Assembly (NCBI GenBank): GCA_002339755.1
Contig: DDKT01000055.1
Coordinates: forward strand, 1-32,509
Direction: 5' to 3'
DNA from: Patescibacteria group bacterium UBA2591
GTDB taxonomy: Bacteria; Patescibacteriota; Patescibacteriia; UBA2591
Length of the DNA stretch: 32,509 nucleotides
Under the pieces are notes generated by a model, which saw nothing but the letters and a program-made list of their open reading frames with translations, was not told where the DNA came from and made no database searches. This document shows, piece by piece, positions 1-32,509 of the stretch (position 1 is its first letter; every line of letters starts with the position of its first letter). The position numbers were made by a program, and so were the translations under genes.

Positions 1-27
1 TCATATCATATGGACCAGTACAAGCCC

Positions 28-56
28 TTGACAAATTTTTTAAGATGTGTTATAAT
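28..56 (+). promoter_or_regulatory. sigma70-type consensus promoter (TTGACA-17-TATAAT, TG-extended -10)
   Basis: TTGACA at 28-33, 17-nt spacer, TATAAT at 51-56, TG at 48-49. Both hexamers match consensus perfectly. Predicted start is near 63. Confidence 0.55.
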
Positions 57-147
57 AAACCTGGGTTGAATGAAATGTTCGGCCCAACAAGTCAACAAAA
101 AATAAAATAAATAAATAGGCTCTTTAAAAAGGGCCAAGGAAAGAAAC

Positions 148-233
148 CAGACGACCCCTCAACGGGGGTCGTTTTTTAACGGGAAAATGGCTCCTCTAGG
201 GGTCGTCTGAAAAGATAGTTCTTTGAAAAATAA
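148..233 (+). repeat. structured module copy 1 (divergent): 11-bp helix plus conserved tail AGTTCTTTGAAAAATAA
   Basis: CAGACGACCCC (148-158) pairs with GGGGTCGTCTG (199-209). Tail AGTTCTTTGAAAAATAA at 217-233 is identical to the tails at 869-885, 1220-1236 and 3198-3214. Confidence 0.5.
152..177 (+). terminator. intrinsic terminator-like hairpin inside module copy 1
   Basis: CGACCCC (152-158) / GGGGTCG (165-171), 6-nt loop, then TTTTTT at 172-177. Confidence 0.5.
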
Positions 234-362
234 ATAAAACTTAAGGTCATGGTGACTACTTTATTTACTAATTTTTTAGCAGGTAGAGTGGTCATCATGA
301 CCGAGGTGACGACGGCCTCAAAAATTTTCGGTCGAGCCATAAAAAAAGAGGAGGTGATTTTT

Positions 363-542
363 ATGTTAACGGAGAGTGGTCAACTCCAAGTGATAATTGG
401 AGTTCTAGCCCTTGCCACAGCAACCCCAGTTGTTCTGAAAAATATCTTTAAAATTAAAAATGGTCTCCTAAGATGGTCATTAATGCTTTTCATCTGGGGC
501 TTGCTTTATTTCTTTGGCAAAGAATACTGTGGAGTATTTTAG
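363..542 (+). CDS. small hydrophobic protein (59 aa, two predicted TM segments), unknown function
   Basis: Internal ATG of ORF 249..542 is preceded by AAAGAGGAGGTGAT 5 nt upstream. The product MLTESGQLQVIIGVLALATATPVV...WSLMLFIWGLLYFF has two hydrophobic stretches. No family recognised. Confidence 0.35.
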   Translation: MLTESGQLQVIIGVLALATATPVVLKNIFKIKNGLLRWSLMLFIWGLLYFFGKEYCGVF

Positions 543-798
543 CCAAAGAGTTTTTAAGAACCCGCCTTCGTGGAGAGAATCGAAGGGGTAAGAGAAATAA
601 GGTTTTTCATCAGTTATAGGTTCAACCTAATGAACCTGCAAAGATGAAAAACACGAATAATCTTAACCAAGTGGTGATGTTGTGAAAAAAAATCTCACGA
701 CTAACCCTGGTGTTCCAACCAAAGCGGGGACCTTGAGGAAAAAAGGGAAAGATGGCTATCCCTATAACTCAAGAGCGACCGTAGGAACATTTAAAAAA

Positions 799-885
799 GG
801 GAAGACAAAATCTTCCCTCCCCATCCCAGCTTAGCAAGCCCTGGTAGGTTGGGATGGGGGGATTAAATAGTTCTTTGAAAAATAA
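799..885 (+). repeat. structured module copy 2 (hairpin 1, hairpin 2, conserved tail)
   Basis: GGGAAGA (799-805) / TCTTCCC (811-817). CCCCATCCCA (819-828) / TGGGATGGGG (850-859). Tail ATTAAATAGTTCTTTGAAAAATAA at 862-885. Confidence 0.6.
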
Positions 886-1134
886 GTAAAAGATAAAGTA
901 AAAAAAGTACTTACTTTGTCACTACTTAGAAAATAAAGTTCTCAGATTGGGATAGCTGTTCGACTACCAAGGAAGGTGGTCCTTCCTCTACGCTATTCTC
1001 CTTGGTTATAGCTTAGACAATTTGTTTTGCAACATTAGCGCTATACTGAGGATTCAAGATCCAACCAAAGTTGCAATCTTGAGTGAATGGTTCAGAGAGA
1101 GGATGAGCTATCTCACTGAGAATTTAAAACCAAA

Positions 1135-1236
1135 GAGGAAAATCAGAAGAGATTCACTGGTTTTCCTCTCCCCACCCTAGTCTGTCAAGCCCTGGTAGGT
1201 TGGGATGGGGGGATTAAATAGTTCTTTGAAAAATAA
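1135..1236 (+). repeat. structured module copy 3
   Basis: GAGGAAAA (1135-1142) / TTTTCCTC (1161-1168). CCCCACCCTA (1170-1179) / TGGGATGGGG (1201-1210) with one mismatch. Tail ATTAAATAGTTCTTTGAAAAATAA at 1213-1236. Confidence 0.6.
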
Positions 1237-1373
1237 AATCCTGCTGGGTTTCGGCGTAGAGTTTCTAAAGAAATTTGGGAATTGTACGCCGAAACTCGGC
1301 TCCTGCAGAGGTGGTCTCCGCAGAAAACTACCCATAAGTCCTCTCTGAAACGAAAGGGAGGCAAGGAGGAAAA

Positions 1374-3038
1374 ATGTTTGAGAAGGGAACTTATGAAGAA
1401 TCTGGCCCTTTTGCGATTTTTATCTACACCAAGAATGGCAATTATGTTAAAAAGAAAATCTACTACACTTCGCTTTCTGATGTAAATGAAGACATCTCCC
1501 GAATAGAAGAAAACGAAATAGGGGATTGGGGAATGATCGAAGTGCGTAAATGTTCGCAACATAAACATTCGTCACAAATTCGCAATTACTATTGCAACTG
1601 GAAAGTGCTCCATACCTACGCTCCCTCGTGGGTTAAGCCATGTTCTCGTTGTGGACGACTCGCGAAAAATTATCTTTATCACCCCGATTGTTATCCACTA
1701 ACTGAAAGAGAAAGTTGGGTTTGCGATGCTGAATATCTTCCTTCAGCGGACTCTCCCCCAATTCCCAGAAAACTTGAGGACCTGAAAACCGACATCCAGA
1801 TCGCACAGGAGATTGGGAAAAAAATTGCTGAGCGTAAACCTGAGATTATTAATGTAACAAGAGATTTTCGAGTTCGGCTAGCCTTGGATCTGAAGGAGAT
1901 TACTGAAAATGCCTGTTGGCTATTCGAAGCAGAAGTGAAGAAAAAAGAGATAAGAGGAGTATCTATCTATCTAGCCGAGAGAGAGAAAGGGTCTTTCGAA
2001 AAGAAATTTTTGGTAGGTGAAAGAGAATGGACGGAGATAGAGAAGTTAAAGACAAAAGAAGATTTAGAGAATTTAAAGAACAATCTAAAAAAAGAAATAG
2101 AAAAACTTGTTCCTCTCCAAGTTTTCTTTTTACCTCTCGAAATTTCATTAATCGAGAGAATCCTTTCTGATAATTCAGTGAAGATTCTTTTTGTCTTCGG
2201 TCATCGCTGGGCTAACAAGGAAATAATAGTTTTCGAAAAAAATCAACAATTATTGGAGTTCTCCTATTCCCTAGAACAAGATGAAGGCGGAAAAAAGAAG
2301 AAAAAATTTTCTCACCTAGAAGCAATTAATGCTCCTTTGTCGAATATCTGTTATTACGAAGAGAGATACGGAATTCGAATAAAAACAAAGATTACCAATA
2401 AAGAATTCATTCAGTATCTTCGAAGCGAAGAATATCTCTCTTCTGGGAAGAAATTCTCTGAACACTTTGAATGGCGCAACTATCATTTCGCAGAATTTGA
2501 AGATGTCACTTTAGAAGTTCTTGAGAGACAAACAAAAGAGACAATTGAAAAAGTTACAGAAAAAATTGACAAATACAAACAGAAAAGGAGTTGGTTTAAC
2601 CATAGCTTTCAATTTGGTATCAACGATAGGGATAGAGGAGAGCGAATTAGAAAAGAAGCGGTGAGAAAACTCATTGAAGTCATCCGAGAGAAAAGGCCCG
2701 ATTGGATTCGATATAGTCCTAATGCTTATGAGCTTCATGGGTCTTTCTTTGTGGATGACGGATCTACGATGGGGGTTCTTCATCCGAACACGCCTGTGGA
2801 GGTCAAGACTGCCCTTACCGTGCTTGATAAAGATGAAATTCTGCTTTGGCTAACGGCACTTCTTGAAGGGAAGGTCTCGCTTTCTGGAGAAACAGTAGGA
2901 CAGTCGTCTTCTAATACCTGTCCTAAGTGTGGAAGTTTCGCCACATCTTTTGCGACTAGGCAAAAGATTTTTTATCGTTGTTCATTTTGCGGTTTCTCTA
3001 CACAGGAAGAAAATCTTGCTTCTTTTCCAACCGATTAA
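1374..3038 (+). CDS. Cys-rich hypothetical protein (554 aa) with C-terminal CxxC...CxxC zinc ribbon; possible very divergent TnpB/Cas12-like C-terminus
   Basis: Long ORF with AAGGAGGA 5 nt upstream of the ATG. N-terminal Cys cluster (CSRCG...HPDC), K/E-rich central coiled-coil-like region. C-terminus is SSSNTCPKCGS...FYRCSFCGFSTQEENLASF. No family identified with certainty. Confidence 0.75.
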   Translation: MFEKGTYEESGPFAIFIYTKNGNYVKKKIYYTSLSDVNEDISRIEENEIGDWGMIEVRKCSQHKHSSQIRNYYCNWKVLHTYAPSWVKPCSRCGRLAKNYLYHPDCYPLTERESWVCDAEYLPSADSPPIPRKLEDLKTDIQIAQEIGKKIAERKPEIINVTRDFRVRLALDLKEITENACWLFEAEVKKKEIRGVSIYLAEREKGSFEKKFLVGEREWTEIEKLKTKEDLENLKNNLKKEIEKLVPLQVFFLPLEISLIERILSDNSVKILFVFGHRWANKEIIVFEKNQQLLEFSYSLEQDEGGKKKKKFSHLEAINAPLSNICYYEERYGIRIKTKITNKEFIQYLRSEEYLSSGKKFSEHFEWRNYHFAEFEDVTLEVLERQTKETIEKVTEKIDKYKQKRSWFNHSFQFGINDRDRGERIRKEAVRKLIEVIREKRPDWIRYSPNAYELHGSFFVDDGSTMGVLHPNTPVEVKTALTVLDKDEILLWLTALLEGKVSLSGETVGQSSSNTCPKCGSFATSFATRQKIFYRCSFCGFSTQEENLASFPTD

Positions 3039-3117
3039 TTTCTTTCCTACCTAAAAGACTAAAAGATTAACGGAGAAAAGCTTTTTGAGAGAATCTTTGC
3101 AAGGATTTTGAGAAAAA

Positions 3118-3214
3118 GGGGAAGATATAAACAAAAAGTCTTCCCCTTCTATCCTAGTCTAACAAGTTTTGGTAGATTAAGATAGAAGAGATTAAAAAGT
3201 TCTTTGAAAAATAA
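3118..3214 (+). repeat. structured module copy 4, 80 nt downstream of the 554-aa ORF
   Basis: GGGGAAGA (3118-3125) / TCTTCCCC (3139-3146). CTTCTATC (3146-3153) / GATAGAAG (3181-3188). Tail ATTAAAAAGTTCTTTGAAAAATAA at 3191-3214. Confidence 0.6.
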
Positions 3215-3447
3215 AAAAGGAAATAATCCATCTCGAGTTTTAAAACAGAGGTGGTTGATATAGAGTGAATTTCTAGATAATCCGATTTCTAAAAAGAATT
3301 CGGTTGAAATAAAAACCTTAAAAAAAGAGATTGTTTACAAAACACGTACCCAAGGGCTGAATTCTTAAAATCTTTTCTTCTGAAAGAAAGGGCGGAATGA
3401 AAAAGAGGAAAAGAAAGAGGCCTTGGATGAAAAAAGGAGGTGAGCTT

Positions 3448-3783
3448 ATGGTAGAAGTATTTACTGATGAGGTAAGCTATAGAAACTCCCTTGAGAGAGC
3501 TATCAAGAGAGTCTGCGGGGAAATGGATGCATATGTTGTCTATGTTGACCTAATAATAAGCCCCTCAGATAACCGAATGGATCATAGGGGACTGGATTTA
3601 GCTCTTGCTCTTCTCGACCCTGCAAAGAAACCCATCATCCTTTACGGGCTTGACGATGAGAGTTATCTATCTTCTGACCCTCGTTTCATCAGCCTAATGG
3701 AAAAGCAAAGAGTGGGTTACATTACAGCTTCTTTCGAGCTCAAGGAATTAAAAGTCCTCTATGAGAAGTTATTGAAAGAATAG
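3448..3783 (+). CDS. stand-alone receiver-like (CheY-fold) domain protein, degenerate
   Basis: Start is placed at the internal ATG preceded by AAAGGAGGTGA (ORF track start 3397). Pattern VEVFTDE ... VVYVDLIISP..MDHRGLDLALAL ... PIILYG ... GYITASF mimics REC beta1/beta3/beta4/beta5. The usual Thr/Ser and Lys positions are not conserved. Confidence 0.5.
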   Translation: MVEVFTDEVSYRNSLERAIKRVCGEMDAYVVYVDLIISPSDNRMDHRGLDLALALLDPAKKPIILYGLDDESYLSSDPRFISLMEKQRVGYITASFELKELKVLYEKLLKE

Positions 3784-3947
3784 ATAGCTCGTTGGCAGAG
3801 AACTGCTTCGGCCCGCATCAGGCCGAGACTCTTAGAGTCAAAAGTCGACCAGGAGAAAGACTATGATGTCCTGCCGTCACCTTATTTTCTCCTATTCCAA
3901 GAAAAAAGTCTAGGAGAAAACCCTTTCTCTGCCAAAAGGGTGACAAA
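3772..3947. repeat. left arm of ~176-bp inverted repeat
   Basis: The reverse complement of 4248-4423 aligns over the whole length. By hand alignment there are 11 substitutions, all transitions, plus two small indels. The arm begins in the last three codons of the receiver-like ORF. Confidence 0.9.
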
Positions 3948-3962
3948 ATAAAGAGAGTACAA

Positions 3963-3996
3963 AGAGGGAAAGCCAAAGCTTTCCCTCTCTTTCTTT
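3963..3996 (+). terminator. intrinsic terminator-like hairpin in the spacer between the inverted repeats
   Basis: AGAGGGAAAGC (3963-3973) / GCTTTCCCTCT (3978-3988), 4-nt loop, then CTTTCTTT. Confidence 0.4.
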
Positions 3997-4247
3997 AAAA
4001 GAGAATTAATAAAAACTTAGTGGCTATTATAAAAAAGAAGAGTTTTTTGTAAAAAACATATAGAAAATAAGAAAAATTAGTAATATCTAAAAAATAGTAA
4101 AACCTGCCAAAATCGATAGAACAAAAACTTGTTCAAATCAAAATATAACTGATACTTAATTAAAAAAGACTCTAAACTAAATTTGTTCTCTGAGTTAAAT
4201 AATCCCAAAATAGAAGAGCCTGAGGAATCCCCAGACATAATCATTAG

Positions 4248-4423
4248 CTTTGTCACCTTTTTGGGCAGGGAAAGGGCTTTTTCCTGGACTTTTCTTGGAA
4301 TAGGAGAAAATAAGGTGACAGCAGGACATCATAGTTTTTTTCCTAGTCGACTTTTGACTCTAAGAATCTCGGCCTGATGCGGGCCGAAGCAGTTCTCTGC
4401 CAACGAGCTATCTGTTCTTTCAA
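4248..4423. repeat. right arm of ~176-bp inverted repeat
   Basis: See left arm. The 300-bp AT-rich spacer lies at 3948-4247. Confidence 0.9.
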
Positions 4424-4880
4424 CCCAAATTTGACACTTTTCTGGTAATTTTGGAGAATTTGGAGTAAATGTAAGCAGAGGGGTTAATTAAAATAAAATT
4501 AAAAAAATTGAAAAATCAAACAAAATTAGGATTAAGGTTGAGCACTCTATCTTAAAATGCAAAAGATTCAAGATTTTAAAACAAATTTATTGTCATTCTT
4601 TGAAAAGGCTATTATCAGAGATTTCAAATTATTGGATTAGTGAATTTTAAAATCAAAGAAAGTATTAAACAACTCGAACAATCATTTTTAATAACTCAGA
4701 TTAAACGATCTATTCTGGTAACAATCTAAAGATTCTGGGGCAAGAGGACTTTTTAGCCCCTGATAAAACTATTAAACAACATTTTTAGTAAATGAGATTG
4801 AGGTTAATTAATAAAGATATACTAAATTTCGACCCTTTTTTTCATTTTACCAAATATTTGCTTCACTTACTTTTTAAATC

Positions 4881-5136
4881 CTGGAGAAGATGAGATACAT
4901 AGGTAACACCCCTAAATGGCCAAAACTAAATCAATTTGAGAAGACTATGTTGATTAAATTCCTTTTAATTAGCAATGAAAACCTATGGTCAATAGTCAAA
5001 AAAGCCTTAAAATGAATGAAAATAGCCAAAATGGTGATTTCTCATCCTTAAAAGAGATTGAATCTATTTTGAGTCATGTCTTGCCAAGGAAAGCAGCCTC
5101 TGAAATAATAAAAGTGTTACCCATGTCCTCATCCAG
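4881..5136. mobile_element. MITE-like 256-bp element with imperfect terminal inverted repeats
   Basis: Left end is CTGGAGAAGATGAGATACATAGGTAACAC (4881-4909). Right end is GTGTTACCCATGTCCTCATCCAG (5114-5136), its imperfect reverse complement. The first 168 bp recur at 32342-32509 with one mismatch. Confidence 0.45.
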
Positions 5137-5145
5137 TACATGATC

Positions 5146-5173
5146 TTGACTTTTTTTTATTTTAGGGTAAAAT
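5146..5173 (+). promoter_or_regulatory. promoter of RNase P RNA (TTGACT-16-TAAAAT)
   Basis: TTGACT at 5146-5151 and TAAAAT at 5168-5173. The predicted start, ~7 nt downstream, coincides with the P1 5' strand at 5181. Confidence 0.55.
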
Positions 5174-5180
5174 AGAAAGT

Positions 5181-5634
5181 GTCTGAGTAGATCGGGTAAT
5201 CGCCTTTTATTTTTAGACCAAATTTTTAGGCCAAAATAGCCAAATAACTAAAAATAAAAGGAGGAAAGTCCGAACACCATTTTATGAATAGTCGCTAACA
5301 GCGACCGGGAGCAGTTCTGGAAACTATTTTTAAACTATAAATTGTTTTTAAAATAGGATCAGAGCGAAACCTAGGGAAAGTGCCACAGAGACCATACTAA
5401 CTTATAGTTCTATAAAGTAAAAGGTGAAAAGTGAAAGGGTGTTCTTTTTTGGAAAATTTTAAAAGAGCTACTTTTCTCTCTGATAAGGTGACTTATCAGA
5501 GTGGTAAACCCTATTCGGTGAAAGGCCAAATTTTGGTGGGCCGTTTGAGCTTGATAGCAATATCAAGCCTAGATAGATGATTACCTAGGGTAGAAAATAC
5601 CTGAACAGAATTCGGCTTATAGATCTGCTTAGAC
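5181..5634 (+). ncRNA. rnpB: RNase P RNA, bacterial type A
   Basis: GGAGGAAAGTCCGAACAC (P4 5' strand) at ~5261-5278, AGGGAAAGTGCCACAGAGA, GGTGAAAGGGTG-like GTGAAAAGTGAAAGGGTG, GGTAAACCC, GGCCAAAT, and ACAGAATTCGGCTTAT near the 3' end. P1 is GTCTGAGTAGATC (5181-5193) / GATCTGCTTAGAC (5622-5634). P2 is GGTAATC / GATTACC. Confidence 0.9.
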
Positions 5635-5657
5635 AACTCAATATCATCATCAAAATT

Positions 5658-7076
5658 ATGAAAAAATCTGAATTAGTTTTTGCAACAGTTTTTGTGCCGT
5701 TAGATTTCTTGATGCTCCTTTTGGCAGGCATTACTGCTTATCTTTTAAGATTTAAAACTCCTCTTCTTCAATTAAGGCCAGGGGTTTTTATTTGGTCTTT
5801 CCAAGAATATCTTCTTTTAGTAGCTGGAACAGCTATTTTTTTAATTATTATTTTTGCTTTAGCAGGAGTTTATCAAATAAGAGAACTTAGACGTAGTTTT
5901 TTAAATCAAGGATTTAAAATTTTTATGGCTTGTTCCACGGGAATGATGTTTTTAGTAATTTATATTTTTTTTCATCGAGAATTTTTTACTTCTCGATTTA
6001 TTATTTTAGCTGGCTGGTTTTGGGCTATTATTTTTGTTATTTTCGGTCGTTTAATTATCCGTCTTATTCAACGAAGTTTGTTTAAAAAAGGTGTGGGCGT
6101 CCATCGAGTAGTAATTATTGGCGAAAGTAAGATAGCAGAAGAAATATCCAAGGAATTATACCGAAATCTTCGATTGGGTTATAAAATTGTAAAAAGATTC
6201 AAAGATTTTGATGAACAAACCAAAACTCAAATTTTAGAAATTAAAAACTCTCTTGGATTAGACGAAGTTATTTTAGCCAATCCAGAATTTTCTAGAAAAG
6301 AAAGTTTAGAACTTTTAGATTTTTGTTTTGAACATCACTTAACTTTTAAACAGGCTACTGATTTACTGGAGGCGCAAATTAGAAATATCGAAGTTGATAC
6401 TCTCAATGGCGTGCCGATTATTGAGATAAAAAGAACTCCGCTTGATGGTTGGGGGAAAATTTTAAAAAGAATTTTCGATATCATTGGTTCATTAATTTTG
6501 ATTATTTTATTTTTACCTATAATGATTCTAACCGCTATTGCTATCAAACTTGATTCCAAGGGACCAATTTTATTTAGACGTTTAGATGACGGAAGTCCCT
6601 TAAAAAGAATAGGAGAAAAAGGAAAGTTATTTAATTATTTTAAATTTAGATCAATGAAACCAAGGACGCATAATCTTCGTTATACTATCTTGGCTAATCA
6701 AGATTTACGGAAAGATTCTCCTTTGGTAAAAATAAAAGATGACCCACGGATAACTAGAGTAGGAAGATTTATTCGTCGTTTTAGTATTGATGAATTGCCA
6801 GAATTTTTTTTAGTTTTGGTTGGGAAAATGAGTCTAGTCGGACCGAGGCCGCATTTACCAGAAGAGGTAGATAAATACGAAAGACACCATAAAAGAGTCT
6901 TAGCTTTAAAACCTGGCGTAACAGGCTTAGCTCAAATTTCTGGTCGTAGTGATCTTAGTTTTGAGGAAGAAGTGAGATTGGATACTTATTATATTGAAAA
7001 TTGGTCAATAGGATCGGACTTACGAATTCTTTTTAAAACACCCCTAGCTGTTCTTAAAAACAGAGAAACACTATAA
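5658..7076 (+). CDS. polyprenyl-phosphate glycosyl-1-phosphate transferase (bacterial sugar transferase, WbaP/EpsB-like)
   Basis: Multiple N-terminal TM segments. C-terminal catalytic domain motifs are DELPEFF..L.G.MSLVGPRP and KPGVTGLAQISGRSDLSFEE...D.YYIENWS...DL.IL.KT. Confidence 0.9.
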   Translation: MKKSELVFATVFVPLDFLMLLLAGITAYLLRFKTPLLQLRPGVFIWSFQEYLLLVAGTAIFLIIIFALAGVYQIRELRRSFLNQGFKIFMACSTGMMFLVIYIFFHREFFTSRFIILAGWFWAIIFVIFGRLIIRLIQRSLFKKGVGVHRVVIIGESKIAEEISKELYRNLRLGYKIVKRFKDFDEQTKTQILEIKNSLGLDEVILANPEFSRKESLELLDFCFEHHLTFKQATDLLEAQIRNIEVDTLNGVPIIEIKRTPLDGWGKILKRIFDIIGSLILIILFLPIMILTAIAIKLDSKGPILFRRLDDGSPLKRIGEKGKLFNYFKFRSMKPRTHNLRYTILANQDLRKDSPLVKIKDDPRITRVGRFIRRFSIDELPEFFLVLVGKMSLVGPRPHLPEEVDKYERHHKRVLALKPGVTGLAQISGRSDLSFEEEVRLDTYYIENWSIGSDLRILFKTPLAVLKNRETL

Positions 7077-7113
7077 ATACAATTTGAATTTTGTTCGTAA
7101 TTAAGGCCTTGCC

Positions 7114-7650
7114 ATGAATGGATTAATTATCGTCCTTATTGCCATTTTTATTCTTCTATTATTATTCTTTTTTGTTTGTCCTGCTTACAGAGGTTGGCAA
7201 GGGATACCCTGGGTGCCTACAAGAAGAAGGGATATTGAACGTTTTCTAAAACTAAGTAAAATTAAACCAGGGCAGAAAATGTATGATCTTGGATGTGGTG
7301 ATGGTCGTTTAGTTTGCGCTGCGGCTAAAGTAGGAGCAGAGGCGTACGGGTTCGAACTTTCTCTTTTTCCGTTTGTTTTGGCAAATATACAACGTTTATT
7401 CCAAAAAAATAGAAATAAAATAAAGATAATGTATCGAAATTTCTGGCATACAGACTTGAGCGACGCTGATATAATATATCTTTATCTTTTACCCAAAATG
7501 TACCCGAAACTTAAGAAAAAATTCGAAAAAGAACTGAAAAAAAATACAATAGTAATTACCTATGTTTGGCCAATCGAAGGATGGACGCCCTTACATATCG
7601 ATACAAAGAATCGCTCTCCAAATTTTTATCTTTACAAAATTATAAAATGA
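7114..7650 (+). CDS. class I SAM-dependent methyltransferase with N-terminal TM anchor
   Basis: Motif I YDLGCGDGRLV, downstream acidic-loop pattern, hydrophobic N-terminus. Confidence 0.65.
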   Translation: MNGLIIVLIAIFILLLLFFFVCPAYRGWQGIPWVPTRRRDIERFLKLSKIKPGQKMYDLGCGDGRLVCAAAKVGAEAYGFELSLFPFVLANIQRLFQKNRNKIKIMYRNFWHTDLSDADIIYLYLLPKMYPKLKKKFEKELKKNTIVITYVWPIEGWTPLHIDTKNRSPNFYLYKIIK

Positions 7651-7768
7651 AATTATTGAATAATTCCATAGGTTTATCCCGAAAATAATAAATAAGTTCT
7701 TAGCGTAAATTAAATGATACTTCGACATTTTAATCAGAATCAATTTCGTTTTTTTTGACTTTCGATTT

Positions 7769-8887
7769 ATGAAAGTTGCTCTTGTCCATGATCATCTTAA
7801 TCAAATTGGAGGAGCGGAAAAGGTACTTTTGGTTTTTAAAGAAATCTTTCCAGAAGCGCCTATTTTTACCTTAGTCTATGATGAAAAAGGCACCCAAGAG
7901 TTATTTAAAGATGCGGATATCCGAACTTCTTTTTTACAAAAAATCTCTCATGGCCAAAGGCAAATTAGAAAATTTCTACCCCTTATCCCTTTAGCTTTTG
8001 AACAATTTGACTTTTCAGACTTTGATTTAGTTTTATCCCTTTCTTCCGCTTTTGCTAAAGGAGTTCTTACTAAACCACATACTTTACATTTTTGTTATTG
8101 TCATACTCCTTCTCGATATCTTTGGCATGATCATCTTTATTATGTGGATCGTTGGGAAAAAAATTGGTTTATTGGAGGATTATCCAAATTCATGCGGAGT
8201 TGGTTAAGGGTCTGGGATAGAGCAGCTAGTCAAAGGCCGGATTATTTTATCGCTAATTCCCAAACAGTGGTTCAGAGAATCAAAAAATATTATAACCGAG
8301 AAGCTGTAGTTATCTATCCACCTACAGAGATAGATCAATTTAAGATCTCTGATAAAATTGAAAATTACTTTTTAATTATCTCTCGTCTTCGACCTTACAA
8401 AAGAGCTGATTTGGCTATAAAAACTTTCAATAAATTGAAACTTCCCCTAAAAGTCGTTGGTATAGGAGAAGAAGATCTAAAAAAAACAGCTAATTCGAAT
8501 ATTGAATTTTTAGGATCAGTAAGTGAACAAAAAAAAATAGAGCTTTTATCAAAATGTCAAGCTTTAGTTCATCCCCAAGAAGAAGATTTTGGCTTGACTG
8601 TTATCGAAGCTATGGCTTCTGGTAGACCAGTTATTGCTTATAAAAAAGGAGGGGCCCTAGAGACAGTTATCGAAGGGAAGACCGGTCAATTTTTTGAGGA
8701 ACAAACTTGGGAAGCCTTAGCAGATGCAGTGATTCGCTTTAAACCAGAAAAATTCAATCCTCAGGAAATTAGAAATCACAGTCAAAAGTTCAGTAAAGAA
8801 AGCTTTATAAAGAAAATGAAAGAGTTTATAGAAGAAAAACGGAAGGAATTTAAAACTGGGTTGGAAAATTCTAATAAAATAAACTAA
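7769..8887 (+). CDS. glycosyltransferase family 4 (GT-B fold)
   Basis: N-terminal HDHLNQIGGAEKV and C-terminal EDFGLTVIEAMASGRPVIA...GGALETV (E-x7-E type motif). Confidence 0.85.
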   Translation: MKVALVHDHLNQIGGAEKVLLVFKEIFPEAPIFTLVYDEKGTQELFKDADIRTSFLQKISHGQRQIRKFLPLIPLAFEQFDFSDFDLVLSLSSAFAKGVLTKPHTLHFCYCHTPSRYLWHDHLYYVDRWEKNWFIGGLSKFMRSWLRVWDRAASQRPDYFIANSQTVVQRIKKYYNREAVVIYPPTEIDQFKISDKIENYFLIISRLRPYKRADLAIKTFNKLKLPLKVVGIGEEDLKKTANSNIEFLGSVSEQKKIELLSKCQALVHPQEEDFGLTVIEAMASGRPVIAYKKGGALETVIEGKTGQFFEEQTWEALADAVIRFKPEKFNPQEIRNHSQKFSKESFIKKMKEFIEEKRKEFKTGLENSNKIN

Positions 8888-8899
8888 CAAATAAAATTT

Positions 8900-9589
8900 A
8901 TGAAAGATTTTTCTAAGCTGGAAAGAAAACTCGGAATTAAATTCAAAAATAAAGATTTGCTTATTCAGGCTATGGTTCATCGTTCTTATTTAAACGAAAA
9001 ACCAAACTTTTATTTATCTCACAATGAACGTTTAGAATTTTTGGGAGACGCAGTTTTAGAATTAATAGTAACAAGACATCTTTATAATAATTATCCAAAC
9101 CCAGAGGGCGAATTAACTAACTGGCGAGCTAGTTTAGTTAATGCAAAAATACTTTCAGAAACAGCTCATGAATTAGGATTAAACAACTATCTTTTTCTTT
9201 CTAAAGGTGAAGCTCGAGAGGAAAAAAGTAAGGCTCGGCAGTATATTTTAGCTAACGCTTTTGAAGCTTTAATCGGAGCTATTTATCTTGATCGAGGACT
9301 TAAACAAACTCGATTTTTTATTGAAAAATACCTACTAACTAAACTTCCTCATATTTTAGAAGCTAAACTCTTTATCGATCCCAAAAGTTGGTTTCAAGAA
9401 ATAGCTCAAGAAAAAATGGGCATCACTCCTACCTATCAAGTTCTTGCAGAATCAGGGCCAGATCACGCAAAGTATTTTAAAGTCGGGGTCTTTTTAAAAG
9501 ACGAATTAGTAGCTACTGGTGGAGGCAATTCCAAACAAGAGGCTCAAGTGGAGGCAGCTAAAAAAGCGCTTGAGAAAAAGGGGTGGTAA
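8900..9589 (+). CDS. rnc: ribonuclease III
   Basis: Signature NERLEFLGDAVLELIV, EALIGAIYLD, and a C-terminal dsRBD (PKSWFQE...GPDHAK.F.V.V......G.G.SKQEAQ..AAK.AL). Confidence 0.93.
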   Translation: MKDFSKLERKLGIKFKNKDLLIQAMVHRSYLNEKPNFYLSHNERLEFLGDAVLELIVTRHLYNNYPNPEGELTNWRASLVNAKILSETAHELGLNNYLFLSKGEAREEKSKARQYILANAFEALIGAIYLDRGLKQTRFFIEKYLLTKLPHILEAKLFIDPKSWFQEIAQEKMGITPTYQVLAESGPDHAKYFKVGVFLKDELVATGGGNSKQEAQVEAAKKALEKKGW

Positions 9590-9900
9590 GTAGTTGAATT
9601 TAATGTTAAATGAAAAAATTCTAAAAGATTAAACAGATAGAAGTAAGGTTCCTATCTGCTCTCAAGTTGTGATTTTTTTTGTAAAACTTAAAAATTGAAA
9701 TAAACCAAATAAATTAACTTTGAATAAAATCTTAAAACGAAATCAAATTCATCCTCCTCGAGAAAAAATAACCCTATTCAACTAATTTTAATCTGTCGTA
9801 GCCATATGATAATGTCATAAAAGATGATTTTACTATTTTTAAAATAAATCAAAAATTTTCAGGACTATTTCAAAAAGGGCGAGCTATTGCGCACCGCCTC

Positions 9901-9928
9901 TTGACTTTTTTAAATAATTTGCTTTAAT
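9901..9928 (+). promoter_or_regulatory. candidate promoter (TTGACT-16-TTTAAT) for the orphan gene at 10115
   Basis: Hexamers at 9901-9906 and 9923-9928. This would give a ~180-nt leader containing the conserved leader motif. Confidence 0.35.
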
Positions 9929-10020
9929 AAGGATAGATAAATTTAAGGTTATAGATCTTTAAAAATTAAAAATGGAAAAACAAGACGAGCCTTAAGCTAC
10001 TCCACATGAATCAAGAAGTT

Positions 10021-10068
10021 TTTTATTCAACCATCTCTTAATTTAACAAAGTGGTTTAGGACTCGTCT
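10021..10068 (+). repeat. conserved leader motif copy (TTTTATTcAACCATCTCTTAATTTAACAAAGTGGTTTAGGaCTCGT)
   Basis: Near-identical to 11109-11165. Contains hairpin AACCAT/GTGGTT. Lies ~50 nt upstream of ORF 10115. Confidence 0.6.
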
Positions 10069-10114
10069 TGTTAAGACGAGTAGAAAAATAAGAAAGAAAA
10101 AGGGGGTAAAAAAA

Positions 10115-11005
10115 ATGATGGAACCTAGAACAGATAATCGCGGACAATTGATTCCTAACTCTCTGAGGGGGTTAGATGATCCCTCGCTGGAAACTTGGCT
10201 TCAGGCCCACCTTAAGGGAGAAAATCTGAGTATCACTGGTGATGTTTACTCTTATGGACGACCGTCTTATCTCATTACTGAGATCTTTAACGAAATCGAT
10301 TCTGATACACGTGAGAGAATCAGGCAGATTATACTTAAATCTCTGAAGCAAGTCAGGGATGGTGAAGGTAAATGGAGTGATGAGGCAGTTATGGAACTAC
10401 TTCTTTTAGTTGAAACCTACTTTCCAAAAACTCAATACAGAGATACTGTTATTGGGTTACTGAAACAGTTGTATGAACGGTGGGTAAAAGAAGGTAATCT
10501 GGAACTTCAGCGGCGCGTGCTTCAAGAACTCCTTGGCCTTGAATATCAAGCTTCTGATCCAGATTTTTGGTATAAGGTAGCTAATTCTGAGGACCTATTT
10601 GGTTTAGCCCTGTATGGTCTCTGGCTGCAGAAGCGGGGGTGGGCCAAAGTTCTGGAATTTCTACCATCTATGCCCAACTCAGAACTTGCTTTTAGCCAGG
10701 TTATATCTACCCTTAACTTTATCCTTGAGCGTTCGCCCGAACCCAAGTTAGAGGCTAAGCGATTGAAGCAATCGAGATTGAAGCAATTGAGAGAGCTTGC
10801 TTTCAGGAGCAACAAAAAATGGGTAAAAGATGTTATCAACCATGTTCTTGATCTTCATGGGTTGAAGGGACTAACCTCTGTGGAAGAAAAAATACAAGCA
10901 TTTCCAGCCATTGGGGCTCTTAGCAAAAAAAGAAGAAAGGGAATAATGGAATTCCTATCAGCCCAGAAAAAAGAACCAAGACCGCTTAGAATTGGAAACA
11001 ACTAA
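10115..11005 (+). CDS. hypothetical protein (296 aa, predicted all-alpha)
   Basis: Long ORF with AGGGGG 8 nt upstream. Visibly higher G+C than neighbouring genes. No recognisable motif. Confidence 0.6.
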   Translation: MMEPRTDNRGQLIPNSLRGLDDPSLETWLQAHLKGENLSITGDVYSYGRPSYLITEIFNEIDSDTRERIRQIILKSLKQVRDGEGKWSDEAVMELLLLVETYFPKTQYRDTVIGLLKQLYERWVKEGNLELQRRVLQELLGLEYQASDPDFWYKVANSEDLFGLALYGLWLQKRGWAKVLEFLPSMPNSELAFSQVISTLNFILERSPEPKLEAKRLKQSRLKQLRELAFRSNKKWVKDVINHVLDLHGLKGLTSVEEKIQAFPAIGALSKKRRKGIMEFLSAQKKEPRPLRIGNN

Positions 11006-11108
11006 AGGGGGTCGCTGTTGAAAGCGACAAAGAATGGTTAAGATAGGCATAAGATTGATCAGAATTCAAGGAGGATGAAGTTATCTCTTTTTGAATGGCT
11101 TCATCTTC

Positions 11109-11165
11109 TTTTATTTAACCATCTCTTAATTTAACAATTTAACAAAGTGGTTTAGGGCTCGTGTT
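11109..11165 (+). repeat. conserved leader motif copy with internal 8-nt duplication (ATTTAACA x2)
   Basis: TTTTATTTAACCATCTCTTAATTTAACAATTTAACAAAGTGGTTTAGGGCTCGT, ~75 nt upstream of ORF 11237. Confidence 0.6.
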
Positions 11166-11236
11166 AAAAAAGAGTAAAGCTCCCAACCGCCCCACGGGGC
11201 GGGGCTTTAAAAACAATCAAAAGGAGGTATCAAAGG

Positions 11237-12046
11237 ATGAATAAGGATAATAATTGGATAGAGCTTAAAGATAAAGCAAATATATGTTTTGTTACCGTGT
11301 ATAATCATGGCGAGAGATATGTCATTGATGTAACCGGTTTTCCAATGGAAGATTATGAAATTTTAGAAAAGGCCACCTATATTTGTACTTTACTTTTTAA
11401 AGGAGAGACAATTTTAAAGGTAGGTGAGAGATTAAGAAAAGAGTTGAATGAATTGACTAAAAAAACAGGAGAATTTTATGATTTTTTCTCTGTTTGCTCT
11501 TTAAACCTGAAACTATTTGAAAAAATATTTAAATATGAGCTCAATATAACGGCGTATAATAACATTCCTGGCTATGCAAAGGTATTAGTGGATCTTGTCT
11601 CAAAAGATGCTGTGGTTGGATATTTTTTGCCAAGAGATCCAATAACAAGAGAGTTTATTGAATTCGAAAAACAGAGTATTTGTCTCAGCAAACTGCGAGT
11701 CGAGACAAATTTAAAGAAAATAGCTATGGAATTTATGCCAAGGATAATGGGAAGCAACGTTTTATTAAGAGAGGTAGCTCCTAATAAGCTCGTATTTAAA
11801 AATGAAAGCTTGGGTCCTGGTATTATGCGGCAGATAGCGGAGGATATTAAGATTACTATTCTTAACGCTAGAAAGGCATTAAAAAAGCGATTTAATTTTG
11901 AGAGCGCTGAAAATCTACCAGAAATAGAGGGGTTTAAAGAACCATTTTCGGGTGATTTTACGCTTTCTTGTCCAGAAATGACTATAACAACCTCCTTTAG
12001 CTACAAATTCATTGAAATGAATTTTAAAGAGGGAGGGAAAAAGTAA
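11237..12046 (+). CDS. hypothetical protein (269 aa)
   Basis: Long ORF with AAGGAGGT 9 nt upstream. No recognisable motif. Confidence 0.6.
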   Translation: MNKDNNWIELKDKANICFVTVYNHGERYVIDVTGFPMEDYEILEKATYICTLLFKGETILKVGERLRKELNELTKKTGEFYDFFSVCSLNLKLFEKIFKYELNITAYNNIPGYAKVLVDLVSKDAVVGYFLPRDPITREFIEFEKQSICLSKLRVETNLKKIAMEFMPRIMGSNVLLREVAPNKLVFKNESLGPGIMRQIAEDIKITILNARKALKKRFNFESAENLPEIEGFKEPFSGDFTLSCPEMTITTSFSYKFIEMNFKEGGKK

Positions 12047-12081
12047 AATGGTTGCTCAATCCTTCTTTTTCAGCAATTTAG

Positions 12082-12142
12082 ATCCCCGGTAAATTTTATA
12101 CTTTATAAATTTATACTTTACAGGAAAAAGTTTATCGGGGAT
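12082..12142 (+). terminator. long-loop hairpin between convergent genes, T-rich tail
   Basis: ATCCCCGGTAAA (12082-12093) / TTTATCGGGGAT (12131-12142), followed by TTTATATTTTTCTCTTTTT. The loop carries the direct repeat TTATACTTTA twice. Confidence 0.4.
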
Positions 12143-12191
12143 TTTATATTTTTCTCTTTTTATATTTTTATTAAAGAAACATTTAAAAAAT

Positions 12192-13223
12192 CTAACTTGT
12201 AATTTCGCCAATTAAATTGGTATAGATGATTTTTTCTAGGGTTTTTTTTGATCGATAGCCTTGAGCTAGGGCCCACATAAATTTGACCTGGGCCATAACA
12301 TCGGTCATGTCGCCAGTAGGAATAGTGCCAGCTTCTCGGGCTAGTTTGCCAGGTTCATAAATATCCATGTGGGCTTTTCCGCCAATAAATTTTGTTGCGA
12401 CTAAAACTGGAATTTTGTAATTTTGAACTACCTCCTGAATTATTGGCAAAAGTGAGTATTCACCCTCGCTTGGAACATTACCTGCCCCTAAAGACTTAAG
12501 CAAAACACCTGAACATTTACCACTTTTTAAAATCTCTCTTAAAAGTTGGGGCTCAAAGCCAGGAACAAGATCAATAGCTAAAATCCCTCGATGAAAATTA
12601 GTTTTTAAATTTAGAGGAAAATCTTTTCTTTTTTTTAAAGCTTCGGGAATAAAATGAATACCAATAGCATCTATCCGAGCCAAAGGAGGAAAAGCAGGTG
12701 AATCAAAAGCTGAAAATCTAGCCTCGCTGGTTTTAATTGCCCGAACCGCTCTTAAAACATGGTCACTGAAAACTATCATTACTTCAGCAATTTTTTCTTT
12801 AGAAGCTTGAAGAACAGTTTTCATTGAATTCTCAAGATTAAATCTAGCATCAGTTCCATAAGCAATTAAAGGAAGTTGAGAGCCAGTAAAAACAACAGGA
12901 ATTTTTAGACCTCTGCCTAAAGCTAAAGCTACGGCACTACTGGTATAGGCCATAGTATCAGTTCCATGGGTGACAATTATTCCATCTACTTTGTCATGAA
13001 TTTTATAAATATAATGGGCTAATTTTTTCCAGTGATTTGGGTTGATATTAGTACTATCAAGACATTCAAGTTCTTGAAAGGAAACATCAGCCATTTCTTT
13101 TAAAGAAGGAACAATAGCTAAAATTTCCTCCACTCCCTTGGCCGGTTTTAGCACCCCTGAAGAGCTAGGGACCATGGCAATGGTTCCCCCAAATCCTAAA
13201 ATTGCTACTTTTGGCTTTATCAT
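12192..13223 (-). CDS. L-asparaginase family protein (type I / GatD-like)
   Basis: ILGFGGTIAM and VTHGTDTMAYT motifs. Start is placed at Met49 of ORF-track ORF 12192..13367 (MIKPKVAILGFGGTIAM), because family homology begins there and a promoter lies immediately upstream. Confidence 0.85.
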   Translation of the reverse strand: MIKPKVAILGFGGTIAMVPSSSGVLKPAKGVEEILAIVPSLKEMADVSFQELECLDSTNINPNHWKKLAHYIYKIHDKVDGIIVTHGTDTMAYTSSAVALALGRGLKIPVVFTGSQLPLIAYGTDARFNLENSMKTVLQASKEKIAEVMIVFSDHVLRAVRAIKTSEARFSAFDSPAFPPLARIDAIGIHFIPEALKKRKDFPLNLKTNFHRGILAIDLVPGFEPQLLREILKSGKCSGVLLKSLGAGNVPSEGEYSLLPIIQEVVQNYKIPVLVATKFIGGKAHMDIYEPGKLAREAGTIPTGDMTDVMAQVKFMWALAQGYRSKKTLEKIIYTNLIGEITS

Positions 13224-13229
13224 AAATGA

Positions 13230-13258
13230 TTTATAGCAAATTAAACTAAAAATATCAA
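13230..13258 (-). promoter_or_regulatory. candidate promoter (TTGATA-17-TATAAA) giving a leaderless asparaginase mRNA
   Basis: The minus strand reads TTGATA, 17 nt, TATAAA, TCATTT, then ATG at 13223. The -10 box ends 6 nt before the start codon. Confidence 0.4.
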
Positions 13259-13444
13259 CTTTATTTGTATAATATGGCAGCATCGGTAATAGTTTTATTA
13301 TTTCTAAAACTGTTTCTTTTGTCAAGGCCAAGGGAAAAACTCGTATGGATATGATAATACTACACACTTTTGTATAAATAAAGCAGAGGCATTTAGAAGA
13401 GTTAAGGCCCTTATCTTAAAGAGATAGAAAACGAAACTCATGAA

Positions 13445-13473
13445 TTGCTAAAAATCTTAATTAGTGGTATAAT
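13445..13473 (+). promoter_or_regulatory. promoter (TTGCTA-17-TATAAT, TG-extended) upstream of smc
   Basis: TTGCTA at 13445-13450, TGG then TATAAT at 13468-13473. Confidence 0.5.
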
Positions 13474-13529
13474 AGAGGCATATACATGAAAAAAGTTGTC
13501 TTTTAATTTCACATTGAATTTGTTTTTTT

Positions 13530-15743
13530 ATGTTTCTTCAGAAACTTCAATTACAGGGATTTAAGTCTTTTGTTTATAAAACTAATCTCGAGTTTACCAA
13601 AGGAATTACCGCCATTATGGGGCCAAATGGATCGGGAAAGACAAATATAGTTGATGCTATTCGATGGGTCTTAGGTGAACAAAGCATGAAACTCCTTCGG
13701 GGAAAAAAGTCAGAAGATATTATCTTTGCTGGTAGCGACAAGAAAGCTCGTCTTGGCTTTACTGAAGTAAGTCTATATCTAAATAATGAAGATAATCAAA
13801 AAATAATAGATTATCGAGAAATAGTCATCTCAAGAAGACTTTACCGAGATGGAGAGAGTGAATATCTAATTAACAAAGCAAAAGTCAGACTTCAGGACAT
13901 TCTTCTTCTCTTAGCTAAAGCTCGTTTTGCTCAAAAATCTTATTCTATTATTGGACAAGGAATGATTGATTCTATTTTAGTTGCTTCTTCTGAAGAACGA
14001 AAAGTTTTCTTTGAAGAAGCTGCTGGAATAAAAGAGTATCAAATTAAACAAGAAGGAGCTTTACATAAATTAGAAATAACTAAAAGAAATCTAGAACAAG
14101 CAGAGCTTATTCTACGAGAAATCACCCCTCGTTTAAGATCACTTAATCGACAGACTAAAAAAATAGAACGACGAAAAGAAATAGAAGAAAAATTGCGAAA
14201 TCTTCAGCAAATTTATTACCATTCTTTATGGCAAGGGATTGAAGAAAAAATCAAGATTCAAGAATTAAAAATTAAAAATATAGAAAAGGAATATCAGGAA
14301 ACAAAAGAGGAGATTAAAAAAATTCAAACCCAATTAGAATTATTAGAAAAAGGAACCAAGAAGCTAGAAACTTATAACTACTTACAGAAAGAATATGAAG
14401 AACTCTTAGAAAAGAAAAATAGATTAAAGGAAAAAGAATTAATTTTAAGAAATAAAATTGATTCTGTTCAAAAAGGAGAAGAAAAATCGAGCTATATAGC
14501 ATCTTCTCAGATCATTCAAATCTTGGAGGAAATTAAAAAAGAATTAATTCAGATAGAAAAATTTGAAGAATTAGAAATAATAAAAAGAAGAAATAAAGAT
14601 TTACAAGAAAAATTAATCACGTTAATAGACAAAATAAAAGGACCTTCGCCAAATAAAGAGATTTTTTCTCCATTATTAAAAGATTTAGAAAAAACAAAAA
14701 GAGGATTAAAAGAGATTAATGGGAAAATAGAGAATATTCGAAGAGAGATTTTTTCTTTCGGCCAAAAAGAAGAGGAGGAAAGAAAGCGAATTTTTGATCT
14801 TCAACGGAAAAACCATCTTAAACAAGAGGAATTTAATAAGATATCTGAAAAATTGAACGAAATAGAGATAGAGTTAGCAAAATTAGAAACTAAAAGAGAA
14901 GATTTGGAATCTGAAATAGAAAGAGAATTGGGAAATAAAGAGCAAATTAAAATAATAGCAGAAAGAGTAGAGAAAAATAACAGAAACGAGGAAGAGCTTC
15001 GATTTGAAATTCAAAGATTGAAATACCAATTAGAATTAATTGGTGGAATTGATCCTGAAGTAATAAAAGAATATAATGAAACTAAAGAAAAATTTGAATT
15101 CTTAAATCAACAAAGCAGAGATCTTAAAGAAGCCATTAAATCATTGGAAAAGGTAATAGAAGAATTGAATCAGACCATTAAAAGGCGATTTGAAAGCAAC
15201 TTTAGAGAGATTAATGAGAAATTTGGGAAATATTTTAAAATGTTGTTTAATGGCGGTTTAGCAAAGTTAATACTTTTAAAAAAAGAAAATCTTTCTCCAA
15301 TTAAGGATAAAGAAAAATCAGAAGATGAAGACTTAAATTCATTTGGAAATTTAAATGAAAAATTGTCAAAAATAGAATCCTCTTTTTATTCAGGCGTGGA
15401 GATTCAAGTTACTCCACCAGGTAAAAGAATAAAAAATATCAATGTTTTATCTGGAGGTGAACGAGCTCTAACTTCTATTGCTTTAATTTGCGCTATTCTT
15501 GATACCAATCCTTCGCCTTTTGTTATTCTAGATGAAGTTGATGCTGCCTTAGATGAAGTTAATTCAGTTAAATTTGCTGAAATTTTAGAGAATTTTTCTA
15601 AAAAAATCCAGTTTGTTGTTATTACTCATAATCGGATCACCATGGAAAAAGCAAAGGTTCTTTATGGGGTGACTATGGGAGACGACGGCATCTCGCGGTT
15701 GCTTTCTGTAAAGTTAGAAGATTTAAGCGATGAACAAAATTAA
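13530..15743 (+). CDS. smc: SMC-family chromosome segregation ATPase, unusually short (737 aa)
   Basis: N-terminal LQLQGFKSF, Walker A GPNGSGKTN, FAGS, IIGQG. Long K/E-rich coiled coil. C-terminal signature LSGGERALTSIAL and Walker B FVILDEVDAALD. Confidence 0.85.
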   Translation: MFLQKLQLQGFKSFVYKTNLEFTKGITAIMGPNGSGKTNIVDAIRWVLGEQSMKLLRGKKSEDIIFAGSDKKARLGFTEVSLYLNNEDNQKIIDYREIVISRRLYRDGESEYLINKAKVRLQDILLLLAKARFAQKSYSIIGQGMIDSILVASSEERKVFFEEAAGIKEYQIKQEGALHKLEITKRNLEQAELILREITPRLRSLNRQTKKIERRKEIEEKLRNLQQIYYHSLWQGIEEKIKIQELKIKNIEKEYQETKEEIKKIQTQLELLEKGTKKLETYNYLQKEYEELLEKKNRLKEKELILRNKIDSVQKGEEKSSYIASSQIIQILEEIKKELIQIEKFEELEIIKRRNKDLQEKLITLIDKIKGPSPNKEIFSPLLKDLEKTKRGLKEINGKIENIRREIFSFGQKEEEERKRIFDLQRKNHLKQEEFNKISEKLNEIEIELAKLETKREDLESEIERELGNKEQIKIIAERVEKNNRNEEELRFEIQRLKYQLELIGGIDPEVIKEYNETKEKFEFLNQQSRDLKEAIKSLEKVIEELNQTIKRRFESNFREINEKFGKYFKMLFNGGLAKLILLKKENLSPIKDKEKSEDEDLNSFGNLNEKLSKIESSFYSGVEIQVTPPGKRIKNINVLSGGERALTSIALICAILDTNPSPFVILDEVDAALDEVNSVKFAEILENFSKKIQFVVITHNRITMEKAKVLYGVTMGDDGISRLLSVKLEDLSDEQN

Positions 15744-15788
15744 CTCAAGAGTTAAAGACAAAAGACAACTTTAATTTATTCCTAAGTT

Positions 15789-17990
15789 ATGTCTATTTCC
15801 TCTAAGAATTCAGCTGTTTCTTTTTCTTCTCAGGGGTTTACTCTGCCCGAGCTTTTAGTAACAATAATTACCATAGTTATTGTTTTTTTAGGTTTTTGGG
15901 GAGCGTTGACCATAACCCTTCGGGGGATCATGCAAGCTAGGTGTCGACTTCTAGCCTTAGAGATTGCTAATCAACAAATGGAAATCATCAGGAATTTTCC
16001 TTATGCCCAAATTGGCACAACCGAAGGTTGGCCTTCTGGCAATATCCCTTCTAATCAAATAATCACTAAAGAAAAAATAAATTTTACTATTAGAATTACT
16101 CCTCGATACATCGACGATCCTTTTGATGGCCTTGCTCCGCAAGATCGTATTCCTAATGACTATAAAAAAATAGAAATTCAAGTTACTTGGGATAAATATC
16201 CCTGCCCTAGTCCTGTTTCGCTTACTTCAACCTTTGCTCCTAAAGGACTTGAAACAACTACTGGCACAGGGACTCTTTTTATTACTGTTTTTAATGCCTC
16301 AGGTCAGCCAGTTCCTCAAGCTCAAATCCAAGTAAAAAATATTTTTCTAACTCCAAATATTATTATTAATGATCGAACTGATAATGATGGTGAATTAAAA
16401 ATCTATGCCTTGCCAATTTCAGTCGAACGTTATCAAATTAAGGTGACTAAATCCGGCTACAGCGCTGACTATACAATTACTCCAAACACTTTAGGAAATT
16501 CAACACCAATTAAACCAGATGTTTCAATTATTGAAGGAGAAATAACTTCTGTTTCTTTTAATATTGATAAATTAAGTACTGTTAATATTTTTACAGTTAA
16601 CGAAAGATGTTCTTCCATAGAAAATATTTCTTTTACTCTTTCAGGGGGAAAGTTGATCGGTACTGAACCTGATGTAGTTAAATATTCTCAAAATCTTACT
16701 ACTAATATTCAGGGCCAGCTTTCTTTATCTTTAGAGTGGGATACTTACAATATTAATTTAAATTCTTCTTTCTATGATTTAGCTGGTTCTAATCCCTTAC
16801 TTCCTTTAGAACTTATGCCTGATACAGTTCTTGATTTATATTTAGTTTTGAAAGAAAGAAGCGATCATAAACTTTTAGTTATTATTAAAGATGCTGGAAA
16901 TGGACAACCTATTTCTGGGGCTGAAGTAATCCTTACCAAAGCTGCTTTTTCCCAAACAAAAATCACGGGTTTTGGAATTTGGACTCAAACTGATTGGCAG
17001 GAGGGGCCTGGACAAAGAGACTTTATTAATGAAAAGAAGTATTGGGAAGATGATAAAGGAGTTGATACTACTTCTTCTCCTGGAAATGTTCTTTTATACT
17101 CAGGCCCGCCTTATTTAAGTTTTGAAGAAGAGTTCAAAGATACAGCCTACAAAGATCAAGAGACAACTACTGCTATTTGGGACACTGTTCAAGAAGAAGT
17201 AAGGCTTCCGCAGGTTAATGGGGAATATCTAACTCAAGCAGCTGTTCAATCTTTAAAACTTAATCTTGATCCCAGAATTATTAGTCGAGTTACTCTAGGC
17301 GTTGAGCAAGATCTGAATGGTCAAACTATAGATTATTTCCTTTCAGCTGATGGAGGAGAACATTTTGAAATAGTTAATCCAGGAGAAACGCATGAATTCA
17401 TTTGGCCAGGAAATGATCTCCGCTGGAAAGCTTTGCTTAGAACCGATAATTCTTTAGTTACTCCTTCTATTGAAGAGGTAGATATTTCTTATACTTTTGC
17501 TGATACTTATGTTTCTAGCGGGAATCTTACTTCTTCTATTTTTGACACTGGTCATTTAAGCCCTAATTATGGCGCTCTAAGATGGGGACCTGGAACCCAA
17601 AACCCAGATTGCGGAGCCAATTGTTTAAAATTTCAAATTGCTAGCTCTCCTACTAATGTTACTGAAACAGTCTGGACTTTTCTTGGTCCTAATGGAGCTG
17701 AAAATACTTATTATACTGTCAGCAATACTTCTATTTATTCTGGTCATGATAATCATCGTTTTATCAGATATAAAGCTTTTCTTTCTACTCAGAACAAAGA
17801 AGTTTCTCCAATTCTTTCAGATGTTTTTATTGCTTATACCGCTCTTTGTTCTAAACCAGGCCAAGTCTTTTTCCCTAATTTAGAAGCAGGAGTTTATAAT
17901 ATCACCATCAAAATGCCTGGTTATGTTTCCTATTCAGATACTATTAATGTTTCTCAGATAGACCGATTAGAGATACCATTATCAAAGTAG
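15789..17990 (+). CDS. large prepilin-type N-terminal cleavage/methylation domain protein (733 aa) with CarboxypepD_reg-like beta-sandwich repeats
   Basis: N-terminus has SQG/FTLPELLVTIITIVIV (G-FTLxE prepilin motif). Repeated segments include LFITVFNASGQPVPQAQIQVKN...TDNDGEL..Y.I.V.KSGY and LLVIIKDAGNGQPISGAEVILTK. Confidence 0.75.
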   Translation: MSISSKNSAVSFSSQGFTLPELLVTIITIVIVFLGFWGALTITLRGIMQARCRLLALEIANQQMEIIRNFPYAQIGTTEGWPSGNIPSNQIITKEKINFTIRITPRYIDDPFDGLAPQDRIPNDYKKIEIQVTWDKYPCPSPVSLTSTFAPKGLETTTGTGTLFITVFNASGQPVPQAQIQVKNIFLTPNIIINDRTDNDGELKIYALPISVERYQIKVTKSGYSADYTITPNTLGNSTPIKPDVSIIEGEITSVSFNIDKLSTVNIFTVNERCSSIENISFTLSGGKLIGTEPDVVKYSQNLTTNIQGQLSLSLEWDTYNINLNSSFYDLAGSNPLLPLELMPDTVLDLYLVLKERSDHKLLVIIKDAGNGQPISGAEVILTKAAFSQTKITGFGIWTQTDWQEGPGQRDFINEKKYWEDDKGVDTTSSPGNVLLYSGPPYLSFEEEFKDTAYKDQETTTAIWDTVQEEVRLPQVNGEYLTQAAVQSLKLNLDPRIISRVTLGVEQDLNGQTIDYFLSADGGEHFEIVNPGETHEFIWPGNDLRWKALLRTDNSLVTPSIEEVDISYTFADTYVSSGNLTSSIFDTGHLSPNYGALRWGPGTQNPDCGANCLKFQIASSPTNVTETVWTFLGPNGAENTYYTVSNTSIYSGHDNHRFIRYKAFLSTQNKEVSPILSDVFIAYTALCSKPGQVFFPNLEAGVYNITIKMPGYVSYSDTINVSQIDRLEIPLSK

Positions 17991-18044
17991 CTATTATACT
18001 GATATCGTTTAATTCTTTTATCTTTCAGTTTCTATTTTTCTTTC

Positions 18045-18641
18045 ATGTCTAACAAAAATTCTGGTCTTTCTCTGATTGAGACTATAGTGGGTATAGGTAT
18101 TTTTACAATAGCTATCACAGCTATAACTATTTTTATTATTCAAAATTACCAGGTTCTTCGTCGAATTAATCAACAAATCGAAGCTCAAAATCAGGCTCGG
18201 AAAGCAATAAAGATGATAATCTCCGAATTACGAAATGCTAATCTTGCTGATACTGGCGCTTATACTATTGAATCTGCCACTTTAAACTCTTTAACATTTT
18301 TTTCTAATATTGATTCTCAAAGTGATAGAGAAAGAATCAGATATTTTTTGGAAGAAAATAATTTAAAAAAGGGAGTAATTAAGCCAAGCGGCAATCCCCT
18401 TAAATACGATCCGATCAATGAAAATATTTCTGTAGCAGCTCGTTATACAAGAAATCTCTCTTTTGCCTATTATGATGGGAATTATACAGGAGTTGAGCCA
18501 CCTCTTGCGTCACCTATTAATGTTACTAAAATAAAAATGGTCAAAGTTTCTTTGACCATTGATGTTGACCCACATACCACTCCACCAGGTTTTACTTTAG
18601 AATCAGAAGTGAATTTGAGGAATTTGAAAGAGAATTTGTGA
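18045..18641 (+). CDS. prepilin-type N-terminal domain protein (minor pilin / pseudopilin-like)
   Basis: N-terminus has NSG/LSLIETIVGIGIFTIAITAI. Confidence 0.7.
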   Translation: MSNKNSGLSLIETIVGIGIFTIAITAITIFIIQNYQVLRRINQQIEAQNQARKAIKMIISELRNANLADTGAYTIESATLNSLTFFSNIDSQSDRERIRYFLEENNLKKGVIKPSGNPLKYDPINENISVAARYTRNLSFAYYDGNYTGVEPPLASPINVTKIKMVKVSLTIDVDPHTTPPGFTLESEVNLRNLKENL

Positions 18642-18774
18642 TGGTTAATCAATATAAATCTTTAACTTTTATTCAAAATGAGAAAATAAAATTTAGAAAA
18701 AAGAGACATGGCTGTCTATGTCCTTAATCTATATTCTTAAATGGACTAGACCATCCATGTCCTTAAAAAGCAGT

Positions 18775-19251
18775 TCAATCTTGTCTTTCTTTTAGAAAGA
18801 ACTGGATCATGGCATCGCTATTCTTTGAGGCTGATTTTAATGATTTTAATAACATTTTTGACGTTCTTTTCAGCCATTCTTTAATTACCCTTTCTCTCTC
18901 TTCTATCTCTTCTTTCTGTTTAACGACTCTTTTTAAATCTTTTTCTAATGAGCTTTTATGTTCTTTTAGCACTTCTTCCAGCGGACGACTTAATGGATCA
19001 CACACATCATAGTCTTCTCCACTATATCCACAATTAGAACACTGATAAAAAGCCATTTCCAAACAATAATTATAATCTATACAGCTCAGGCTCTCCTTCC
19101 CACAACAAAGACATTTTATTTTTAAATTCGATTGAAATCTTGACTGCTCTTTCTCCAAATAATCTTTCTCCAAACGATCTAATTCTTTTACATAAAGCCC
19201 CTTCTTTTCGAAGCTATTTACTTCTGAAGATTCTTTTTTCTTCATTTTCAT
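18775..19251 (-). CDS. hypothetical coiled-coil protein with central 4-Cys zinc ribbon (158 aa)
   Basis: AAAAGGAGGAA sits 6 nt upstream of the ATG on the minus strand. Contains CLCCGKE...YQCSNCGY flanked by K/E-rich helices. Opposite strand to the surrounding pilus genes. Confidence 0.6.
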   Translation of the reverse strand: MKMKKKESSEVNSFEKKGLYVKELDRLEKDYLEKEQSRFQSNLKIKCLCCGKESLSCIDYNYCLEMAFYQCSNCGYSGEDYDVCDPLSRPLEEVLKEHKSSLEKDLKRVVKQKEEIEERERVIKEWLKRTSKMLLKSLKSASKNSDAMIQFFLKERQD

Positions 19252-19372
19252 TCCTCCTTTTTCTACCCTTTTTCTGCCTTGAGGTTTATTTCCTACTTTT
19301 CTCTCTCCCTCCTTTTGTCTTTTGGCAGTTAATTCTTGTCCTTCTTTAAGGACAATTTAGATTATCATTTCT

Positions 19373-20791
19373 ATGCTACCACAACTAAAAAAATTTGTCA
19401 AACCTCTTAGTCAATTAATCTTTCAACAGCCATCTTCCCGGGGCATTGGTCTTATTCTTGTTATTGTCTTTATGGCTATTTTTCTTTTTCTTGGTACTGG
19501 AACCTTGCATTGGGTAAGCTTACAAAATAAGATCAGTTTTCAAAGAGTTCAAGAAGAAAATGCCCTTCAAATTGCTGAAGCAGGAATAAATTATTATCGA
19601 TGGCATTTAGCGCACGACAATAATGATTATCAAGATGGAACTGGAGGACCAGGGCCTTATATTCATGATTATAAAGATGTTTCTGGTAAAATAATAGGAA
19701 AATTTTCCTTAGAAATTGATCCACCGTCAGTAGGCTCAACAGTAGTTACTATTAAATCAACCGGCTGGACTTTAGCTAATCCTAATATAAAAAGAAAAAT
19801 AATCTCAAAGATTGGCATCCCTTCATATGCTGAATATTCATTTTTAACCAATACTGATGTCTGGTTTGGCGACAGAGAGCATGTTTCTGGCAAAATGCAC
19901 GCTAATGGCGGTATCCGTTTTGATGGAGTTTGCGATTCTATACTTTCATCTGCCAAGCAAACCTATATTTGCAAACCTCATCACGGTTGCGGGAATCAAC
20001 CAAAGCCTGGAATTTGGGGAGATGGAGGACCAAAAGAATTTTGGCGCTTTCCTGTACCAGCTGTTGATTTTGATGTTATTACTGTAAATTTAGCAGAGAT
20101 AAAGGCAGGAGCTCAGTCCCAAGGAGTTTATCTGCCTCCTTCAGGTACTTATGGTTGGCATCTTAAATTCAAAAGCGATGGAACTTTTGATATTTTTAAA
20201 GTAATTCAGCTTCATCATTTAAGATGGGGCTATTCTACTCACAAACGCTGGATTCGCTCTGCTGATGATATAAAAAATGAAGTGTTTGTTGAAAATAAGG
20301 CTATTCCTGCCAATGGTTTAGTTTTTGTTGAAGATAAAGTCTGGGTTGATGGAATAGTAAGAGGCAGGGTAACTGTTGCTTCCGGAAGGTTCCCTGTGAA
20401 TCCTAATACTTATACTTCTATTGTTATTCCTAATAATTTAGTCTATACTAAAAAAGATGGCTCTGATGTTTTGGGATTAATTGCTCAAAATGACATTTTA
20501 ATTCCTAGATTTTCTCCTGATGTCTTAGAAATACACGGCGCCTTAATCGCCCAAAATGGAGCTACTCAAAGATATTATTATCCAGGAAATATTTTGGATC
20601 GATTGACTACTTATGGTACTCTTATTTCTAATCAAGTTTGGACTTGGACTTGGGTTTCAGGAGGGGGAGCGGTAATCTCAGGTTATCGAAATACTTTTAC
20701 TACTTATGATCCTAATTTGATTTTTGCTCCGCCTCCCTTTTTCCCCAAAAAAGAAAACTTTGAAATTTTGTCTTGGGAAGAAATAAAATAA
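19373..20791 (+). CDS. pilus-associated membrane-anchored protein (PilX N-terminal-like), 472 aa
   Basis: N-terminal SSRGIGLILVIVFMAIFLFL anchor and a large Gly/Trp-rich extracellular part. Located within the pilus cluster. Confidence 0.55.
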   Translation: MLPQLKKFVKPLSQLIFQQPSSRGIGLILVIVFMAIFLFLGTGTLHWVSLQNKISFQRVQEENALQIAEAGINYYRWHLAHDNNDYQDGTGGPGPYIHDYKDVSGKIIGKFSLEIDPPSVGSTVVTIKSTGWTLANPNIKRKIISKIGIPSYAEYSFLTNTDVWFGDREHVSGKMHANGGIRFDGVCDSILSSAKQTYICKPHHGCGNQPKPGIWGDGGPKEFWRFPVPAVDFDVITVNLAEIKAGAQSQGVYLPPSGTYGWHLKFKSDGTFDIFKVIQLHHLRWGYSTHKRWIRSADDIKNEVFVENKAIPANGLVFVEDKVWVDGIVRGRVTVASGRFPVNPNTYTSIVIPNNLVYTKKDGSDVLGLIAQNDILIPRFSPDVLEIHGALIAQNGATQRYYYPGNILDRLTTYGTLISNQVWTWTWVSGGGAVISGYRNTFTTYDPNLIFAPPPFFPKKENFEILSWEEIK

Positions 20792-20895
20792 AATTTATCG
20801 CTCTAGAAAGCTTTATAAATTTTATATCTAGTTCGTTGAATTATTCAACAGTTTCCTTTTTAGTAATGCAAAATTTTAAAAACATAGTTTAAATT

Positions 20896-21933
20896 ATGCA
20901 ACCTCCATTTGGTCTTGATATTTCTGATTCATCTTTAAAATTAATAAGTTTCAGAAAAAGAAATAAACAAATTAAACTGGTTTCTTATAATCAAATAGAA
21001 GTGCCAGAGGGTTATTTTATAGATGGCGAAATTAAAGAAAAAGAAAAAATTATTGAACTTATTCAAGCCCTTATCTCTACCACTAAAGGAGAAAAAATCA
21101 AAACTCCCTACCTTATTTCTACTCTGCCAGAAACAAAGACTTTTATTAAATTGATTGAAATACCCGTCTCTTTTGAAAAAGTAGATCTTGAAATCATCAA
21201 AAAAGAAATTATCCAACATATTCCTCTGCCTTTAGAGGAGGTTTATCTTGATTGGCAAAAAATTGCTACTAAAGAGGGCAAATTAAAAATACTTGTTAGT
21301 GTTTGTCCAAAGAGAATTGTTGAAAGTTATCTTTCTCTTCTTGAGAGAGCTGGGTTAAAGCCTTTGGCTTTAGAACCAGAATCAGCTAGCCTTAGTCGAG
21401 CTATTGTTAAAGAAGATTTTTTAGAAGGTTTGATTATCCTTGATTTAGGAGCAAAGAGAAGTAGCATTATTGTATTCGACTATGGAACAATTCAATTTAC
21501 TGTAACTCTTTCTATTTCTGGAGAAAAAATCACTAAAACTATTTCTGAAAAACTAAAGATTACTTTAGAAGAGGCAGAAAAAGCAAAAATTATTTGTGGT
21601 TTTGAAGAAAAAAAATGCCAAGGCATCTTAGAAGAAATGCTCTTCTCCGTTGTAGAAGATTTAACAAAGAAAATAGAAGAAGCTATTAATTTTTATAAAG
21701 AAAACCATTTACCTCCTGATCATCGAAAAATAACAAAAATTTTCCTCTGTGGAGGGGGAGCAAATTTTAAGGGTCTTGAAGAAATCCTTTCTCAAAGACT
21801 TAAACTCGAAGTAAAAAAAGCAAATCCGCTTTTAGGTCTAGAATTTTCTTCTGGACTTAATCTTAACCAAACTGAAGCTTTAATTTACGCTACAGCTATC
21901 GGCTTGGCCTTAAGAGGACTTGAAAGTGTCTAA
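20896..21933 (+). CDS. pilM: type IV pilus assembly protein PilM (actin-like ATPase fold)
   Basis: FGLDISDSSLKLI, ILDLGAKRSSI, FLCGGGANFKGL. Confidence 0.85.
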   Translation: MQPPFGLDISDSSLKLISFRKRNKQIKLVSYNQIEVPEGYFIDGEIKEKEKIIELIQALISTTKGEKIKTPYLISTLPETKTFIKLIEIPVSFEKVDLEIIKKEIIQHIPLPLEEVYLDWQKIATKEGKLKILVSVCPKRIVESYLSLLERAGLKPLALEPESASLSRAIVKEDFLEGLIILDLGAKRSSIIVFDYGTIQFTVTLSISGEKITKTISEKLKITLEEAEKAKIICGFEEKKCQGILEEMLFSVVEDLTKKIEEAINFYKENHLPPDHRKITKIFLCGGGANFKGLEEILSQRLKLEVKKANPLLGLEFSSGLNLNQTEALIYATAIGLALRGLESV

Positions 21934-21993
21934 AAATTTTAAATTCTCAAAAAGATAAAATTTAAAACTAGGAATTCAAACGTCAAAATCCAT

Positions 21994-22524
21994 ATGATCA
22001 AAATTACTTTGAATCTTCTTCCGCCAATTTATATTAGTTTGATAGAGAAAGAAAAAATCTATCAAATAATCAAGAAATGTCTAGTTATATTTTTAATAGT
22101 TTTGATTAACATTGGTTTAGTCTTATTTTTTGCTAAAAAAATTTTAGAGAGAAATTTCCAGGTTTTAACTGCTCAAAATATAAAGATAATTCCTCGGATT
22201 GCTCCTTTTAATAAAAAAATTCAAGAAATAAACAATACTCTTAAGGTAATTAAAGAAGTTCAGACTAAAACCAAAGATCCGACGCTTTATCTTTTAGAAC
22301 TTTCCAAAATTATCCCCCGAAACATAAAAATTACTTCTCTCCAATTAGATTTAGAAAACAATTCTGCAAAAATTAAAGGCCGGGCTCAGAAAAGACCCGA
22401 TCTCTTAAAATTCAAAAATAATTTAGAGACTTCTGCTAAATTTATCGATCTTAAAATTCCTCTAGGCACTCTTCTATTAAAAGATAAGATCGATTTTGAG
22501 ATTGATTTTTTACTTGTTGAATAA
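21994..22524 (+). CDS. pilN: PilN-like pilus assembly protein
   Basis: N-terminal I.LNLLP motif followed by a single TM segment. Positioned directly after pilM. Confidence 0.65.
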   Translation: MIKITLNLLPPIYISLIEKEKIYQIIKKCLVIFLIVLINIGLVLFFAKKILERNFQVLTAQNIKIIPRIAPFNKKIQEINNTLKVIKEVQTKTKDPTLYLLELSKIIPRNIKITSLQLDLENNSAKIKGRAQKRPDLLKFKNNLETSAKFIDLKIPLGTLLLKDKIDFEIDFLLVE

Positions 22525-22551
22525 TTCTTTATCAAATTGACTTCCTAATCT

Positions 22552-23139
22552 ATGAATTCAAAAACTAAATCTTTTCTCTTTTTTCTCAGTTTTAATATAA
22601 TCATTATTTTAATTATTATAATATTTTTTATCTCACCAGATATTTTCCAAATTAAAAGATTAAGTGAAGCTATTTATGAAGAAAGGATAAGATTGGAAAG
22701 TTTATACAATCAAGGCTTGGTTTTAAAAAAAGTTAGGGAAGAATTAAATCGTATAACTCCTCAGGCCGAGGTTCTTCAAAGTCTTTTTATTCCTAAAGGA
22801 CAAGAACTTGTATTTATCACTACTTTAGAAGAATTAGCTTTAAAAAATAAAATTGAACAAGAAATAAATTTAGATCTTCTTCAACAAAAAGAAATCGAAA
22901 AAGGTTATAAAGTTATTCCTCTTCGACTTGTTCTAAAAGGGAACTTTTTAAAAATTCTTAAATATCTTTTAGAATTAGAAAGATTGGATTATTATCTTAA
23001 CATTGACTCTTTGCATTTAGAAAGTATAAGCAAAACTCCTTATAGAGATCGATTATTGTCTGACCTTTACTCTTCTTCAAAAGAGTCTCAAATTCAAGCT
23101 ATTATTTCTCTTTTAAGTTATTGGCGAGAAACGCCTTAA
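22552..23139 (+). CDS. pilO: PilO-like pilus assembly protein
   Basis: Single N-terminal TM, coiled-coil segment, C-terminal alpha/beta part. Call rests on position after pilM-pilN. Confidence 0.5.
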   Translation: MNSKTKSFLFFLSFNIIIILIIIIFFISPDIFQIKRLSEAIYEERIRLESLYNQGLVLKKVREELNRITPQAEVLQSLFIPKGQELVFITTLEELALKNKIEQEINLDLLQQKEIEKGYKVIPLRLVLKGNFLKILKYLLELERLDYYLNIDSLHLESISKTPYRDRLLSDLYSSSKESQIQAIISLLSYWRETP

Positions 23140-23167
23140 ATTAATTTCAACTTTTGATGGTTTTGCT

Positions 23168-23452
23168 ATGAGAATAAAAATAAAATTATCCAGCGCTTGG
23201 TTTCTAAAGTATTATTCATTTATGATCAGCGGTTTAGTTATACTTATTTTAGTTTTTGTTTTTATTTTTTTATATAAAAATTTTTATCAAACCATTATCC
23301 ATTCCGAAGCCGTCTCCCAACTTCGTGTCCAGGTAGTTCAAAAAAGAATTAAAATTGACCTTTTTTCTGAAGTAATGAAAAAAATAAATGAACGAAAAAA
23401 AATAAAACCCATTGATTGGACTTCCTTTAAAGATCCTTTCCTGGGTTATTAA
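23168..23452 (+). CDS. small single-TM protein, last member of the pilMNO operon
   Basis: Hydrophobic segment FMISGLVILILVFVFIFLY. Same strand with tight spacing. Confidence 0.45.
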   Translation: MRIKIKLSSAWFLKYYSFMISGLVILILVFVFIFLYKNFYQTIIHSEAVSQLRVQVVQKRIKIDLFSEVMKKINERKKIKPIDWTSFKDPFLGY

Positions 23453-23504
23453 AGTCAAGCATCGTTTCGAAAAATTTTTGGCTTTTTTAAAATTTTTAAA
23501 ATCT

Positions 23505-24500
23505 ATGCGAAAGTCAAATTTTCCAAGAGACTATGGATCACCAGAAAGAAAAATAGAGGCGAAAATATTAAAAGAAGAAAATGTTGAAAAATTAAGAAGA
23601 CTTCTTGAAAAGCAGCTTACTGAAATAAAAAAAAGAATCCCTGAATTAGAGGACTTTATTGATAATTCTTGCCGAATCGAACCTGGGATTTTTTCAAAAA
23701 TTTATTCTAAAGAAGTTATAGAAAAAGATATAAAGGATACCGAAGATAAAGAGATAAAGTTTTATTTTGAGTCTTTTTTAAGGACAAATAAACCTTTTGT
23801 AATAAGCATAAACACTTTAAGGGGTTTTTTAAATGATGAAAGTATAAGAAAAATAGACAAAGCTGTAATAAGCAGATTTATAGAAGAATTGAGAAAAATG
23901 GGAGAAGGGGCAAAAGAGATAAGAGAAAAATTATTAGAAAAGGCCAGAGAGGAAAAACTAAAAACAAAAGGAGAACAATTAGAGATGTTTAAAACTCTTA
24001 TGTTTAACGAATTTCTAGGATCGGATTATTGCAGTTTAAGAACTTCCTCTTATGATGATATCAAAAATGGTATTGATAATATTATTTTAGATCTAAAGAC
24101 AGGAGAAATTATCTGCGCTATAGATGAAACTGGAGATGTAGGAGAACTAGAACTAAGTGAAAAACGCAACAACATTCGCCACAAGAATTACTCTGGTAAG
24201 GGCGGAGAATTAAAATATGGAATTATAATCAAGGAAAGGGAAATAAGTTTAGGAAAAATTTTTCAAATCCCTATTCTTTATCTTCCGCTTTCTATAAAAG
24301 ATTTAAATCAAGGAATAGAACGATTAATTTCTTGTTTTAAAAAATTAGATAAACCAAGTTCAGATTCCGTTTTAAAAACAATATTTGACTATTGGACCTC
24401 TGAAATCAAAGGACAAATGGAAACAATTCAAATATATTTAGAACCAGAAAACCCTCTGAGAAAAAGAATAGATAATTTTAAAAAGGCCTTTCAGGGATAA
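23505..24500 (+). CDS. hypothetical protein (about 331 aa)
   Basis: ORF-track ORF 23412..24500. The ATG at 23505 avoids the 41-nt overlap with the preceding gene, so the start is uncertain. K/E-rich, no recognisable motif. Confidence 0.55.
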   Translation: MRKSNFPRDYGSPERKIEAKILKEENVEKLRRLLEKQLTEIKKRIPELEDFIDNSCRIEPGIFSKIYSKEVIEKDIKDTEDKEIKFYFESFLRTNKPFVISINTLRGFLNDESIRKIDKAVISRFIEELRKMGEGAKEIREKLLEKAREEKLKTKGEQLEMFKTLMFNEFLGSDYCSLRTSSYDDIKNGIDNIILDLKTGEIICAIDETGDVGELELSEKRNNIRHKNYSGKGGELKYGIIIKEREISLGKIFQIPILYLPLSIKDLNQGIERLISCFKKLDKPSSDSVLKTIFDYWTSEIKGQMETIQIYLEPENPLRKRIDNFKKAFQG

Positions 24501-24556
24501 AAAAAATGATTAAAATTTAGAGAAAAATAACTACTTGAAAATATTCTTGATTCGAC

Positions 24557-25510
24557 TTATCGATTTATCTTCAATTCTTCAATAGCCATTTTTATTGCTC
24601 CAATTACTGGTTCTTTTTGAGGAATGATAAACCTTGTTTTAGGAGCAATTTTTTTTATTTCTTTTTTTAAAACATCTAAAATAATCTTTGATTTAAACAA
24701 ACCACCAACTAAAACCAAAGGGAAACTTTTTTTAAAAAAACCTAGTTCTTTGATTATGGTTTTAACAGCAAGAGCCAATTCATTTCCTGCTTCGATTAAT
24801 ATTTTTTGAGCTATTTTATCTCTTTTTTGAACAACTATATTACAGATAGATGAAAGCGAAGAAATCTTTTTAATAAAATCAGGAGTATATATCTTTTGAT
24901 TTAATAAATTTGGAGCTTGTTTTTTTAATCTAAATTTTTGAAAAACAAAGTCTGCTAACAATGTTCTAGGGCCTCGTTTGTCTAAGGATTTCAAAATTGC
25001 TTGAAAGATTTTTTGGCCAATCCAGAAACCTGAACCTTCGTCAGCTAGCCAACCCCAACCACTTACTTTGAATTCTTTCTCCTTTCTCCAACCATGAGCT
25101 ACACAACCTGTACCAGCTATTAAAATAATACCATTTTTTTCGTCTGTTCCTGATTTAAAGGCTATCAATTGGTCACTTACAATTTTAATTTCTCCTTTCA
25201 AAAACTGAGAAATTTTTTTCTCTTTTAAAAGTTCCTTTTGAATTTTTTTAACTTTTGATTTAAATTCTTCTTCTACGGCTGATAAACCAATAAAAATAGA
25301 CAAAATTCGACTATTTCTATTCTTAGGTAAAATATTTTTAATAGCTTTAATGATATTTTCTGTGGTTATTTCAATTCCTACATTTCTAGGATTAGAGCTC
25401 TCAGATTTTCCGATTTTTAAAATTTCGCCATTTAAATCAGCTAAGACAGTAATCGTTTTTGTTCCTCCTCCATCAACGCCAATAATATAATTTTGATCTT
25501 TTGGATACAT
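24557..25510 (-). CDS. BadF/BadG/BcrA/BcrD-type ATPase (N-acetylglucosamine kinase-like)
   Basis: N-terminal IIGVDGGGTKT, IAGTGCVA, and GWGWLADEGSGFWIG motifs. Confidence 0.8.
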   Translation of the reverse strand: MYPKDQNYIIGVDGGGTKTITVLADLNGEILKIGKSESSNPRNVGIEITTENIIKAIKNILPKNRNSRILSIFIGLSAVEEEFKSKVKKIQKELLKEKKISQFLKGEIKIVSDQLIAFKSGTDEKNGIILIAGTGCVAHGWRKEKEFKVSGWGWLADEGSGFWIGQKIFQAILKSLDKRGPRTLLADFVFQKFRLKKQAPNLLNQKIYTPDFIKKISSLSSICNIVVQKRDKIAQKILIEAGNELALAVKTIIKELGFFKKSFPLVLVGGLFKSKIILDVLKKEIKKIAPKTRFIIPQKEPVIGAIKMAIEELKINR

Positions 25511-25535
25511 TGTTAAGACTTGACTTCAAATGATT

Positions 25536-26483
25536 TTATTTCAACAATCTTATTTGGTCAATTTTAGAAGAAAGTTTAAAGTATTCGTTATTTGCCCGAT
25601 CCACAGCTGATTTAGCATTAGTAATATGAGTATTGACAATACCTAAGATTTCACCAAATTTTTTAGTATCATTCTGAAGAGCAGCTAATAATTGAAGAAC
25701 TTGCCTTGAGGCTTCCTCAATTCGCTTTCCCTCCATAGCCATCATAATAATTTTTAGAAAATAATAAAAACTATTCGGAGAAACTGGAAAGACTCGCTTT
25801 TGATAAGCATAGGCGCTCAAATTTTCTTCCTCTCGAATTATTTCATAATAAATCACTTCTGAAGGAATGTACATAATAGCAAAATCCACTGTTCCTTCTT
25901 GAGGTAAAATATATTTTTTAGAAATATCATCAATGTGCTTTTTAACATCACGGATGAACTCTCGAAAACTACTTTTTTTCTCTTCCTCGTTTTGGGCGCT
26001 AAAAACTCTTCGGAAATTCTCCATAGGAAATTTTGAATCAATAGGAATAATCCCTTTATCAGTTTTGATAATAGCATCAACTATTTGTCCAGTTCGAAAT
26101 TTATGTTGTAAAGAGAAATGTTGCCGAGAAAAATATTGTTCCAAAAGATCTCTTAGAACTTGTTCACCAATATTGCCTCGAAGTTTTGGCGATTTTAAAA
26201 AATCTTGCAAATCTTGCATTCCTCGACCAATCTCTTCCATGCGACCAAGTTCTTTGCTTACAGTTCCTATAATTCGAGCAGCATTATCTAAACGTTGGCC
26301 AATTACTTCGGTAGTCTTATCAATTCTTTCCTGAATCCCTTGAATATTTTGACTTAGAATACTTAAAGACTTATCCGCTTTTTGCATCTCTTCAAATTGT
26401 CGAAATCTTTGATTAAAAAAATAAAACATAGCCACAAAGCCAAGAAAGACTAAAATGATGGTGATAATAAGCAAAGTTTCCAT
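25536..26483 (-). CDS. rmuC: DNA recombination protein RmuC
   Basis: N-terminal TM, coiled coil, then VDAIIKTDKGIIPIDSKFP and DFAIMYIPSE motifs typical of RmuC. Confidence 0.85.
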   Translation of the reverse strand: METLLIITIILVFLGFVAMFYFFNQRFRQFEEMQKADKSLSILSQNIQGIQERIDKTTEVIGQRLDNAARIIGTVSKELGRMEEIGRGMQDLQDFLKSPKLRGNIGEQVLRDLLEQYFSRQHFSLQHKFRTGQIVDAIIKTDKGIIPIDSKFPMENFRRVFSAQNEEEKKSSFREFIRDVKKHIDDISKKYILPQEGTVDFAIMYIPSEVIYYEIIREEENLSAYAYQKRVFPVSPNSFYYFLKIIMMAMEGKRIEEASRQVLQLLAALQNDTKKFGEILGIVNTHITNAKSAVDRANNEYFKLSSKIDQIRLLK

Positions 26484-26520
26484 AATTGATTATGATTATT
26501 GATTATTAAGTATAAATTTC

Positions 26521-27528
26521 CTATCCTATCTCTTTCTTGATTTCTCTTTTTCGTTGAAGGCCTTTTTGAGCGCCGATCTCAGAAATTACTGAACTACTAT
26601 TAAAAATAGCTAATTTTAAGGCTTTTTTAATCTTATTTTTGTATAAAATTAAACCAGCAACAAAAGAAGAACCAAAAGCATCGCCAGCTCCTGTAGTTTC
26701 TAGCCTCTTTCTTTTTAAAGATGGAGAATAATGTAAAATCTTGCCGTCATAGACATAAGCGCCTTTGGCTCCACAGGTGATAACTACTAAATTTGGTCCC
26801 CATTGATAAATAGTCTCTGCCATATATAAAATCTTTTTTATTCTTGATTTTTTCTCGAGAGAGAAATCCATTCTTTGAACAAAACTAAGAATCAATTCAG
26901 TGGTTTCATCCTCGTTTAAAATCAAAACATCTGTATTTTTTAGATATTTAATTAATCCTTTGTAACCTCTCTGAAGCTGAAGAGATCCTGGATTCCAAGC
27001 TATTTTAAGCGAGGGATTTGTTTTTTTAAGGTTAAATGATTTCCTCAAAATATTACTCCAATTGTTTCCGCCCAAAGAAGATATATAAATCCAATTAGTA
27101 TCTGGAAAAAATGCTGGCAATTGAAGATTGTCATTGGCTCCTCTGTATAAAAATGCAACATGATCTTTCTCTTTATGAATAGCAGCAATAAAAGAAAATC
27201 CTGTTGATAACTTTTTATCGATTTGAACAAATTTTAAATCAATCTTTTCTTTTTTTAAATTTTCTAGAACTATCTGACTATTTTTATCATTGCCAATCCT
27301 AATAATAGGGGCTACTTTTAGTCCTAATCTAGAAAAACATACTGCTGTATTACAAGCTCCTCCACCTGAAGTAAAATAAGCTTCTTTGACTCTAATTTTT
27401 GCTCCGTATTCAAAAGCTAATAGTTTTTCCCGCAAAGGATCTTTTTTGTTTTCTATCAAAATCCCCTCATCAGTAAAAAAGATAATATCACATGTTGCGC
27501 CGCCAATAGTAAGGAGATCATATTTCAT
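26521..27528 (-). CDS. carbohydrate kinase, PfkB/ribokinase family
   Basis: GGATCD near the N-terminus, GGGACN, and C-terminal TTGAGDAFGSSF. Confidence 0.8.
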   Translation of the reverse strand: MKYDLLTIGGATCDIIFFTDEGILIENKKDPLREKLLAFEYGAKIRVKEAYFTSGGGACNTAVCFSRLGLKVAPIIRIGNDKNSQIVLENLKKEKIDLKFVQIDKKLSTGFSFIAAIHKEKDHVAFLYRGANDNLQLPAFFPDTNWIYISSLGGNNWSNILRKSFNLKKTNPSLKIAWNPGSLQLQRGYKGLIKYLKNTDVLILNEDETTELILSFVQRMDFSLEKKSRIKKILYMAETIYQWGPNLVVITCGAKGAYVYDGKILHYSPSLKRKRLETTGAGDAFGSSFVAGLILYKNKIKKALKLAIFNSSSVISEIGAQKGLQRKREIKKEIG

Positions 27529-27558
27529 AATTTGTTTATCAAATTGAAAAAACTAAAT

Positions 27559-28038
27559 TTATAGAACTTCCAACTCTTCCAATCCTTTTTTAAAAATTTT
27601 AATTACTTTTTTAGTTCTCCAGTAATTTAATCGATAATTTGGTTCATGTACTAATTGATTTCTTGTCCTATGAGCTGGCCAAACTTGATGCAATCTAGTA
27701 AATTTATAACAAGCTAATTTTAGACGCTGTCCTAAGGATGAACCACCAAAGCCCATATGTTTTAAAGTGTAGTCTAATAATTTGTCCGCTTCAAGTATAG
27801 CTAACTTAAAACTCATTTCATTTTTTTTGTCTAGTAAACTTTCGATTTCTTTCCATCTTTTTTTAATCTCTTCTTTGTCTAGTCCCCACAGTTCTTTTTG
27901 TCGAAAAGTTTTTTTAATAAATCTAACTATTCGAAAAACTATCAATAAAACTACTATTCCTATTATAATAACAACAAGCCAAATGAACAAAGAAGAAAAA
28001 TCAAAAGTCAAGATTATGTTAAACATTATTATACTCAT
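27559..28038 (-). CDS. hypothetical membrane-anchored protein (159 aa)
   Basis: N-terminal TM LFIWLVVIIIGIVVLLIVF followed by a helical domain (AILEADKLLDYTLKHMGF...HRTRNQLVHE). Confidence 0.6.
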   Translation of the reverse strand: MSIIMFNIILTFDFSSLFIWLVVIIIGIVVLLIVFRIVRFIKKTFRQKELWGLDKEEIKKRWKEIESLLDKKNEMSFKLAILEADKLLDYTLKHMGFGGSSLGQRLKLACYKFTRLHQVWPAHRTRNQLVHEPNYRLNYWRTKKVIKIFKKGLEELEVL

Positions 28039-28053
28039 CCTGTTTTAATTTTA

Positions 28054-29484
28054 TTATTGCGGAGAAGAGCTAAAACTTTTTGCCATTCTTAATACTATTT
28101 CATCCTCAAACTGCTTTCCAATAATTTGTAAACCAATAGGCAAACCTTTTGTAGAACAAGGCACAGAAATAGCTGGCAAACCAGCTAAATTTACTGGCGT
28201 GGTAAAGACATCAGAAAGATACATTTTAATCGGATCATCTATTTTTTCTCCGATCTTAAAAGCAGGAGTAGGACTAACAGGAGCAACTAATACATCTACT
28301 TTTTCAAAAACCTGGTCAAAATCTTTTTTGATTAATGATCTCACTTTTTGGGCTCGGAGATAATATTGATCATAATAGCCAGCGCTTAAAGCATAAGTCC
28401 CTAACATGATCCTTCTTTTTACTTCGTTTCCAAATCCTTCGGCTCTAGTTTTAAAGTAAATATCTGATGAACTTTTGATATTTGAGACTTGGGATTGAAG
28501 AACTGAAAAACCATATCTAACACCATCATATTTTGCAAGATTAGCGCTCACTTCTGAAAACATGATTAAATAATACGCAGCTAAGGCATATTCAGTATGA
28601 GGTAGACTAATTTCTATAATTTCAGCGCCTATTTTCTCTAATTTTTTAATTCCTTCTTTTATTACTTTTTCTACTTCAGAATCCATGCCTTTGATAAAAT
28701 ATTCTTTAGGAACTCCGATTTTAATTTCTTTAACATCCTTTGTAGAAATAAAAATTGGTCCACTGCAGGTAGAATCTAATTCATTTTTTCCGCTAATTAT
28801 TTCTAACAAAATTTCTGCGTCTTCTACTGTTTTAGTAATCGGACCAATTTGATCTAGGGAAGAAGCCATAGCCACTAAACCAAAACGGGAAACCATTCCA
28901 TAAGTAGGTTTCATTCCCACTACTCCACAAAAAGAAGCGGGTTGTCTAATCGAACCACCAGTGTCAGATCCTAAGGCGGCTATACACATATGAGCTGCTA
29001 CAGCAGCTGCTGATCCACCAGAACTGCCGCCAGTTACTCTTTCTAAATCATGAGGATTTCTAGTTGGACCAAAGTAAGAATTCTCGGTAGAACTTCCCAT
29101 GGCGAACTCATCCATGTTTGTTTTTCCTAAAAGAATTACTCCCGCCTCTTTTAACTTTTTTATTACAGTAGCATCATAAGGAGGAATAAAATTTTCTAGC
29201 ATTTTTGAAGAACAAGTAGTTCGAATACCTTGGGTACAAATATTGTCTTTAATAGCTAAAGGGATTCCTGTTAAAATCCCAATTTCTCTTCCTTCTGATA
29301 TCTTTTTATCTATTATTTTTGCTTGGTTTAAAGCCTCTTCCTTGCAAACAGTATTAAAAGCATGGATTTTGTCATCTATCTTTTTAATCTGATCTAAACA
29401 AGCTTTTGTTAATTCTTGAGTTGAAAATTTTCTTTTTTTTAATCCTTGATGCGCCTCTTCAATGGTAAGTTGATTAAGGGTCAT
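28054..29484 (-). CDS. gatA: Glu-tRNA(Gln)/Asp-tRNA(Asn) amidotransferase subunit A
   Basis: Amidase signature GGSSGGSAAAVAA...GSDTGGSIRQPA. Start is placed at MTLNQLTIEEA (Met16 of ORF-track ORF ending 29529). Confidence 0.92.
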   Translation of the reverse strand: MTLNQLTIEEAHQGLKKRKFSTQELTKACLDQIKKIDDKIHAFNTVCKEEALNQAKIIDKKISEGREIGILTGIPLAIKDNICTQGIRTTCSSKMLENFIPPYDATVIKKLKEAGVILLGKTNMDEFAMGSSTENSYFGPTRNPHDLERVTGGSSGGSAAAVAAHMCIAALGSDTGGSIRQPASFCGVVGMKPTYGMVSRFGLVAMASSLDQIGPITKTVEDAEILLEIISGKNELDSTCSGPIFISTKDVKEIKIGVPKEYFIKGMDSEVEKVIKEGIKKLEKIGAEIIEISLPHTEYALAAYYLIMFSEVSANLAKYDGVRYGFSVLQSQVSNIKSSSDIYFKTRAEGFGNEVKRRIMLGTYALSAGYYDQYYLRAQKVRSLIKKDFDQVFEKVDVLVAPVSPTPAFKIGEKIDDPIKMYLSDVFTTPVNLAGLPAISVPCSTKGLPIGLQIIGKQFEDEIVLRMAKSFSSSPQ

Positions 29485-29579
29485 ATATGGGAATAAGTTA
29501 CAAATAATAAAAAAACTGAAGTATACCAACCCTATTCTAAGGCTAGTGGATTTAAATAACGTAACTCTTATTAAATTTT

Positions 29580-32201
29580 TTAGTGTATAATTTCTATCTT
29601 CCCCTCTTTTGTTTTTATCTTCACTTTTTCTCCTTCTTGAATTCGCCCTTCTACTATTTCCAAAGCTAATTTATCTAGAATCATCTGCTGAATTATTCTC
29701 TTTAAGGGGCGGGCTCCATAGACAGGATCAAAACCTTTTTCGGCCAATAATTTTTTAGTTTCTTTAGATACTTCGATTTCTATTTTTTTTAGAATCAATC
29801 GAGACTTGATTTGTTCTATTTGTAAATCAACAATCTTCTCAATTTGTTCTTTTGTCAAAGAATGAAAGATGATTATCTCATCTAAACGATTTAAAAATTC
29901 AGGCTTAAAATGATCTTTTAAAGCTCCTAAGATTTTCTCTTGAACTTCTTTTTCTGAAATTTCTTTTTCTTCTTCTGAAGCAAATCCTAAAGAGATCTTT
30001 TGGGCCAAGTCTCTTAACAGGTCACTCCCTATGTTTGAAGTTAAAATAATAACTGTATTTTTAAAATTAACCAAACGGCCTTTAGCATCTTTTAAACAAC
30101 CCTCGTCTAAAATTTGTAGTAAAATGCTTAAAACATCTGGATGAGCTTTTTCTACCTCGTCAAGCAAAACTACACTATAAGGCCGACGCCGAATCATTTC
30201 AGATAATTGTCCTCCTTCCTCGTAACCTATATAACCCGGAGGTGAACCAATCATTTTAGCCACTGTATGACGTTCCATATATTCTGACATATCTAAACGA
30301 ACCAAAGCAGCTTCGTCGTTAAACATAAATTCGGCTAAAGCTTTAGCTAATTCTGTTTTACCTACTCCTGTTGGACCTATGAAAACGAAAGATCCAATTG
30401 GTCGAGTTTCTTCAGAAATACCAGCTCGAGAACGACGAATAGCATTAGCCACACTTTTTACAGCCTCTTCTTGGTTAACAATTCTCTTATGTAGTTCTTC
30501 TTCCATGCGAGCTAATTTTTTAGATTCAGACTCAAGCATACGATAAACAGGAATACCTGTCCAGCGAGCCACCACTCGCGCTATGTCTTCTTCTGTTACC
30601 TCCTCTCGCAGGATTCCTCTTTTTTCTTGGATGTCTCTTAATTTTTTTTCGTCAGCTTTTATTTTTTTCTCTAATTCTGGTAATCTTCCGTATTTAATCT
30701 CTGCTACCTTTTGTAAATTTGCTTCTCGTTCAGCAATCTCTTTTTGTTGTTTTAATTTATCAATCTCTCTTTTAGTTTGCCGCAGAGAAACGATAACACC
30801 TTTTTCTGCTTTCCACTGAATCTCTAAGCTTTTAGCTTTTTCTTCTAAATCAGAAAGGGTTTTTTTCAAAAAAGATAATCTTTTTTTCGCTTCCTTATTT
30901 TTTTCTTTTTGTAAAATCTGTTTTTCTACCTCTAATTTTCTGATTTCTCTTTTTAATTTATCTAATTCTTCCGGCTGAGACTCTAAAGCCATTTTCAAGG
31001 CTGAAGCAGCTTCATCCATCAGATCAATGGCTTTGTCAGGCAAAAAACGATCTGTAATATATCTTTGAGATAAATTAGTTGCTGCTATCAGGGCAGGGTC
31101 AGCGATTTTCACTCCATGATGAACTTCGTATTTTTCTTTGATCCCCCTTAAAATAGCAATGGTATCCTCTAAATTTGGTTCCTGGACATAAACCGGTTGA
31201 AATCTTCTTTCTAAAGCTGCATCTTTTTCAATATATTTTTGATAATCTTTAAGAGTAGTGGCTCCTATACAATGGAGATCACCTCGAGCTAAAGCTGGTT
31301 TTAGTAAATTAGAAGCATCCATAGCTCCTTCAGCTGCTCCTGCTCCTACTACTGTGTGTAGTTCATCAATGAATAAAATAATCCTACCTTCTGCTTGTTT
31401 TATTTCTTTTAAAACTGCCTTTAAGCGATTTTCAAATTCTCCTCGATATTTTGTCCCGGCAATTAAAGTCCCGAGATCCAGGGACAAAAGATCTCGGCCT
31501 TTGAGAGTTTCTGGGGCATCTCCAGAAATGATTCTCTGAGCTAAGCCTTCAACAATAGCAGTCTTTCCGGTACCGGCTTCGCCAACCAAAACTGGATTAT
31601 TTTTTGTTCTTCTAGCAATAACTTGCATAACCCGTCGGATCTCTTCATCCCGACCAATAATCGGATCTAACTTTTCTTCGGCAGCCAAGTTGGTAAGATT
31701 TATAGTATATTTTTCCAAAGCTTGATATTTGCTTTCTGGTTCTGGTTCTGTTACTCTTTCTGTACCCCTTACTTCTGCTAAAACCCTAAGAACCCGATCC
31801 CGGTTAATCCCTGCTCCAATTAAAACACTCCTAGTAGGAGAAGGAACTTCAAGAATAGCTAGAAATAAATGCTCTGTAGAAATATATTCATCTTTAAGAT
31901 TCCTGGCCTCTTTTTGAGCTTGGATAAAGACTTTCCGCAGGTTTTGAGAAATAAAAAGTTGACCAACAACTCCCTCACTGACTATAATCCGCGGAACTCT
32001 ATCAATCAAAAATCCAATTTCTTCTATAAGTTTTGCTAAATTCACCTCCATCTTTTTTACCAATGCCAAAATTACCCCTTCTTCCTGAGTAAGAAGAGCA
32101 TGAGTTAAATGGCTAACATCCATTTCTTGATGGTTTTTTTCTAAAGCGATTGCTTCTGCTGCCTCAAGCGCTTCTCTAGATTTTAAAGTAAAATTATTCA
32201 T
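29580..32201 (-). CDS. clpB: ATP-dependent chaperone ClpB
   Basis: Two AAA+ modules (GEAGTGKTAIVEGLA, GPTGVGKTELAKALA) with a long middle coiled-coil domain; 873 aa. Confidence 0.95.
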   Translation of the reverse strand: MNNFTLKSREALEAAEAIALEKNHQEMDVSHLTHALLTQEEGVILALVKKMEVNLAKLIEEIGFLIDRVPRIIVSEGVVGQLFISQNLRKVFIQAQKEARNLKDEYISTEHLFLAILEVPSPTRSVLIGAGINRDRVLRVLAEVRGTERVTEPEPESKYQALEKYTINLTNLAAEEKLDPIIGRDEEIRRVMQVIARRTKNNPVLVGEAGTGKTAIVEGLAQRIISGDAPETLKGRDLLSLDLGTLIAGTKYRGEFENRLKAVLKEIKQAEGRIILFIDELHTVVGAGAAEGAMDASNLLKPALARGDLHCIGATTLKDYQKYIEKDAALERRFQPVYVQEPNLEDTIAILRGIKEKYEVHHGVKIADPALIAATNLSQRYITDRFLPDKAIDLMDEAASALKMALESQPEELDKLKREIRKLEVEKQILQKEKNKEAKKRLSFLKKTLSDLEEKAKSLEIQWKAEKGVIVSLRQTKREIDKLKQQKEIAEREANLQKVAEIKYGRLPELEKKIKADEKKLRDIQEKRGILREEVTEEDIARVVARWTGIPVYRMLESESKKLARMEEELHKRIVNQEEAVKSVANAIRRSRAGISEETRPIGSFVFIGPTGVGKTELAKALAEFMFNDEAALVRLDMSEYMERHTVAKMIGSPPGYIGYEEGGQLSEMIRRRPYSVVLLDEVEKAHPDVLSILLQILDEGCLKDAKGRLVNFKNTVIILTSNIGSDLLRDLAQKISLGFASEEEKEISEKEVQEKILGALKDHFKPEFLNRLDEIIIFHSLTKEQIEKIVDLQIEQIKSRLILKKIEIEVSKETKKLLAEKGFDPVYGARPLKRIIQQMILDKLALEIVEGRIQEGEKVKIKTKEGKIEIIH

Positions 32202-32241
32202 AGTTTGAAATGAATTCTTATTTTAATCAATAACTATTCTT

Positions 32242-32270
32242 ATTCTACAAAAATCTTTTGTCTTAGTCAA
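32242..32270 (-). promoter_or_regulatory. clpB promoter candidate (TTGACT-17-TAGAAT)
   Basis: The minus strand reads TTGACT (32270-32265), 17 nt, TAGAAT (32247-32242), ~40 nt upstream of the clpB ATG. Confidence 0.5.
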
Positions 32271-32341
32271 TAGTTCGCATTAGACAAATGTCAAAGCCGT
32301 TTTGAAACGCCAATATCTACCTCAAGTTACCTACCTCAAGT

Positions 32342-32509
32342 CTGGAGAAGATGAGATACATAGGTAACACCCCTAAGTGGCCAAAACTAAATCAATTTGA
32401 GAAGACTATGTTGATTAAATTCCTTTTAATTAGCAATGAAAACCTATGGTCAATAGTCAAAAAAGCCTTAAAATGAATGAAAATAGCCAAAATGGTGATT
32501 TCTCATCCT
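32342..32509. mobile_element. second copy (truncated by window end) of the MITE-like element
   Basis: 168 bp identical to 4881-5048 except one A/G difference (CTAAATGG vs CTAAGTGG). Same orientation. Confidence 0.5.

What the first reader, a model, noticed from the sequence alone, without database searches (positions are those of the whole stretch)
148..3214. Four same-strand copies of a two-hairpin module with covarying stems, a conserved loop and an invariant tail
Copies lie at 148-233 (divergent), 799-885, 1135-1236 and 3118-3214. The last three each consist of an A-tract, hairpin 1, hairpin 2 and a tail. Hairpin 1 stems are GGGAAGA/TCTTCCC, GAGGAAAA/TTTTCCTC and GGGGAAGA/TCTTCCCC. Hairpin 2 stems are CCCCATCCCA/TGGGATGGGG, CCCCACCCTA/TGGGATGGGG and CTTCTATC/GATAGAAG. 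The hairpin 2 loop core ...CAAG-yyy-TGGTAGrTT is conserved, and the tail is ATTAAAwAGTTCTTTGAAAAATAA. Between copies 2 and 4 both stems have entirely different sequences yet remain paired, while loop and tail stay fixed. That pattern indicates selection on a folded RNA or ssDNA rather than recent duplication. Copy 1 keeps only the tail, behind an 11-bp helix. A partial fifth tail (ATTCTTTGAAAAGG) sits at 4596-4609. I do not recognise this as any named RNA family or repeat class.
Basis: seen in the sequence. Interest (0 to 1): 0.8.

Follow-up and report, generated by a model that had tools for sequence, protein, structure and literature searches.

The report
Repeated boxA antitermination signals with hairpins
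The four repeats are real, but their invariant "tail" is the boxA sequence that bacteria use in ribosomal RNA operons to make RNA polymerase resistant to termination, so this is an unusually dense set of a known kind of signal in a foreign gene island of a Patescibacteria genome, not a new RNA class.

Summary
The 17-mer AGTTCTTTGAAAAATAA occurs exactly four times, all on the + strand, each 7-8 nt after a strong hairpin. Hairpin 2 of copies 2-4 keeps pairing through C-G to U-A and G.U changes that fit + strand RNA only.

The tail is not novel. GTTCTTTGAAAA is the boxA element of rRNA operons. It matches 10 of 11 positions of the published consensus GYTCTTTAANA. It is identical to the 16S-23S spacer boxA that I read in Priestia and Clostridium estertheticum rRNA operons, where a hairpin also ends 1-10 nt upstream.

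The same 17-mer lies in or next to tRNA gene arrays, on the tRNA strand, in 7 of 42 phage contigs that carry it. A fifth boxA match (GCTCTTTAAAA, 119-129) follows a consensus promoter at 28-56.

The modules sit in a higher-GC island of orphan genes. About 1.5 kb of it is highly structured untranslated RNA, and it is absent from two relatives.

Best reading: rrn-type boxB-like hairpin plus boxA sites that load Nus factors. Nus binding and the host's own rRNA boxA are untested.

One phage contig shares the boxA and a hairpin motif (UGGUAGGUU). This leaves room for an N-like variant.

The parts
28..56 (+). Consensus sigma-70-type promoter-like site, TTGACA-17 nt (with TG)-TATAAT. Probable start of the transcription unit that contains all modules.
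   Evidence: 12 of 12 matches. The rnpB gene in the same window has a similar site at 5146-5173.
119..129 (+). Extra boxA match, GCTCTTTAAAA, the same 11 bases as the E. coli 16S-23S spacer boxA. It lies about 57 nt after the predicted start and inside a small hairpin at 118-135.
   Evidence: pattern GYTCTTTRANA; E. coli spacer TGCTCTTTAAAAA; hairpin.
148..209 (+). Copy 1 hairpin, about 26 bp in the MFE. Its inner part (151-172 plus T-run 173-178) has the shape of an intrinsic terminator.
217..233 (+). Copy 1 tail, containing boxA (GTTCTTTGAAAA at 218-229).
792..817 (+). Copy 2 A-tract plus hairpin 1 (GGGAAGA/TCTTCCC, 799-817). Read on the - strand this is a hairpin followed by TTTTTT, an intrinsic-terminator shape.
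   Evidence: sequence read directly.
819..859 (+). Copy 2 hairpin 2 (boxB-like): 15 bp including two G.U pairs. Contains UGGUAGGUU.
869..885 (+). Copy 2 tail, containing boxA (870-881).
1135..1168 (+). Copy 3 hairpin 1 (GAGGAAAAUCAG/CUGGUUUUCCUC), preceded by an A-rich tract.
1170..1210 (+). Copy 3 hairpin 2 (boxB-like): about 20 bp with several G.U pairs.
1220..1236 (+). Copy 3 tail, containing boxA (1221-1232).
3118..3146 (+). Copy 4 hairpin 1 (GGGGAAGA/UCUUCCCC), preceded by an A-tract at 3112-3117.
3146..3188 (+). Copy 4 hairpin 2 (boxB-like). Homologous to copies 2 and 3, with five compensatory C-G to U-A changes.
3198..3214 (+). Copy 4 tail, containing boxA (3199-3210).
3963..3988 (+). 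Intrinsic-terminator-like hairpin with a T-rich tail after the last island gene. Probable end of the transcription unit.
4595..4608 (+). First base is A instead of G and there is no hairpin. Doubtful.

Best explanation
Each module is an rRNA-operon-type antitermination signal in the nascent + strand RNA: one or two hairpins (boxB-like) followed 7-8 nt later by boxA (GUUCUUUGAAAA).

Proposed sequence of events:
1. Transcription starts at the consensus promoter at 28-56.
2. It runs through about 3.9 kb holding three orphan genes and about 1.5 kb of untranslated, very highly structured RNA.
3. Each time a boxA emerges from RNA polymerase it is bound by NusB-NusE(S10). Together with NusA and NusG this converts the polymerase into a termination-resistant, faster form and keeps the leader tethered to it.
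4. This protects the long untranslated stretches from Rho-type termination and helps them fold.

The repeats reload the complex at every cistron boundary. Hairpin 2 is the boxB equivalent. Hairpin 1, with its upstream A-tract, has the shape of an intrinsic terminator for the opposite strand and may block antisense transcription.

Shown here: the sequence identity to boxA, the hairpin-boxA geometry, the strand, the RNA-level pairing and the island context. Inferred: Nus factor binding, antitermination and the single long transcript.
For: (1) GTTCTTTGAAA matches the published boxA consensus GYTCTTTAANA at 10 of 11 positions (PMC5725501). A functional Legionella CRISPR-leader boxA is GTTCTTTAAAA (PMC7862264).

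(2) Real rRNA operons fetched here carry exactly GTTCTTTGAAAA in the 16S-23S spacer (Priestia, C. estertheticum). Their leaders carry GAACTTTGAAAA, GGTCTTTGAAAA or GATCTTTGAAAA. GTTCTTTGAAAACTGAAT is the conserved Mycoplasma spacer primer.

(3) In those operons a hairpin ends 1-10 nt before boxA, compared with 7-8 nt in the window. The order hairpin then boxA is the rrn order boxB-boxA-boxC (PMC10250234).

(4) The degenerate consensus GYTCTTTRANA hits the window five times, all on the + strand within the first 3.2 kb, against 1.5 expected over both strands of 32.5 kb.

(5) The exact 17-mer lies in or beside tRNA arrays, on the tRNA strand, in 7 of 42 phage contigs that carry it. In L195 it follows a TTGACA-17-TATGAT promoter-like sequence that I read by eye, with 12 nt between the TATGAT and the 17-mer.

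(6) The untranslated stretches are exceptionally structured as + strand RNA: 63-362 has z -9.4 (versus -4.0 on the - strand) and 543-1373 has z -12.1 (versus -6.6).

(7) Phage-like contig L152 has the identical boxA with flanks (ATAGTTCTTTGAAAAATAAATAAAA) after a hairpin, downstream of a terminator and upstream of its terminase gene cluster. This fits independent copying of a host-lineage boxA.
Against: No rRNA operon of this genome or of any Patescibacteria could be fetched, so it is not shown that the host's own boxA is GTTCTTTGAAAA.

The presence of nusB and rho in this organism is not known.

Four to five boxA copies in 3.2 kb is far denser than in any described operon.

Conservation extends beyond the 12-nt core, to 24 nt in copies 2-4. 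This may reflect recent duplication or a second function.

No boxC-like element follows the tails.

The boxA match at 119-129 is sequestered in a hairpin.

The single long transcript is inferred from one promoter-like site and the lack of others.
Confidence: 0.7

Rival explanations
1. Promoter-plus-leader modules. UGGUAGrUU read as DNA (TGGTAGRTT) is an extended -10 promoter (TGnTAnnnT). Each module starts its own transcript, with boxA at about +10. Hairpin 2 is only an inverted repeat around the promoter.
For: TG, A(-11) and T(-7) are invariant in all five instances, while the middle base varies G/A. The distance from the hexamer to boxA (15-19 nt) resembles the 12-31 nt between the -10-like hexamers I read by eye and the 17-mer in L195, L011 and L199. 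L152 has no consensus promoter in the 900-nt intergenic region, and its second TGGTAGGTT lies 23 nt before a start codon, just ahead of a GGGAG Shine-Dalgarno sequence.
Against: There is no -35 element in any copy. TAGGTT matches TATAAT at only 3 of 6 positions, whereas the two credible promoters of this genome are near-consensus. A transcript starting there would lack the 5' arm of hairpin 2. This leaves the compensatory changes and the + strand G.U pairs unexplained. TGGTAGRTT with up to one mismatch is at chance frequency in the window.
Confidence: 0.12
2. RNase III (or other endonuclease) processing and stabiliser sites. The long hairpins between cistrons are cut, as in the phage T7 early operon, leaving protective hairpins at mRNA ends. 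The tail is a conserved 5' leader whose resemblance to boxA is incidental.
For: The hairpins are 15-26 bp, G.U-rich and intercistronic in a same-strand operon after a strong promoter. An RNase III gene is present in the window at 8900-9589. rRNA spacers combine boxA with RNase III stems, so both functions may coexist.
Against: This does not explain an invariant 17-nt single-stranded sequence that equals the rRNA boxA, nor its occurrence in tRNA arrays of unrelated phages. The RNase III gene is housekeeping and not linked to the island.
Confidence: 0.08
3. A small RNA gene on the minus strand. The reverse complement of the tail would be a single-stranded seed, the reverse complement of hairpin 2 a structural stem, and hairpin 1 followed by a U-run the terminator.
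For: On the - strand, hairpin 1 is followed by TTTTTT (copy 2), TTTTTCTC (copy 4) or TTTGGTTTT (copy 3), a canonical terminator shape (read directly).
Against: No promoter-like site lies downstream of any tail on the - strand. Hairpin 2 pairs worse on the - strand (82.1% versus 94.9% of cells), and one position is mismatched there in all copies. Folding energies are weaker on the - strand for all four copies. Copy 1 and L152 lack hairpin 1.
Confidence: 0.05
4. A DNA-level element: a recombination site (integron attC-like), the ends of an IS200/IS605-type or rolling-circle transposon, or a miniature mobile repeat that folds as ssDNA.
For: Same-strand hairpin repeats bound gene-sized segments of 652, 351 and 1978 bp in a foreign island.
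Against: The tail does not fit the attC core sites (GTTRRRY / RYYYAAC) and has no complementary partner upstream of the hairpins. No integrase or transposase is found in the window. G.U-dependent pairing favours RNA. No similar repeat occurs elsewhere in the window, in relatives, or in the plasmid and phage collections.
Confidence: 0.03

Closest known systems
rRNA operon antitermination signal (boxB-boxA-boxC; rrnTAC loading site for NusB/NusE, NusA, NusG, SuhB, S4)
   Same: The boxA core sequence is identical to the Priestia and C. estertheticum spacer boxA and matches the gamma-proteobacterial consensus at 10 of 11 positions. A hairpin of free sequence ends a few bases upstream. The signal lies on the sense strand, downstream of a strong promoter and ahead of long untranslated structured RNA. 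It occurs more than once per transcription unit, as with the leader and spacer copies in rrn operons.
   Different: It is not in an rRNA operon: it sits in an island of three orphan protein genes. There are four to five copies in 3.2 kb instead of two in about 5 kb. No boxC is present. The hairpin next to boxA has a conserved sequence (UGGUAGGUU) shared with a phage, whereas rrn boxB is not conserved in sequence. Factor binding is untested.
Lambdoid phage nut sites (boxA + boxB, bound by N and the Nus factors)
   Same: Both combine boxA with a nearby hairpin whose apical part is conserved. Both lie downstream of an early-type promoter in a mobile or foreign gene block, and a phage contig (L152) carries the same combination.
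   Different: The order is hairpin then boxA, whereas lambda has boxA then boxB. No N-like protein was identified. The hairpins are much longer than the 15-nt boxB. Lambda boxA (CGCUCUUA) is a weaker match to the rrn consensus than the tail seen here.
boxA elements outside rRNA operons (E. coli suhB 5' UTR; CRISPR array leaders; S10 operon)
   Same: A single boxA motif in a leader recruits Nus factors to a non-rRNA transcript and prevents, or in suhB promotes, Rho-dependent termination. This is needed most for untranslated RNA (PMC5725501; PMC7862264).
   Different: Those are single copies without a conserved partner hairpin, and they are described in Proteobacteria. Here the copies are repeated with hairpins in a Patescibacteria island.
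Phage T7 early-region RNase III sites
   Same: Both are repeated, related hairpins between the cistrons of one same-strand operon that starts at strong promoters at the edge of the element.
   Different: T7 sites have no boxA and act by cleavage. Cleavage is not shown here.

Membership tests
boxA (Nus factor loading element) | Sequence match to the boxA consensus (GYTCTTTAANA in gamma-proteobacteria; GTTCTTTGAAAA-type in low-GC Gram-positive rRNA operons) | tested here: met
   10 of 11 positions match the published consensus. 12 of 12 match the Priestia and C. estertheticum spacer boxA. Five hits to GYTCTTTRANA, all + strand, all in the island.
boxA (Nus factor loading element) | Lies in transcribed RNA, sense strand, downstream of a promoter | tested here: inconclusive
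   All copies are on the strand of the genes and downstream of a 12/12 consensus promoter-like site at 28-56. No transcript data are available.
boxA (Nus factor loading element) | Same sequence as the boxA of the host's own rRNA operons | not testable with these tools
   There is no rRNA operon in the window or in the relatives' loci.
boxA (Nus factor loading element) | Binds NusB-NusE and confers resistance to termination | not testable with these tools
   Needs biochemistry or reporter assays. The presence of nusB and rho in this genome could not be checked.
rrn-type antiterminator (boxB-boxA-boxC) | Hairpin of variable sequence immediately upstream of boxA | tested here: met
   The hairpin ends 7-8 nt before boxA in all four copies, compared with 1-10 nt in seven real rRNA leaders and spacers.
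rrn-type antiterminator (boxB-boxA-boxC) | boxC (G/U-rich) about 18-19 nt downstream, forming part of a leader-trailer helix | tested here: not met
   There is no common motif downstream of the four tails. No leader-trailer complementarity appears in the repeat list. boxC spacing is defined for Enterobacteriaceae only.
rrn-type antiterminator (boxB-boxA-boxC) | Located in an rRNA operon | tested here: not met
   No rRNA gene is in the window. The flanking genes are orphan protein genes.
Lambda-type nut site | boxA followed by a short boxB hairpin bound by an arginine-rich N protein | tested here: not met
   The order is reversed, and no N-like protein was found by Pfam, PHROGs or NCBIfam. The Lys/Arg-rich extension of ORF 3397 is probably untranslated leader.
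Any Rfam family | Covariance-model match at or near the gathering score | tested here: not met
   The only hit is RNase P RNA at 5184-5635. The best hits on the modules score 19-25 bits against thresholds of 50-229.
Integron attC site | R''/R' core sites RYYYAAC ... GTTRRRY that pair with each other, with an integrase nearby | tested here: not met
   The tail reads GTTCTTT, not GTTRRRY. It has no complementary partner, and no integrase is in the window.

The most novel reading that the evidence does not exclude
Hairpin 2 is not a passive boxB-like stem. It would be the RNA half of an undescribed antitermination system of Patescibacteria phages and islands, analogous to lambda N-nut. In this reading a conserved apical stem-loop (yyU-GGU-AGr, within UGGUAGGUU) is bound by a dedicated phage- or island-encoded factor that cooperates with host Nus factors loaded on the adjacent boxA. 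The motif occurs in the three island copies and twice in phage contig L152, on four different outer stems. The island would then be a mobile element that carries its own chain of nut-like sites along a largely non-coding, highly structured transcript.
Probability: 0.2. Interest if true: 0.6.

Novelty: new member of a known kind. Interest (0 to 1): 0.35.

Why it matters
This result explains a striking repeat as a textbook signal in an unexpected place.

If the reading is right, boxA/Nus-dependent antitermination operates in Patescibacteria (candidate phyla radiation), where transcription control is almost unstudied. It would also show that their mobile elements and phages borrow the host rRNA signal, repeatedly, to push RNA polymerase through long untranslated, highly structured RNA.

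It also gives a simple sequence handle: a hairpin plus GTTCTTTGAAAA. This can be used to find non-rRNA Nus targets, and possibly host-phage links, in uncultivated lineages.

Finally, it shows that a short protein-binding RNA motif without an Rfam model can look like a new RNA family.

Tried and rejected
Collection scans with DNA patterns:
- TGGTAG...tail against metagenomes gave one true relative, L152.
- The tail alone in viral contigs was useful only for the tRNA-array context.
- TGGTAGRTT...GTTCTTTGAAA in viral contigs returned 28 loci, almost all inside long open reading frames and none resembling the module.

Similarity searches:
- blastn of 1-4500 against phage and plasmid collections found nothing relevant.

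Island proteins:
- The 554-aa and 111-aa proteins have no homologues by word-indexed search. Full HMMER finds about 10 proteins similar only to the C-terminal zinc-ribbon half of the 554-aa protein.
- Pfam, PHROGs, PADLOC and NCBIfam give nothing useful.
- No protein is shared between the island and L152.

Related loci:
- A relative of the L152 terminase (L206) lacks the module.
- Two genomes with the same rnpB and sugar-transferase synteny (60-62% identity) lack the island and any boxA-like 12-mer.

Readings of the tail that I rejected:
- A sigma-70 promoter: no -10 or -35 element in register.
- A sigma-54 promoter.
- A T7-like promoter.
- An attC core site.
- A mini-ORF.
- A three-frame stop signal.

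Also rejected: a pseudoknot between the loop CAAG and the tail CUUUG, because at most 4 bp form and it is not conserved.

The literature search by sequence string mostly returned primers. It was useful only for the Mycoplasma spacer primer.


Full report
**Context**

The window is part of a bacterial chromosome. It carries a class A RNase P RNA gene at 5184-5635, RNase III, SMC, glycosyltransferases and type IV pilus genes. It corresponds to contig DZAI01000151.1 of MAG GCA_022729515.1. The closest named homologues of its sugar transferase come from Candidatus Falkowbacteria and other Patescibacteria.

The first 4 kb has 37-42% G+C, against 26-36% over most of the rest of the window (two further 1-kb bins reach 39-41%). 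Its three plausible proteins are orphans with no family assignment. They are 59 aa (363-542), 554 aa (1374-3038) and 111 aa (3448-3783). The 554-aa protein has about ten relatives of its C-terminal zinc-ribbon half only.

In two relatives with the same rnpB and sugar-transferase synteny, housekeeping genes end 55-200 nt before rnpB. Positions 1 to about 5100 are therefore a lineage-specific island. The contig ends 119 nt to the left of the window, so the left border is unknown.

**Check of the observation**

The 17-mer AGTTCTTTGAAAAATAA occurs four times without mismatch, at 217, 869, 1220 and 3198, always on the + strand.

Three details need correcting.

- The 'conserved loop' of hairpin 2 is a distal helix. 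(C/U)AG(U/C)(C/U)U(A/G) pairs with UAG(G/A)UU(G/A), so hairpin 2 is a helix of 15-20 bp.
- The stems of copies 2 and 4 are homologous. They differ by five compensatory C-G to U-A transitions, two wobble changes and one mismatch. They are not unrelated sequences.
- Hairpin 1 of copies 2 and 4 is nearly identical.

Over 13 distal pairs, 94.9% of cells pair on the + strand and 82.1% on the - strand. One G.U pair is invariant. All four modules have lower folding energy on the + strand. With only three sequences the shuffle controls say nothing (235 of 500). The case for selection on structure rests on the pattern of paired transitions, not on statistics. The fifth 'partial tail' (4595-4608) is not above chance.

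**What the tail is**

No Rfam family matches the modules, but Rfam has no model for short protein-binding motifs. The core of the tail, GTTCTTTGAAAA, is boxA. This is the RNA element that binds NusB-NusE(S10) and nucleates the antitermination complex on rRNA operons and lambdoid nut sites (PMC10250234).

It matches the published gamma-proteobacterial consensus GYTCTTTAANA at 10 of 11 positions (PMC5725501). A functional Legionella CRISPR-leader boxA is GTTCTTTAAAA (PMC7862264). GTTCTTTGAAAACTGAAT is the standard primer in the conserved part of the Mycoplasma 16S-23S spacer (PMC4312986).

I then read real rRNA operons carried on PLSDB records:

- The 16S-23S spacers of Priestia aryabhattai and Clostridium estertheticum contain exactly GTTCTTTGAAAA.
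- Leaders of Priestia, C. difficile, C. estertheticum and Paenibacillus contain GAACTTTGAAAA, GGTCTTTGAAAA or GATCTTTGAAAA.
- E. coli has TGCTCTTTAACAA in the leader and GCTCTTTAAAAA in the spacer.

In six of the seven cases a hairpin ends 1-10 nt before boxA; in the C. difficile leader the only structure within 70 nt upstream is a tRNA 3' end about 25 nt away. In the window modules the gap is 7-8 nt. The order hairpin then boxA is the rrn order boxB-boxA-boxC.

**Independent support from unrelated sequences**

The exact 17-mer was found in 42 IMG/VR contigs. In seven of these it lies inside or next to a tRNA gene array, on the same strand as the tRNAs:

- L185: between two tRNA-Ile genes in a 23-tRNA array.
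- L189: 21 nt before tRNA-Cys.
- L196: 110 nt before tRNA-Tyr.
- L168: between two tRNAs.
- L177 and L180: just after a tRNA.
- L202: 300 nt before tRNA-Pro.

In L195 it follows a TTGACA-17-TATGAT promoter-like sequence (read by eye), with 12 nt between the TATGAT and the 17-mer. Stable-RNA operons are where boxA is expected.

Several genome hits lie within 100 nt of the end of a fetched stretch, pointing outward, in pairs from the same MAG (L034/L047, L011/L080, L013/L086). For L034 and L080, which cover whole contigs, this is the contig end. That is what rRNA-operon assembly breaks look like, but I could not verify it.

**The modules within the island**

The degenerate consensus GYTCTTTRANA hits the window five times, against 1.5 expected. 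All hits are on the + strand and within the first 3.2 kb. The additional hit, GCTCTTTAAAA at 119-129, has the same 11 bases as the E. coli spacer boxA. It lies about 57 nt after the predicted start of a 12/12 consensus promoter at 28-56, although it sits within a small hairpin. No other convincing + strand promoter precedes copies 2-4. The next + strand terminator-like site outside a coding region is at 3963-3988.

The simplest model is one transcript from about 63 to about 3990. About 1.5 kb of it is untranslated: 63-362, 543-1373 and 3039-3447. These stretches are exceptionally structured as + strand RNA: z -9.4, -12.1 and -3.5, against -4.0 and -6.6 for the - strand of the first two. They include 26-27 bp G.U-rich hairpins at 241-300 and 1243-1300. 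Long untranslated RNA is the classic substrate of Rho. It is also what boxA-loaded polymerase protects and helps to fold in rRNA operons.

I therefore read the modules as repeated Nus-loading sites placed before each untranslated stretch. Binding of Nus factors, antitermination itself and the single transcript are inferred, not shown.

**Hairpins**

Hairpin 2 takes the place of boxB. Hairpin 1 with its upstream A-tract is, on the - strand, a hairpin followed by a T-run. This has the shape of an intrinsic terminator for antisense transcripts. A strong - strand promoter-like site exists at 4053-4026, but this role is only an inference.

Copy 1 has a different, longer hairpin whose inner part looks like a + strand terminator.

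**The one true relative**

A metagenome scan returned 41 loci, of which only L152 resembles the module. L152 is a phage-like contig with a terminase, a DNA methylase and a tail-fibre-like gene. It has a terminator, then a 9-bp hairpin, then AATAGTTCTTTGAAAAATAAATAAAA, identical to copy 1 over 25 nt. A second hairpin follows just before the first gene of the terminase cluster.

Both L152 hairpins present ACUU-GGU-AGGU as an apical stem-loop on different outer stems. The island copies can form the equivalent yyU-GGU-AGr: CCU/AGG in copies 2 and 3, UUU/AGA in copy 4. A related phage (L206, 65% terminase identity) has a short intergenic region without the module.

The shared boxA is explained if the phage and the island both copy the host lineage's boxA. 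The shared hairpin motif is not explained by the rrn model. It is the basis of the more novel reading, an N-like factor. No candidate protein is shared between the island and L152.

**Rivals**

- Promoter reading of TGGTAGRTT as an extended -10. This keeps boxA as the leader element. It fails to explain the RNA-level compensatory changes, and there is no -35 element.
- RNase III processing. This is compatible with the boxA reading and may be additional to it.
- A minus-strand sRNA. This lacks a promoter and pairs worse on that strand.
- DNA-level recombination or transposition sites. These lack core-site matches and any recombinase, and are contradicted by the G.U pairs.

**Verdict**

It is a new, unusually dense member of the boxB-boxA antiterminator kind, in a Patescibacteria genomic island and one phage. 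A conserved hairpin motif deserves follow-up.

Noticed in passing
window 3772-3905 and 4290-4423: A 134-nt inverted repeat (96% complementary) flanks a 384-nt AT-rich segment. The segment holds a near-consensus minus-strand promoter-like site (4053-4026, 11/12) and terminator-like hairpins on both strands (3963-3988 +, 4236-4218 -). The left arm overlaps the stop of the 111-aa gene. It could be an invertible segment or a large hairpin-forming element at the right edge of the island.
   Followed up: no
window 241-300 and 1243-1300: Very long (26-27 bp) G.U-rich hairpins lie in the untranslated RNA after boxA copies 1 and 3. The whole of 543-1373 (831 nt, no convincing ORF) folds with z -12 as + strand RNA, so the island may encode structured non-coding RNA.
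   Followed up: partly
window 5146-5173 and 5184-5635: The RNase P RNA gene (452 nt, class A, with insertions relative to the 367-position model) is preceded by a promoter-like site, TTGACT-16-TAAAAT, that ends 11 nt before the gene.
   Followed up: no
window 249-542 versus 363-542: The 97-aa gene call used by the public annotation probably starts too early. Codons 1-38 overlap the long hairpin at 241-300, whereas the ATG at 363 has a strong Shine-Dalgarno sequence (AAGAGGAGGTGA). The likely product is a 59-aa hydrophobic protein.
   Followed up: partly
window 3397-3447: The alternative upstream start of the last island gene would add MKKRKRKRPWMKKGGEL, an arginine/lysine-rich N-terminus reminiscent of the boxB-binding motif of lambda N. 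The ATG at 3448 has a much better ribosome-binding site, so this is probably purine-rich leader.
   Followed up: partly
window 3448-3783: The orphan 111-aa protein is predicted, from a single-sequence model (pLDDT 79 for one of five models), to have a beta-alpha-beta receiver-like fold. The best PDB matches are response-regulator receiver domains (TM about 0.6, E about 1e-3).
   Followed up: partly
L185 7273-7289, L189 5676-5692, L196 9834-9850, L168 558-574, L177 268-284, L180 197-213, L202 4620-4636: Large phage contigs carry the exact boxA 17-mer inside their tRNA gene arrays, on the tRNA strand. This suggests that phage tRNA arrays use host Nus-dependent antitermination.
   Followed up: partly
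L152 about 6620-6720 (minus strand): Several copies of an iteron-like repeat (TTTAAAATAGATCT and variants) lie just upstream of the phage's hairpin-boxA module. A GC-rich stem (GAGAAACCCCC...GGGGGTTTCT) at about 6760-6850 has no Rfam match.
   Followed up: no
L209 14541-15927: A relative's locus carries a bAvd-like gene next to a reverse transcriptase (RVT_1), which looks like a diversity-generating retroelement, within the glycosyltransferase cluster.
   Followed up: no
L001 1-119 (contig end, left of the window): The last 80-90 bases of the contig are GC-rich (about 57%), unlike their surroundings, and contain hairpins. There is no Rfam match. This may be the edge of another structured RNA or a repeat that broke the assembly.
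   Followed up: partly
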